Position numbers and translations under genes: made by a program
The notes under the pieces: model-generated
What the model saw: the letters and a program-made list of their open reading frames with translations, nothing else
Databases searched by the model: none
What the model was told of the DNA's origin: nothing
Assembly: GCA_963823665.1 (NCBI GenBank)
Contig: CAWGMQ010000005.1
Span: forward strand, 1,248,001-1,312,000
Length of the DNA: 64,000 nt
Direction of reading: 5' to 3'
Source of the DNA: an uncultured Planctomycetota bacterium
GTDB lineage: Bacteria > Planctomycetota > Planctomycetia > Isosphaerales > Isosphaeraceae
Shown here: piece after piece, positions 1 to 64,000 of the stretch
Layout: each line of letters starts with the position of its first letter
Position numbering within the stretch: position 1 is the stretch's first letter

Positions 1-1802
1 GGGCGAGCTGTTCGTCAGGGGGAGCGGCGAGTAACTGGTTCATTGCCAGGTCGATGACGACGGAACCTCGGCTGTGGCCGATCAGGTGGACGTCGATCAC
101 GTCGTTTGGCTCAAGTTGGCTGGAAAGTCCCTGTGCCGCCTGGACGATGTCGTTATAGAGCGCGGTCCCGGCGCGATAGACCGCCTGTGAATCCAGTTTC
201 CCACTCGCCCAGCCGAATGGAATGACCGCGGAATAGCCGTTTCCGTCCTCCGGTCCGAGCGCGTCGGCCATGTCATCGACCCAATCCGGCGGCGGGGCAT
301 TGTCGTCTGTAACGCCGAGTTGAAACCCGACGGAAACCGCACCGATGATGTAGATCTCGAAATGAGCTTCGCTTTCGTCGACCGCGAGGTCGGTCGGCAC
401 GTTGCCGTTCGCATCGACGACGACGGCAAGAACGTAGGGAAGAGCCGGGTCCGGGGCTAACGGCTCGACGGGCGAAGCTTCATTTGGGGCCGGGCTCGAC
501 AGAGGAATGGTGACTGTGCCACCCCCTGGTTGCGGATTGTCGACCGCAAACGGAACGCTGACCGCAACGTGGGTCGCGTTGCTCTGAAACGTGGGCCGGT
601 CGGACCGGTAGATCTGAATGTAAAAGGATGGAGTTGTCGGATCGTGCACGTCGTAATCGACGATGGCCTCGCGCGAATCCGTAGTACTGACCGAGTCCAG
701 GGTCACGTCCGCGAGCGTGAGGAACGCAACCTTGTTTGGATCGGCGGGTGTTATGAGGTTACCGGGGTCCGCGACGACCAGCAGATCAGTTGCACCCGGC
801 GGCGGCGTACCGAGCTGCGCAGGCGTGGCGTTCAAGTCGTAGGTTCCCTCCGTGGTCGCGGTTGTCGTTGTCACGATCGGAGCGCCGAGCACTGTGTTCA
901 CGGTCGTTCCGCCAGCGTAGTCAAGGTCAACGGTGGTGGCCTGAGGCAGGTTGGCACCGCTGATCGTGTAGCCGTAGTCAGCACCGTCGCCGCTGCTATC
1001 CCATGTTGGGGTCACCGGTGTGATCGTGGGAGTAATGCTGGCATCCAGATTTGCGTCCACGAGCCAGCCCACGTTATTGATCAGGGCACCGAGGAATGGT
1101 GCGATCGTTTGGCCGCTGAGGCTGTCCGAGAAGATGAGCGTGAACGTGTCGCCGATATGGGCCTGAAGCGTGCCAGTTTCGACATCCGCCGGCGGCGACT
1201 CCGATCGGCGTGACGCCACTGCCTCCCAGTTGATAGGACTTGTTTGCGAGCGCGGTCGTAACGCCGTCATACGCATAGCTGACAGAATAGGAAAAGTTGG
1301 CCGTCGCGTTGTTTGATGCGAATGTTTTGACGTTGAATGAGAAACTGAACTGGATGTTGACCGGCTCGCCGGTGGTCTCGGATGAATTTGTGGCAACGAT
1401 CGTGACCGGAATGGCGGCGCCGATATTACCGCTCGTGTCGGTCAGCCCCGCGGTCAACGCAACGCTCGCGATCCCCTTTTTTGCGACACTTCCCTGTGAC
1501 AGGATGTCGAGGTTGACACCGGGATAGGTCGTGTTCGACGCGGTAGCCGTCAGGGTCACGTTGGACACCGCTGTCCCGTCGTTATGGGTGAACTGTTGCG
1601 ATTGAGAAGCCGGGGTGTTCAGATTCGAGATCTCATTCTCGGTCTGAACAACCGAGTCGAGCGTCGATTGCTCACCGAGCCCGCCCGCGAATTGCAGCAA
1701 TGCGAGCAGGGTGCGATCCTCAAGCCCGGTCAGCGAGGGCCGGAAAACACGACGCATTACAGGGGATGAAGCTTGTGTGGAGCGGGGTCGTCTCCGGCGC
1801 AT
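1..1802 (-). CDS. Exported surface protein with LEDRTLLA motif and alpha/beta-hydrolase domain; runs off the window, frameshift near 1195; paralog of 41810-49519
   Basis: ATG at 1802 with AGAGGAG upstream; basic N-terminus then LEDRTLLA. After a shift near 1195 the other frame reads ETGTLQAHIGDTFT..ITPVTPTWDS..YGYTISGANLPQATTVDLD..HLIGHSRGS (GHSRG at 65-79), matching the 2569-aa protein. Confidence 0.8.
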
Positions 1803-2005
1803 CGGTGCTTCTCCTCTTATTTGACGGAGCGAGTCGCGGATGAAATCGGCGAACGTCGAGCCAGGCGCGCAGGACCAGCGCCCCGGACTGTCACGGCCTG
1901 TGCTTAAGAAGGAATTACGCCGCAAAGAAGGCCGACACCAGGTGGCATCGAAGCGCGGTGCCGGCACGAGCTTTCATGGACCGGGTAGAACGGTGAGCCC
2001 GGCGA

Positions 2006-4372
2006 TCATGGCGTGGAGTGTTGCTTGTCGTTTTCCTCCTTCTCACGCGTGGACATTGGATGGTCGGTCACGCCAAGCAGGGCCGCCGCTTCCGCGCGGA
2101 AGATGGCGAGCTCCGTGTCGCTCGGGCGGCTCGTGTTCATCACGCGAGTTGCGGATCGATAGCGGTCCAAGGCCCGTGCACCGTCGCCGGCGTGATGGTA
2201 TGCCATGGCGAGGACAAAACATCCCAGGGCAATATCGCCCGCTCCGTAGAGGGACTCCGTTCCATGGCGCTCTGGGGCCAGTGGTGGTTCGAGCGTGTCG
2301 ATCGCGGCTCGGAAATCGCCTTTCCGATAGTGGGCGATGCCTTCCAACAACCAGTGAGGACTTAGACTGGGATCATACGGCCGAGCTGAGCGCGTGTCTT
2401 TCTCTTTTTCGATCATCCTCGCCGTCAGCTCGAGGACCCGGCCCGGATCTCGAAAGGAAGCTTCGGGACAAATCGCCAAAAACCACCGCAGGCGACGCAG
2501 GCTCTCGAAACGCTGGGGATCAAGTTCGACAGCGCGAAGATAATCCTTCCGCGCCCGTTCGAAATGATCGATCGCTTGGGATCGTAAACCCGATGCGTAA
2601 AGCTGAAGGCCCAATATGTTGTGGGATGTGCCGAGCACCGCCGCATGGTCTGGCTTGGAGGGGTCCACCGTCACGAGCCGCTCACCGAGACGGATGGCCT
2701 GCTCGAAGGCCGTGATGGCTTCCTTGATTTCCCCGCTCACGAAGCAGAGGTTCGCGAGGTGGTGGCAGGCCTCGATCGACTCGGACAGCACACGCGGATC
2801 GCGACTCGACTCATCGATGAATCCCTCGATCGTCCTGCGGGAGTGTTCCCGAACAGAACGGCGCAACTCTCTGACCTGGGCGGAGTCTGGTAGCGTTCGG
2901 TCGTGCAGTCGCAAGAGCAAATGGTCAAGCCCCTGCAGAACAACCGAAAGGCGATACCCCGCTCGGACACTATTTGCCTGAGCAGTCGCAGCGAATTGTC
3001 TGGCGCGAACTTCCTCATCTCGAGCCCGCTTGATGGCCGCCTGGGTCGTGACCTGCTCCCGTGCGATGAGGACGATCGCGACGGCCAGGATGATGGCTGT
3101 GGTCATCGACGCGGCCGCGGTGCCGACCAGGGTCGAAGGGTGGCGTCTGACCCACTTCGAAATCTGCTCGTACGCACTGGGCCGCTTGGCCTTGATCGGC
3201 TTGTTCTCCAGAAACCGCCGCAAGTCATCGGCCAGTTCCTGAGCGGTCGCGTACCGCGATTCGGGCTCCTTGCTCATCGCCTTCTGAAGGATTGTCTCAA
3301 GCTCGCGCGGGGTTGCGGGATTGAGCTTGCGAGGGGGAGCCGGCTCCTCGTGCGCAATCTTGTGCATGAGTTCCTGCCGGTCCTGACCCTCGATGGCCGG
3401 CCGCAATGTCAATAATTCATAGAGCGTCGCGCCCAGCGAGTAGATATCGGCGCGGTGGTCCAGGTAGCCGCGCCTGGCGAGTGCTTGCTCGGGGCTCATG
3501 TAACGGAGCGTACCCAGCAGGTCGCCGGTCATGGTCAACCCGTTGTCGTCCTGGAGCCGGGCCAGGCCGAAGTCGGTGATCCAGAGGCGGCCGGCCGCGT
3601 CGAGCAGGAGGTTCGCCGGCTTGATATCGCGGTGGATGACGCCCTGGCCGTGCGCGTGATCCAGCGCCAAGGCAGCCTGGATGCCGAGCGTGGCGGCCAT
3701 GCGCATGAACTCGCCGGTCCGGGACGACGGGGTGGGACTGACGGAGCGGGCCGCCGCGGTCACGGCCGGAGACGCGGACGGACCGTCGTCGATGGGCGGT
3801 GAGTGTTCGAAGCTCCGCCGTTCGTTAATCAACTGGGCGAGGGTCTGGCCGTCGATAAACTGCATCGCGTAGTAATGCACCCCGCGCTCGCAGCCGACGG
3901 CATGAATCGGCACGATGTTCGTGTGGTGCAACAGCGCCGCGGCCTGGGCCTCGGTCTTGAACCGCTGGAGCTGGCGCGGGTCGAGCCCGCCGGCCAAGGG
4001 CAGAACCTTCAAGGCAACACGCCGGTGCAGCGAGAGCTGCTCGGCCTCATACACGACCCCCATGCCGCCACGGCCGACTTCGCGCAGGATCCGGAAATCG
4101 CCCACGACACCCAGCTCGGAGGCAGAGATGGCCTCTGACACTGGCAGGCCACATCGATCCCGGACTGCCGAGCGGCTCAGCTCGGCCATCATCTGCAAGG
4201 CGGGGAGCAACTGCCCTAGAGCTTTTGCGTGCTCCGGGTACTGGGCGGCAAAAGCGCTCGGATCGAGCGATTCACCCGCCTGGAGGCGCTCCAGGAACTG
4301 CTCGACCAGCTCGGCCTGGATCGAGTCACTCCTGCTGGCTGAGCGCGGCTCGACGCGTGTGCCAATGCTCAT
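2006..4372 (-). CDS. Hanks-type Ser/Thr protein kinase with TM helix and C-terminal TPR-like helices
   Basis: GRGGMGVV, VALKVL, HRDIKPANLL, DFG, YMSPEQ; hydrophobic segment IILAVAIVLIA; helical repeat C-terminus. Confidence 0.95.
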   Translation of the reverse strand: MSIGTRVEPRSASRSDSIQAELVEQFLERLQAGESLDPSAFAAQYPEHAKALGQLLPALQMMAELSRSAVRDRCGLPVSEAISASELGVVGDFRILREVGRGGMGVVYEAEQLSLHRRVALKVLPLAGGLDPRQLQRFKTEAQAAALLHHTNIVPIHAVGCERGVHYYAMQFIDGQTLAQLINERRSFEHSPPIDDGPSASPAVTAAARSVSPTPSSRTGEFMRMAATLGIQAALALDHAHGQGVIHRDIKPANLLLDAAGRLWITDFGLARLQDDNGLTMTGDLLGTLRYMSPEQALARRGYLDHRADIYSLGATLYELLTLRPAIEGQDRQELMHKIAHEEPAPPRKLNPATPRELETILQKAMSKEPESRYATAQELADDLRRFLENKPIKAKRPSAYEQISKWVRRHPSTLVGTAAASMTTAIILAVAIVLIAREQVTTQAAIKRARDEEVRARQFAATAQANSVRAGYRLSVVLQGLDHLLLRLHDRTLPDSAQVRELRRSVREHSRRTIEGFIDESSRDPRVLSESIEACHHLANLCFVSGEIKEAITAFEQAIRLGERLVTVDPSKPDHAAVLGTSHNILGLQLYASGLRSQAIDHFERARKDYLRAVELDPQRFESLRRLRWFLAICPEASFRDPGRVLELTARMIEKEKDTRSARPYDPSLSPHWLLEGIAHYRKGDFRAAIDTLEPPLAPERHGTESLYGAGDIALGCFVLAMAYHHAGDGARALDRYRSATRVMNTSRPSDTELAIFRAEAAALLGVTDHPMSTREKEENDKQHSTP

Positions 4373-4986
4373 GGCGACTCTCCCAAGATGGATCTCAACC
4401 GCCGGAGCGCGCGGAGGTGACGGACCTTGACGGCCCCTTCGGTCAGGCCCAGGATCTCGGCGATCTCGGCGATGGGAAGTTGCTCCAGGTTGCGCATGAC
4501 CAGGATCTCGCGGTCATGCGGAGCCAAACCCTCCAGAGCGGCTCGGAGCCGCTGACGCAGCTCGTTACGAATCAGGGCTTGACTGGGGCTGGCGCCGCCG
4601 GCCGCCAGGCGGGCCAAGCACAGCACTGAATTGTCAGGCAGCGGCATGGACCAGGGCTCCTCGCGGGTAACGCTCCGCTTCTTCGACCGGATGTGGTGGC
4701 GGTGCAGCTTGACCAGCCGTTCCCATGCGAACTGGCGCAGCCAGGCATAGTAGGGGAGCGGTCGAGAACGAAGGAATTCGTCCAGTTGCTGTGCCGCTTC
4801 GACCAGCGCCTCCTGGACAACGTCGGAAGGGTCCAGTCGCGCGGCGACCCCGCGATCGAGCCGCACGGCGACCATCTTGACCAGCCGTTTGCGATGCCGG
4901 ACCAGTAACTGCTGGCGTGCCGCGATATTGCCTTGGGCGGTGAGCGCGAGCAGCTCCTCGGTGTCAGGCTCCGACACGGTGTTCAT
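4369..4986 (-). CDS. ECF sigma-70 factor, planctomycete STK-associated type
   Basis: Region 2 DPSDVVQEA..WLR; region 4 DREILVMRNLEQLPIAEIAEILG; 4-nt ATGA overlap with the kinase. Confidence 0.92.
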   Translation of the reverse strand: MNTVSEPDTEELLALTAQGNIAARQQLLVRHRKRLVKMVAVRLDRGVAARLDPSDVVQEALVEAAQQLDEFLRSRPLPYYAWLRQFAWERLVKLHRHHIRSKKRSVTREEPWSMPLPDNSVLCLARLAAGGASPSQALIRNELRQRLRAALEGLAPHDREILVMRNLEQLPIAEIAEILGLTEGAVKVRHLRALRRLRSILGESP

Positions 4987-5249
4987 CGAGAGCTTCCTCC
5001 ATCATAATAACCTTCCCAAACGGCGGAAAAGGTTACAGGACGGTACACATTTTCTCACCACACGTTCGAGATCTTACCGGCGGGGCGACGCGAGTTCGAG
5101 AAAAAACAGCCCCATCGGAACTCGTCCCGTGCCGTGAGCCCGAACGCTCCCAAAACACCCCACCCAAGTATTTTTTTGCATTTGCACCGAGGGCTTCCTG
5201 GCATAATGAGTAGACGGACGAGATTTCTGGAGGGGGGCCGGGTGAGGCG

Positions 5250-6275
5250 ATGCCCGAGCAATCAAGCGACGCGACCTTGCTGGAGCGATTCGTCAGTTTT
5301 GGCGAAGAAGCTGCGTTCGTGGCTCTGGTGGAACGCTACGGACCGCTCGTGCAGCATGTCTGCCGGCGCGTGCTTCATAACGAGCACGACGTGGAGGACG
5401 TTTTCCAGGCCACGTTTCTCGTCCTGGCGCGACGGGCAGGCGGTATCGCGTGGTCTGAGTCGGTGGGTGGGTGGCTCGGTGCCGTCGCTCATCGGCTGGC
5501 GCTCGGCGCCCGGTCCGACCTTTCCCGGCGGCACCGGCGCGAGACCTCGCTCTCCACGCTCGCCACGAGGCGGGAAAGCTCCGGGTTGATCGTGGCGGAA
5601 GCCGGGCTGCCCGAAGAGCTTCACCCGTTCGCCGATCCGTTCGCCGAGCTGGGACGCAGGGAGCTCGGGCGGCTGGTCCGAGACGAGCTGCGCGGCCTGC
5701 CTGAGAAATACCGCTCGCCGGTCGTCTTGTGCTATTTCGAGGGCCGGACACACGCGGAAGCCGCTCGGCAGCTCGGATATCCGGCCGGCTCGATCTCGCG
5801 GCGGCTGAAACGCGCCGGAGCCCTCCTGCGGCGGCGGCTCATTCATCGCGGGCTCACGTTCGCAATCGCCTTCCTGCTGGTGGGGCTGCTGCTCTTCTCC
5901 ATTTGCAGGAGCGGCGGCGACCCGCGCGCCACCGCCCTATCCGTTCGATCGGCGATGTCGTCGTTGGAGCCGCGGCACTCCGGAGCGACGAAAATGCAAA
6001 TGCAAGCTCTGATCGATGAGATAGAACGATCCGGTATTGATCGAAGCGAGCAAGAGATTGCCGCCTTCGCCCGCCGAGCTACTCAGGTGGCCGACGAGAT
6101 CGAGCCGTACTCGCCCGGCAAGCTTCCGGACGAATGGCGGAGATACTCGGCCGAGATGCGGCAATCCGCCGTCCTGCTCGCCCAGGCCACCCAGATCCAC
6201 GACCAGGCCTCGATGCTCGGGGCTGCCCGCCGCTTGAATGCCGCGTGTCTGGGATGCCATGAGACCTTCCACTAG
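5250..6275 (+). CDS. ECF sigma factor fused to a TM helix and C-terminal cytochrome c'-like (CXXCH) domain
   Basis: SDATLLERF..DVEDVFQATFLVLARRA..GGWL; region 4 LPEKYRSPVVLCYFEGRTHAEAARQLG; TM GLTFAIAFLLVGLLLFSIC; terminal CLGCH (6246-6260) after a helical W..Y...M...A..LA pattern. Confidence 0.85.
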   Translation: MPEQSSDATLLERFVSFGEEAAFVALVERYGPLVQHVCRRVLHNEHDVEDVFQATFLVLARRAGGIAWSESVGGWLGAVAHRLALGARSDLSRRHRRETSLSTLATRRESSGLIVAEAGLPEELHPFADPFAELGRRELGRLVRDELRGLPEKYRSPVVLCYFEGRTHAEAARQLGYPAGSISRRLKRAGALLRRRLIHRGLTFAIAFLLVGLLLFSICRSGGDPRATALSVRSAMSSLEPRHSGATKMQMQALIDEIERSGIDRSEQEIAAFARRATQVADEIEPYSPGKLPDEWRRYSAEMRQSAVLLAQATQIHDQASMLGAARRLNAACLGCHETFH

Positions 6276-6407
6276 ATGGCGCTCACACTGGTCCGGAGCC
6301 GTGAATCCGGATAGAATGACCATGCTGACTCCCGTGAAGCGATCTGGGCCCTTGTTGCCTACCGTTGAACCCACCCTCGAGATCGCCCTATCCTGGTTAG
6401 GCATAAG

Positions 6408-8668
6408 ATGATGGCGACAGCTACCAAGAAGATTCCCCCGGCACCGCAGACGCCTTCGGGCAGGGAGGAAACCTGGGAATCGGAAACGCTCGGGGACCGG
6501 ATCGCCCGGGGATTTGACGCGATTTATCGCTTTCTGGCTTCCTTGAAGCTCGCGGTGATCTCGATCAGCACCCTGGCGGCGACTCTCGCCTACGCGACCG
6601 TCTTCGAGTCGAGGTATGGCGGAGGAGCGGCTCAGGAGTGGATTTATCGCAGCCCCGGATTCGCGATCCTGCTGGCGTTTCTCGGGATGAACATCCTGTG
6701 CGCGGCCCTGATTCGCTATCCCTGGAAGAAACGCCAGACCGGCTTCGTGGTCACTCATGTCGGGCTGCTGACCCTCCTGGCCGGCTCCTTTTACAGCGTG
6801 CGAACAGCCGACGAGGGCCAGGTGGGCATGGTCGAGGGAGACGTCAAGAGCGAGCTGGTGCGCTCGGAGCATCCCGTGATCCGGGTCTGGGAGATCGACC
6901 CCCATCCGCGGCAGCACGCGGGCCATCAAGATGAATCCCAGGGCGGCGCCGACCACGCGCACACGCCGGAGCGCGTTCGCGAGCTGGACCTGCCGTTTGG
7001 GGCGGGCCGCTTCGCGTGGGGGCCGCACACGCCGCGGGACGTGGGCTTGGTCCAGTCGGTGCTTTCGCGCGTGACCTTCGGCTGGCTCGGGACAGCCACC
7101 TCGCACGAGGATGTCCTGACCACGCCCGACGATCCGTTTCGCCTCGTCGTCAAGGAGTTCCTACCGGCCGCGGACGCGGCCGTCGCGCACGAGCCAGACC
7201 CGAACGGCGTGCCGATGGCTCGGATCGATTTGCAGTTCAAGGGCCCGGCGATGCCCCGCGCCCAGGACGCCTTCCGCTCCGAAAAGGAGCATTGGTTTGC
7301 GCTCGACAAGGAGAGGAAGTTCTACCGGCTCGTTCGCAGCCATCCGCCTGCGATGATCAGCTTCTCTTATGTAGACCGCCCCGAGCTCGTCGAAGATTTT
7401 CTGAAACCGCCGCCTGACGGACCGAATGGCGGTACGGCCCGGTTCCGCTATAAAGATCGAACCGGGGGCAGCCGCACGTTCGACTGGGTGCTCGATGGAC
7501 AGGAGGGCAAGTCAATCGTCCTCCCCGACAGCGACCTGACCGTCAAGCTCGAAAAGATGATCGAGATTCCCACCGACACGCGAGAAACCGCTTTGCTCAA
7601 TCAGTACCTGGGTGACGATCCTGTTCCGGTCGCCTCATTCCAGATCCAGGCCGGCACCAATGAGCCGGTGCTGCACATGGTGCTCGGCAATGTGCCGATG
7701 GTGCCCAACGTCATTCCCACGGCCAAGACATCAAGCAGTCCGGCCCCGGCGCCGCTGGCCGCGATTCACTACATGATCACTCCGACGCTCGACCCCAAGA
7801 CCAACGGCCGCTTTGGCCAGATCGACGTGCTGGCCGGTCCCGACGACGCGCTTTACTATCGCATTTTCGGCCGGTCGAAAGAGGGCGGCAAAGGCGAGCT
7901 TCGCGCCTCGGGCGCCTCGAAAAGGCCAAGCCCATTCTGGCCTTCGGCGGGGGCGCCAGTATGCCGATGACCATCACGTTTCAGGTCGACAGCTACCTGC
8001 CCGCGGCGATCGAGAAGCAGATCTACGAGCCGGTCGATCTCCCCAAGGGCCAGATGGATAACGGCATCCCGGCCTGCCGCGCCGAGATGACAGTAAACGG
8101 CCAGACCAAGGAAATCTGGCTGAGTCGCTCCGAAAACTACCTCGATCATCCGCGGTCGCGCTACCTCACCTTCGGCAACGCCGTTTACGAGCTGATGTTC
8201 GACGTCGATCGCCGGCCGCTGGGCTTTCAGCTCAAGCTCGACGACTTCGATACCGAGTTCGAGCCAGGCACCGAGCAGCCGACGCATTTCACGAGCCAGG
8301 TTCGTCTGACTGACTCCGCAGCGGGTATCAAGGACAAGCCATACACGATCTCGATGAATAACCCGCTCGACCATAAGGGCTACACGTTCTATCAATCGAA
8401 CTACATCCGCGTGCGAGACCCGGACACGGGCAGTTTCACGGGGCAGTTCGAGTCGATTTTCCAGGTGGCCACCAATCCCGGCCGGCCCATCATCTATGGA
8501 GGCTGCGCTCTGGTGGTCCTGGGCACGTTCCTTCAGTTCTACATGCGAGCGGGGGTCTTCACCGACGGCGGCAAGAAAGAGCGCGAATGCGCCCTCGCCA
8601 AATTGAAGAAGAAAGCCGCAAAGCAAGAGACCACAGCCACAACCGCAACCGCGGTAGAAGACCTTTGA
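6408..8668 (+). CDS. resB: ResB/CcsB-like cytochrome c biogenesis protein (System II), split by frameshift near 7915
   Basis: FLASLKLAV..ATVFES..THVGLLTLLAG N-terminal TMs; C-terminal ISMNNPLDHKGYTFYQS..PGRPIIYGG. ORFs 6408-7970 and 7961-8668 join via EKAKPILAFGGGASMPM. Confidence 0.85.
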
Positions 8669-8732
8669 TATGGATCGTTCCAGCCTGATTCCACCCAAGA
8701 ACAATCATGCGATCAAACCGCCAGGAGAAGCG

Positions 8733-11453
8733 ATGATGAACCGAATCGGCACGCGATTGGTCGCGGGGTTGCTGGCTGGATTGTTTGCGGGGCTCGTGCC
8801 CGCTCATGCCTCCCCCGAGCCCAAGCCGAAGTCGCCGGGCACTGGCCGCGCGTATGAGCTGCTCGGCAAGGTGGCCGTCTTGCACGAGGGCCGGATCAAG
8901 CCACTGGATACCGTCGCCCGCGAAGAGATCAAGCAGATCTACGGCCGCGAGACGATCAAGCTGCATGATCCGGCCGAGGAAATTGCCAAGATTCTCGAGC
9001 CCGCGGCCGGGAAGCCCGCGGAGGAGCCCGCCGTCCAGACATGGGGACCGGTCGGCGCGTTCCTTGACTGGATCGTCGTCCCTGAGTTCTGGGACGATCA
9101 GCCCTTCATCCTGGTCGATTCTCTGCCGCTGCGTCGGCGTCTCATCGCCGAGACGATCACAAAACGCCTGAACGCGATCGCCGAGAAGTCAACCACGCCC
9201 GCGGACGAGAAACCACTCTTGCAAAAGCTCGCGGCCCAGGCCGAGCCGGCCCAGGCGGCGCTGGCCAGTCTCGCCCGGACTTCCAAGCTGCCGATCGAGG
9301 ACAAGAAGACCATCGCCGAGCTAGCCGCCAAGCTCACCGAAGAGCACAAGTGGATGACGCCTCGCGAGCTCGACGAAAGCCGGGTATCGGCGGATGGAGA
9401 AATGCACTCCTTCCTCGACTGGGCATCCGAGCTGAACACCTTGCAGCGCCAGTTCGACGCCAACCCCAAGGCGGGCCGGCGGCTCCTGGCGGTCGAGAAG
9501 CGGGCAGTCGAAGTCGCTTCGCGGCTCACGACCTACCAGGCTTACAGCGGCGACCGGATTCAAACAGCGGGTGTCGTGCTGATCATGCCCCGGCCGAACA
9601 ACAGCAAGTATCTGGCTCACACCGCTCTCGCAATCAAGGAGGTGCGCGAGAAGAAAGGCAACCCGGAGACCATGCCGCTCTTCAAGCTCGACGAGCTGAA
9701 GGCGATCTCCACGTACTGGAACAACATTCAACAAGATCAGCGCCACGACCCGACCGAGGATTCGAAATTCGATGAGCGATATACCGCGTGGCTTCGCGAC
9801 AATTCGGTCTGGGTTCCTCTCAAAGTCTTTTTGAAGTCGAATCCCGCCGACTTGATCGAAGGGGGTTACCCCGAAACCCCGACCAAGGCATTTCTGGACG
9901 CCTACCACGCACTCGAGCAGGCTGAATCAAGCTCTCCCGGCCACGTTGCTGAGGATGTGGCGGCGCAGTTCCTGAATGCATCGCGCGAGCTGGGTGAAGC
10001 GGTCAACCCCGCCCGCTACCCGACCGCGACCATGATCGCGCGCGAAACCCATTTCAACTCGATGAGTCCCTTCTCGCTCGCGCCCGTGGGTTATGGCACC
10101 GGCGTCGCCTTGCTCGTTCTGAGCCTGGCCATCGCCACGCTCACGGGAAGACCAGCTCAGAAGTCGCTCGCCGGGATGACGACATACGTCTTGGGGCTCG
10201 TGGGGCTCGTGGCTGGAATCTCACTCGAGATCTACGGCTTCTATCTGCGCGTCGTGATCACGGGCTGGGCACCCGTGACTAATATGTATGAAACGGTCGT
10301 CTGGGTCGCGCTGGTCGCCGGCGTGCTGTCGTTCATCCTGGAGATGATCTACCGAAAGGTGTTCATTGGCCTGGCTGGGTCAGCGGTGGGTCTGCTGGGA
10401 ACAATCACCGCTGCGTCGGTGCCCTTGCTGGACTCGAGCATCAAGAGTTTACAGCCGGTCTTGCGCAGCAACTTCTGGTTGTCGACGCACGTCGTGTGCG
10501 AGGTCTCGAGCTATGCGGCCTTCGCGGTGGCCTGGATGCTCGGGCTGATCGCGACGGCGTACTACTTGACCGCGACTTACCGTCGCTCGCCTCGCGTCCT
10601 GGAGCTGGTGCTTCCCCTGGTGATCGGCGTGCCTCTCCTGCTCTCTGGCGGAGTGGGAGTCGCTGCCTCCTACGGGTTGTTCGGCCCACGGTGGACTTTC
10701 AGCGACGGCGTTGCCCTTTTCGGCGGGCCTCTAACCTTGAGCGGCGATGTCCTGTTCTACATCTTCGGCGGCATTGCGCTGGCTGGAGAGCTCATCACGC
10801 TATCGGTCCTTCTCGCGCTGGGCGGTGAGTTCTTCAACCGGATGACGTTCAATCCCGACGCGCAGCTAGAAACCGCCGAGGAAAAGCACAGCAAAGTCAA
10901 GCTCGACGCTCGGGGTCGCGCCATGCAGCGGACGATCGCGAACGTCAAGCCGCTTTCCAACTTCGTTTATCGCACCATGCAGGTCGGCGTGCTGCTGATC
11001 GCCGGCGGAACGATTCTGGGGGGCGTCTGGGCCGACTACTCATGGGGCCGCTTCTGGGGATGGGACCCGAAGGAAGTCTGGGCGCTCATCACGCTGCTGG
11101 TGTACCTGGTTCCGCTGCACGGGCGCTTTGCCGGTTGGGTGAACACGTTCGGACTCACCGCCGCATCCGTGGTCTGCTTCAACTCGGTGATCATGGCCTG
11201 GTACGGCGTGAACTTCGTGCTGGGAGTGGGCTTGCACAGCTACGGCTTCGTCGAAGGGGGCTCGCAGGGGTTCATGCTCGTCATCCTCTTGGGCCTGCTC
11301 GCGCTGCCGTTTGGCGCCGGCTGGCGGAGGCACCTGGGTCAACACGTCGCGGCGGAGGCCGATCCCGAAATTCAGCCCTCGATCGAGCCGGTCGAATCGG
11401 GGTCGATTCGGACGGGGAAGCCGCGAACAACGCGTGCTCCTGCCGCATCGTGA
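8733..11453 (+). CDS. ccsA: Cytochrome c biogenesis protein CcsA/ResC with long N-terminal extracytoplasmic region
   Basis: WWD motif WADYSWGRFWGWDPKEVW, PVTNMYE, LQPVLRSNFWLSTHV, GLHSY; GRIKPLDT.AR near N-terminus; AGGAG before ATG 8733. Confidence 0.93.
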   Translation: MMNRIGTRLVAGLLAGLFAGLVPAHASPEPKPKSPGTGRAYELLGKVAVLHEGRIKPLDTVAREEIKQIYGRETIKLHDPAEEIAKILEPAAGKPAEEPAVQTWGPVGAFLDWIVVPEFWDDQPFILVDSLPLRRRLIAETITKRLNAIAEKSTTPADEKPLLQKLAAQAEPAQAALASLARTSKLPIEDKKTIAELAAKLTEEHKWMTPRELDESRVSADGEMHSFLDWASELNTLQRQFDANPKAGRRLLAVEKRAVEVASRLTTYQAYSGDRIQTAGVVLIMPRPNNSKYLAHTALAIKEVREKKGNPETMPLFKLDELKAISTYWNNIQQDQRHDPTEDSKFDERYTAWLRDNSVWVPLKVFLKSNPADLIEGGYPETPTKAFLDAYHALEQAESSSPGHVAEDVAAQFLNASRELGEAVNPARYPTATMIARETHFNSMSPFSLAPVGYGTGVALLVLSLAIATLTGRPAQKSLAGMTTYVLGLVGLVAGISLEIYGFYLRVVITGWAPVTNMYETVVWVALVAGVLSFILEMIYRKVFIGLAGSAVGLLGTITAASVPLLDSSIKSLQPVLRSNFWLSTHVVCEVSSYAAFAVAWMLGLIATAYYLTATYRRSPRVLELVLPLVIGVPLLLSGGVGVAASYGLFGPRWTFSDGVALFGGPLTLSGDVLFYIFGGIALAGELITLSVLLALGGEFFNRMTFNPDAQLETAEEKHSKVKLDARGRAMQRTIANVKPLSNFVYRTMQVGVLLIAGGTILGGVWADYSWGRFWGWDPKEVWALITLLVYLVPLHGRFAGWVNTFGLTAASVVCFNSVIMAWYGVNFVLGVGLHSYGFVEGGSQGFMLVILLGLLALPFGAGWRRHLGQHVAAEADPEIQPSIEPVESGSIRTGKPRTTRAPAAS

Positions 11454-11563
11454 TCCGTTGCCCGATGACCTCCGAACCGACGATCGGTTAGAATTACGCT
11501 TGCGAAGGGACGGACCGTACATCTGTGACCCGCTACCGCTGGGCGGCCTGTGGCGAGGTGGTC

Positions 11564-12055
11564 ATGACGATTCGAGACCAAGCCCGTCACGCACTGGGGT
11601 TGCTCAACTCCTCCCAGGTCTTCCTCCGAGCCTACGAGGATCAGCGCCTGCCTGAGGACCTGGATATCTACGTCGGTTGCCCCGAGGAGTTCTTCCTGGC
11701 ACCCGACACACTCCCGGCTTACACCGAGGGCCGCCTGATTCCGATCCTCGACGACGGCAACTTTTCCCTCATCACATTCTACGACCCTACCGGCGACGGC
11801 CTCGTCCAGAAGGACATCGAATCGCCGCATGAGGTGAGGGCCATGTTTGCGAGCTGGCAACAATACCTGGCGGACCTCATGATCCGGATCGCCGAATCGA
11901 TCGATGACGACGATCGCCTGCGCCGTGTGGCTCGTCTCATCGACTTCCATCACTTCGATGAGCTGCTGGCCTTCTTCCATGCCTGCCGGGACCAACCACC
12001 GGCCGAGGAATACGATCGACGCAAGGCACGTTTTCTCGAAGGCATCCCTGCTTGA
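11564..12055 (+). CDS. Hypothetical acidic protein (weak SMI1/KNR4 immunity-like pattern)
   Basis: GAGG before ATG 11564; LIPILDDGNFSLITFYD..FASWQQYL. Confidence 0.55.
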   Translation: MTIRDQARHALGLLNSSQVFLRAYEDQRLPEDLDIYVGCPEEFFLAPDTLPAYTEGRLIPILDDGNFSLITFYDPTGDGLVQKDIESPHEVRAMFASWQQYLADLMIRIAESIDDDDRLRRVARLIDFHHFDELLAFFHACRDQPPAEEYDRRKARFLEGIPA

Positions 12056-12191
12056 CAGCTCGCTGCGGGCCTCAGACGTCGATCGTGAGTTCTGTTCTCT
12101 GGATCACCCTTTCCAGGTCATCGCATCGTCCCGCGTCCGACTGCTTCGCACCAACTACACAATGCGACGAACAGCGAGGCCAAGCCCATTA

Positions 12192-13067
12192 CTACTGCAC
12201 CTCCGGCTTCGAGCCGTCGCCCTTCAACTCGGGGATGCGCCGATCCTGGTAGAAGCGATATCGGTGCTTCGCGTCGTGATTCTGGGTGTTTTCGTCGGAA
12301 CGGATGGCGCTCCAGACTTCGTGGTTCTTGTGGCTTAACCAGAGGCTCATGTCGGAAAACCGTGCCGCGCCGAAGAGCCACTGAGGACCCGACTGGCCCA
12401 CGCGGGCCTCGAGCACGAGGATGAGCTCGGGGTCGGTGCCGGCCGATGAGACGAGGGCGAACAGGGCGCCATCGAGGACGTCGGGATCTGTGCTCTCATA
12501 ACGGTAGAGGGGACGAGGGAGCAGCCGCAATTCCCAGGCCTTTCCCTGGTTGCTCAGGCTCCGGCCCGTGAATTCGCGAGCCAAGGCGCGAATCTGAGCC
12601 AGCCTGAGCGCCGGATTACCGGCCGGCTTGGGCGCGCTCTCCACCGGTTTCAAATCGACGCCTGGGGCCTGCGGAACCCACTGCTCCGCGGCCGCGCGGT
12701 CGACGACCAGCACCGCCAATGAAAGCGACTGCAGCTCATGACAGACCGTGCGCCGGCTTTCGCTCGTGGGATGAGAGAAGATGCTGCCGATTACCTCCGG
12801 GCGGCCGCGATACGTCCAGACGTAGACCTCACCCACCTGACCGTTGCTTCTCGTGGGATTTGTCCAGCGGTAGAGCGGTTCGCGTTTGAGCGTAAGCTTC
12901 TGAGTCCGATGGACGTCGCGGAAGATCGAGTAGCTGGCCGCATCGGCCGTGTGCAGCTCCAGCAATTGCCGGCTCTTGGCCTTGGCGGCCGGGTCCGACA
13001 GCGCGTTCTCGCCACCCTGCTGACCCGTGGAAGCGACCAGAAGAAGCAAAACGGTCGACGCATTCAT
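12192..13067 (-). CDS. Uncharacterised exported protein, paralog 1 of 6
   Basis: Signal-like MNASTVLLLLVAS; EPLYRWTNP..GRPE..ELRLLPRPLYRY..DGALF..GTDPE..LEAR. Confidence 0.85.
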   Translation of the reverse strand: MNASTVLLLLVASTGQQGGENALSDPAAKAKSRQLLELHTADAASYSIFRDVHRTQKLTLKREPLYRWTNPTRSNGQVGEVYVWTYRGRPEVIGSIFSHPTSESRRTVCHELQSLSLAVLVVDRAAAEQWVPQAPGVDLKPVESAPKPAGNPALRLAQIRALAREFTGRSLSNQGKAWELRLLPRPLYRYESTDPDVLDGALFALVSSAGTDPELILVLEARVGQSGPQWLFGAARFSDMSLWLSHKNHEVWSAIRSDENTQNHDAKHRYRFYQDRRIPELKGDGSKPEVQ

Positions 13068-13115
13068 AGGGCCACCGACCTTCGATGGAGCCATCACGAA
13101 CCTGAGCAGGGAACC

Positions 13116-13175
13116 GGACAGGCTACGAATGAAGTCGTATGACGACAAATATCGCGGACGTCGAGGTATTGTCAA
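13116..13175 (-). promoter_or_regulatory. Promoter/operator site A (putative BlaI operator) upstream of paralog 1
   Basis: Minus strand TTGACA-N16-GATATT-TGTCGTCATACGACTTCATTCGTAGCCTG. Confidence 0.75.
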
Positions 13176-13241
13176 CGAAATTCCTCGCCCCGTCGGCCGA
13201 GGCAGCGCCCGAACCAAGGAATCAATTTCTGAATTATTTCG

Positions 13242-13300
13242 TTGACAAATCATCTCCGGTGGCGATATTTGTAGTCGTGCGACTTGCTCCGTAACCTATC
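13242..13300 (+). promoter_or_regulatory. Promoter/operator site B upstream of blaI
   Basis: TTGACA-N16-GATATT-TGTAGTCGTGCGACTTGCTCCGTAACCT. Confidence 0.8.
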
Positions 13301-13312
13301 AGGACAGGATTG

Positions 13313-13722
13313 ATGTCTCGAGAGAATCCCGAGCCTTTGACGGTGGCTGAGTGGAAGGTGATGAAGATCGTGTGGCGACGAAAGAGCTGCTCTGCCCGCG
13401 AGGTGTATGAGGAGGCGGGCGAGGCACACGGCTGGGCGCCGACCACGACCAAAACGCTGCTGCGCCGCCTTGTGGAAAAGAAACACCTGACGGCAACTGC
13501 CGTGGGATCGAGTTTTCTGTACCGGCCGGCGCGCCGGCGTGGCCGTCGCTGGCTGGAGCGGCGGACGCTCTCCTCGAGAACACGCTCGAAGGCATGGGGG
13601 GCAAGCTCCTGGCGTATATGGTCAAGAAGGTTCAGTTGACGCCGGAAGACATGGCACAGCTCCGCGCGATTCTCGTCGAGCATCAGCAGGCCGCAGGAGA
13701 AGGGAGTGAGGCGCCGCCATGA
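13313..13722 (+). CDS. blaI: BlaI/MecI/CopY family repressor, frameshift near 13534
   Basis: LTVAEWKVMKIVW..WAPTTTKTLLRRLVEKKHL..FLYRP. Adding one C gives ..GGKLLAYMVKKVQLTPEDMAQLRAIL.. ending in an ATGA overlap with the next gene. Confidence 0.9.
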
Positions 13723-16700
13723 TCCCTGTCGAGCTCCTGAACACCTGGGGTGGGTTCTGGTTCGGGCTGATGACACGGACATTGTTAGAGACAACCGCCC
13801 TCCTGGGCGTGATGCTCGTGCTATGGCTGCCGCTGCGCAAGCGAATGTCGGCGAAGCTTGCGCACGGGCTTTTCTGTCTGGTGCTCCTCAAGTTGCTCAT
13901 CCCGATTCCGGTTACGGGGCCGGCATGGCAATCGCTGGGATGGAAACTCGAAGCAACGGAGTGGCTTTCGGCCTGGACGTCGCCCGGCGAACTGCCACGC
14001 CGAGAACCGGTCGCGAAGTCGCCGGAACCGCCCTGGTCGCCGCCGACGACTGGCGACCTCGGTGCGAGCCTGGCTGAGGTGTCATCTCCACAGCCGATCG
14101 GGGCCGTGGTTCAAGCGGTTTCGCCTGAGGGTGCCGGCGTGCCTGTGACCACCCCTCCCGTGGTAGAGCGCGCGAGGCCCGCGCTTTCGATCCAGGCATT
14201 CTTGATGCTCGCTTGGAGCTGTTGTGCCGGACTTCTGCTGGCGCGCTTTGCCTGGGCGATGAAGAGGACCCGGCGCCTCATGCGCCAGGCGGTACCGCTT
14301 CCGCCGGATCGTCTGCCGATCGACCTCGACGCATTGCCGCGCGCCCTTGGCCTTCGTAGCGGCGTTCGGTGGGCAGTCGATCAGAGGCTGGACTCACCCG
14401 CGGTGGGCGGCCTTTTCCGGCCGGCCGTGATCGTTCCCCCCGACCTGCACGAGAGCCTGACGCCCAACCAGTTGACGTGGGTGCTCCTTCACGAGCTGGC
14501 GCACGTGCGCCGCGGCGATCTCTGGGTGGTGATGTTTCAGCGGGTTCTGCAAGCGGTGTTCTTCTTCAACCCGGCGGTGCATCTGGCGAACTGGATCATT
14601 GACGAGCTGCGGGAATACGCTTGTGACGATGCGGCGCTCGCCGCCTGCAAGACATCAAGGGGCGAGTGCGGCGAAGGGTTCTTGACGATCATCGAGCGGT
14701 CGGCCGGGCGCCCGCCCGTTTCCGCGCCGGCCCTGGGACTTTTCGAAGGCAAACTGCTGATACGCCGTCGCCTGGTGCGTATTCTGGATAATCGCCGCAC
14801 GATTCATGCCCGGCTATCGCGGCCGGCGGCTTGCGGGCTGGTCGTGCTGGCGATCGCGCTGTTCGCACTGCCATACGGCGCGCCGGGAAGAGTCTCGGCG
14901 GGGCCGCACCGGAATCGCTCATCCGCCGGCGATTCGAGTGTGTCGATCAAAGAGCGATCGCGCGTGCCGGACGAACCAGCGAGCTACCGCCCGGGTGCGG
15001 TCTGGCACCATCAAGGGACGCAGGACCGCGGCGGAACCGCGAGCGAGGCGGGGTCTTCGATCGGCCGGACCGTGGTGCTCGCAGTCGCATATTCACCGGA
15101 CCGAACGATGCTGGCTTCGGCCGGGGATGACGCGGTGATCCGATTGCGTGATCTGGCCTCCGGCCGCTGGGCCGGGGAGCTCGAAGGACACGAAGACGCC
15201 GTCTCGTGTTTGGGCTTTTCTCCGGACGGCAAGACACTTGCGACCGGGAGCTACGATCGCACCGTGAAGCTCTGGGACGTCGGTACGCGCCGGCTACTCA
15301 AAACTTTCTGGGGGCACACCAACTGGGTGTTTTCCGTGGCATTTACACCCGACGGCGCATCTCTGGTCACGGGCGGTCACGACAAGAGCGTGCGAATCTG
15401 GGACATTCGCACCGGGCGTGAGACGGCTAGACTAGCCGGACACACGGCATCGGTTCGGGCGATTGCCGTCGCAGGCGGCGGTGGCTCGACCATGATTGCC
15501 TCCGGGGGAGCGGACCAGGCCGTGCTGGTATGGGACCTGGGCACCGGTTTGCTTCGAGCGCGGCTGGAAGGGCACAAGGGGATGGTGCGGGCGCTTGCGT
15601 TTGAGGCCGACGGCACCACGCTTGCCGCCGGTGGCGAGGACGGTGACGTAAGACTGTGGGACATGAAGTCCAACCAGCTTCGCGCGACGTTGTCCGGCCA
15701 TTCGGACATGGTAACCTGCGTGGCATTCTCGCCGGGCGGCGAGATTCTCGCCTCGGGAAGCCTTGATGCGAACGTGAAGCTCTGGGAGATGAGCTCCAGC
15801 CGCGAGCGGGCATCGCTGCAAGGCCACCTGGACGGCGTCTCTGCGCTCGCCTTTGCGCCGGACGCCCGTCAGATGGCCACGGCTGGGTTCGACGGTTCCG
15901 TCCGGCTCTGGGAGCCTGCCGCCCCGATCTTCTCTCCAACCGCTTGCCTCCCGTATCCCGGCGAGCCCAGCAATCTGGCGTTCGCGCCCGACGGCCGGTC
16001 AGTGCGAGCAGCCGGCACGGCGGGAATCATCCGGTGGGATGTGAAGTCCGGCTCGGCCGTGCCGCCTTCGGGGCAAGACGATGCGACGGCACTGGCCGCG
16101 GCTGCCGACGGCTCGCGGTACGTGACGGTCGGGCCGGGCAAGAAAGTCGTGGTGTATGACGGCCGAAGCGACAAGCGGCTTGCCACCTTCGACGGGCACG
16201 ACGGCGACGTGCGAGCGATTGCCTTTTCGGCTGATTCGCGGCAGATCGCCTCGGGTGACGATAACGGTGTCGTGCGCTTGTGGGACGCAATCGCATTGCG
16301 TTTAGCGGGATCTCTGCCTGCGCTCGAGCTTCCGATCACGTGCGTGCAGTTTTCGCCCGATGGCAAGACGCTTGCAGTCGCGACGTGCGATCTACACGAA
16401 GCGAAAAAAGGGGAAGTGACGCTGTGGAATATCGTGACGCGAGAGCTCGTTGGCGTGCTGCACGAAAATGAAAAGGGCGTCCGATCGGTCGCGTTTTCAC
16501 CAGACGGAGCGACGATCGCAACCGCCAGCGCGGTTGGGGTGATCCGACTTTGGGATGCGGCCACACGCTCGGCGCGCTTTTCATTGACATACGGCGATTG
16601 CCGATCAGTCGCGTTTTCGCCCGATGGCCGTGTTCTCGCATCTGCTCATATCGGGGGCGACGTGGTGCTCTGGAGCAGCGAGGGAGGCCGGCAGCTCGCC

Positions 16701-17798
16701 CTGCTCTCGGGTCATCGCGACGAGGTTTCGCACGTTATCTTTTCTCCCGTTGGGCATTGCCTCGCGACGGCCGGAAAGGCCGGGACCGTCAAGCTCTGGA
16801 ACCTGGGCACGCGAAGGCAGACGGCACGGGCGACCCTGAAAGGAGATCTAACCTCGGTGAGGTCGGTCGCGTACTCACCAGACGGCAAGACGCTGGCCGT
16901 CGGCGATGGTCCGAACGATGGCACCGGAACGGTGACGCTCTGGGATGCGGCAGCCAGGAAGGTGATTGCAACGCTCGGCGAGCATGAGCGAGGCGTCGTC
17001 GCTCTCGTGTTCTCGCCGGACGCAACGAGTCTCGCGTCGGGAAGCTGCGACGGCACCATCCGGATCTGGGACCTGGCGCAGTCCACGTGCCGGCATGAGC
17101 TGCCCGGGTTGAGCGGAGTGACCGAGCTTGCGTACTCGCCCGACGGCAAATTGCTGGCCTCTGCCGGGGAAGGGAACATTGTGACGATCTGGGACGTGGA
17201 GACCGGCAGAGAGGCGTGTCGACTCACGGACCTTCGGTGGCCGGTGTACAGCGTGAGCTTTTCGCCCGACGGCACTCGCCTGGCGACCGGCGGAGGGGCA
17301 CCCGACGGTCGCCCGGGTGCGCGCGGCGAGTTGAAGATCTGGGACGTGGCGAAGCGGTCGGTGGTGGGAACGCTCGACGGCCACGAGAAAGCGGTCTTGG
17401 CGGTTTGTTTCTCGCCCGACGGCCGAAACCTGGCTTCCGGCAGCCTGGACGAGACGATTCGTTTGTGGGACGTGAGATCGATGCAGAGCCAGCTCACGAT
17501 CGGGGGTATGTCCCATTGCGTGCAGGCTCTGGCGTACTCACCAGACGGCAAGACGCTGGCCTGGTCAGGGCGCCACGACGGCCTGGTTTCGCTCTGCGAT
17601 GCCGTGACGGGAGCGGAGGTCAGCCGGTTCGTCGGCCATCGTGGGCCAGTGCGGGGAATTGCGTTCGCACCTGACGGGTCGGGATTGGCCACAGGCGGCG
17701 ACGACCGATCGATCAAGCTGTGGGATGTGCAGGTTCAGGCATCGTCCCTGTCCCAGTCCACGATACGCTCAGGGGAAAACCACGGGGGCTCGAGATGA
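13719..17798 (+). CDS. BlaR1/MecR1-type M56 metallopeptidase fused to ~21 WD40 repeats
   Basis: N-terminal TMs; SPAVGGLFRPAVIVP, VLLHELAHVRRGD, FFFNP, REYACDD; TM; then 21 GH..FSPDG..WD-type repeats by manual count. Confidence 0.93.
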   Translation: MIPVELLNTWGGFWFGLMTRTLLETTALLGVMLVLWLPLRKRMSAKLAHGLFCLVLLKLLIPIPVTGPAWQSLGWKLEATEWLSAWTSPGELPRREPVAKSPEPPWSPPTTGDLGASLAEVSSPQPIGAVVQAVSPEGAGVPVTTPPVVERARPALSIQAFLMLAWSCCAGLLLARFAWAMKRTRRLMRQAVPLPPDRLPIDLDALPRALGLRSGVRWAVDQRLDSPAVGGLFRPAVIVPPDLHESLTPNQLTWVLLHELAHVRRGDLWVVMFQRVLQAVFFFNPAVHLANWIIDELREYACDDAALAACKTSRGECGEGFLTIIERSAGRPPVSAPALGLFEGKLLIRRRLVRILDNRRTIHARLSRPAACGLVVLAIALFALPYGAPGRVSAGPHRNRSSAGDSSVSIKERSRVPDEPASYRPGAVWHHQGTQDRGGTASEAGSSIGRTVVLAVAYSPDRTMLASAGDDAVIRLRDLASGRWAGELEGHEDAVSCLGFSPDGKTLATGSYDRTVKLWDVGTRRLLKTFWGHTNWVFSVAFTPDGASLVTGGHDKSVRIWDIRTGRETARLAGHTASVRAIAVAGGGGSTMIASGGADQAVLVWDLGTGLLRARLEGHKGMVRALAFEADGTTLAAGGEDGDVRLWDMKSNQLRATLSGHSDMVTCVAFSPGGEILASGSLDANVKLWEMSSSRERASLQGHLDGVSALAFAPDARQMATAGFDGSVRLWEPAAPIFSPTACLPYPGEPSNLAFAPDGRSVRAAGTAGIIRWDVKSGSAVPPSGQDDATALAAAADGSRYVTVGPGKKVVVYDGRSDKRLATFDGHDGDVRAIAFSADSRQIASGDDNGVVRLWDAIALRLAGSLPALELPITCVQFSPDGKTLAVATCDLHEAKKGEVTLWNIVTRELVGVLHENEKGVRSVAFSPDGATIATASAVGVIRLWDAATRSARFSLTYGDCRSVAFSPDGRVLASAHIGGDVVLWSSEGGRQLALLSGHRDEVSHVIFSPVGHCLATAGKAGTVKLWNLGTRRQTARATLKGDLTSVRSVAYSPDGKTLAVGDGPNDGTGTVTLWDAAARKVIATLGEHERGVVALVFSPDATSLASGSCDGTIRIWDLAQSTCRHELPGLSGVTELAYSPDGKLLASAGEGNIVTIWDVETGREACRLTDLRWPVYSVSFSPDGTRLATGGGAPDGRPGARGELKIWDVAKRSVVGTLDGHEKAVLAVCFSPDGRNLASGSLDETIRLWDVRSMQSQLTIGGMSHCVQALAYSPDGKTLAWSGRHDGLVSLCDAVTGAEVSRFVGHRGPVRGIAFAPDGSGLATGGDDRSIKLWDVQVQASSLSQSTIRSGENHGGSR

Positions 17799-19432
17799 AG
17801 CACGACCGGCGGTTCTGGATTGGAATGATGTGCTTCGCGCTGGGTGCGGCGTCTTCGGCTGCGGCCCGGGCGGATGACAACAGAACAGGCAAGACACCGG
17901 ATGCGGCTGCCGTCGCGGCAGCGAATGACGCGAGAGCGCTCGCAGGCCAGATCGACCGTCTGCTGGCTGCCAAGTGGGCCGCGGCAAAGGTCGTGCCCGC
18001 TCGTCCTGCCGATGATGCCGAGTATCTTCGCCGTGTCTACCTGGACCTTGTGGGAATGATCCCGACGGCCGCGGAAGCGCGCGACTTCCTGGACGACCGC
18101 AGCGAAGACAAGCGTTCGCGGCTGGTCGAATCACTGCTCGACAGCCCGGCTTATCTGACGCACGCCACCGCGAGCTATCGCACGTTGCTCTTGCCTGAAG
18201 CCGACTCCGGCGGCGGCCTGGGGGGTGCTGTGGGGACGTTCGAGGCGTGGCTGCGGAAAAAGGTATCCGATGGAGTCGGATACGACCAGATCGTGCGCGA
18301 GGTGCTCACCGTCCGGCTGGGCGCTCTGGGACGTCGAGGCGGCAACGCGCAGGACCCGCGTGCCGAGCCCTCGCCGCTGGCCTACTACGTCGCCAAGGAT
18401 GCCAAGCCCGAAAACCTCGCCGCCGGCGCTGCCCGGACATTCCTGGGCGTCCGACTTGAGTGCGCTCAGTGCCACAAGCATCCCTTCGACCACTGGACGC
18501 GCGAGGAGTTCTGGGGTCTGGCGGCCTTCTTCGCGGGCGTATCCAAGCAGGGGAAGGACGACGCGCATGGTCCGATCCGCGAAGTTGCCGGTCGGCGTGA
18601 AGTGGTTATCCCGGACACGAGCAAGATCGTCAAGGCAACGTTCCTCGACGGCAGCAGCCCAGAGTGGGGGCGCAAGGCGTCCGGGCGCGATCTTCTGGCC
18701 GAATGGGTCACCGCATCCGGGAACCCTTACTTCGCCCGCGCAGCGGCCAACCGCGTGTGGGCGCGGTTTTTCGGCACCGGTATCGTCGAACCGGTCGACG
18801 ATCTTCGCCCGGACAACCCGCCGTCGCACCCCGAGCTTCTGGACTTGCTGGCTCGGGAGTTTCGCTTGCACGGCTATGCGCTCAAGTTCCTGATCCGCGC
18901 GATCACGGCGACCAAGGCTTACTCGCTCACAAGCAGCGTAGGTCGCTCGGAGCTGGCGCCGGCGAGCTTATTTGCATCGATGCCGGTTCGTACGATTTCA
19001 TCAGCGCAGCTTTTCGAGACGCTCGCCCAGGCGACGGGTTTTCGCCAAGGTTCTGCCGGCATGTACTCATATGATGGATCGACGAAGGCCCGATTCCTGG
19101 AGCTATTCACCGACCGCGACGAAAGACCGACCGAAGGAGAAACGTCGATCCTGCAGGCCCTGACCCTCATGAATGGACCACTGCTGGCCAGTGTGACGAA
19201 CCCCGACACGAACGGCACGCTGGCGGCCGTCGCCGAGGCACCGTATCTGGACACCCGGGGACGAATCGAAACGCTGTACCTGGCGGCGCTATCCCGCCGT
19301 CCGTCGTCGGCCGAGCTCGAGCGGCTGGCGACTTACGTCGATCAAGGCCGCAACCCAGGCGACCGGACGAAGGCGCTTGCGGACATCTTCTGGGCTCTGC
19401 TCAACAGTCCTGAATTCCGGTTCAACCACTGA
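17795..19432 (+). CDS. DUF1549/DUF1553 planctomycete exported protein
   Basis: Signal peptide; DDAEYLRRVYLDLVG.IPT; FLGVRLECAQCHKHP (CXXCH 18461-18475); NRVW..FFG.GIVEPVDD; NPPSHPELL; WALLNSPEF.FNH. Confidence 0.93.
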   Translation: MKHDRRFWIGMMCFALGAASSAAARADDNRTGKTPDAAAVAAANDARALAGQIDRLLAAKWAAAKVVPARPADDAEYLRRVYLDLVGMIPTAAEARDFLDDRSEDKRSRLVESLLDSPAYLTHATASYRTLLLPEADSGGGLGGAVGTFEAWLRKKVSDGVGYDQIVREVLTVRLGALGRRGGNAQDPRAEPSPLAYYVAKDAKPENLAAGAARTFLGVRLECAQCHKHPFDHWTREEFWGLAAFFAGVSKQGKDDAHGPIREVAGRREVVIPDTSKIVKATFLDGSSPEWGRKASGRDLLAEWVTASGNPYFARAAANRVWARFFGTGIVEPVDDLRPDNPPSHPELLDLLAREFRLHGYALKFLIRAITATKAYSLTSSVGRSELAPASLFASMPVRTISSAQLFETLAQATGFRQGSAGMYSYDGSTKARFLELFTDRDERPTEGETSILQALTLMNGPLLASVTNPDTNGTLAAVAEAPYLDTRGRIETLYLAALSRRPSSAELERLATYVDQGRNPGDRTKALADIFWALLNSPEFRFNH

Positions 19433-19496
19433 ATTCGGCGCCAACTGCGCTCGTTGCGGCGAGGGCCCGCGAGCGTTCTCTCACGGAGAACAGATC

Positions 19497-20858
19497 ATGA
19501 GACGACCGAGCGTGCGTACGGGGGACATTTCACGGCGCCAGTTGATGCGGCTGGCTGCCGCTGGAGTTGTGGGCTTCTCAAGTTCGGGCTGGATCGAGGC
19601 TCTGGCTGACGACGCCGGCTCGAATCCGCGGCGGTGCAAATCGTGCATTCTGCTCTGGATGAGCGGCGGTCCCAGCCAGACGGATACGTTTGATCCCAAG
19701 CCGGGCCATGCCAACGGCGGGGAATTCAAGGCGATCGAAACGGCGGTGCCCGGCATATTGATCAGCGAGCACTTGCCCAAGCTCGCCAAGCAAATGAAGG
19801 ACATCGCGATCATTCGCTCGATGAGCACAAAGGAAGGGGACCACGGCCGTGCGACCTTCAACCTGCGCACCGGCTACCAGCAAACGGGCCCGATCCGCTA
19901 CCCGACGTTTGGCTCGCTCGTCGCGAAAGAGATCGGGCGGGACGAGGCCGAGCTGCCGAATTTCGTGAGCATTGCGCCGGTGCGTGCCTTCAACCCGGGT
20001 GCATTTGGACCGGGCTTCCTTGGACCGCAGTACGCTCCGCTCGTTGTCGGCGAGCGAGCTGTGCTCGACCCCCAGGGAGGCAACGACGCGCGCAATCTGT
20101 CGTTCAAAGTCGACGATCTTGACCTGCCGGCGGGGGTGAACCATCACCGAGCCGACTCGCGGCTCGAATTGCTGGACTCATTCCGACAGGAATTCATGTC
20201 GAGTCACCCCGGCTCCGGCCCCGTGAGCCACCAGGATGCTTATCTTCGAGCGGTTCGCTTGATGAGGTCAGCGGCGGCGAAGGCGTTTGACCTCGAGGAA
20301 GAACCGGCGCCGGTTCGCGACGCCTACGGCCGGACTGCGTTCGGCCAAGGGTGCCTGCTCGCCCGCCGGCTGGTCGAGCGGGGCGTGCCGTTCGTCGAGG
20401 TCACGCTCTCCTCAGCCGGAGCCGCAACACCGGCCGGTTGGGACACGCACCAGCAGAACTTCGATCAGGTCAAGGCATTGAGCGCGGTGCTTGACCCGGC
20501 GTGGTCCGCCCTGATGAATGACCTGCGCAGGCTGGGGCGGCTGGATTCGACGTTGATCGTGTGGATGGGCGAATTCGGCCGGACGCCAAAGATCAACGGG
20601 CAGGCGGGGCGAGATCACTTCCCGGGTGCCTGGACGACGGTCATGGCCGGAGGCGGAATCAAGGGGGGCCAGACAATCGGCACCTCGGGCGCGGACGGGA
20701 TGGAGGCAAAAGGGCGGCCCGTGACGGTGCCCGACTTGTTGTCAACGGTCTGTAAGGGGCTGGGCGTCAATCCGCTCGCGCAAAACGAGTCGGGCCTGGG
20801 CCGTCCGATCCGTGTTGTTGATCCCAAGGCCAAAGCGATTCAGGAGATTCTGGCATGA
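19497..20858 (+). CDS. DUF1501 domain protein with Tat signal
   Basis: SRRQLM; CILLWMSGGPSQTDTFDPK; GQGCLLARRLVE.GV.FVEV; GWDTH; GEFGRTP; GRDH. Confidence 0.95.
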   Translation: MRRPSVRTGDISRRQLMRLAAAGVVGFSSSGWIEALADDAGSNPRRCKSCILLWMSGGPSQTDTFDPKPGHANGGEFKAIETAVPGILISEHLPKLAKQMKDIAIIRSMSTKEGDHGRATFNLRTGYQQTGPIRYPTFGSLVAKEIGRDEAELPNFVSIAPVRAFNPGAFGPGFLGPQYAPLVVGERAVLDPQGGNDARNLSFKVDDLDLPAGVNHHRADSRLELLDSFRQEFMSSHPGSGPVSHQDAYLRAVRLMRSAAAKAFDLEEEPAPVRDAYGRTAFGQGCLLARRLVERGVPFVEVTLSSAGAATPAGWDTHQQNFDQVKALSAVLDPAWSALMNDLRRLGRLDSTLIVWMGEFGRTPKINGQAGRDHFPGAWTTVMAGGGIKGGQTIGTSGADGMEAKGRPVTVPDLLSTVCKGLGVNPLAQNESGLGRPIRVVDPKAKAIQEILA

Positions 20859-22575
20859 AGTTGCGTGCTGGCTTGCCGCTCTGCACTGCCTGCGCGTTCT
20901 TGCGCTCGCGTTTGACATGCCACGAGCCCAGGCGGACGATGGCCTTCGACCCCAGGATGGCGCTGCCGTGGTCGAGCGTGATTCTGTCCAGGACGTCATC
21001 TTTGTAAGCGACGTGCGGCCGATGTTCATCCGGCTGAGACTGGATGCGGGGGACAAGTCGTTCCGGTCGGCATGGCTCGACGCGGTGAAAGGCATCCACG
21101 CGTACCTCGATCGTAACAAAGACGGCGTCCTGTCAAAGGATGAGGCCGAACGCGGCTCACTGCCGGTGATGGTGCGTGCGGCGACGGGCGGTGCAGCGGC
21201 CCTGCCGCGAGCCGATCTCGACACCAACCCGAAGGACGGCAAGGTATCGGTCGAAGAGCTCGCCGACGTGCTTCGCCCTGGCCTGGGTCCATTTCGCGTT
21301 CAGATCGGGCGGCTTGCGGTGGAGCGAAACGACGCCCTGTTCAACCTGCTCGATGGTAACAAGGACGGTACGCTGACCAAGGAAGAGCTGGGGACGGCCG
21401 TGACATCGCTGTATCGCTATGACCTTGACAGCGATGAGCTCATCGACCCGAGCGAGCTCGAACCGTTCAGCAATCCGATCGCGACAATGAATGAGGACAC
21501 GATGCGCGGAGGAAAGCTCGCGCCCGTGCCACCGGTGATCGAGCTCTCGGCCGAAGATCCTTCATTCCGCCCTGTGCGGCTCTTGCTGAAGAAATACGAT
21601 AAGGGAACAGGCCGGGGAGCTCCCGGCGGCGACAATCGTCTCTCCAATGGAGAATTTGCGATTGAGCCAAAGCTGTTCGAATCGGCCGATATCGACGGTG
21701 ACGGCGCGCTCGATACCGAGGAATTGCGACGGTTCTTGAGCCGGGTCGAGCCCGATCTCGAGCTGGTTGTCAAGCTTTCCGGGCCAGGCTCGACGGCCAC
21801 GACGATCGGAGTGGAAGCCGCGACGGCCAAGCCCCTGCCGCGCGAGCTGCGAGTCCGAAAGCTCTCCGATGGCGACGTCGAAATCGCACTTGGAGAGCTC
21901 CATCTTGAATTCAACGCGGCAGGCGGCGAGGACGCCATGCAGAACGCCAAGAACTACTATCAGGGGCAGTTCAAGGCTGCCGACAAGGATAACAACAAGT
22001 ATCTCGACAAGTCAGAAGTGAAGGATCACGGGCCATTCGCCGCTCTGTTCGACACCATCGACTCTGACGGCGACGGTAAGCTTTACATGAAAGAGATTGA
22101 TGATTTCGTGGATCAGCAAGTGCGGGTTGCGCGAAGTCAGATGGTACTTTCGGTCTCGGACCAGGGCCGCGCGATCTTCGCCATCGTCGATCTCAATCGC
22201 GACCGCCGGCTGTCGGTGCGAGAGATCCGCAGCGCAGTCGACCGGGTTTCGTCGTGGGATCGCAACGGCGACGGCCGCGTCAGCTCCGACGAGATTCCGC
22301 ACCACTACGAGATGTCGATCGGCCGGGGCCAGATTGTAGGAGTCGGCATGTCTTCGGCTGCTGTGGCCAGAATGGCCGCTTCACCTGGCGCACGCGTGGT
22401 GCCTGAGGGTCCGTCGTGGTTTCGCAAGATGGATCGTAACGGCGATGGCGACATCTCGCGTCGCGAGTTCCTGGGCGCTCGCGCGGACTTTGAGCGGTTC
22501 GACAGTAACTGCGACGGTCTGATCGATGCGGTAGAGGCAGCAGGGCCGAGCACGAAGCAAGCTGCCGCCAAGTGA
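20855..22575 (+). CDS. Exported multi-EF-hand (DxDxDG) calcium-binding protein; probable frameshift near 20895
   Basis: Many DRNKDG/DIDGDG/DRNGDG loops. ATG 20855 (AGGAG, ATGA overlap with DUF1501) is out of frame with the main ORF, implying an indel in the signal peptide. Confidence 0.85.
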
Positions 22576-22711
22576 ACAAGTGGGTGTGTGCGTGGTCGGG
22601 CTTTAGTCTTCAGGCAGAGGCGCATGCGTGGGGCCGTGATTCGTTACGATGCCGTTGCTGGAATCCAGATGGACGCCGGCTCGTCATGGAATTGAATCGC
22701 TCATCAGTCGG

Positions 22712-23596
22712 CTAACCAACGCTGCGGCGCGTATCACTGCTTTTCTGGCGGGACCGGGACGCGCCGTGGGCGGAACCCGCGCCCCTCAGGGTGTCGAAGT
22801 ACGGATCCTGGGTAGTGGGGCCTTCCTTGGTTGGACTCATCCAGACATCCTTGCCATCGAGTTTCAGGCTGACTTCGGCGCGCGAAAGCGGGGCTGCTGC
22901 ATAAGCCCATGTGGGCGTGCCCTTGTCGTTTCGCCTGGCTTCAATCAGAAGTAAGATCTCAGGGTTGGTGCCGTTGGCATAGATGAAGACTGCCCCGTCG
23001 ACCACGCCGGACGCTGGATCGGTATAACGGTCGATGGGGTGGGCGAGGAGACGTAGGGCGTAGTGTTTGTTGTCATAGAACTCACGCGCTGAGATCCGCC
23101 GGAGGATATCCTTCATCTGACGCATCCTCTGGGTTTCGTCGCCGGCAGGAGCCGGTGCGCCGGCGATTTCACTGTGCTTGACTCCCGCCTTCTGCGGCCT
23201 CCATCGCAAACTGTCATCATGGGCTTCGACGAGCCCGGTCGAAAGCGAGACGAACTCGAGCGACCAGGCTGCGTAGAGCTCGATACCAAGGACGGCGACT
23301 GGACGGCCTCCGGACTTGCACACCCAGAGAGCGCCGCCGCTAAAGGGGCGGGTGGGGTCAGTCCAGCGGTGCGAGGGGTTGGTCAAGAGTTCGGCCGGGG
23401 TGCGATTCACTCCGTCGACCACGGCGAACTTGAAGCCTTGCGCGATCTGCTTCATCTCGGCGAGCCGCTGGGTCGACTCGTCATCCTTCGCGGTTTCTTG
23501 CCGGGCGGATTTAGAAACTCCGCTCTGGGGAACCTGGCTCACGACTGTCAGAATCAGGCACAGGCACATGGGATGGTTCATGGGAGGTTCCTTCAT
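22712..23596 (-). CDS. Uncharacterised exported protein, paralog 2 of 6
   Basis: Signal-like LCLILTVVSQ; HRWTDPTR..GRPV..LRLLAHPIDRY..DGAVF..GTNPE..IEAR. Confidence 0.85.
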   Translation of the reverse strand: MKEPPMNHPMCLCLILTVVSQVPQSGVSKSARQETAKDDESTQRLAEMKQIAQGFKFAVVDGVNRTPAELLTNPSHRWTDPTRPFSGGALWVCKSGGRPVAVLGIELYAAWSLEFVSLSTGLVEAHDDSLRWRPQKAGVKHSEIAGAPAPAGDETQRMRQMKDILRRISAREFYDNKHYALRLLAHPIDRYTDPASGVVDGAVFIYANGTNPEILLLIEARRNDKGTPTWAYAAAPLSRAEVSLKLDGKDVWMSPTKEGPTTQDPYFDTLRGAGSAHGASRSRQKSSDTRRSVG

Positions 23597-23670
23597 TCAA
23601 CCTTGATCAACCGCGTTCCTGATCGAAGCGCGGTCTCGAAGATCATAAGAATCATCTCCTCTTATGATTG

Positions 23671-26162
23671 TCACGCCATGCCAAGACGGCGGCGCCAGAT
23701 CCATTCGATGGTGAGCAGGACCAAGAGAAGGGCCAGGAGCCACCAGACGCTCCACGCTGGTGTCGTTCGTAGATCCGAAGGCGCGGTGAGCCGGGGCAGA
23801 CTTTCGATCATCGCAGCCAGGTCGTTTGCATCCTTCAAGACGGTGCCGCCGGACTGACTGGCAACCTGGCGCAGCAGGTCGTGGTCGGGCAGTGCGTTCT
23901 GTTGCTCGGTCGGGTCGTCGAGGATCTGGATCTCGAGCGAGGTACTATCGACCTGGGTGTTATCTTCGTAGGCGGTCAACTCGATGCGCAAGTCCCGGGT
24001 CAAGATCACGCCGGGCGGGAGTGCGCGGGCCTCCGCGATCGGCAGGATCGCGCCATAGGACTTATCGGACTGGTCGCGTGCCAGGTCGAATTCTTCGCTC
24101 CAGGGTAGGAACTGACCTTCGACCCCGGAGGCCGTCCTGGCGCCGGAGGGACGGCGAAGGGGTGAGGTTTCGGAGCTCGAATCGGCGGCGGAGCGGGGAT
24201 CGACGGTGACGGCGACGCGATAGGCGAGAGTTGGCGCGGCGTTTTCGTCGAAAGCGCAGGCGCGGAGGTTGATTGGCTCGCCGGCCCGGTAGAGCCGCTT
24301 GTCGGTCTCGGCGAGCAGGCGGCGGCGGCCGATTGAAGAGTTCTCGGTCAGCCAGTAGACGACGTTGCGCCAGAACTTCTTGTAAAAGCGAGCGTCGCCG
24401 CCACCCCACGACTGGGAGAAGTCACCCGCCCAGCGGCGAGTGATGCCGGTGCTGATCGCCATGGTACGGCCTCTGCCGAAGGGTTGGACCACGATCGCCG
24501 GAGGTAACGCACCCGCAACTGGAGGCGCGCCTTTTTGAGCGAGCACAAGGGCGCCCGGCTTGACCCGGCCCAATCGATTGCTCCCCAGGAAGGTGGGCAA
24601 GGCCTTGAGCGATTTCTGATTGAATGCTTCATCGGAGGAGAGGTGCCAGACCGGATGACCTGCGCCCGCGGCGGTGACTTCGAGGCTGGTCCGCGCGTCG
24701 TCCCAATCGCGCGCGGTGGGGGCCAGCTCGATCGGAAGCATCTGGCCGACGGAGGTTTCATTCCAGTGGCCCGAGCCGAAACTATTGGGCCCACCGGCCA
24801 TGCAAAGCCCGCCCCCGCGCCGGCCCACCCATTCTTCGATCCAGGCGAGGTTCTCATCGCTCAGCACGTCGCGCGGCACGTTGCTCAGGATCATCGCATC
24901 GTAGGCAAAGAACTGCGAAGCGTTTTCTGGGAAGAAGCGCCAGCGCCCGGAGAAATCGTCACCACCACCCTCACCCATGATGACGACTGTGCACTCGACG
25001 TCGGGGTCTTCCATCAATGCCGATTGAAGTGACGAGGAAGAGGCAACCGCGCGGGCGCGCGGTTGCCGGCGGTAGACGGAGCGGGTTGCTCCAAGAACCT
25101 TTCACTCGAGCCTTCAAGATAGAGCACGCGGATCTTGGTGTGATCGATGGCGAGATCAGACCCGAATGCGTTGTTTGCGACGGATACCTCGCCGGGCTGC
25201 GGGTCGATCCGGGCCTCGACACGGCCGTCCTGATCACCCGATTCGAAGGCAATCGGGTAGCTGGTCAGGCCCTCTTGAAGCACGACCGGGGTGTGCGCAA
25301 GCACCGTCTCCGGCTTGCCGCCCTCCGCCACGGCCACGATTTGCAGCTCGGATCGTTTGCCTCTAAATCCATAGCATCGAACAAAGATCTGCGCGGAGAC
25401 CTTTGAGTGCTTCCTGACTAGATTGGGCGCCACCATGCTGACGATGGCGACATCGCCCCCCGCGTTCTCGTTCCCCAAGGGAACGACGTGCACGGGGATG
25501 TTCATCCGCGCGTAAGCGCGTGCGATCTTGAGCGCGCGAGCGGGGTCGCGCGTGCGGCCGTCGGAGAAAACGACCAAAGCCTGGGGCGGGGTCTGTCCGA
25601 ACCGGTCGGTGAGCTCTTCGAGGGAGGCGCCCAAGAGGGTATCTGAATCGGTCGGGGCCGGGGCCGGTTCGCCCGCTTTTCCCGACTCGGCGACAGGCGA
25701 AGCGCCGGGCTCGTGCCCGGCGGCGGATTCAGCCGGTGCCCTGCGACAGAACTCCGGGTCGACAGCGGCCAAGCGGGCGCCGAACCGGAACGTACTGACC
25801 TGGGCAGCGACACGTGGATTCCGAGCCGACGCGGTGGTCCTGATCGTTTCGAGGGCCTGGTTCCAGCGGGTCGCGTCCTTGCCGAGGGCCATGCTTTGCG
25901 ACGCATCCAACAGGTAGAACAGCTTGGGCAACTCGAGGGAACCCTTGGTCTCATCTACCCGTACGGGATTCATGATGATCAGACCGAGGATCGCGAGCAG
26001 TGCCAGCCGGATGGTGAGCAGCCCGATACGCCGCGCGGGCATCATCGGCCGGCCCGCGATCAAGCGCAGCAGCGCGAACCCCGCTACGGCCGCAACCGCA
26101 AGCGAAATCAAGAGCGCGAGCGAATAGGGTGTCGCCCACTGGATCGTTGAGTTGAGATTCAT
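23671..26162 (-). CDS. Membrane vWA + glutamine-amidotransferase-like domain protein, frameshift near 25055
   Basis: MIDAS-like LLDASQSM and VFSDG; RVLYLEG; YDAMILSNV..GGGL.MAGG..SF; C-terminal EWIWRRRLG; two ORFs joined via AVASSSSLQSALMEDP. Confidence 0.8.
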
Positions 26163-26235
26163 CTATTCTCGCCGGTTTAATCGGTCGATTGTTGGAAAGC
26201 GGACTGACCGCTCCGGGTTCGTGTTTGAGCGATGG

Positions 26236-29200
26236 TTACTGTCGGTTGCCCGTTGTCGAGAGCACTTCGTAATACCGTTCGACCAGCTCCTTGAAAGCGG
26301 AAGGCGTCGCCTCGTCACGCGCAGAGATCATATCCTTGAGCAGCAGCTCCTGGATCTTGTTCCGGAGCGTGTCGCTCACCGAGGATAGCGTCGCGAGAAG
26401 AGTCGCGGGCCCGAGAGTGCCTCCGTTACCGCCGGCGGCCACCAAATCGGACAGAGCCTTGGCCGATTCGGTGGAGCCGGCCTTTTCCAGGTCCCGACTC
26501 AGGGCCTCGGCGAGCCGACGCCACTCGGCGAGGTTGTCACCAGGCTGCGCTTCTTGAGCTCGACGGAGAGCTCGGTGACGCGCTTGTCGATGTCGAGTAG
26601 GCTCGCAAGCTCCGGCGCAATGATTGCGCGATAGAGGGAGTCGAGCTGCCGGGCAAGCATTTCGAGGCTCCGCGACAGCTTTTTCGCGTCGCGACGGGCC
26701 TGCGGCTTCTGTCCGGCGACGTAAAGCTCGCCGATCCGGCGCGTGCTCTCGACGACCCGAGTGGCCTCACTCTGCTCGACCAATTCGCGGATCCGGTCGG
26801 CGGAGTCTCCCTCGGCGCTCAAGCTGGCGTCTTTCATCCATTGCTCCAGTGTTTTGGCCGCCTCTTCCAACTGTTCGAGTTGTTCGGCTGCGGTGAGCGC
26901 GCGCCAGCCGCCACGACCGGCCTTCCCACTGCCTGCATTGCCCGCGGCTCCCTTGTCTTGCCCCTGGCCCGGCTGGGCCCCTGATGCCGGTGCTTCTTCT
27001 GGAATCTCGCCGAATTCACCTTCGTGCTGGGCCATCTCGTCTGCCAGATCGCGGGCCATCGCCAGCTCGGCCGCGACCTCGAGCGCAAGCTCACCTTTGA
27101 CCTGACGCGCCAGCTCGTGAAGCTTCGCCGCAGCCGCCTTGGCGCTCGGGGCGGCCTCGCTCGCGTTGCCACGTGCCAGCGCACCCTTTGCCTTCTGCGC
27201 CGCGTCGGACGCTTTTGCCATCCGGACCTTGGCGAGGTCTGACGACGTTTCCAGTTTCTTGAGTCTCTCTTCGAGCTCGGCGAGTTTATCGACGATCTGC
27301 TCTTGCCGCGCCGTCGCCTCGCGTCGTTTGTCGTCTTTGGGCTCGCTCTCCGCGTTCTCTTCGGCCGCGCTCTTCTTGCCTCGTTCTTGATCTGTCAGGA
27401 CGGCGCCCAGCGTCGCGTAGACGAAATCTTCGTCGTCGGCTGCCTGTTCGATTTGCTCGGCGATCTCCTCGGCCTCCTCCTGGTCTTTCTTGGGGCGACG
27501 AATCTTCTGGCTCTGCATGCGGTCGTAGCCGCGCATCGCCCGGCGGGCGGCAGCACTTGCCATGCCGATCGTGATGCGCAGCGTGTTGCGAGCGCTGACA
27601 AGATGACGAAGGGCGCTTCCCATATGGTCCGGGGCGCGCTCATTCTGGCCGTGGTCGAGCGCTCCGACGGCCGCCAGCATCGACTCCTCGGCGGCGTGCA
27701 GGGGCTCAATTCGCTCACCGACGATCCCCTCGATACCTCGTGTCAGCTCGCGCGTCAGCTCGACGAGCGTCTCCTCGAAGCTCGCGATCTTGAGGGGATC
27801 GTCGCCATAGGTCTTGTCAGCGGCCTTGTGTTTTGCCAGCCGCGTTGCCCGATTCAAATTGAAGCGCTGACGAGCAATCAGCTCCGACAGGGATGCGAGC
27901 TCGCCGTCGCCCTCCTCCCCGTCGCCGCTTTCGCCAAGCTTATATTCGCGTTTGAACGGGCGGATGTCGATGTAGCGCAGGTCGGTTTCCGTACGCCGAG
28001 GACCCATGGGACGGTGATCCTCGGCGAAGGCGTAGTAGACCAGGCTGTCGGTCGGGGACGCGGCGAGCTTTTCCAGCAGGAGCGTTTCCTCGAGCGCGGC
28101 GTTGGTTGTTCGCGATTGAGCGGCGCCGGCCTTGAAATCCTTGACGATCAAGGTCTGCTCATCGCCGTTATTGAACTGGAAAACGATGCCGGCTCTGCTC
28201 AAGCCGAAATCGTCAACAACGCGAATGCGGGTCAAGACCTCGGCAACGGGATTGACCTCGATGGCCTCGTCGGGGCGTTCGAACGCAACGCGCGGCGCGC
28301 GATCTTCAGAGACCTCGATCTTGTAGCGGTTCCTGGGAAACAACCGGCCGTCGGCAGTCCGGGCGTCAATCTCGTATTCCAGGCCCTTCTCCAACTTGAG
28401 CCGGCCGGTATAGCTCTCACCCGATGACTTCAAAGGAATCACCTGGGGCGGCGCTTTGTCTTTCGTGCGACGGACGGCGGGATCGAAGAAGACGAGCGCT
28501 GCCTCAACTGCTCTTCCATCGAACGCGAGCTCGAATGTCGCTTCACTTCCCTCGATGACCCGGAGGTCGCCCCCCGGTACCGTGGTCGTCTGGACGCCGG
28601 TGTAACTGGGTGGCTCGAGCGAGACTTCGAACGCTTTCAGTGCAAGCGGATAGCGGACATCGATCCGGTAGACGGGGCTCGACGTCTTGCCGGCGACGAC
28701 GCGGTAGTCAAGCGGCTTTTCAACCTTCTCGAGCTTGGCCACTCGCTTCCAGGCCGGACCGCGGTCGGGCGGTTCGAGCGCAGTGGTCTTCCAAGCACCT
28801 TCGGGCTCATCCACGGCCCGGGTATAGAGAACCACTTCTCGCTTCAACCGGCCATGTAGCTCGACGGCCAGCGGCACGGAGCCTCCCTGGTCCACCAGCG
28901 CATTTTGCGGTGCAACGGAAATCGTGGTGTAAGGAAGGCGGCCCAACAGTGCGCGGTCTAGCGCGAGCCGCCACTGGGGGCTTCGTCCCGCGGCAACGAG
29001 AAGGAAGAGTGATGGAACTGAGGCCACGGCGGCGATCGCCCATGCCGGTCGCCAGCGCACCATCCGATCGAGGGCCAGAGGCTCGACTTGAAAGTCAGTA
29101 TCGCGCTCGAGGGCCTCGACCAGACTCGGAGCGGCGCCTTCCGTGCTGAGGAGATCGTACGAGAGTCCGGCATACTGGACGACCGTACGAACCCGCTGGC

Positions 29201-29510
29201 CAAGTTGTGGGAAGCGGCTCTCGATCTCGATGGCGGTTCGCGGCTTCGTCCACCAGCGTAGCGGCGCGAAGACCTTGAAGCCCAGCGTGGCCAGTGTGAC
29301 GACGCCGCATGCGAAGAGACCGGCGGCGCGCATGATCCAGGGCAGCTCGAAGAGAAAATCGGCCACGGTCAACAGGGTGAAGCCGAGCACAGCGGCCAGG
29401 AGCGTCCAGCACAGACCCAGGGCGACCTGGAACCTGCGAATGGATGCGCAGACGTGCTCGAAACGATTGAGGAACTTCGTTGCGGTCGGTTCGGAGGTCG
29501 CGAGGCTCAT
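26236..29510 (-). CDS. Large membrane-anchored Ig/coiled-coil protein (DUF4175-like), frameshift near 26550
   Basis: TMs, IESRFPQLGQR, PPSYTG, DRAP.V, DDFGL, coiled coil. The shifted frame gives the typical tail P..FKELVERYYEVLS. Confidence 0.75.
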
Positions 29511-29529
29511 GAGTGTTCCTTTCCTTCCG

Positions 29530-31472
29530 TCAGGCCGCTGTCCTGTTTGCGAGGAAATTCTCTACAAGAAGCAAGCCGGCTAAAGAGAGTGCAAACCAGG
29601 GCCAAAGCTCGTCATTTCGAGAGCGGTCGTCAGAAACCGTCTTGCGCGACCCGACGATGTCTTCGGTAACCGGCTCAGGCGGCGAGAAGCCGAATCGCTG
29701 CGCGAACTCACTCGGCGTGCACCTCGCCGTTTCCGACTCGAGGGGGTCGGTATTCACGACGTGAACCACGCCGTCCGACTCGATGACGCCCGGCTTCCGC
29801 GTGTCGTCGATCTTCTCACGACGGATGCGGCCTTCCTCGCCGCCTCCAGAGAGATAGCCGGCCATTTGATGCACTATGGGCAGGTACATGCGACCGCGCG
29901 GCCAGTCGCCCCAGGCACGGTCGCACGACGAGGTGAACCAGAGGACCTTGCCGCGCCCCAGTGCCCGCTCCAGGAGCGCAGGCTCATCACCACGAAACCA
30001 TGCAAGCACCCGCGCTCGCGGATCGACCTTGATCCGCGTGATCGATGTGAACACGGGCCGGCGCAGGTCGCCGGATTCCGGGTCGTCGAATGGCTTGAAC
30101 ACGGGGTGCCCGGACTGCCATCGCTCAAGGCGCCAGGGCACGTCGCTTGCCGTTGCGGGCCCGAGAATCGTGCCCACACCCAGCCCGGCCGCCTCGAGCT
30201 CACGGGAGCTCGTCGCGACGCGGTCGCCGGTGAACACGAGCAGGCCGCCGCCACGTTCGACAAAGTCGGCCAGGCGCTTGGCGTCGGGCGGCTCGACATC
30301 GGCGACATTCGCCAGGACCACGACCTCCGTCTTCTCCAAGGAAGGGAGACTCGTGCCCGCGGTGAAATCGACGGACCGTGAATCAAACGGTGCCTTTGCG
30401 TAGCGCTGGCCAGGCGGGGCGAGCCGCAGCGCTGCCTGCAGGAAGTAGGTCTCAGACTCGTAAGGAACTCGACCTGGATCGCCGTCCAAGACCAGCACGC
30501 GGACGGGAGGCGCGACCCGCAGAGCCAAGAAACGGCGGTCGTCGAACGCCAGATCATTGCGCAGGGAGATCTCGACGTGCCCCCGCCAAAGTCCCTCGGG
30601 CAAGGTGTCGAGGGAGAAGGCGACCCTGGCCGTCGCGCCCCCTTCGAGATCGATCTCGCGAATCTGGTCGCGCTTCTGATCGCCGGCCTCAACATGGAGT
30701 CGGACGGGGCACCTGGAAATCGGCAGCGGCGACGTATTGAAGATGGTTGCCGTGATGGTGGCCGCATCCCCCGGCCGGAGGTTTCGCGGCGCGATCGTGA
30801 TATCCGTCACCGCGACATTTCGCGGAAACGCGCGGCCGAAATCATGAATATGCACCTCGACGCCGGCCGGAAGCGTCACGGATTCGGAACGATCGAGGCC
30901 GGAGCGCTGGAGATCCGTGAAGACGTGCAGCTCGTTCCGTGTTTTCCGAGAGCGCACAAAAATGTCTCGGGCCCAGGCCATCGCGACGTTGTAGTCGGTG
31001 CCGCTCGAAGTCGGCTCGATCGCAGCCGTCCGTATTTCGGCGGGATCAGCGAGGGGGTGAACGGTTTCGGCGAAAGTGGCGACCTCGAGCGTCGTGCCCT
31101 CGCCTGCGCGACTCACGATCGCACGCGCCTCGCTCAGGGCTTGATCGATCGGCCGGGAGCCGTCGTCCAGTCCCATGCTGGCCGACCGGTCTAGCAGGAC
31201 GATGACCAGGCGTTCTCCCGCGGCCGGCTCGGTCGCCAGCATATAGGGCGCGCGAACAGGAGCGCGATCAGCGCCAGGCTTCCCATCCGCAGCGCCAGGA
31301 GGAGCCAGCGTCTCAGTTTCCGCCGCTGGGCGTTATCGCGCAGCACAACCTTGAGGAACTGGAGTGTGCCGAGGTCGACCAGGCGAGCCCTGGAGCGGAA
31401 CATCAGATGGATGATGATCGGAATCGCCAGGGCGCCGAAGGCGCCGAGCATCCCGAACTGAATGAATTGCAT
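29530..31472 (-). CDS. BatA-domain vWA protein, frameshift near 31246
   Basis: ALAIPIIIHL..FL..WLLLALR..FARP (BatA); LLDRSASM, FTDLQ; GGGLLVFTG; C-terminal ELWPW..LLVENFLANR. Confidence 0.88.
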
Positions 31473-31552
31473 GGGCCCTCGGGTTACGTGCTTTTGAGAT
31501 CGATCCTCATCAACGCGCTATTCCTGAATGCGGCCGGCCCGTCGCCGGCTTC

Positions 31553-32374
31553 TTACTCGTCCTGGACCGGCCTGGTGAAGAGCCAGTACGCGTCGTCAGA
31601 CCCCTTGGGGTGGCCTCCGCCGGACCAGATCTCTTCACCGTCGAATTCCACATGAGTCTTCGCCACAGAGACGCGTGCGAAACCGCAATGCCAGGCCGGT
31701 TCCGACGAGCCCTCGCTGCGCGCTTCAACGAGCATCACGATTTCCGGGTTCCTGCCGTACGCGATGATGAACATCGCTCCGTCGATCAAGCCGAATTTCG
31801 CGTCGGCGTAACGGTGAACGGGCTGAGGGAGGAGGCGAAGCTCGTAGCGCTCGCCGGCAACCTGGCCGCGAGGCAAGGTCGTTTCATGGGCCTTGATCTG
31901 CCGCGCCAGGTCTTTCATCTGCCTGAGCCGGCTCGCCGCGTCTTTGGCCGGCACCGGTGCCTTGGAGAACTTCTGCACGGGGGCCCCTGGCTCCGACGGC
32001 TGCCAAGCGCCGATCCCTTCAATCGTCGCGCTCAACGGGCCGGGCGCAAGCGAGGTCAGCTCGGTGAGCCAGTGGTGGCCCCCTTCCGGCGATGGATGTT
32101 TCGTCACAGTCATCAAGGCCGATGGCCGGCCCGAGTCGCACCAAAGCCACATCGTACCGTCGATGGTTCGCCGCGCCGGATCGTCGAACCGGTACACCGG
32201 CTCGTCCAACCGCTTGAGGTTTTGATGCACAGCTCCCGAGGCCGTCTCGATCGCGACGCCGGCGGCGAGACCCCGCATCGCCTGAAGCCTTTGCGCGGCA
32301 TCGTCTGAGCCTTGTGTCTGGCCCACCTGCGTCACGAGGGCGAGGGAGATGATCGACGAAGCGAAGAAATGCAC
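31553..32374 (-). CDS. Uncharacterised exported protein, paralog 3 of 6
   Basis: Signal-like; EPVYRFDDPAR..GRP..ELRLLPQPVHRY..DGAMF..GRNPE..VEAR. Confidence 0.85.
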   Translation of the reverse strand: MHFFASSIISLALVTQVGQTQGSDDAAQRLQAMRGLAAGVAIETASGAVHQNLKRLDEPVYRFDDPARRTIDGTMWLWCDSGRPSALMTVTKHPSPEGGHHWLTELTSLAPGPLSATIEGIGAWQPSEPGAPVQKFSKAPVPAKDAASRLRQMKDLARQIKAHETTLPRGQVAGERYELRLLPQPVHRYADAKFGLIDGAMFIIAYGRNPEIVMLVEARSEGSSEPAWHCGFARVSVAKTHVEFDGEEIWSGGGHPKGSDDAYWLFTRPVQDE

Positions 32375-32391
32375 CGGTTAACTCCTTGGAT

Positions 32392-33284
32392 CTAAACGGC
32401 GGCGCGTTTCACGAGATAGTCGAGGAGCGCCCGGTCGGGAGGATCTACCGTGGTCAGCTCGATGCGATCAATCGCGCGCTTGCGGCATTCGAGCTCGAGC
32501 GCCTGCCTCCAGTCATCCACAGCCTTCAGATACGCCTCGCGGATGCCTTCCGTGTGGGTTGTCAGCATCTCGCCGCTTTCGAGATCGCGGAAGCGGATTT
32601 GCCCGTCGAGGGAGAGGTCGCGCTCCCAGGGATCCATGATGTGGAAGATGATCACTTCGTGGTTCTTGTAGCGCATGTGGTCGAGCCCGCGGACGATGGT
32701 GGCGAGGTCGCCAAACAGGTCGCTCAGTACCACGACGATTCCGCGGCGTCCGGCCGACTCGGCTGCTTGGTGCAGCGCGAGGTCGTTGTCGGTCGCCGGA
32801 CGGATTTCGGCGGTGGCGATCGTGGCAAGGACCTCGTCGAGCTGGTTCGGCTTGGCGCGAGCGGGCACCTGAGCGGTGACCTTGTCGGAGAAGATCGTGA
32901 GCCCCACGGCGTCGCGCTGTTTGAGCGCCAGGTGCGCAGCGCGGCCGCGAGCGACGCGGCAAAATGGAGCTTGCTGCGGCCGGCATTCGCGCAGCTCATT
33001 GAAGAGCTGGCATCAAGCATCAGGTAGAGGTTCAAGTTCGTGTCGGCGTCATATTCCTTGATATAGAGCCGATCATGCCGCGCATAGAGCTTCCAGTTCA
33101 GGTGGCGAAGGTCGTCGCCGGGAGTGTATTCGCGATGGGAAGCGAACTCGACGGAGAGCCCGAGGTACGGACTGCGGTGCAAGCCGTGCATCGACCCCTC
33201 GACGATCGACCGCGCGCGAAGCTCGATCGAGTCGAGCCGCGAAAAAAAGACCGGATCAATCAAGATACGGGGGTCGAAGAGCAT
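32392..33284 (-). CDS. DUF58 family protein, frameshift near 32936
   Basis: GLHRSPYLG.SVEFASHREY.PGDDLR..WK; LDASSSM; VVLSDL; F.DLE.GE. Confidence 0.92.
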
Positions 33285-33290
33285 CGGGGG

Positions 33291-34334
33291 CTAGTCCTCA
33301 CGCTTCACGGTCTCGACCAAGCGGCCGACCAAGGCATCGGCATCGATCCCGTCAGCCCGGGCGTGGAAGTTGGGGACGAGCCGGTGCCTCAGGACGGGAC
33401 CGGCCAGGTTTGCCACGTCGTCGAAATCGACGTGGTACTTGCCTGCGAGGATCGCGCGTGCCTTGGCCCCGAGCACCAGGTATTGCGAGGCCCTCGGGCT
33501 GGCGCCGTAGAGCAAGTATTTGTGGATGCCGTCGATCTCCTTGGACTCACCGGGGCGGGACGCGGCGACCAGCCGGACCGCGTAGCCCATGACCGACTCG
33601 GCGATGGGGACGCCGCGCACCAGCTCCTGGAGACGCAAGAGCTCTTCGGCCTTGAGCACGGGCCGCGCCTGGGCCCTATGAGTGCCCGTCGTTTCCTTGA
33701 CGATCTGCTTCTCCTCTTTGAGCGACGGGTACTTGACCTTGAGATTGAACATGAAACGATCGAGCTGAGCTTCGGGCAGCGGATACGTTCCTTCCATCTC
33801 GATCGGGTTTTGAGTTGCGACGACGAAGAACGGCGGATTGAGCGGGTAGGTGCGCCTCCCGATCGAGACCTCGCGCTCCTGCATCGCCTGCAAGAGCGCG
33901 GCCTGCGTCTTGGGGGGCGTGCGGTTGATCTCGTCGGCGAGCAGGAAGTTGGTGAAGATCGGCCCGGGAAGGAACTCGAGCTTGCGGCGTCCGGTCGCCG
34001 GATCTTCCTCGATGATATCCATGCCGGTAATGTCGGACGGCATGAGGTCGGGTGTGAACTGGATGCGGCGAAACTCGAGGTCGAGCGTGCGCGCGAGAGT
34101 GTGGGCCATCAACGATTTGCCCAGCCCGGGCACACCGAGCAGAAGGATATGGCCGCGGCAAAGTAGGCCGACAAGCATATGATCGACGATCTGCTCCTGG
34201 CCGACGATCACCCTGGCGATCTCGTCACGAATAGCCTGTCTGGCTTCGCGCATGCGAGCGACAATGGCTGAATCTTCGCTTGTCAGCGTCGCTGGAGCGG
34301 TCGGCTTGGCATCACGAATTCGCGGGGTTTCCAT
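33291..34334 (-). CDS. moxR: MoxR family AAA+ ATPase
   Basis: GVPGLGKS, RIQFTPDLMPSD, LLADEINRTPPKTQAALLQAMQE, ATQNPIEMEGTYPLPEAQLDRF. Confidence 0.97.
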   Translation of the reverse strand: METPRIRDAKPTAPATLTSEDSAIVARMREARQAIRDEIARVIVGQEQIVDHMLVGLLCRGHILLLGVPGLGKSLMAHTLARTLDLEFRRIQFTPDLMPSDITGMDIIEEDPATGRRKLEFLPGPIFTNFLLADEINRTPPKTQAALLQAMQEREVSIGRRTYPLNPPFFVVATQNPIEMEGTYPLPEAQLDRFMFNLKVKYPSLKEEKQIVKETTGTHRAQARPVLKAEELLRLQELVRGVPIAESVMGYAVRLVAASRPGESKEIDGIHKYLLYGASPRASQYLVLGAKARAILAGKYHVDFDDVANLAGPVLRHRLVPNFHARADGIDADALVGRLVETVKRED

Positions 34335-34346
34335 CGGCCGCAGGCC

Positions 34347-35273
34347 TCACGGGTGGGGTTGATTCTGGACGGGAGTGTTGTCAATGAACGTCTTCGACGC
34401 CAGGGCACCGTCGTGGTCGGGCCGGATCTTGGCTTCCGGGCCATTCCCTTTGCCGGCACGGCCACCAATCTCAGGCGGGAGGAACCGTTCCTGGAGCTCA
34501 GTGCCCCGGCCGTCGCCGTTGTCGTCGAGCTGGGCGTGTTCCGTCGCCAGGTCTTCGGCGTCAGCGTATCGCTGCATCACGCTCGAGACGACCGCGAGGT
34601 AAAGCTCGAAAACAGAGAGCTTGCCGTCCTTATCGCGGTCGATCCCTTCCGGAGGCACGGCCAGCACTTCAGCGAGGGCATGGGGGAAGAGGGTCTCGTT
34701 GACCTCTTGATCGGGCTCGGTCGCCGCGATGACAGTCCGGCCACTCGCCGCGAGCGGCTTGATGAAGAAACCGCTCGCGGGCGTGGTGATCAAGAAGAGC
34801 TGCTCGCGGGCCTTGAGTCCCTCGAAGAGTTTGCCAAATTCGCGCTCATCGAGATCGGGGCCGGGAATGTTCAGATGGGAGTGGCGACCGTCGTAGTAAG
34901 TGTGCCCCAAGACGATCACCCAGAGCGTGTCCTGCTCGCCCAGGCGCTTTCGCAGCTCGTCGATATCGGCTGCAAGCCCTTCCCGGCTTGATAGTCCGCG
35001 CATGCCGGAGAGCGCCGGGCCGTCGCCGGCCGCTTTCTCCACTCCGAATCGCACCATGACGTCGGAGGCGGCGAACCCGCATCGCTCGGTCAGTGCCTTG
35101 TACAGTTTCTCGACCGTACCGGTGAAGAGCTTGCGGTGTTCGTCGTCGCCGGGAAGGCCACAAATAAGCAGTGCCTGCCTCCTGGCAGCCCGCGGCGGTG
35201 CGGAGTTTTCCTGCCGGGCAGGCGACTGACCCAGCAGGCACGGCACGATCAGCAGAAGCCAGGTCCATCGCAT
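34347..35273 (-). CDS. Exported caspase/C13-like fold protein lacking the catalytic Cys
   Basis: Signal MRWTWLLLIVPCLLG; ALLICGLPGD, VIVLGH, ITTPASG, DGKLSVFELY, EHAQLDDNGDG. Confidence 0.65.
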   Translation of the reverse strand: MRWTWLLLIVPCLLGQSPARQENSAPPRAARRQALLICGLPGDDEHRKLFTGTVEKLYKALTERCGFAASDVMVRFGVEKAAGDGPALSGMRGLSSREGLAADIDELRKRLGEQDTLWVIVLGHTYYDGRHSHLNIPGPDLDEREFGKLFEGLKAREQLFLITTPASGFFIKPLAASGRTVIAATEPDQEVNETLFPHALAEVLAVPPEGIDRDKDGKLSVFELYLAVVSSVMQRYADAEDLATEHAQLDDNGDGRGTELQERFLPPEIGGRAGKGNGPEAKIRPDHDGALASKTFIDNTPVQNQPHP

Positions 35274-35379
35274 TGCTTTACCTCGCGCCACTTCCATAGC
35301 CGGCATCGATCTCAAGGATGATCTCAAATCGCGACATTCATCGAAGCACCCGGACTCGAAGAATGCGAAAGCCGCCAGG

Positions 35380-35438
35380 GACAGGTTACGAATCAAGTCG
35401 TATGACTACAAATATCGCCGCGATGCCGGTGTTGTCAA
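35380..35438 (-). promoter_or_regulatory. Promoter/operator site C upstream of the MoxR operon
   Basis: Minus strand TTGACA-N16-GATATT-TGTAGTCATACGACTTGATTCGTAACCTG. Confidence 0.8.
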
Positions 35439-35533
35439 CGAAATTCTTCGGAAGTTTGTCCGAGGTTGGCGGCGAGCGTGCCGCGGTCGCCTGGTCGCGA
35501 CGGCAAGAGGCAGCGTGACGGGGCCGACAATAC

Positions 35534-36040
35534 TCAACGGCGGCCGGGTGATCCGCCCTGACGCTGGCCGGTCCGACTACTCGAGAACAGCGCGTATCGG
35601 CCGTCCGGCGATAGAGCCACGTCCCGCATCAAGGTTTCGGCCCCCAGCTCCAACCGTTTCAGCTTATCCGCCTGACCCCGCTCGAATGAATAGAGCGCCT
35701 TGCCCGCCTTTCGTCCGATGAAGACACAAAGGCCGGTGCTGGGCACGTAAGCAGGGAAAGTCGGCCGGACATCGTGCCCTTCGCGTTTGAAGTTGGCCTT
35801 CCAGAGGACTTCCTTGACCTTGCCTTGTGCAGGGTCGGTCACGTCGATCAAGGCGATTGTGTCGCCGGATTCGCGGCCAACGACCGCGACGATCGTGCCA
35901 GCGCTCACCCAGTCGGGCGTCGTGTAGATTTGCAAGTCGGGAATTTGAAGAGGGACGTCCGTTTTGCCGCTTGAGTCCATCAGCGTCACATCAGTAGGAA
36001 TGGAAAAGTCGACGAGCATGAACCGGCGGCCGTCACTGCG
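35534..36040 (-). pseudogene. C-terminal fragment of a TolB/PD40-like beta-propeller
   Basis: SDGRRF..PDW..ALSPDGRYALFSS; no signal peptide or clear start. Confidence 0.5.
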
Positions 36041-36065
36041 AGTATTGTCAACTTGATTGCTCTGT

Positions 36066-36860
36066 TCAAGGATCTTGCGCGAAGCCCCAATCGTAATAGG
36101 GCGCGAGGCTGTGATTGCTGTCCAAGCTGAAGTCGAAACTCCAGGCGTCTTTGCCTTTCCATGTGCAGCGGATGGGTGCGTTGGCTTCCGGCGCAAAGGC
36201 AAATTGCCATTCCAGGCCGTCTTTACCGCGCCGTGCTTCGAGCAACAGAAGAACCTCGGGGTCAGTCGTCAGCACGAAGGAGAAGACGGCGCCGTCGACC
36301 AGATCAGAAGAGGCTTTACCGTACCGGAGAAGCGGCTTGGAGAGAGGCCGCAAGTTGTGCCACGTCTGGGTCTTGAGCTGAAGGTTCATCTCCGCTTTAA
36401 ACCCCGCAAGCAAATCGCGCATCTGGCGCAGCCGCTGCTCGGGCGTACCGGCGGGTGCGGGCGCTCCGGGCACCGGCTTGAAATCGACACCCGATCTCTT
36501 TGGATTCCAGATGTTTCCCAAGGCCAGTGGAACCCTGGACAACGAGGAGAACGCCTGGTGCCAGCCCGCGTCGCTGGTCCGGTAGACTTGAACGGCAGCC
36601 ACCGGCGTGTAGTCGGCGTCGAGCCAGAAGAAGAGGGTGCCGTCGGTGACGGTCCCGACGCTGTTCGTGAAACGGATTGCCGGCTCAGCGACCAGGCGGT
36701 ACGTGACGCTCGGGTCGCCTGCGGGCTTGAGCGCATGTACGGATACTGCTTTTTTCATGAATTCGAGCCGTGCCGCCGATTCTTTGGCAATCTCCGGGAC
36801 GCGTGCTGGCTCCGGTACCTGGGCCAGAAAGCCGAGAGACAGCATAAGCTTCAGTATCAT
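36066..36860 (-). CDS. Uncharacterised exported protein, paralog 4 of 6
   Basis: Signal-like; EPAIRFTN..DG..LRPLSKPLLRY..DGAVF..TDPE..LEAR. Confidence 0.85.
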   Translation of the reverse strand: MILKLMLSLGFLAQVPEPARVPEIAKESAARLEFMKKAVSVHALKPAGDPSVTYRLVAEPAIRFTNSVGTVTDGTLFFWLDADYTPVAAVQVYRTSDAGWHQAFSSLSRVPLALGNIWNPKRSGVDFKPVPGAPAPAGTPEQRLRQMRDLLAGFKAEMNLQLKTQTWHNLRPLSKPLLRYGKASSDLVDGAVFSFVLTTDPEVLLLLEARRGKDGLEWQFAFAPEANAPIRCTWKGKDAWSFDFSLDSNHSLAPYYDWGFAQDP

Positions 36861-36904
36861 CGGATCTTCTCCCGTTTATGAAGACAGGCCTCCGAACGCG
36901 TGTA

Positions 36905-36961
36905 TTGACATTACCAGCGCGGCGGTGCTATTTGTAGTCACACGACTGGATTCGTAATCTG
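36905..36961 (+). promoter_or_regulatory. Promoter/operator site D between divergent paralogs 4 and 5
   Basis: TTGACA-N16-GCTATT-TGTAGTCACACGACTGGATTCGTAATCTG. Confidence 0.78.
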
Positions 36962-37007
36962 CTCGGTTAATACTCCTTGATGCGTATCCTGCGCAGGGCG
37001 CTGACTC

Positions 37008-37883
37008 ATGGGTGGAACCTGGCTGCTCATTCTCCTATCGGTCCTGATCGGCCAAGCTCCTGTCTCCAAGGACGACTCTGCGGCGGCAGAGGCCGCTCGG
37101 AAGAAGCGCGAGCGGCTGCTGCCGCTCTACACGAGCGAGGCGGCCGAATACACCATTTACCGTGACTCCAGCCGGCGCGATAAGCTCGAGCTTCGGCGCG
37201 AGCCAGTCTATGTCTGGACCAATCCACTTCGTGAAGACGGGCAGGACGGCGCGATCTTCGTGTGGACTTGCCGCGGGCGGGCGGAAGTCATCGGCTGCAT
37301 TTTCATGTCCCCGACGACGCGACCGCGCCATGTGTATCACGAGTTTCATTCGCTGGCGCTCTCGGTGCTCGACGTCCAACGTTCCGGAAGGCACGCCAAG
37401 ACGTGGACGCCGCTAGCGCCGGGCGTTACTGTGACACCGATCGCGGGGGGGCCTTCTCCCTTACAGACAGCCGCACAGCGGCTGGCACAGATGCGGACAC
37501 TCAGCCGCGATTTCACGGCCTCTACTCTGGATCACAAGGACCAGCACTGGGAACTACGGCTGCTGCCCCAGCCCCTCTACCGCTATGCGAGCACGGACCC
37601 CGACATCCTCGACGGAGCGGTGTTCGCCTTCGTCACGTCAGCAGGGACTGACCCCGAGGCGATTCTGGTGCTCGAAGTGCGTAAGCCCGCCGGCAAGGAT
37701 CTCCCCATCTGGCATTACTCCGTCAGTCGATTCACAGATACCGAGCTCCGGGTGAAGCACAAGGATAAAGAGGTCTTCACGGCCCCGCTGATCCCGACCA
37801 GCGCTATCGAGCAAGATCCCAAGCATCGTTACCGCGTGTGGTATGATCGGACCATCGCCGCGTTCGACGAGGGAGCGCCCTGA
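37008..37883 (+). CDS. Uncharacterised exported protein, paralog 5 of 6
   Basis: Signal; EPVYVWTNP..HEFHSL..WELRLLPQPLYRY..DGAVF..AGTDPE; C-terminus resembles paralog 1. Confidence 0.88.
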   Translation: MGGTWLLILLSVLIGQAPVSKDDSAAAEAARKKRERLLPLYTSEAAEYTIYRDSSRRDKLELRREPVYVWTNPLREDGQDGAIFVWTCRGRAEVIGCIFMSPTTRPRHVYHEFHSLALSVLDVQRSGRHAKTWTPLAPGVTVTPIAGGPSPLQTAAQRLAQMRTLSRDFTASTLDHKDQHWELRLLPQPLYRYASTDPDILDGAVFAFVTSAGTDPEAILVLEVRKPAGKDLPIWHYSVSRFTDTELRVKHKDKEVFTAPLIPTSAIEQDPKHRYRVWYDRTIAAFDEGAP

Positions 37884-37923
37884 GTCAGTCGATCACGCGG
37901 GCAGGTGACCGCACCCTGGGAGC

Positions 37924-38793
37924 TCACGGCCGTTTGACCTTGTTCTGCTCGAGTTCCGGAAAATCGTCGACCAACCGATCACGGATCAGCAAATAGGTAT
38001 TTTCCGGATTGTCAATGACTCCCGTCGAGGGATCCCGGAGCGACGTCCAGACGTCCTTCCCCTTAAATTGCACGTACAGGCTGGAGATCGACAAACGGAC
38101 GGTCCGGTAGCGCCAGGTTGTCTTCTCTCCCTTCTTCACGCACTCCAAAACCAGGATGATTTCGGGATCGGTTCCCGCATCGCTGACGAAGCCGAAGAGG
38201 GCTCCGTCGATCAAGTCACTCTCGGCTTTCTCGTACCGGTAAAGCGGACGGGTTAACAGTCGCAGTTGCCAGCGCACTCCGACATCGTCAATCGTATGAG
38301 CGGTGAATTCTCGGGCGATTTCCCGCATCTGATTCGCGCGCTGCTTGGCGGTCGCCGCTTGGGCCGGCGGGTCGGGAATCGGGTGCAAAGGGACGCCGGC
38401 CCTCGGGAGCCACTGATGATTCGAATCGTTGAGTTGCGCGGCGATTCGGTCGGGCCCGAGGGCATGAAACTCGTGCATGATGACGCGACGGCCCGCCTCC
38501 GGATTTGAGAAGACTCCCCCCAGCGCCACGGGACGCCCCTCGAACGTCCAGACGAACATTGCTCCGATTTGACCGTTTCCGCGGGAGGCGTTCGTCCACC
38601 GATAGACCGGCTCGGGCACGAACTCGGCCTTTTTCGTCTGCAGCGGGTCGACGAAGATCTCCCACCGCCTCGCCTCGTCGCGGTGAAGCTTCAACAATTT
38701 GGCGTCGACTTTATCGGGAGCCGGGTCGTCCGCGGCCAGTGCGGCCCCAGTCAATAGCACCATTCCCATCAACGCCATCCCAGTGCGATTCAT
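37924..38793 (-). CDS. Uncharacterised exported protein, paralog 6 of 6
   Basis: AAGGA before ATG 38793; signal ..GAALAA; EPVYRWTN..GRPV..HEFHAL..LRLLTRPLYRY..DGALF..AGTDPE. Confidence 0.88.
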   Translation of the reverse strand: MNRTGMALMGMVLLTGAALAADDPAPDKVDAKLLKLHRDEARRWEIFVDPLQTKKAEFVPEPVYRWTNASRGNGQIGAMFVWTFEGRPVALGGVFSNPEAGRRVIMHEFHALGPDRIAAQLNDSNHQWLPRAGVPLHPIPDPPAQAATAKQRANQMREIAREFTAHTIDDVGVRWQLRLLTRPLYRYEKAESDLIDGALFGFVSDAGTDPEIILVLECVKKGEKTTWRYRTVRLSISSLYVQFKGKDVWTSLRDPSTGVIDNPENTYLLIRDRLVDDFPELEQNKVKRP

Positions 38794-38854
38794 CCGGGTC
38801 TCCTTGGAGTTCCGCAGGCCCACTCGGGCTCTTCGACGTCTCCGAACGATCTCG

Positions 38855-38912
38855 TTGACGCCGGGGCGTTCATCGATGATGATTGTAGTCGTACGACTTC
38901 TTCCGTACCCTG
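38855..38912 (+). promoter_or_regulatory. Promoter/operator site E between paralog 6 and the glycosyltransferase-like gene
   Basis: TTGACG-N17-GATGAT-TGTAGTCGTACGACTTCTTCCGTACCCTG, containing the perfect palindrome AGTCGTACGACT (38887-38898). Confidence 0.72.
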
Positions 38913-38931
38913 GCCGAGGGCGTTTTGTCAA

Positions 38932-40736
38932 ATGGTTTTCGAAACATGGCGGACGACCGGGATGGCACTCGTCTGGTGCGCGGGTGTGTATGCCATCTAT
39001 CTGGCCAACGGCCGCGAGGTGGGGTCGGGCGATTCCGTGCCAGCGAAGTACCTGAGCTGCGCCCTGGTGCGTGGCGATGGCTTCTACCTGGATCGTTACC
39101 AGCGTGACGTGTTGAAATGGTGGCCTCACCCGACGATGCCCTACTACGTAGCGGTCGTCGATGGGCACTACGTTTCGCGTTATCCCATCGGCCCGGCATT
39201 GCTGGCGCTTCCGTTCACGATCCCGCAGATGCTCGTGCTCGACCGAACGCATCCCGCGTGGGAGACGAGCGAACCGGATTGGTTCGACACAATCTGCAAG
39301 CGTTCCGCCGCCGCGATCACGACGCTCGCGGCGCTGCGCTCTTGGCCGTCCTCTTGAAGCTCGGCCTGGGGCGCATCGCATGGCTGGCCGCAACGGCGGC
39401 GGCCCTGGGCTCGCCTTTATGGAGCACCGCGGGCCAGAGCCTTTGGCAGCACGGGCCCGCCGCGCTCATGCTGACGTCGCTGATCCTCCTCCTATGGCCC
39501 GAGAATCCCTCGCGCTTGCGCTTCTTCGTGGCAGGGGTGACCGCCGCGATGCTGGTCTGCTGTCGGCCGATCGATCTCGCGTTCGCTGTCGTGACCACCT
39601 TTTGGGTCACGATCCGTCATCCGCGCGGCCTGATCTGGTTTCTGCCCCCGGCGGCGGCGATCGGCGCTGCGCTCATCGGCTACAACCGCGCCTATCTCGG
39701 AGCCGCCGCAGGTTACTACTCGACCTTCGACGCCGCCACGTTTGGGACGCCCTGGTACGTGGGACTCCAGGGAACGTTACTGAGCCCCAGCCACGGTCTG
39801 TTCGTGTTCACGCCCTGGGCGCTGGTCGCGTTCGCCTATCTGCCGTTTGCCGTGTTTCAACTCCGCCGCGCGATGCTCTTACCCTGGCTGCTTGTGACCT
39901 TGGGAGCCCATGCGCTGTTGATCTCGACCTTCTCGTGTTGGTGGGCCGGGCTCTGTTTCGGCCCGCGGTATTGGACCGAGGTTATCCCCTTGCTCGCCAT
40001 CGTTCTCGGCATGGCTCTTCATTGGGCGAAGACCCGCTGCAAGCCGGTTTTCGTCTTGTCTTTGGTCTTGATCGCGATCTCCACCGGTGTCGAGATCCTG
40101 GGCGCCTTCGTCTATCCCAGCAGTTGGCAAGATGTTCCTCCTGACTTCGACGGAACGACACACCGCTTTTGGGACTGGTCGGATAACGAATTGACACGGT
40201 GCCTCGTCGAAAACCGGGCTCACCGCGCACTGTTCGGGCCGGGCAAGTCGATCCCAGAGAAGATGCTGCAAAAGGTGGTCTTGCTGCCGACCGCCGAGAA
40301 GAATCAACCCGCGACGTGGCTCTACACGACAGTCGAACCCGGCCCCGGGTGGAATGCCCGACAATTCAACACGGACGGGTGGTCCGTTGGGAAGACCGGG
40401 TTCTGCAGTGAACGGATGCCGACGATTCCAAGGAACACCCTTTGGAATACGCCGGCAATCTGGATGAGGACCTCGGTCGAAGTCCCCCATCCCTTACTCG
40501 ACCAGGTATACGTGTTACGCGTCGCGCACGACGATGACCTCACCGTTTATCTCAACGGAGTGAAAATCTATCAACGAGAGGGAGTGAGTCTCCCGTACGG
40601 TGGTTATCGCGACGTCGTTCTCGATGAGCAGCAGGCTGCTCTTATCCGCGAGGGTACGAATACGTTGGCGGTCAAATGCATCGACACCGGCGGGGACTGC
40701 GGAGTCGATGTTGGGTTCTCGACCTTTCCCAAGTAA
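38932..40736 (+). CDS. Polytopic GT-C-like glycosyltransferase with C-terminal carbohydrate-binding beta-sandwich, frameshift near 39337
   Basis: SGD after TM1, SRYPIGP, SLWQHGP, LLSPSHGLFVFTP, WWAG.CFGPRY; C-terminal W..G..GF..IW.R..HDDD..VYLNG..G.N.LAV. Confidence 0.7.
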
Positions 40737-40823
40737 TGACTCCGATCGAGAGCGCGGAGATACGCAGTGCTCAATTCGGGCACCATCGTTCTGTGCCGTG
40801 ACCTGACCGTCGATTTGACGAAA

Positions 40824-41067
40824 TCAATGTCGGATCACCGAATTCGGTAGCGCTTGCTGAAGTTCTGTCGCTCCTTACTGCCATTGATACCAGACGCTAC
40901 CGCCGGCCGCCTCGATCGCTGCAACTGCACCGCGCTGCACGCGGGCACTGTAGACGATCCATCCGAGGGTGCCACCGATCAGGAGCACGAAAATCATGAG
41001 CGACCGCAAACTGAACCTTATTCGAGGCCGATGCCACCAGGATCGACGCGAAAGAGGGTCGCGCATG
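40824..41067 (-). pseudogene. Internally deleted copy of the LRR gene at 58324-59337
   Basis: Matches 58324-58376 joined to 59148 onward; the 771-bp deletion creates TAA at 40875-40877. Confidence 0.85.
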
Positions 41068-41216
41068 GCGGCGTTCTCGGCGGTTGGGATTGAGGGGGTT
41101 AGTCTGTTGTCGGCTCTCGACGTCGTCGCTGTTGCCCCGATCGGAGCGTATCTCATCCTCCCACACGGCTGCCAGTGGCAGAGGAAATGGCGGCGATGCC
41201 GACGTCGGTGGGCGAG

Positions 41217-41597
41217 TCAGCGTGACAACTCCACTTCGAGGATTGTGTCCGCGTTCTCGATTGCGCCGACGGTCATGAGAGGAGTGCCTTTCAGGATCGA
41301 TTTGATTATGGACTCCTGCATCTGGGCGGCTGCACGGCGCGATAAAACGTCCGATTTCACGCTCACGTAGATCCGCGTGGCATCCTCCAGCTTGGTGGCA
41401 TTCGCACTGTAGTAATGAATTCTTGCAATCTTCCCAATATCCCGATCATACGTCACTACAGATAGAATCTTTCCCAGTTCCGTCCTCTCGGCCACGTCTA
41501 CGCCAACGGCCACTTGTCCCTGGTTCGGCAGTCGTTCCGCGCGAACCGAGGTGATAGCCAGTATCAAAACGACCGAGATACCGACAAACGCTCTCAT
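41217..41597 (-). CDS. Small exported hypothetical protein (near-identical copy at 61807-62204)
   Basis: Signal MRAFVGISVVLILAITSVRA; AGGAG upstream. Confidence 0.75.
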   Translation of the reverse strand: MRAFVGISVVLILAITSVRAERLPNQGQVAVGVDVAERTELGKILSVVTYDRDIGKIARIHYYSANATKLEDATRIYVSVKSDVLSRRAAAQMQESIIKSILKGTPLMTVGAIENADTILEVELSR

Positions 41598-41809
41598 CGC
41601 AGACTCCTATCAATTGACAACCTCGAAGCCCTTCGACTTCAAGGGTTTTCTGGCATCGCTGATACCGGAGTTTGGGTGGATTTTCTGACGCAAGACTCCT
41701 GTGTCCGATGGCATCGAGGTCGACGGGCAACGTGCACTTGAAGTTCAAGTGCCCTGGAGGGGTGAGAGACGCTCAATCGCGGGGCGCGACTCTCGTGGTT
41801 GGTAGTGGG

Positions 41810-44800
41810 TCACTCTGGCTCGATCGACTTGCCTCCCTTGGAAATCGCGAAGGTCGTGGATTCGCCTAGTAGGCTGCCGGGGGCGCCGCCCAAGATTGTG
41901 AGCTGGCCCCCGGTCGGGAAGGTTTGCTTCCCGGCGAGCTTCAAGGTTGCTGAGTCGGTCGCCGGGGCGTAGGAGACGGTGAATTTCGCGATCGGATGGA
42001 GAGTCCGCTCGACCTTTTTCTTGACCCGCTTTGTAACAAACGCGTCGAGATGGTAATTGGCGGGGTTGTCCGCGCTCGCGGGATCGAGCGGGCCGCTGAA
42101 CTCGAAAGTGAAGCTCGTCAGGATGGGCTTGCCTGACGGCTTTCCTTTCTTGTTGGTCTTGCGCTGGAAGACCAGTTTTTCGTGGACGATGTATAGCGGC
42201 GGCGGCGCGACGACGACCAAGGTGCCGCCGACGGTGTTGGCCGCGTACGTCTGATCACCGGCGAAGTTGGCACCCACATCGCCTGCGTAAGTGCCAGCAT
42301 TGAAGCCAGCCAGGCTCACACCGGAGAGGGTCGCAACGCCGTTTGCGTCGGTCGTCGCCGTGCCGACAGTTGTGACCGCGCCACCCTCGTTCAGGGTGAA
42401 ATTGATCGCCTTGCCAGCGAGTGGCGAGCCGTTCGCGGTCAGGGTGGACATCAGTGTGGCGGTGCCTCCAGAGGTCCCAATGCCCGAGACGGCCGAGAGC
42501 ATCGTGCGCAGGCCCATCGAGAGGACATAGGTGAACTGGTCGGCTAATGACGTGGGCGACGTACCAACTGGCGTCAGCACGGTCACCGCCACCGTGCCCA
42601 CGCCCGCGGGGCTCGACACGATAATCTGTGAAACTGTGTCTTTGATGAAGTTGGTGACTTTCGCGGCGCCGAAGTCGACTGCCGTGGCACCGCCGAGGCT
42701 AGTACCAGTGATCGTCACCAGTGTGCCACCGGTGTTTGGTCCCATTGCCGGAGCGACGCTTGTGACGGTCGGAGGGTTGGACACAGCGACATAGCTGAAC
42801 TCATCGGCCGATGAAACGGACGAAGCACCCGCCGGTGTGACCACGATTACGTTCACGGTGCCGGTACCGGGGGGGCTCGAGAGCGTTATCTGCGAGGCCG
42901 TGTCGCTCATGAAGCTGGTAACCGGCGCCGAACCGAAGTCGACGACCGTGGCGCCCGCCAGGTTCGTGCCGGTGATTGTCACCGTTGTGCCGCCTACGGC
43001 CGGTCCCGAGTCCGGTCCGACTCCTTTCACGGCCGGAGGCGTGGACGGCGGCGTGGGAGACTGCGGTACGTCGGCGCCGATGTTCGCGCCATCCTTCCCG
43101 GCGCCGATGGCGGGGCTGCCGGGCAGCAAAGTAACAGTCTCCGTGGGTCCGCCATTATTGGATAGTGGTCCAAGCTCGGCGTTGATGATCTGGCCGCTCG
43201 TGGCCGAGCCGATCAAATTGCCGTGCATGCCGTTCTTGATCCCACTGAGTGGGTCGCCGTCGCCGATCAGGTTGAAACTGCTTTCCGGGTCGACCAGTCC
43301 GCTCGCGTCGCCCGGCGTGGAGCCACTGTTGCCGCCGCAGAAATTCCCCGAGATGAGCGTATCGGCCAGGAAAGCTCCGGGGGTCGAGAATCCCGATCCC
43401 AGTGGAGTCGGTTCGACGTCGAGGCCACCACCGGCTTGACCCGGGATTGATGTCGCAGCGGACGCCTTGTTTCCGGTGATCGTGCAATTGTTAGCGACCA
43501 GATGCGACAAGTAATCGCCGACACCGCCGCCATATGCGGCCGTATTGCCGTAAATTGTATTCCCAGTCAACGTCAGATAACCGTATTTCGCCCCGGACAC
43601 CTCTCCGGACGAGTAGCCTGCGTTCTGACCGTAGATAAAGCCCCCTGATCCGATCCCGCCGCCACTGCCACCGGAAGTGTTACCAGAAAGGGTGCTGCCG
43701 ATCAGGGTCATGTCGCCACCGCCGTAGGTTTCGATCCCACCGCCGCTCATCCTCGGGGCCGAGTTCCCCGAGATCGTGCAGTCGGTCAGGGTCATCACCC
43801 CGGCGAGGTTGAGGATTGCTCCTCCGCCGATATGACTCAGAGCCTCAGGGTCATCGGTCGTTAGCGATGCGGAGTTGTCGGTGAGAGACGAATCTGTCAG
43901 GGACATCTTGGCGATCTCCGCCGCGCCGTTCCCTCCGCCGCTCTCGTTGACGATGGCACCGCCGCCGTCCACCGCCGTGTTCCTGGAAAGCGTGCAGCCG
44001 GTCAACGTGATGGTATCCTTATTCGAGATTGCACCGCCCTCGTAGCTGGCCGTGTTTCCTGAAAGCGAGCTGTTGGTCAGCGTGACCTGGGAAGGCTTGC
44101 CCTGGTTATAGAGGCCGCCGCCGCTCCGAGACGAGTTTCCGGAGATCGCGCTGCCGGTCACCGACAGGGTGCCCCCAGAGTTGAAGATCCCGCCGCCGGT
44201 TGCCTGGGCCGTGTTCCCCAGGACGGTGGTGCCGGTCAGGGTCAGCGTGCCCGTGTTGTCGATGCCGCCGCCGTTGCCGGGCGCGGAGTTCCCCGAGACG
44301 ATGGTATCGATCAGCATCATTGTGCCCTTGTTCACGATCCCGCCGCCGCTGCCATCTGTCGAGTTATCGGAAACGGTGCTGCCGATCATCGTCAGCGTAC
44401 CCGCGTTGTACACGCCGCCGGGGCCGTCGAACCCCGTGTCGCCCGAGATGGTGCAATTGGTCAGGGTCAGCGTGCCCAAGTTGTCGAGGGTTCCCACGAA
44501 CTCGTTGTAGTTCCCCGCGATCGACAGCCCGGAGATCGACACTGTCGCGCCGGCATCGATCGTGAACGCACTGAACGGGAAGGAGGGGTCGTTCGATCCC
44601 TGGGGCAATCCGTCGATCGTTAAAGAGCCTCCGCTCGGTTCATCGATGGTGACATCCGCACTGAGATCCGGAAGATCGCTGGTCAACTGGATCGTGCCGG
44701 TCACGCCAAAGTCGATGATGCTGCCCGGGTTGGAATCGGCCTGGGTGATGGTATAGCGCAGGTCACCCGAGTCACCTGACCCAGTGCCCGTGTCACCAAG

Positions 44801-47800
44801 TGAGTTGACAGTGTAGGTGATTCCGGACGGCTGGTTGATCGTGAGGTTGCCGCTCGAGTTGCTGCTCGTGTCGCTCGAGTCGCCGGCGAAGCTCGCGCCC
44901 ACCGCACCGTCGTACGCGCCGGCAGTGAAACCATTCGGTATCGCGACGGTCAAGGACGCGACGCCCTTTGCATTGGTCGTCGCCGTGCTAAGTTGCGTGA
45001 GGTTGCCGTCCTCGTTCAGGGCGAATGCAATGGCCTCTCCGGCCAGCGGTGCGCCCTTCGCGGTGAGGAGGGTCGCGCTCAGTGTGATCGCACCCCCCAG
45101 GGTGCCTTTGCCGAAAACGGACGTCAGGGTCGTTGCCTGCTGTACTTCGATCGCGAATGTCGTCACCGCGATCTGGGGCGGGGTGCTGTTTTCGAGGGCG
45201 TCGATTGTGATCGGGTAATCGGCTGGGGTCTGGGAAGCCGGGACGGGCCAGGAAAATACTCCGGTCGTGGCGCCGATCGCCGCCCCCGTCGGCGCGCCGG
45301 CCGCGAGGCTGTAGAGCGTGACAGCGCCCGGGGTCGGGTCGGTCGCCGATGCCGTGACCGAGACCGTCGCCCCCTGTACGACCGTCTGATCGGGGATCGG
45401 AGAAAAGAGTGGTGGGCCGCCGGAGGCCGGGCTCACGGTCAAGGTGCCGCTGTCACTACTGGCCGCCGCGGTGGTGTCGCCGGCGAACGTCGCTTTGACG
45501 GCGCCCGAGAACATGCCGGCGTTGAACCCGGGGAGGCTTTCGATTTCAAGGCTCGCGATGCCATCCACGTTCGTCGTGGCTGAACCCACGGGCGTAGCGG
45601 TACCATTCTCCTCCAGGCTGAACGAGATTATCTGGCCGGTGAAGGGCACGTTCGAGCCGCTGGAGTTGGTGGACTGGAGAGTCGCCGTCAGGACGCCGAT
45701 GCCTCCTTGGATGCCGGTACCGGAAACGGCTGTCATGGTCGACTCTTGCTGGATATCGATCGTGAATGACGTCGCGGCGGTTTGCGTCGGGATGCTGTCG
45801 TCGACGGCGTCGATCGTGATCGGATAAATGCCGGGGACGCCCTGTGACGAGGAGACGGTCCACGAGAAGATCCCCGTGTCCGGGCCGATCGTCGGACCCA
45901 CCGGCCCGCCCGGCGCGATGCTATAGGTGACGATCGCGCCGGGGATCGTGTCCGTCGCGGAGGCCTTGACTGTCAGGGTGGTGGACTGGGGCCCGACGAA
46001 GGGTATGCCGGGCAGGAGCAGGATCGACTGATTGGGAATGGATTGTAGCGTCAGACCGTTGGTCGACAGCGGGTTGACAGTGAAGTCGCCGCTGGCGCTC
46101 GACGTCAGGTCGGCTGCGTCTCCTGCGAAAGTTGCACCGACGATGCCGGTGAACGTGCCGGTGGAGAAGCCCACGAGGCTTACATTGGGGAGTGTTGCGA
46201 CGCCGCTGGCGTCGGTGGTCGCTGTGCCGGCAGGAGTGGGAGTGCCGCCCTCGTTCACGGTGAACGCGACGGGCTTGCCGGGCACGGGCGAGCCGTTCGC
46301 GGTCAGAGTGGCGGCCAGGGTCGCATTTCCCCCGAAAGTCCCCACGCCGGAGATGGCGGAGAGGGTGGTGGCTTGCGGGACGACGATCGAGAACGAGCTC
46401 GTGCCGCTCAGAGGGGGGTCGCCGCTGTCCGTAACCAGCACGGTCACGGGGTAACTGCCGGGCGGTTCTGTAGCAGGGATGACCCAGCTCAGGACGCCTT
46501 TCACCGGATCGATGGTCACCCCGGACGGCGCGCCTGGCTCAAGCGTGTACGTCAGAGTCCGCCCTTGATACGAATCGTGCGCCGTAACAGGAACCAAGAG
46601 GGTTGTGCCGGCTGCGGCCGTTGGGTTTGGGACGGGGCTGAGGCTCACAGCCGAGTTCAGCTCGCTCACAGCCAGGTTATCGAGCTGGACCTTCGCCAAA
46701 TCACCGGATGGTGCAGTCAATTGAAACGTCACTTGCCCATTCTGTGACGCGAATCCCGCGAGCGGCACCGTGTAATAGCCGTTGGCGGAAAGGCTGGACA
46801 GATTGAAGGTGCCCAGAACGTTGTTGTTAAACAGCACCTGGAGTTGGTCGCCAGGGTCCGCGGAAAGCACCGACATGTTGAAGCCGACCGCCGCGGCCTG
46901 GGAATCGAGTTCAAGATACTGGCCGATCGAAGCATTTCCTCCGGAATTGGTCATTTGCGCTACGGTGTTGTTGCCGTTCTGAACGAGCTGAGCGTTGCCC
47001 GAGACGGTCCATTCCGAAGCCAGCATGGTCGCCGGGTTATCGACCAAGCCCTGCCAGAAGGCCACCAGCGGATCGCCGTTTGCGTTGATGTTCGCCGACT
47101 GCAACTCGTCCAAGAGTGACCCGATCGACTCGAAGGAGCCGTCATTGAAGTTGGCGAAATCCTCCGACGGCGTGGACGGCGCCGGGGCCGCGTCAGTCGT
47201 GACTGTATCGGAAACACCCGACGGGGACGGCGTGCCCATGCCGTTGATCAGATTGCCCTCGGTGGTGTTGAACAGATAAGGAGAATTAGGATTTCCATAT
47301 AATGTAGTAACATTAATATGATTTGAAATAGCGTTCGGATCGTCAGTCATGCCCGTGCCGGGGATTACAAGATCATCGAAACCATATGCCGCACGGTTTG
47401 GCGCCTTCCAATTCAGCGAATCCAGAACGAGCTGATCGAATTGGGGAAGCGCTTGGCTGATCCAGCCATCGATCCACTGAGGCAAGAGCGAACCCAGGCC
47501 CTGCTGAACCTCGTAATTGACTTTGTTTGTCGCGGTTGCCTCCGCGACAATGCTGTCGTACTCGAGGAGGCCGGACGGAGACGGCCAGTCGCTGGAATAG
47601 CCGTCGAGCGCGATGTAATCGTCGATCGTGTAGTTGTAAGGGGGAGACGAAAGGATCTGCGAAACCCGGGCATTGACGGCCGCGCCCCGGCTGTGGCCGA
47701 TCAGTTGGATGACCTGGCCGTACTGTGGAGCAGACAGGTAACCGTTCGCGGGGGACGTAATATCCGTCACAATATTCTGGGCTGCTTGCTCGGCGTTTGC

Positions 47801-49519
47801 GGCGGCCTGGACAAAGTAGGGACTGATAGATTGGAGCGCTAGCTGTCCCAAGTCCGAGCCCGGGGATACGACCTGAGCAACCTCGTAGACGCCGAGGGCG
47901 ATCAGCTCCTCGTAGAATCCGCTCCAAGAATTCCACTGCGTTACGTAGCTTTTCACCGAGCCCTGAAGGGGAGTGCCTGCAGGGAGAATCGTATCCAGAT
48001 CCGCGGCGATATTCTCGAACGGCGTAAGGAAGCTTGCGTCAATATCGAGCGACGGATCGAAGCCAGGGGTGATGACATTGACGACATAGGGGGGGCTCGC
48101 AATGGATTGGGCGGCCTTGGGGTCGCCGGCCGTGATGACGTTGTCGCTTGGGTCGGGGACGACCAGAAGGTACTTGGTCCCGGGCGGCATAGGATGGGTG
48201 ACATCCGAAGGCGCGAGGTGTCCCGAGTAGGGAGCCATCGATTCGCCTGTCGAGGTTGTCACCGGCGGAAAGGCCTGTGTGTCTTCGCTCTCGTCAAATA
48301 CCTGGGCAGGGGCCCAATAGAAACCGATTGTGGTAGCGCTCGGCAAGTTAGCGTCGCTGATCTGGTAACTGTAATCGACCCCGTTGTCTTTGGGGCTGAA
48401 CGCCAGGGAAGCGATCGAAATGTCCGGGAGCGCAAGGGCCGCCACCTTACTCGAGTCGGCCGGAGATATGATGTTGTCGGGATCAGCAACGACCAGCAGA
48501 TCATTCGCACCCGCTGGGGCAGACCCCAACTGTGCCTGGGTGGCGCTGAGATCGTAAGTTCCGGGCGCCGTCATGGTCGTTGTCGGCGGTACCGCATTGC
48601 CTAAGACCGAACCCAAAGTGGAGCCGCTCGCCCAATCGAGATCGACAGTCGTGGCATGCGGAAGCGCGGCGCCGATGATCGTGTAGCCGTACTCGAGACC
48701 ACCGTCGGTGCTATTCCAGGTTGGAGTTACTGGTGTGATCGCGTGAGGAATGCTGAGACTCAGCGAGAGGTCTGTCTTGTACCCGACGTTATTGAAGCCG
48801 TACGGGGCCTCACTCTTCGCCGAAACAACGTCAGTGAATCCCAGCGTGAACGAATCGCCAATCTTCGCCTGGAACGTCTCCGATCCGGGATCGGAGGCTC
48901 CGTCCTGAAGATCTTCATCGGATGCTTCCAGGACGTTCGAGGTCGTACCGTTGTAAGTGTAGTGAACGTCGTAGGTGACGGTCGCATCGGCATTCTGCTC
49001 GGCGAGTGCGTCGACCTGGAAGAGGGCGGAAAGCTGGACCGTCACTGGTTCGCCAGTGACCTCGGACGGGTCGGTCGGGACGATGTTGACAGTTACATCG
49101 CCGGGCGCCCCTCCGGTGGCGAGCCCTGCCCTCTGAGAGACGCTGTAGACTGTATTCGTGGTCATGCCGCCGTGCGAGACGATGTCCAGAGTGTTACTCG
49201 TTTGGTCGGAGGATGGAGTCGTCGTCAGGACGTTCTCGGAGTAATACAGATCGCCCTCTTGGTCGAGGTTGTTGTCGAAGGAGTCGGCCTGATTCACATC
49301 TGGGATTGAATTGTCCTGCGTCGTCGCAGATCCGCTCGATGGCGTAATCGCAACCTCGGAAGCCAAGGCGGCTGATTGAAACGAGAGGCCCGCCAGCAGT
49401 GTCCTGCGTTCCAGACTCTCTCCCATGCAAGGACGATATCTCAAACGACGCCTGCCGGCACGCGCGATCTCACGACTGGGTCGACCGGAAGCGGGCTTCC
49501 TCGATGAGCGCATCTTCAT
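41810..49519 (-). CDS. 2569-aa exported surface protein: LERRTLLA motif, alpha/beta-hydrolase, Ig/cadherin-like repeats, parallel beta-helix, two IPT/TIG, basic C-terminal domain
   Basis: GHSRG at 47684-47698, ALDG; repeated TATTDA.GVA Ig-like units; GGGI.N beta-helix repeats; LGPLSNNGGPTET..LLPGSPAI; GGT.VTITGT x2; RKTNKKGK tail. Confidence 0.9.
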   Translation of the reverse strand: MKMRSSRKPASGRPSREIARAGRRRLRYRPCMGESLERRTLLAGLSFQSAALASEVAITPSSGSATTQDNSIPDVNQADSFDNNLDQEGDLYYSENVLTTTPSSDQTSNTLDIVSHGGMTTNTVYSVSQRAGLATGGAPGDVTVNIVPTDPSEVTGEPVTVQLSALFQVDALAEQNADATVTYDVHYTYNGTTSNVLEASDEDLQDGASDPGSETFQAKIGDSFTLGFTDVVSAKSEAPYGFNNVGYKTDLSLSLSIPHAITPVTPTWNSTDGGLEYGYTIIGAALPHATTVDLDWASGSTLGSVLGNAVPPTTTMTAPGTYDLSATQAQLGSAPAGANDLLVVADPDNIISPADSSKVAALALPDISIASLAFSPKDNGVDYSYQISDANLPSATTIGFYWAPAQVFDESEDTQAFPPVTTSTGESMAPYSGHLAPSDVTHPMPPGTKYLLVVPDPSDNVITAGDPKAAQSIASPPYVVNVITPGFDPSLDIDASFLTPFENIAADLDTILPAGTPLQGSVKSYVTQWNSWSGFYEELIALGVYEVAQVVSPGSDLGQLALQSISPYFVQAAANAEQAAQNIVTDITSPANGYLSAPQYGQVIQLIGHSRGAAVNARVSQILSSPPYNYTIDDYIALDGYSSDWPSPSGLLEYDSIVAEATATNKVNYEVQQGLGSLLPQWIDGWISQALPQFDQLVLDSLNWKAPNRAAYGFDDLVIPGTGMTDDPNAISNHINVTTLYGNPNSPYLFNTTEGNLINGMGTPSPSGVSDTVTTDAAPAPSTPSEDFANFNDGSFESIGSLLDELQSANINANGDPLVAFWQGLVDNPATMLASEWTVSGNAQLVQNGNNTVAQMTNSGGNASIGQYLELDSQAAAVGFNMSVLSADPGDQLQVLFNNNVLGTFNLSSLSANGYYTVPLAGFASQNGQVTFQLTAPSGDLAKVQLDNLAVSELNSAVSLSPVPNPTAAAGTTLLVPVTAHDSYQGRTLTYTLEPGAPSGVTIDPVKGVLSWVIPATEPPGSYPVTVLVTDSGDPPLSGTSSFSIVVPQATTLSAISGVGTFGGNATLAATLTANGSPVPGKPVAFTVNEGGTPTPAGTATTDASGVATLPNVSLVGFSTGTFTGIVGATFAGDAADLTSSASGDFTVNPLSTNGLTLQSIPNQSILLLPGIPFVGPQSTTLTVKASATDTIPGAIVTYSIAPGGPVGPTIGPDTGIFSWTVSSSQGVPGIYPITIDAVDDSIPTQTAATSFTIDIQQESTMTAVSGTGIQGGIGVLTATLQSTNSSGSNVPFTGQIISFSLEENGTATPVGSATTNVDGIASLEIESLPGFNAGMFSGAVKATFAGDTTAAASSDSGTLTVSPASGGPPLFSPIPDQTVVQGATVSVTASATDPTPGAVTLYSLAAGAPTGAAIGATTGVFSWPVPASQTPADYPITIDALENSTPPQIAVTTFAIEVQQATTLTSVFGKGTLGGAITLSATLLTAKGAPLAGEAIAFALNEDGNLTQLSTATTNAKGVASLTVAIPNGFTAGAYDGAVGASFAGDSSDTSSNSSGNLTINQPSGITYTVNSLGDTGTGSGDSGDLRYTITQADSNPGSIIDFGVTGTIQLTSDLPDLSADVTIDEPSGGSLTIDGLPQGSNDPSFPFSAFTIDAGATVSISGLSIAGNYNEFVGTLDNLGTLTLTNCTISGDTGFDGPGGVYNAGTLTMIGSTVSDNSTDGSGGGIVNKGTMMLIDTIVSGNSAPGNGGGIDNTGTLTLTGTTVLGNTAQATGGGIFNSGGTLSVTGSAISGNSSRSGGGLYNQGKPSQVTLTNSSLSGNTASYEGGAISNKDTITLTGCTLSRNTAVDGGGAIVNESGGGNGAAEIAKMSLTDSSLTDNSASLTTDDPEALSHIGGGAILNLAGVMTLTDCTISGNSAPRMSGGGIETYGGGDMTLIGSTLSGNTSGGSGGGIGSGGFIYGQNAGYSSGEVSGAKYGYLTLTGNTIYGNTAAYGGGVGDYLSHLVANNCTITGNKASAATSIPGQAGGGLDVEPTPLGSGFSTPGAFLADTLISGNFCGGNSGSTPGDASGLVDPESSFNLIGDGDPLSGIKNGMHGNLIGSATSGQIINAELGPLSNNGGPTETVTLLPGSPAIGAGKDGANIGADVPQSPTPPSTPPAVKGVGPDSGPAVGGTTVTITGTNLAGATVVDFGSAPVTSFMSDTASQITLSSPPGTGTVNVIVVTPAGASSVSSADEFSYVAVSNPPTVTSVAPAMGPNTGGTLVTITGTSLGGATAVDFGAAKVTNFIKDTVSQIIVSSPAGVGTVAVTVLTPVGTSPTSLADQFTYVLSMGLRTMLSAVSGIGTSGGTATLMSTLTANGSPLAGKAINFTLNEGGAVTTVGTATTDANGVATLSGVSLAGFNAGTYAGDVGANFAGDQTYAANTVGGTLVVVAPPPLYIVHEKLVFQRKTNKKGKPSGKPILTSFTFEFSGPLDPASADNPANYHLDAFVTKRVKKKVERTLHPIAKFTVSYAPATDSATLKLAGKQTFPTGGQLTILGGAPGSLLGESTTFAISKGGKSIEPE

Positions 49520-49737
49520 GGATGCCTTTCTGGCTTCTTAGTCTGGATGTGTTAGAGCGCACACCATTGGTGCGGTTCGAACGGTTAACGTCGGTCTTTG
49601 CTGATATGTCCGCGGCCACGCGCGGCCCGCATCCTGTCCTGTGACCTGGCGCTCCTGCAGTAGCTGATGCTCGATCGAGACGCCCGCGCGACGTCTCCCT
49701 CCCTTGAGCCAGACGATGCCGTTTGCCGAACTGCACG

Positions 49738-52700
49738 CTAGCGATAAGTATTCTTCCGAACTTTCCTGGGCCGGTCGGGAACAGGGCATACGGCGCGGTC
49801 CGGTTGGGCGTGAGCGGCTCGGTTCTTTGTCACGGGGGAGGCCGGCCAAAGGACGACCTCAGGATACGGTTCGCCTCCGTACCCGGCCAGGTACGAGCCG
49901 TCGGGAGCGAATTGCAATTTGAGGTCAGGAGCGGCGTCTTCGTCGATGACTCCCAGCTCCTGGCGCGTGGCGACATCCCACAACCTGACGGTTCGATCGA
50001 GGCTGGTGGATGCCAACGTGGTCCCATCCTCAGATAAGGCGAGGCTCGTCACTTTCTCGCTATGGCCAAGGAGAGTTGCCTCGTGCTCGAGGCTGCGAAC
50101 GTCACTGAGTTTGATCATCCCGTTGCCCTCTCCCGTGGCCATCATCCGGCCGTCGGCGGAAAGAGCCAGGCCTTGAAGTTCGACGCACCCGACGATCCTC
50201 GACGCCGGGAAGCCCGCAGCCATCAAGTTGACGCGGAATAGGCCGTTGGAATTGTGGAAGAGGATGCCGTCGCCACCGACTAGAAATCGCACGCGGTTGA
50301 AATCGTGCGACGGAAATTCCCGTACGACTTCGCTCTCCGTGTCCCAGAGGACCGCGCTCGGATCGATTGTTCTCGTGACCGCGAGGAATCTCCCATCTTG
50401 AGAGAACGCGACATCTCCCCACCCCACCCGAGGGGGACCCGCGTAGACGACACCACTGACGGCGAGGCTCTTGAGAGGGTAACCATCCTCGGCGTCACGG
50501 AGCGTCACCATCTGGTTTCCGTCGACGGTGACCAATCTCTTGCCATCGGGCGAGAGGGCGCCGTGGAAGATGCCTCCTGGTGCGCGAATACGACGTTGAT
50601 GGACGACTTCTCGTCCATCAGGATCCAACACGGTCACTATTCCATCCGTGTTGTCCACGGAGAAGACGGTGACCCTTTCACCTGCGCCCGGGTAGGCCAT
50701 CGATCGAATCGAGATTCCGGGGATCGGGATCGAGACCATTCCGTGGCCCGTCGAGAGATCGGTCAGTTCAATCCGGCCGCTCTCGGTGGAAAACGCCAAA
50801 GTATGGCCATCCGATGAGAAGGCGACACACCAGACCCTAGAGCGAGGGCCGCTCCAGATCTTTCGGAAGCGGCCCGTGGCAAGATCCCATAAGCGGACCG
50901 TCCCATCCCCGCCGCATGAAGCCAGAAGCCGGTCGTCGGGAGAGAAAGCAACTCGCTCCAATCCCGCGGTGTGGCCACTGAGGCTGGCCTTAAGCCGGCC
51001 ACTGACTGTATCCCAGACGCGAATCATGCTTTCGACGTCCGCAGTCGCCACGGTAAGACCGTCGTGGCTCAGTGACATGCTCTGGATCCGGGCAAGACCT
51101 GGGAGGCTGAGCTTTTCTCGAAGCGTGGCAAGATCCCAGAGCCTGACCGAATGGTCCCAACCCGCTGTGAGCAGCGTCCGGCCATCGCGAGAAAGGGCTA
51201 ACGCCTCGATCTCGCCGGGCGTGGGAAGCGAAGCCTGCTCTCGAGCCGAAGGAATGTCCCAGATCTTCACCTGCTTGTCCCTGGCGCCGGAGATCAGCCG
51301 ACGGCCATCGGGCGTGAAGAGGACGCAGTTCACCCAATCGGCGTGCTTTCCGAGAGTGGTTCGAGGTTTGTCGCTGTCTACATCCCAGAGCCTGACCGTG
51401 CCGTCGTCCCCCCCGGTGGCCAGCGAGCGGCCATCCGGGGAGAACACAACGTAATTGACGTCACCATCGTGACCACGGAGGATCCGCTCGAGTTGCCCGG
51501 TGGCCGCGTTCCAGAGCCGAACTGTGCCGTCTTGGCCGCACGAGGCCAGCGTGCGGCCATCGGGAGAGAACTCGACGTGGTAGACCTCGCCGACATGCCC
51601 CGGAAACGTCCTGGGTTGCAATTGGCTGAGTCGCGTCAGGTAATACCAGGGAAAGCCGCGATTGTCCGTCTGGCCCGGAGCCGGAAGATGGCGATCGAGC
51701 AGGCGAGCGGCCCCAGGAAGGTCGTCGTGGCGGATGAGGTGAAACGCCTGGCGGAGATTGTGGACATATTCAGCCTGTCGCTTGCCGCGATTGAGTCGCT
51801 CATTACTCCGCGTCAGCGTCGCGACAATCGTCGCGGAGACCAGGGCGAGGATTGCCACGACCAAGATTGAGGCGACCAAACCCCTGTGCCGCCGCGCCCA
51901 TTTCTCGGCGCGTTTCCACGGGCTCGGGCGCCGGGCCAGAATCGGGCGATGATCGATGAATCGCCGTAGGTCATCGGCCAGTTTCTGCGCGGTGGCGTAA
52001 CGGTTTGCGACGTCCCGCGCCAGCGCCTTGAGCACGATCGTCTCAAGGTCGCGCGGGATGGCCGGATTATGAGCCCGCGGCGCCTTGGGTTCGCCGAAGG
52101 CGATTCGGTGGAGCAGCTCGGCGCGATCGCGGCCGTCATGGGCGGGATGCAGGGTCAAGAGCTCGTAGAGCGTCGCGCCCAGCGAATAGACATCGGCGCG
52201 GTGATCGACGATCCCGCGCCGGGCCGCCGACTGCTCGGGACTCATGTAACGCAACGTTCCGAGCACGTCACCGGTCATCGTCAGGCCGCTGTCGGCCTGC
52301 ATCCGAGCGAGGCCAAAGTCCGTGATCCACAGGTTGCCGCGGACGTCGACCAGGAGGTTCGCTGGCTTGATGTCGCGGTGAATAGTCCCCAGGCGATGCG
52401 CATGATCGAGGGCCTCGGCGGCTTGGAGACCCAGGTTGGCGATGGTGCGGAAGTAGGCGGGGTTGCGGGCAGGTGCGCTCCTGGACGAACGGCCTGTCAC
52501 CGACCACTCGTGTACCCTCTGCCCAGTGGTGCGACGAGACGGATTCCCACGAGCGCGGCTTTCGCCAGCCGGCTCCTCGGCCGAGTCAAGGGCCGGGGCT
52601 GGATCCAGTCGGCCTGAGACGAACTCCTGGGCCAGCGAGACGCCGGCGACCGTCGGCGCGTCGGCCGGCTCCGCCCCGAGGCCCGAGATCTGGCGCAGGT

Positions 52701-53238
52701 CTTGGATCACTGCGGCAAGGGTCTGGCCCTCGATGAGCTGCATGGCATAGTAGTGCACGCCCCGTTCGCAGCCGACAGAGAAGATCGGCACGATGTTGGT
52801 GTGGTGCAGTTGCGCGGCGGCCTGCGCCTCGATCTGGAACCGCCGCAATTGATGAGGATCGAGCGCGGCGGCGAACGGCAGGACCTTTAGCGCCACCGGG
52901 CGGCGGAGCGAGGTCTGCTCGGCCTTGAAGACAATTCCCATCGCGCCGCGGCCTATCATTCCGAGGATACGGAAATCTCCCAGTTGGGTGTCGACGGCCG
53001 GATCAATGATGGCCTCGGCATCGACCCGGGACTCGACCTGGCTGGCCAACCTTAATACCGAGAGGCAGGCCCGCAGCCGGTCGGCAATTTCCGGGTGGGC
53101 GGCTGTCAGGGCATCGGGGTCGACAACCGCGCCGGCCTCGACGGCAGCGAGGTAGTCGTCGAGGAGACGCGCCAGCTCAGATTGCCGCGATGCGTCCGGA
53201 TCGACACCATTGGTGGCCGGGAGGGTCCTCGAACTCAT
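49738..53238 (-). CDS. Ser/Thr protein kinase with TM and WD40 repeats
   Basis: GRGAMGIV, HRDIKPANLL, DFG, YMSPEQ; TM; many GH..FSPDG..WD repeats. Confidence 0.95.
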   Translation of the reverse strand: MSSRTLPATNGVDPDASRQSELARLLDDYLAAVEAGAVVDPDALTAAHPEIADRLRACLSVLRLASQVESRVDAEAIIDPAVDTQLGDFRILGMIGRGAMGIVFKAEQTSLRRPVALKVLPFAAALDPHQLRRFQIEAQAAAQLHHTNIVPIFSVGCERGVHYYAMQLIEGQTLAAVIQDLRQISGLGAEPADAPTVAGVSLAQEFVSGRLDPAPALDSAEEPAGESRARGNPSRRTTGQRVHEWSVTGRSSRSAPARNPAYFRTIANLGLQAAEALDHAHRLGTIHRDIKPANLLVDVRGNLWITDFGLARMQADSGLTMTGDVLGTLRYMSPEQSAARRGIVDHRADVYSLGATLYELLTLHPAHDGRDRAELLHRIAFGEPKAPRAHNPAIPRDLETIVLKALARDVANRYATAQKLADDLRRFIDHRPILARRPSPWKRAEKWARRHRGLVASILVVAILALVSATIVATLTRSNERLNRGKRQAEYVHNLRQAFHLIRHDDLPGAARLLDRHLPAPGQTDNRGFPWYYLTRLSQLQPRTFPGHVGEVYHVEFSPDGRTLASCGQDGTVRLWNAATGQLERILRGHDGDVNYVVFSPDGRSLATGGDDGTVRLWDVDSDKPRTTLGKHADWVNCVLFTPDGRRLISGARDKQVKIWDIPSAREQASLPTPGEIEALALSRDGRTLLTAGWDHSVRLWDLATLREKLSLPGLARIQSMSLSHDGLTVATADVESMIRVWDTVSGRLKASLSGHTAGLERVAFSPDDRLLASCGGDGTVRLWDLATGRFRKIWSGPRSRVWCVAFSSDGHTLAFSTESGRIELTDLSTGHGMVSIPIPGISIRSMAYPGAGERVTVFSVDNTDGIVTVLDPDGREVVHQRRIRAPGGIFHGALSPDGKRLVTVDGNQMVTLRDAEDGYPLKSLAVSGVVYAGPPRVGWGDVAFSQDGRFLAVTRTIDPSAVLWDTESEVVREFPSHDFNRVRFLVGGDGILFHNSNGLFRVNLMAAGFPASRIVGCVELQGLALSADGRMMATGEGNGMIKLSDVRSLEHEATLLGHSEKVTSLALSEDGTTLASTSLDRTVRLWDVATRQELGVIDEDAAPDLKLQFAPDGSYLAGYGGEPYPEVVLWPASPVTKNRAAHAQPDRAVCPVPDRPRKVRKNTYR

Positions 53239-53843
53239 GATTGGTCCTCCAGCAACCGATTCAGCCGCTCCAGGGCCCTGGCCCAGAGCATGCGTACGGC
53301 ACCGACGGAGCGGCCCATCCGGACGGCGACCTGGTCGAACGGGACGTGTTCAAGGGTACGCAGGACGAAGACTTCCCGATAGTCGGGCGGGAGTTGAGCC
53401 ACCGCGTCGGCGAGCAGGACGGCGCGCTCACGGCGAGAGGCTCGCTCGCTGGGCGACGCCGCGTGCGAAGCGAGTGCGCGTTGGATGGCCTCGTCCGAGC
53501 GATCGATGAGCAGGTCGAGCGATTCCTGGCGCTGGTGGTCGCGGCCCATGCGGCGGTGGTGCTTGACCTGGTCGGCCAGGGTGCGAGCCAGGATGCGCCG
53601 GAGCCACGCGACGAGCTCGGGCTCGGCTTGGCCCTGGAAGTTGGCAAAGTCGCGATGGGCTTTCAGGAAGGTCTCCTGCACCAGGTCCGACGGCTCTAGC
53701 TTTACTCGCAGGGCGGGACCAATTAGCGAGCGCGTCACGAGCTTCAAATAGTTGCGATAGAGCTCGAGCAGCCGGCCGAGCGCCGACGGGTCGCCTGCGC
53801 GGGCCTGGGCAATCAATCGATCGGGGATTACTTCGCTTGTCAC
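53235..53843 (-). CDS. ECF sigma-70 factor, planctomycete STK-associated type
   Basis: YRNYL..SDLVQETFLKAHRDF..WLRRIL; LPPDYREV..VRMLWARAL; ATGA overlap with the kinase; GGAGG before the GTG/TTG start. Confidence 0.92.
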   Translation of the reverse strand: MTSEVIPDRLIAQARAGDPSALGRLLELYRNYLKLVTRSLIGPALRVKLEPSDLVQETFLKAHRDFANFQGQAEPELVAWLRRILARTLADQVKHHRRMGRDHQRQESLDLLIDRSDEAIQRALASHAASPSERASRRERAVLLADAVAQLPPDYREVFVLRTLEHVPFDQVAVRMGRSVGAVRMLWARALERLNRLLEDQS

Positions 53844-54406
53844 CAACGGACCTCCGCCTGCGCAGATGCACTGCGACTCTCCATGCTGCGGTCCCCCCAT
53901 CATGATAGACGACACTGCGGCGGGATTCGCACGCAATCGGGGTTGAAATCTTCCTATCGCGTTCGCCGATCATCGGTTCCGCGAGCGGTCCAATCTTTGA
54001 CCTTTCGGGGCCGGCGTCATCAATACAGAGTTTCGCGAGTTCCTCCAAGGAACGGGCTGTCCCCCCGCGATCATCACCCAAGTCGGCTACTGAGCATCAA
54101 GCGACTCGATACACAGTTCGCGACCAGCGAGCTAGTCAGATGGCGCGTCGACGGTCGGGAAAAGTACGCTCGATGGACTGTTTGAGCAAGACCGCGATCA
54201 CGCCGGGTGGTGCCGTTCCGCCAACTGCGCTTCGAGCCATTTCGAACAGGAAAGCCCCGAACAACTCGCGCTCCTGCCGCATCGCGATCCGTTGGCGGGG
54301 TTGTCGGTCAGCTCGAGACCGCGCGGAGCAGAACCTGCAGGTTCTTAGCTCAACGAGCCGATTGACACCGGGGTGGAAGTCACATAAAACAGCGCAACGT
54401 CGCGGT

Positions 54407-54691
54407 TCATTTCGGCTTTGGAGCAGCGGGCGCGTCGGGGAGCCAGGGGCGGGATGCCATAGCAGCATACTTGCGGGCGCGGTTGGCGTGATACACCGCG
54501 GCGGCCGGGCTGCCTCCTAGCCCGCGAGGTCTGCGAAAGTGCTGCGCGATCAGCTCTTCGCGTGTTGCCATCGCCCGGTATATGTCACGCCTTCGCTTTA
54601 GCCGCCCTACGTCGCGATAGCCGCTGAGCGCGAGCGAAAGCAACGCCACAGCGACCATCCAGCGCCGAGTCGACATCCGTGGCGCTCGCAA
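54407..54691 (-). CDS. Small membrane-anchored hypothetical protein (planctomycete-type)
   Basis: RMSTRRWMVAVALL..YH..RKY..RPWL pattern. Confidence 0.6.
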   Translation of the reverse strand: MRAPRMSTRRWMVAVALLSLALSGYRDVGRLKRRRDIYRAMATREELIAQHFRRPRGLGGSPAAAVYHANRARKYAAMASRPWLPDAPAAPKPK

Positions 54692-54962
54692 GATTACCTC
54701 CTGAATGGGCCGGTTACAGGATCGCCAACTGTACCTTGCTTCTGGACTGGAGACGAAGTGGAAAGTCTCAGCGATACTTCACAGTTTTCACTTTTTGGGC
54801 CTGGGACGGGCGAGGTATGCCCGTTCTTCCCCGCTGTCGACTTGGAAGCTACGCTAAGGGCCCTCGGGTAAGCGACCCATCGCAGATTTGTGAACTCGTC
54901 GATCCGCCTGGTGCTGAGAACAACAGCCTCTTCCGCGATCTGCACGTCTCGTCGAGCCCTTA

Positions 54963-56630
54963 GTTCAGGTTTCGCACATTTCGCAGGCATTGGCCGCGTA
55001 TACGTTGATGCGTGATTCGGCCGCGTCGCGACCTGTTCCGCGCCGGAAGGCGAGAGCCGCGTCGCGACAATTGATGTCGGCTTCCTTGCACACGTATGGC
55101 ATCCTGTCTGGGGCTTACAAACCAAATAGGCACCCAGGCAAGGAAGCCGACCAATGGAACTTACCGCTTCGTTCACTGAGCTGCTACATCAATTCGCCGA
55201 TGTCTTCACGACCCCAACCTTCCTGACCTTCGTTGAAATCGTCACGGGTTGGTTGCTTTCGCACCGTCATCGTTACGTGACCGAGCTCATCTTTGCCAGC
55301 GGTAACATTGGCAACGGCCATTGGTGTCGGTTCCATCGCTTCTTCAGTCATGCCGCGTGGGACCCCGATCACTTCGCCTTGTGCTTGGCCAAACTGGTCG
55401 GCTCAATCCTGGCGCCTGGTGCTACCCTGTATTGGGCCGTCGATGACACGCTCTGCCGTAAACGAGGATTGACTCTCTACGGCGCGGGCATGCACTACGA
55501 TCCGCTGATCTCCAGTCGCGCCAAGTCGCTGGTCAGTTGGGGCCACGACTGGGTCGTGCTTTGCCTGATCGTCGTGAACCCGTTTTGGGCACCCACCAAG
55601 GTCTTCGCCTTGCCAATCACCATGCGTCTGTACCGCAATCGGCAAGGACTCACCAAGGGGAAGAAGGGTCGGGGTAAAGGTTGCAAACCCAATCCTGATC
55701 ATCGCACTCGCCCTGAACTGGCTCGCGAGCTCATCCACTTGGTAGCTCAGTGGTATCCTGACGATGAGATCTTTCTTACCGGCGACAGCGCCTATGGGGG
55801 CAAGAGCATCCTGTCGCATCTGCCGACGAACGTTCATCTCATCAGCCATGTCCATCCCAAGGGTGCGCTTTACGAGCGTGCCCCCGTCGAGAAGAAAGGA
55901 CGCAAAGGAGCGCCTCGAAAAAAAGGTGCCCGTCTGCCGAGCATGGCCCAGTGGGCCAATGATCCCAGCCAACCTTGGACTGAACTTAAATTCAACCAGT
56001 TCGGGTTGCATGCCAGGCTCGCCGTCAAAACGATCAAGGCCCTCTACTACAAGGCAGGTGGAGACCGCGAGCTGACGATCGTCTTGGTACATGATCTGGA
56101 AGGGAAACGCCCCGATCAGATGTTCTACTGCACCAAGCTTGATTGGAGCGCGCGGCAAATTCTGACGGTGTACTCCTATCGCTGGGCGATTGAATGCACC
56201 TTCGAGAATTGCAAACAGTTCCTGGGGCTCGAAGACCCAGCGAATCGTCTGCCGAAGGCGGTCGGGCGTACCGCGCCCATGGCGCTGATGCTCTACAGCT
56301 TGGTGATAGTGTGGTTCCACCAGACCGGACATCGATTCGTCCGATTTCCCATCCGCCCGTGGTATCAACGGAAGCAAGAACCCTCGTTTGCTGATCTATT
56401 GACCACACTGCGCCGTGTTAGCCTTGAAGAAAAAACTCGCGCAGTGCTTTTAGATCAGCGCGCTATAAAAACCTGGCTTGCGCAGGTCACCGATCTTCTC
56501 AGCCGAGTGGCGTGATCGGCGTCGACCAGGCTAACTGAAGCTGCACCCGCTCCGTCGCGAGCAACCGAGTGACACGAAAATGCCGGCTCGGCCGATCGCA
56601 AAGCGCCTTCAGAATGTGCGAAACCTGAAC
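54963..56630 (+). mobile_element. IS701/IS4-superfamily insertion sequence
   Basis: Perfect 18-bp TIR GTTCAGGTTTCGCACATT (54963-54980 / 56613-56630); TTA on both flanks within CTTAG context; lower GC than the flanks. Confidence 0.93.
55154..56515 (+). CDS. DDE transposase (IS701-like)
   Basis: AVDDT, GDSAYG, Y..RW.IE..F. Confidence 0.93.
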   Translation: MELTASFTELLHQFADVFTTPTFLTFVEIVTGWLLSHRHRYVTELIFASGNIGNGHWCRFHRFFSHAAWDPDHFALCLAKLVGSILAPGATLYWAVDDTLCRKRGLTLYGAGMHYDPLISSRAKSLVSWGHDWVVLCLIVVNPFWAPTKVFALPITMRLYRNRQGLTKGKKGRGKGCKPNPDHRTRPELARELIHLVAQWYPDDEIFLTGDSAYGGKSILSHLPTNVHLISHVHPKGALYERAPVEKKGRKGAPRKKGARLPSMAQWANDPSQPWTELKFNQFGLHARLAVKTIKALYYKAGGDRELTIVLVHDLEGKRPDQMFYCTKLDWSARQILTVYSYRWAIECTFENCKQFLGLEDPANRLPKAVGRTAPMALMLYSLVIVWFHQTGHRFVRFPIRPWYQRKQEPSFADLLTTLRRVSLEEKTRAVLLDQRAIKTWLAQVTDLLSRVA

Positions 56631-56852
56631 TTAGCAGTCTTGCCTCGAATTCTGCTCCCGCACCCATCTCCCGCGTCAGTGTCAGCAGAGCCTGCCTCCC
56701 GGACTTGGCCTCCACCACCGGTTCGCAGCCGGGCGGGCTGGTACCTGGAGCGCTCGTCTCGCTGACGGCGCCCCGGCCAGTTCCGGCAGTCGATGTCAGG
56801 TGTTCGGCCATGGCATTCCCTTTCCCGGTCTGCCCTCGATGCCAACCGGATG

Positions 56853-57287
56853 CTATGCGCCCGAAATCGTGTAACGATGGCCTTGGCCGAGCATGCAGAC
56901 CAGATTTTGCGGCCGGTCGATAATCACGGCAAACAGGTTCGTAATGTCGCGACCAAGAACGCTCATATCGAGCGCAGCAGGATCCGTAACGGCCGCGAAT
57001 TGCCCGTTGAACAGGACCGTGGTTCCCGTTTCACGCTGCAAACGAATCGCGGTTGTCACACTTACCGAGGAAACCCTCCCACCTACTCCCTCGAGATGCT
57101 GGCCCGAAGGTTGGCTAGGCAGGCCGAGCGCTCGCCAGAGATCCTCACTCAGTACGGTGCGATCGGCGGCCACGTCGGCCAGGACGACTGCCGGAACCCA
57201 GGCGCCGTTCTTGGCTCGGACCGCTGCACTGAAAACCGGTCGGACGACGCCATCGTCGCAGAGGCGCCACGAGCCATCAAAACGCAT
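56853..57287 (-). CDS. Retropepsin-like protein with degenerate catalytic motif
   Basis: VLADVAADRTVL in place of DTGA; GVGG flap; SVLGRD. Confidence 0.7.
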   Translation of the reverse strand: MRFDGSWRLCDDGVVRPVFSAAVRAKNGAWVPAVVLADVAADRTVLSEDLWRALGLPSQPSGQHLEGVGGRVSSVSVTTAIRLQRETGTTVLFNGQFAAVTDPAALDMSVLGRDITNLFAVIIDRPQNLVCMLGQGHRYTISGA

Positions 57288-57570
57288 AAATTCGAGCCCC
57301 TCGCTCCTTGGGGATGATGCGCGTGACGCGCCCATCGTCCTCGGGATGAGCCGCCCGAGCCTTGGCCAGCACCTCTTCGGTGTTGTTCCCCACAAAGAGT
57401 TCCTGACCGGCAACGCAAATCACTCTGTCACGGTGGCGATACACCTCCTCGGCATGGGCCTCTAGCCAGGCCCAGTTCCGCTCAAAGCGCTCGCGCTGGG
57501 CCTGCGCTGTGCGAACTGCTGCCGGATCTTGGTCCTCTTCGATCACGATCTTGGAACTCAGTTCAATCAT
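57277..57570 (-). CDS. DUF5678-like small protein
   Basis: N.AWLEAHAEEVY..ICVAGQELFVG..EEVLAKARAAHP; overlaps the retropepsin start. Confidence 0.65.
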   Translation of the reverse strand: MIELSSKIVIEEDQDPAAVRTAQAQRERFERNWAWLEAHAEEVYRHRDRVICVAGQELFVGNNTEEVLAKARAAHPEDDGRVTRIIPKERGARIYAF

Positions 57571-57604
57571 TCTAGCCTCCTTTGGGACGAATCCTCCATT
57601 ACAA

Positions 57605-57955
57605 TCATAGCAAGCCCCGCCCGTGAGGGGACGCGGAGTTAGCGCCGTTCTTTCCCCGGTTCGGTCCGTTTGTCCCCACTTGAAGGGCCGCCGGCCATCT
57701 TCGCTTCTCAACCAGATCCCGCGATCCGAAGACAAAGACAGGCAAGAAGTAAGCCCAGCCGAACAGGGCGAATCCCCGCCAGGCTCCGGACCGGGACCTA
57801 CGGACCACCGCGCCTACGGTCGCCAGGACCAGGATGCCGTAAGTACCATAGATAGTTGCATTGGCGAGGGTGGGTGAGGCGATGCGCACGGCGGCGAGTG
57901 CCAAGGCGATAAGCCCGACAGCCAGCAAAGTGCTCGCGAGGCTCCAATGACGCAT
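57605..57955 (-). pseudogene. N-terminal part of a planctomycete membrane protein
   Basis: Three TMs and W.GFALFGWAY, then low-complexity tail. Confidence 0.5.
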
Positions 57956-58097
57956 AACGCCTCCTGCAAGTGGCAAGTCTGGTTTCTGAATCATCGAGTG
58001 CGGTTTGACGCACGGCCGAGACCCAGGTGGAAAGTCTCAACGATAGTCCAGTCTTAGCATAATCTTGCGGGCGAACTTTTCGCCGCAGCGCCGCGGG

Positions 58098-58307
58098 TTA
58101 GGCCATCCTCTCTGATGGCGACGCTGCCGCGCCGGGGGCGGGGATGGACGGGCCCAAGTCATCGCGGTTGGATCGAGGCCGGATATGGTCGAGCAACCTC
58201 GCCAGTACGCCGCCGACGCACGCCGCCAGTAGGCTGAGCCAGATGTGGCAGACCTGTACCAGCGAGTACGACACCAGCCCCATCAGAGACAAGCGAGGTC
58301 GATCCAT
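58098..58307 (-). pseudogene. Possible C-terminal membrane fragment of the same family
   Basis: QVCHIWLSLLAACVGGVLAR single TM. Confidence 0.35.
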
Positions 58308-58323
58308 GAGCTAGCCTTCGGAG

Positions 58324-59337
58324 TCAATGTCGGATCAGTGAGTTCGGTAGCGATTGCTGAAGTTCTGTCGCTCCTTTGTCCGAAAGCAGGGTCCCAGCGA
58401 GATCCAAGTCCAGGAGTCCGGTCAGTCGCCCAAGGTTGCCTACCGAGGCATCCGTCACAGGCGTGTTTCTGAGGACGAGTCGCTCAATCCGCAACAACCC
58501 GACAAGGTGAACCAAACCCGCGCCCGCGATCCGGGTATCGCCGAGGTCGAGGGTCTCCAATTCGGCTAGCTCCGCGAGATGAAGTAGCCCCGCGTCAGTC
58601 ACACGTGTGTTGCGCAAGCCCAGCATTTCCAGACCGTGCAGCCCTCTCAGGTGGGCCAGTCCGTCGTCGCCGATCCTCGTCCCGCCCAGGGTCAGTTTGC
58701 GGAGCATGATCAGCCCTTCCAGCTCAGCGAGGCCCGTGTCAGTCACTTGGGTGTAGCGGAGCCCCAACTCGGTCAAACCCGTCAGCTTCTTCACGTGTAG
58801 CAGTCCAGCGTCGCCGATGCCGGTGTTTCCGAGATGCAATGTCTTGAGATTCCTCAGGCCGACGAGATAAGACAGCCCCGCATCGGTCGCGCGCGTCTCC
58901 ATGAGACTGAGCTCCTGGAGCTGGGTCAGACCCTCCAGCTCTGCCAGGCCGGCGTCGGTCACGCGCGAACCGTCGAGGATGAGCTCCCGGAGTGTGGCAA
59001 GTTTTGCTGCGGGGACGAGCTCAGCATCACCACCGGCCTGAGCCAGGGAGACCCGAACAACGCCACCGAAGTAATCGACGCCAACGAGATTAACGATCCA
59101 CTCCGGCCAGGGAGGACGCCCGTTGAGAATGGGCTTGCCGTTACGCCACTGCCATTGATACCAGACGCTACCGCCGGCCGCCTCGATCGCTGCGACTGCA
59201 TCGCGCTGTACACGGGCACTGTAGACGATCCATCCGAGCGTGCCACCGATCAGGAGCACGAAAATCATGAGCGACCGCAAACTGAACCTTATTCGAGGCC
59301 GATGCCACCAGGATCGGCGCGAAAAAGGGTCGGGCAT
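58324..59337 (-). CDS. Membrane-anchored leucine-rich repeat protein
   Basis: RFSLRSLMIFV TM; ~24-aa repeats L..L.L..T.VTDAGL..L. Confidence 0.92.
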   Translation of the reverse strand: MPDPFSRRSWWHRPRIRFSLRSLMIFVLLIGGTLGWIVYSARVQRDAVAAIEAAGGSVWYQWQWRNGKPILNGRPPWPEWIVNLVGVDYFGGVVRVSLAQAGGDAELVPAAKLATLRELILDGSRVTDAGLAELEGLTQLQELSLMETRATDAGLSYLVGLRNLKTLHLGNTGIGDAGLLHVKKLTGLTELGLRYTQVTDTGLAELEGLIMLRKLTLGGTRIGDDGLAHLRGLHGLEMLGLRNTRVTDAGLLHLAELAELETLDLGDTRIAGAGLVHLVGLLRIERLVLRNTPVTDASVGNLGRLTGLLDLDLAGTLLSDKGATELQQSLPNSLIRH

Positions 59338-59522
59338 GGGGGCGTTCTCGGCGATTGGGTTTGAGGGGGTTCGTCGGTTCTCAGTTCTCGATGTCGTCGC
59401 TGTTGCCCCGATCGCAGCGTATCTCACCGTCTCATACCGCTGCTAGTGACCCGTGTATCGAGGAGTCGCAACTCTTATATGAGGCTGCGTCGATGCTCGT
59501 CGGACCCGCCCAAAGCCAGCCG

Positions 59523-61751
59523 TCATTTTTTCTCTCTTGGTGCCACTTGCCCTCGACGCACGTCCCAGACGACGGCGGAGCCTCGCTGGAATCCGGCTAG
59601 CAGCCTGGCGCCGTCGGGCGAGAATGCGAGCACCGTGGCTCGATTGTCCCTGGATTCGAGAGTCAGCACTTCCTCACCTGTCGTGGTGTCGAACAGCCGG
59701 ATCTTGTCCTCGCCTTGATCCCCTTCCCTAGGCACGTCCGAGGTGGCGATCGTCTTGCCGTCGGGCGCAACAGCAAGCGAGCAGTCTCGGCTGTGGGGAT
59801 AAAGGATTCTGCGCCGCAGCGTACCGGCCGCGACGTCCCAAACGCAGACCCATCCTTCGAAGGACGAGGCCATCGTGCGGCCGTCGGCACTGAATGCGGC
59901 GGTGGCCAAGATGGGATTGCCTAGGCGGGCGGCTTGCTGCTGCTCGGCCGTCCGTCCGTCGGCGAGAAACCGGCGTTCCTCGTGGCCGGTGAGCACGTTG
60001 AAGCGGATCACGTTGCCATTCTTCAGTGCCGCATCGAACCAGATCGAGTTCCCCTCGAATTGCAGCGCGGCCGGGTCCACGTGGACCCGAGCTTTCGTTA
60101 CGGTTGGGGCCGTCCAGCGTTGCCGGCCCGTCGCGGGCTCGATCCCGACGAGGCAATTGTCGTGGGCGACGACCAACATTCGTCCATCAGGTGCCGTCGC
60201 GGCGAGCCGGAACCAGCTCCGAGGGAATTCTCGCGTCACCTCGCCGGCTGCGGCCTCGTAAACCACCAAGATTTCCTGGGCGGAGTCCGACGGGTCATCG
60301 CGCCGGCCGGCCGCGAGCAAGAGTTTGTCGTTGCGCGAGAAGCCGACGGAGGTGGGATCGGCGCTCCGGCCCCCCGACCTGACGATTGGTGCCAGGAGCT
60401 TGTGCCAGATCAGCTTGCCGGTGGCGGCATCCCAGACCCGCACGAAGCCGTCGGAATGACCGGTGACGATCCGATCGCCCATACGCGACCATTCCGCCGC
60501 CCCGAGGCGGCCGACGGGCGTGTTGTCGTCATGGTGCCGCCGCCGTCCCGTCGCTGCGTCGAAGATCGCGATGGCGTTCTGCTCCGCCAGAACGACGAGC
60601 TTCCCATCGGACGAGATCGTGACTCTTCCGCCCAATTTGCCGGGCAGGGCGGTCGCCCACAGCGGCTTCAAGGTAGAGGCGTCCAGCATCCGAAGATGTT
60701 GGAAGTCGACGACGGCCAGCTTCCGGTCGTCGGGCGAGAGGGCAACATTCCCGAACCCGATCTCGTCCGGACCGGCGAGGTCCCGGATTCGTTCGCCGCT
60801 GTCAATGTCCCATAGCCGAATTTCGGCGCGTTTCACGGTCGGCTGTTCTTTTGCGCGCACGGGCTCGATCATACCTGGACGAATCTCCCTGCGGACTTCG
60901 GCCGCTTTCTCTTCCGCTCGTTTTGCGGGAGCCTCTGCCTCCTCCTCCCGCACACCGCCCGAGAGGATTCGCCGGCTATCGGACGTCACGGCGATGGAAG
61001 ACAAGTGATCGCCGGCGGTCGGCCCGATCTCATTCAGGAGCCGGCCGTCGCTCAGGCGCCAGACTCGGATTATCGTGTTGAACTGGTGACCGGCGACCAG
61101 CTTCGTGCCGTCGGGCGTAAATGCCAGGTGCTGCCCGCCTTTTGGCGAGCTGAAAGATCGCACGAGCTCATCCGGCCTTTCTACACGACGGAGCTCGATT
61201 ACCCCTTCCAGACTGCTGCTGGCGAACAAGCGGCCATCGGGCGAAAACTTTACATCGAAAACGTTGCTCCGACGGAGCTCCTGGTGAAAGAGCAGCCGAT
61301 CGGCCGACAAGTCCCAGAGGGCGACTGCTCCCGACAGTTCGCCCCAGAGAAGTTTCGTACCGTCCGGCGAGAACGTGGTTGTGTCGACCCAACCCGGTCG
61401 ATTCCCCGGGCCGACGAGTTGCTTGACACGTCGACCAGTTTGAACGTCGAAAAACGTAACGCGGGTATTCGGGGGATAGAGGTCGCCCGCAGCGACGTGC
61501 CCTCCGCTCGGCGAGATCGCGAACGATCTGATATAGGCAGGCGCCCGCAGGTCGTCAGTGCCAATCCGCAACAGGGCGCGCGGTGGAAGGGCGGGCTCGG
61601 TGACACCCGTCTTGGGTAAATCGTCCGACTCTTCCATGGCCGCATGGCGCATGATCGGTGCCTCAGATCGCGCGGCCGACGGATCCGCGGCGAGGAACGC
61701 CAACATGCCCATGAAACTTCGGATCGTAGACCGTGCGCGGGCAAGTCGCAT
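59523..61751 (-). CDS. Exported WD40 repeat protein
   Basis: AAGGA before MRLARAR; LPPRALLRIG..LR; multiple FSPDG..WD repeats. Confidence 0.88.
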   Translation of the reverse strand: MRLARARSTIRSFMGMLAFLAADPSAARSEAPIMRHAAMEESDDLPKTGVTEPALPPRALLRIGTDDLRAPAYIRSFAISPSGGHVAAGDLYPPNTRVTFFDVQTGRRVKQLVGPGNRPGWVDTTTFSPDGTKLLWGELSGAVALWDLSADRLLFHQELRRSNVFDVKFSPDGRLFASSSLEGVIELRRVERPDELVRSFSSPKGGQHLAFTPDGTKLVAGHQFNTIIRVWRLSDGRLLNEIGPTAGDHLSSIAVTSDSRRILSGGVREEEAEAPAKRAEEKAAEVRREIRPGMIEPVRAKEQPTVKRAEIRLWDIDSGERIRDLAGPDEIGFGNVALSPDDRKLAVVDFQHLRMLDASTLKPLWATALPGKLGGRVTISSDGKLVVLAEQNAIAIFDAATGRRRHHDDNTPVGRLGAAEWSRMGDRIVTGHSDGFVRVWDAATGKLIWHKLLAPIVRSGGRSADPTSVGFSRNDKLLLAAGRRDDPSDSAQEILVVYEAAAGEVTREFPRSWFRLAATAPDGRMLVVAHDNCLVGIEPATGRQRWTAPTVTKARVHVDPAALQFEGNSIWFDAALKNGNVIRFNVLTGHEERRFLADGRTAEQQQAARLGNPILATAAFSADGRTMASSFEGWVCVWDVAAGTLRRRILYPHSRDCSLAVAPDGKTIATSDVPREGDQGEDKIRLFDTTTGEEVLTLESRDNRATVLAFSPDGARLLAGFQRGSAVVWDVRRGQVAPREKK

Positions 61752-61806
61752 GACCGGTTCCTTATGCTCGATTGAGAATCTTGACTCCGCACTGCATCGG
61801 AGGCTC

Positions 61807-62204
61807 TCACCGGCCGGTGCGGCGCACGGCTGCAACTCCACTTCGAGGATTGTGTCCGCGTTGTCGATTGCGCCGACGGTCATGAGAGGAGTTCCACTCA
61901 CGATCGATCTTATTATGGACTCTTGCATTTGGGCGGCTGCACGGCGCGATAAACCGTTCGATTTCACGCTCACGTAGACCCGCCTGGCATCCTCCAGCTT
62001 GGTGGCTTTCGCGCTGTAGTAATGGATTCTTGCAATCTTCCCAATGCCTCGATCATACGTCACTGCGGATAGAATCTTTCCCAGTTCCGTCTTGTCGGCC
62101 ACACCTACGCCAACGGCTACTCGTTCCTGGTTCGGCAGTCGTTCCGCGCGAACCGAGGTGATCGCCAGTATTAAAACGACCGAGACACCGATAATCGCTC
62201 TCAT
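61807..62204 (-). CDS. Small exported hypothetical protein; apparent fusion to the WD40 gene probably due to a missing base near 61832
   Basis: Near-identical to 41217-41597. Adding one T gives ELSAVRRTGR then stop at 61807. Confidence 0.65.
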
Positions 62205-62277
62205 CGCAGACTCCTATCAACATGGAAATGGCGTACGACACGCCAATCCTCGGTAGGGGTTTTCACCGACCAGGCAA

Positions 62278-63090
62278 TCACACCGGCTTGTGGCGTTCCG
62301 CCAACTGCTGTTCCAGCCAACTGGTGTCGGACGGGCTAAGCGGTGGCCGGAGTGGCCAGCGATAGTCGATGTCTCGGTCGTATCGCGACCGAGCATATAC
62401 AGCGTCCACCAGCGGCTGCAAAGCCAACATGATGTCCGGGTCAGGCGCCGCCAATGGAACGCAAAGCTCCGGCAATGGGCGACGAGAATGCGCAGGCCAC
62501 ACAGTGCATCGCGTCTCCCCTCGCCGGCACATGAGCAGATAATACGAGCTTTCCGGCCAGCGGCTCGCCATCGGCATCCGCCGCCCGCGCCGCAATAGGT
62601 CCAGCTCCACGAAATTGACCGAACTGCCCAGGCAAACCTGACGTTTGCGGTGATACAGACGCCAGCCCTTCGTGCCCGGCCGTTTGTTCGACGGCGAGAG
62701 CGCCTCGATCGCAGTAACCAGACGGCGTTTTGGTTCAACTTGATGGATTTCGAGAAAGAGTTCTCGGTATTCCGCTTCAACGACGGCCTGCATCAGGACC
62801 GGCGTGGCCTCCGGATCCACCTCGCTCCCGGAGGTCAAAGCGACCGTGCTTCCGGCGCCGTCTGGCCGGTGCGACGCCGTGAGCGCAACGTCCGGTAATA
62901 GCTCATGGGGATCACCGTCTGGTCCAGCGCCGATCGCCACGTACGCTCGCTCGCCGGTTCGAACCGCATACCGATCGGGAACCCGGCTCGAAAGGCTCCG
63001 CTCCATCTCACCGATCAACTTGGAGTGAAAATCTTCCCACAGCCCAAACGTTTCAATGTACGGGTCCATCCCGGGAAATGGCGAGCGCAT
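62278..63090 (-). CDS. DUF4058 family protein
   Basis: MRSPFPGMDPYIE..W.DFH; VTAIE.LSPSNK; ELDLLR.G; YDRDIDY. Confidence 0.92.
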   Translation of the reverse strand: MRSPFPGMDPYIETFGLWEDFHSKLIGEMERSLSSRVPDRYAVRTGERAYVAIGAGPDGDPHELLPDVALTASHRPDGAGSTVALTSGSEVDPEATPVLMQAVVEAEYRELFLEIHQVEPKRRLVTAIEALSPSNKRPGTKGWRLYHRKRQVCLGSSVNFVELDLLRRGRRMPMASRWPESSYYLLMCRRGETRCTVWPAHSRRPLPELCVPLAAPDPDIMLALQPLVDAVYARSRYDRDIDYRWPLRPPLSPSDTSWLEQQLAERHKPV

Positions 63091-63148
63091 GTCGAATACC
63101 CTCCGCTAATTCAGTATACCCTCTGCCCTGGCTCGGTTCCTCCTACAG

Positions 63149-63694
63149 TCAGTCTCGTGCAGAGGCCCTTGGTTCGGCGTACGCGCATTCAACGCGGAAA
63201 TCAAACACCCGCGTGACCGGCGCATCCGGCGGCCCTTGATCAACGGGCGGATCGTCCGCCAGCAACTGGCAGCGCCGTGCCCAGAGATCCAGGTCCAGCC
63301 CGAGCTGATGGCGCCCCCCCTGCTCCGCTGCCAGGGCGAACGACATTGCCGCGCGGCGGCAGTGCGTGCGCACGCCGCTCTCTCGTCGCTCGCGGACTTT
63401 CACGCCTGCCGCGGCAAGCTTGATGAGTCCTTTGAGCACCTCGGCCGTCGGACCTCGTCGGTGCTCGATGTGCCAGAGGTCTTCCCAGACCTCGTGCGCT
63501 TCCCAATAATAGCCTGCGTTGAAGAGCTCGACCCCGCGCAGGAACCGAGCTCTCCACCATTCTTTCTCGCGGCCGGCAGGCATCTCACGGCGGCCGGCCA
63601 CGTCGTGCATGGGCGAGCGGTTGGGATGAGGCCAGGGGCAGCCGGGAAAGTACGTGTAAGCAGGCAGGGGCTCGGAGTGATCAGGGCTTTCCAT
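63149..63694 (-). CDS. DUF309 family protein
   Basis: LFNAGYYWEAHEVWEDLW..KGLIKLAAA. Confidence 0.88.
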   Translation of the reverse strand: MESPDHSEPLPAYTYFPGCPWPHPNRSPMHDVAGRREMPAGREKEWWRARFLRGVELFNAGYYWEAHEVWEDLWHIEHRRGPTAEVLKGLIKLAAAGVKVRERRESGVRTHCRRAAMSFALAAEQGGRHQLGLDLDLWARRCQLLADDPPVDQGPPDAPVTRVFDFRVECAYAEPRASARD

Positions 63695-63730
63695 TTCGTA
63701 ATGAGACGCTGGCGTGGATGAAAATGCAAC

Positions 63731-63831
63731 CGGCGGGCGGCACACGGAGTGTGCCTGCTACAGCATCCAATGTGATGCGGGCGTGGCTCGAACTGCAATC
63801 GGCGGGCGGCACACGGAGTGTGCCTGCTACA
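63731..63831. repeat. Two identical 32-bp REP-like units
   Basis: CGGCGGGCGGCACACGGAGTGTGCCTGCTACA at 63731-63762 and 63800-63831; hairpin GGCACAC-GGA-GTGTGCC; GTAG on the minus strand. Confidence 0.8.
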
Positions 63832-63859
63832 ACTTTCTGAGATGTTTCCGCGGGGGAAA

Positions 63860-64000
63860 ATGCAACGGCTTATCCTGATCAATGCAGTGGGGCTTACCCG
63901 GCGGCTGCTCGCCTTCGCACCTCGGCTGAAGCGCCTTGCCGAGACGGGCTGGATTCGCTCGCTCGAGGAGGTAATTCCGGCGGTCACCTGCTCGGCCCAG
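63860..64000 (+). CDS. Alkaline phosphatase/nucleotide pyrophosphatase family protein, 5' partial
   Basis: MQRLILINAVGLT..P.L..PAVTCSAQ. Confidence 0.75.
   Translation, partial: MQRLILINAVGLTRRLLAFAPRLKRLAETGWIRSLEEVIPAVTCSAQ

What the first reader, a model, noticed from the sequence alone, without database searches (positions are those of the whole stretch)
5250..11453. ECF sigma-TM-cytochrome c' fusion placed directly before cytochrome c maturation genes
Seen: one uninterrupted ORF carries sigma regions 2 and 4, a single TM helix, then a ~120-aa helical domain ending ACLGCHETFH. resB starts 132 bp downstream, followed by ccsA, all co-directional. Known: a C-terminal CXXCH on a four-helix bundle is the class II (cytochrome c') signature, which is typically NO/CO-binding; System II attaches heme to CXXCH outside the membrane; planctomycete ECFs often carry C-terminal extensions. 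Inference: a one-component transmembrane sigma whose sensor is itself a substrate of the adjacent machinery. It could provide feedback on heme-attachment capacity (apo form degraded, sigma released) or sense gas/redox.
Basis: partly seen in the sequence, partly recalled or inferred. Interest (0 to 1): 0.85.

Follow-up and report, generated by a model that had tools for sequence, protein, structure and literature searches.

The report
Membrane sigma factor monitoring heme attachment
Many planctomycete bacteria carry a transcription factor fused, through one predicted membrane helix, to a cytochrome c-type tail, encoded just ahead of the genes that attach heme to such tails; it likely serves as its own test substrate and would switch those genes up when heme attachment fails.

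Summary
Confirmed and extended. Window 5250-6275 is one 341-aa ORF: ECF57-type sigma, one hydrophobic helix, and a predicted four-helix class II cytochrome c domain ending CXXCH, 132 bp before resB-ccsA. Single-copy orthologues occur in at least 52 of 121 family genomes; resB follows directly in 48, three Singulisphaera are unlinked, one is undetermined, and a genome of another order keeps the linkage. Outside the membrane only CXXCH is invariant. The predicted distal position holds Met, not the Leu/Phe of gas-binding cytochrome c', and that Met was lost at least four times, which argues against NO/CO sensing. New here: a conserved ECF-type promoter (TGCATT-N18-GCATAAT, 51 of 51) precedes the sigma gene, and across paralogues the second -35 base tracks sigma residue 172, predicting autoregulation. 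resB also has its own housekeeping-type promoter, which predates the fusion. Best model (0.55): heme-less tail is degraded, sigma is released, and its promoter reads through into resB-ccsA. Heme binding, proteolysis and read-through are inferred, not shown. resB in the window is frameshifted, probably by an assembly error.

The parts
5177..5207 (+). Predicted ECF-type autoregulatory promoter P_sig: -35 TGCATT (5177-5182), 18-nt spacer, -10 GCATAAT (5201-5207)
   Evidence: GCAT[T/C] at this place in 51 of 51 orthologue upstream regions, also G493, G255, G122; only match of the strict pattern in the own genome
5250..6275 (+). ECF57-type sigma - TM - class II cytochrome c fusion gene (341 aa, P0001)
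   Evidence: orthologue clade with SH-aLRT 100 against 30 paralogues
5325..5528 (+). Sigma region 2 (residues 26-93), with the ECF57 Cys38
   Evidence: Pfam PF04542 E 2e-9; Cys38 in 89 of 96
5673..5831 (+). Sigma region 4 (142-194), with Cys161 and the group-specific recognition helix G-S-[MI]-S-R-R-L (180-186; R184 = sigma-E position 172)
   Evidence: paralogues mostly have G-T-V-x-[SG]-R-L
5853..5906 (+). Single predicted transmembrane helix (about 202-219), basic residues on the sigma side
   Evidence: own hydropathy script: one segment in 41 of 41, more K/R before than after in 36 of 41
5925..6272 (+). Predicted extracytoplasmic four-helix class II cytochrome c domain; Met236 (5955-5957) at the predicted distal ligand position
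   Evidence: AlphaFold pLDDT 84; best VIA match 6r6n_A Z 12.8, rmsd 2.4, 102 aligned; Met in 30 of 43
6246..6260 (+). CXXCH heme-attachment motif (C333, C336, H337)
   Evidence: present just upstream of resB in 47 of 47 linked loci, in any frame
6288..6317 (+). Housekeeping-type resB promoter P_res: CTGGTC - 18 nt - TAGAAT
   Evidence: 45 of 47 linked loci and 8 of 16 resB regions without the fusion upstream
6408..8668 (+). resB (ccsB), System II heme attachment; split by a frameshift near 7905-7960 in this assembly
   Evidence: Pfam ResB E 6e-21 on the 3' part; one match in the genome
8670..11453 (+). ccsA, System II cytochrome c synthetase (927-aa ORF)
   Evidence: PF01578 E 8e-28; TIGR03144 E 1e-42, below its cut-off

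Best explanation
This is an ECF57-type sigma factor fused through one predicted membrane helix to a CXXCH-bearing cytochrome c-type domain, which likely acts as a built-in test substrate of the ResB/CcsA heme-attachment machinery encoded just downstream. Steps: (1, shown) sigma, hydrophobic helix and CXXCH tail are one conserved protein, encoded upstream of resB-ccsA. (2, predicted) The sigma faces the cytoplasm and the tail faces outward, where CcsA works. (3, inferred) With heme attached, the tail folds and resists proteases, so the sigma stays tethered and off. (4, inferred) When heme supply, thiol reduction or ResB/CcsA capacity falls short, the apo tail is degraded and an RseP-type protease frees the sigma. 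(5, predicted from promoter-residue covariation) The free sigma fires its own promoter TGCATT-N18-GCATAAT; the transcript runs on into resB-ccsA, on top of their basal housekeeping promoter. More machinery matures the newly made sensor and closes the loop.
For: Linkage: resB is next in 47 of 51 orthologue genomes, plus G122; G493, of another order, has fusion, one lipoprotein-like gene, resB. Selection falls on heme attachment, not on the pocket: mean identity is 0.16 in helix A plus linker and 0.23-0.41 in helices B-D, against 0.62-0.66 in the sigma regions. The tail ranges from 81 to 121 aa. The distal Met needs 6 changes on the tree, at least 4 forced by strong branches, while CXXCH stands before resB in 47 of 47 linked loci. 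Promoter: GCAT[T/C] in a 55-nt window in 51 of 51 (about 9% by chance, my arithmetic). In 56 of 59 paralogues with a confident promoter call, the unscored second -35 base follows residue 172: S-G 32 of 34, G-T 11 of 14, V/I/T-A 6 of 7, R-C 1 of 1. This agrees with the S172-G / T172-A rule for group IV sigmas (PMC1540707 passages); the orthologues have R and C. P_sig scores at most 13.5 within up to 3 kb upstream of resB in 16 of 16 regions lacking the fusion, against 22.3 in the out-of-sample G122. A terminator-like hairpin lies between CXXCH and resB in only 1 of 47. [quoted passage not shown] M50 proteases are present in 4 of 4 genomes searched. IutY is a precedent for proteolytic release of a fused sigma (PMC8999054 passages).
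Against: No experiment shows heme binding, cleavage, polarity or a shared transcript. Three Singulisphaera keep sensor, Met and promoter but are unlinked from resB, and their resB regions lack P_sig, so the protein persists there without the proposed loop. resB has its own promoter, and resB-ccsA occur without the fusion upstream in many relatives. Met is still kept in 30 of 43 and several bundle residues are well conserved (W296 in 82 of 96, L310 in 87 of 96), as expected of a real folded cytochrome with redox chemistry. The sets of 41, 43 and 96 sequences were chosen for having CXXCH, so only one search is an unbiased count. R172-type sigmas with other extensions exist (18 of 77 lack CXXCH; G544) and could read the same promoter. 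Paralogues and orthologues are kin, so the covariation counts are not independent. The fold match is middling for a helical bundle (Z 12.8; Foldseek gave no E below 0.001).
Confidence: 0.55

Rival explanations
1. The holo-cytochrome is the sensor: the heme's redox state, or displacement of the Met ligand by NO, CO or another ligand, changes the tail's conformation and triggers release or activation of the sigma, tuning cytochrome c maturation to respiratory conditions.
For: Closest solved structure is Kusta0087 of the NaxLS complex, called an electron/NO shuttle in bioRxiv 10.64898/2026.02.25.707902 (passages). Met is kept in 30 of 43. The sensor is kept in Singulisphaera without the resB linkage. 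ResDE is an oxygen/redox regulator encoded with System II genes (PMC5047918 passage).
Against: The distal residue and helix A were lost repeatedly. The distal Leu/Phe/Tyr typical of five-coordinate gas-binding c' (recalled) is not conserved.
Confidence: 0.22
2. Opposite polarity: the whole apo-protein, sigma included, is destroyed, and only the heme-loaded form accumulates and acts, giving a positive feed-forward switch that raises resB-ccsA when heme is available.
For: Same anatomy, synteny and promoter evidence as the best model; it also needs only CXXCH.
Against: It needs a tethered sigma to act or a second release signal. In the one tested fused ECF, proteolysis activates (PMC8999054 passage).
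Confidence: 0.1
3. A frozen accident: an ECF57 sigma captured a cytochrome c gene; the helix is a cleaved signal peptide, so sigma and cytochrome part constitutively and heme status is not sensed.
For: Planctomycete ECF extensions can arise by insertion next to unrelated genes (PMC7671368 section 12). Some helices are short and Ala-rich, and A-x-A runs follow the helix in close relatives. The fusion is dispensable (absent upstream of resB in many relatives; early stops in G064 and G065).
Against: The fusion is one ancient clade kept across two orders with its promoter and linkage. CXXCH is kept even where the tail has shrunk to 81 aa. No stand-alone homologue of the tail was seen directly upstream of resB in the 16 regions without the fusion (one unrelated small CXXCH gene 2 kb away in G016).
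Confidence: 0.08
4. The CXXCH cysteines act as a thiol/disulfide or metal switch that reports the periplasmic redox state, with heme attachment incidental.
For: Heme attachment and oxidation of CXXCH compete (PMC3420020 passages).
Against: The His is as invariant as the cysteines, the motif sits at the class II position of a four-helix fold, and the linkage is to the heme ligase.
Confidence: 0.05

Closest known systems
ECF57 group of Planctomycetes (Casas-Pastor et al. 2021, PMC7826278, supplement part 15 read)
   Same: Planctomycete ECF with a C-terminal transmembrane extension, conserved Cys in sigma2 and sigma4, proposed release from the membrane.
   Different: The described extensions are homeodomain-like or WD40 with about two TM helices, context and promoters 'not conserved'. 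Here: one TM, a CXXCH cytochrome tail, fixed linkage to resB-ccsA and a strongly conserved promoter.
IutY of Pseudomonas putida (ECF243) and SCO4117 (ECF52) (PMC8999054 passages)
   Same: Sigma fused to a membrane-spanning regulatory tail; IutY is activated by Prc/RseP proteolysis.
   Different: Those tails are anti-sigma or carbohydrate-binding domains answering outside ligands. None is a substrate of the machinery it controls, and no anti-sigma domain is seen here between sigma4 and the helix.
Class II cytochromes c: Kusta0087 (NaxLS; PDB 6R6M/N/O), cytochrome cb562, c556 and c'
   Same: Four-helix bundle with a C-terminal CXXCH; best sequence and structure matches among natural proteins.
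   Different: Those are free periplasmic carriers or gas binders. Here the domain is tethered to a sigma, has Met at the predicted distal site like c556/b562 (ligand identities recalled), and tolerates loss of helix A.
Bacillus resABCDE operon (PMC5047918 passage)
   Same: A regulator is encoded in the same operon as System II cytochrome c biogenesis genes.
   Different: ResDE is a two-component system with a broad respiratory regulon; its sensor is not a CXXCH substrate.

Membership tests
ECF57 | Sigma2 and sigma4 only, in Planctomycetes | tested here: met
   Pfam r2 and r4; relatives titled Isosphaeraceae, Planctomycetota, Singulisphaera
ECF57 | Conserved Cys in sigma2 and in sigma4 | tested here: met
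   C38 in 89 of 96, C161 in 95 of 96; definition
ECF57 | C-terminal extension with transmembrane helix (group average about 2) | tested here: met
   one helix in 41 of 41 by hydropathy
ECF57 | Score against the published ECF57 group HMM | not testable with these tools
   the ECF group models are not among the libraries
Class II cytochrome c | CXXCH near the C-terminus of the domain | tested here: met
Class II cytochrome c | Four-helix bundle fold | tested here: met
   model with helices 2-12, 26-35, 39-59, 68-90, 94-115, pLDDT 84; top match 6r6n_A Z 12.8, rmsd 2.4. Z alone is middling for a bundle; the sequence profile points to the same entries
Class II cytochrome c | Pfam Cytochrom_C_2 above the gathering score | tested here: inconclusive
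   22.1 bits against 26.5 for P0001; 2 of the 10 homologues scanned pass
Class II cytochrome c | Covalently bound heme c | not testable with these tools
   needs heme staining
Cytochrome c' (five-coordinate, gas-binding) | Non-ligating hydrophobic residue (Leu/Phe/Tyr) at the distal site in helix A (recalled definition) | tested here: not met
   Met236 falls on chain position 32 of 6r6n_A and position 7 of b562, read from range ends and assuming no gap in helix A; Met in 30 of 43, no conserved Leu/Phe in the rest
Cytochrome c556 / cb562 type (His/Met low spin) | Met in helix A as sixth ligand | tested here: inconclusive
   position fits and is conserved in 30 of 43; ligation itself needs spectroscopy
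Proteolysis-activated fused ECFs (IutY type) | Release of the sigma by site-1 and RseP cleavage | not testable with these tools
   M50 proteases exist in 4 of 4 genomes searched, which shows only possibility

The most novel reading that the evidence does not exclude
A one-protein quality-control circuit for cofactor attachment: the transcription factor carries a dummy cytochrome c as its own test piece, is silenced only by being matured, and upregulates the maturation machinery when it is not. Alongside it, ECF57 paralogues form a large natural set of self-recognising sigmas whose -35 specificity follows a readable residue-to-base code.
Probability: 0.5. Interest if true: 0.9.

Novelty: new variant of a known kind. 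Interest (0 to 1): 0.8.

Why it matters
It would show how a bacterium measures the output of cytochrome c maturation directly, with a sensor that is itself a substrate; I found no such regulator in the papers searched. It also makes an open question testable: ECF57 sigmas (88 matches in this genome) have no tested signal or promoter in the sources read. This member offers a defined input (heme on CXXCH), a predicted promoter and a predicted specificity residue, all of which can be rebuilt in E. coli. It could also serve as a genetic reporter for heme-ligase activity or inhibitors.

Tried and rejected
1) Artefactual fusion: rejected (41 one-frame orthologues, exact contig pieces). 2) The resB-proximal promoter as target of this sigma: rejected, since it also occurs in 8 of 16 regions without the fusion, with near-matches in others; a strict genome-wide pattern for it was mis-spaced and found nothing, not even the window's own site. 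3) A wider regulon: loose P_sig patterns gave 26, 20, 12, 13 and 12 hits in five genomes against 10, 11, 6, 6 and 9 control hits. Of the 38 loci inspected (30 of the 83 hits and 8 of 8, some overlapping), only the sigma's own site was a convincing promoter; the rest were not examined, so other targets are not excluded. 4) A structured RNA in the resB leader: RNAalifold on 10 leaders found no consensus pair. 5) A loose region-4 DNA pattern was too noisy to count orthologues. 6) Full-length fold: pTM 0.35, only the tail was well predicted. 7) ESM Atlas: best score 0.87, generic planctomycete ECF clusters only. 8) Earlier scan notes: nothing by sequence or words. 9) Expression: an RNA run holds relatives' contigs over sigma, resB and ccsA, but contigs show neither strand nor co-transcription. 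10) Range: the class-wide search scored only 5 candidates per genome, and the pattern search found 2 fusions among 6 hits in 267 genomes of a neighbouring order, 4 of the 6 examined, so range outside the family is a lower bound. 11) Literature: searches found no paper on this fusion. The NaxLS primary paper is not held, and searches gave no usable source for class II ligand rules, which are therefore recalled. Cluster names for the homologues could not be looked up. No complex prediction was run.
Full report
Observation. The ORF at 5250-6275 is as described: sigma region 2 (26-93), region 4 (142-194), one hydrophobic segment (about 202-219) and a tail ending CLGCH. Its stop lies 132 bp before resB, and ccsA follows on the same strand. 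Exact contig pieces from independent runs cover much of the gene without a gap. resB in the window is split by a frameshift. It is a single ORF in most close relatives, several related assemblies show scattered frameshifts, and one relative's contig has an extra base near 7908, so an assembly error is the likeliest cause; no exact-match contig covers the break.

Distribution. A profile of 16 orthologues separates full-length hits (E below 1e-92) from paralogues (about 1e-64 and weaker, sigma part only) in 121 genomes of the family. With broken copies found through, 51 genomes including the own one were analysed (52 loci, one a duplicate of G104 and dropped). G122 was found later through its resB region, so 52 of 121 is a lower bound: only 17 candidates per genome were scored. 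Named relatives are Isosphaeraceae MAGs and three Singulisphaera, including S. acidiphila DSM 18658. The gene is single copy except for one duplicate in G083. In a neighbouring order (handles only) G493 and G255 carry the fusion. On a quick tree of the sigma part, 43 orthologues form one clade (SH-aLRT 100) against 30 of the 59 paralogues; the careful search did not finish.

Synteny. resB is the next gene in 47 of 51, the three Singulisphaera are unlinked, and G065 ends too soon to tell. G122 is linked. G493 has fusion, one gene, resB; G255's contig ends after the gene. Of 20 resB regions fetched from genomes not hit at first, 4 had the fusion and 16 did not.

The tail. The AlphaFold model of residues 226-341 is a helical bundle (pLDDT 84). 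Its best structural match is Kusta0087, 6r6n_A (Z 12.8, rmsd 2.4, 102 residues), which is also the best natural sequence-profile match (E 0.002). Foldseek lists cytochromes c' and PsbQ without a significant E-value. Read from the range ends, with no gap assumed in helix A, Met236 falls on residue 32 of 6r6n_A (the mutated Cys in the entry titles) and on residue 7 of b562; that these are the distal ligands is recalled, not from a call. So the domain resembles His/Met class II cytochromes rather than five-coordinate c'. The pocket is not what is most conserved: identity is 0.16 over helix A and linker, the tail spans 81-121 aa, and Met is found in 30 of 43 with at least 4 forced changes. The fusion is in one frame in 41 of 51. 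In the other 10 the frame is broken, yet CXXCH stands 143-729 nt before resB in 47 of 47 linked loci, 9 of them broken ones. Among the 150 best representatives, 59 of 77 with the Arg-type recognition helix have CXXCH, against 3 of 73 others. Basic residues are more numerous before the helix in 36 of 41, predicting sigma inside and tail outside, where CcsA's WWD site faces (PMC6299221, passages).

Promoters. Two conserved elements appear. P_res, CTGG-N20-TAnAAT, is of the housekeeping type; it is in 45 of 47 linked loci but also in 8 of 16 regions without the fusion, so it is older than the fusion and probably not its target. P_sig, TGCATY-N17/18-GCATAAT, lies before the sigma gene in 51 of 51, and in G493, G255 and G122. 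Its spacing equals that of the sigma-E consensus (recalled). Paralogues have the same layout with other -35 boxes. In an EM fit on 59 paralogues, with the -10 block seeded by eye and the second -35 base left unscored, that base followed residue 172 in the 56 confident calls: S-G 32 of 34, G-T 11 of 14, V/I/T-A 6 of 7, R-C 1 of 1. Lane and Darst report that S172 contacts -34G and that S or T at 172 goes with G or A (PMC1540707, passages). The orthologues have Arg at 172 (96 of 96, partly by selection) and C at that base. I infer that the sigma reads its own promoter. Kinship inflates these counts, and other Arg-type sigmas exist. P_sig was not found up to 3 kb upstream of resB in the 16 regions lacking the fusion, nor 1.5 kb upstream in two further Singulisphaera. 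A terminator-like hairpin lies between CXXCH and resB in 1 of 47, and none on the + strand of window 4980-6500, so read-through is plausible but not shown.

Mechanism. The pattern (heme-attachment motif invariant, pocket dispensable, self-promoter leading into the ligase genes) fits a reporter of maturation best. [quoted passage not shown] I put 0.55 on release of the sigma when the tail stays heme-less, 0.22 on redox or ligand sensing by the holo form, 0.10 on the opposite polarity, 0.08 on a passive fusion and 0.05 on a thiol switch. The main result against the loop is Singulisphaera, where an intact sensor precedes a GFO/IDH/MocA oxidoreductase and resB lacks P_sig.

Known and new. The sigma meets the testable ECF57 features (PMC7826278: main-text passages and supplement part 15). 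That text names no cytochrome extension and calls the promoters not conserved. Pinto and da Fonseca (PMC7671368: passages, first part of section 12, supplement search) do not mention cytochromes in the main text, but their supplementary file 18 has a Cytochrom_C_2 column among Pfam hits in planctomycete ECF extensions. I read one of its parts and did not find the row, and the table includes weak hits, so the bare domain pairing may already be tabulated. Searches found no paper on the fusion, its linkage or its promoter. The Jogler 2012 and Wiegand 2020 surveys were not read, supplements were cut when stored, and subscription journals are mostly missing. Verdict: a real, conserved new variant of the membrane-fused ECF, with a possibly new sensing principle; interest 0.8.

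Noticed in passing
L141-L169 and L208-L237 (59 ECF57-type paralogues from 6 genomes): Upstream of these genes lies a shared ECF-type promoter, GxA[T/A][T/C]-N16/18-GCA[C/T/G]TA. Its second -35 base follows sigma residue 172, and paralogues lacking R176 often lack the first G. The published description calls ECF57 promoters not conserved.
   Followed up: partly
L149:1501-3525 (G000:C2, from 131907): A second sigma-cytochrome fusion in the same genome: an ECF57-type sigma whose extension has two CXXCH motifs and a di-haem oxidoreductase (DHOR) hit.
   Followed up: partly
P0051: 685-aa variant: same recognition helix, a long inserted region, then a cytochrome c' domain above the Pfam cut-off.
   Followed up: no
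L112 (G065), L135 (G064), L027 (G017): In genus g17 two genomes have a stop at about codon 71 of the fusion and a third has no fusion upstream of resB, suggesting ongoing loss.
   Followed up: partly
window 2006-4986, - strand: Divergent ECF sigma (4369-4986) followed by a Ser/Thr kinase with TPR repeats (2006-4372), like kinase-linked planctomycete ECF groups; not found next to the fusion in close relatives.
   Followed up: no
window 13310-17798, + strand: BlaI-like repressor that looks truncated (Pfam positions 1-68 of 115) followed by a 1359-aa protein with an HELAH motif and many WD40 repeats, resembling a BlaR1-type sensor.
   Followed up: no
G000:C4:1912095-1912724: A second, shorter Cytochrom_C_asm gene (317-aa frame) elsewhere in the genome.
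   Followed up: no
L270:2159-3220 (G493): A 350-aa lipoprotein-like gene (weak LpqN hit) lies between the fusion and resB in this genome of another order.
   Followed up: no
window 6318-6410: The roughly 90-nt resB leader keeps pyrimidine-rich blocks and an AGG(T/C)G ribosome-binding-like site across the family, with no consensus structure.
   Followed up: partly
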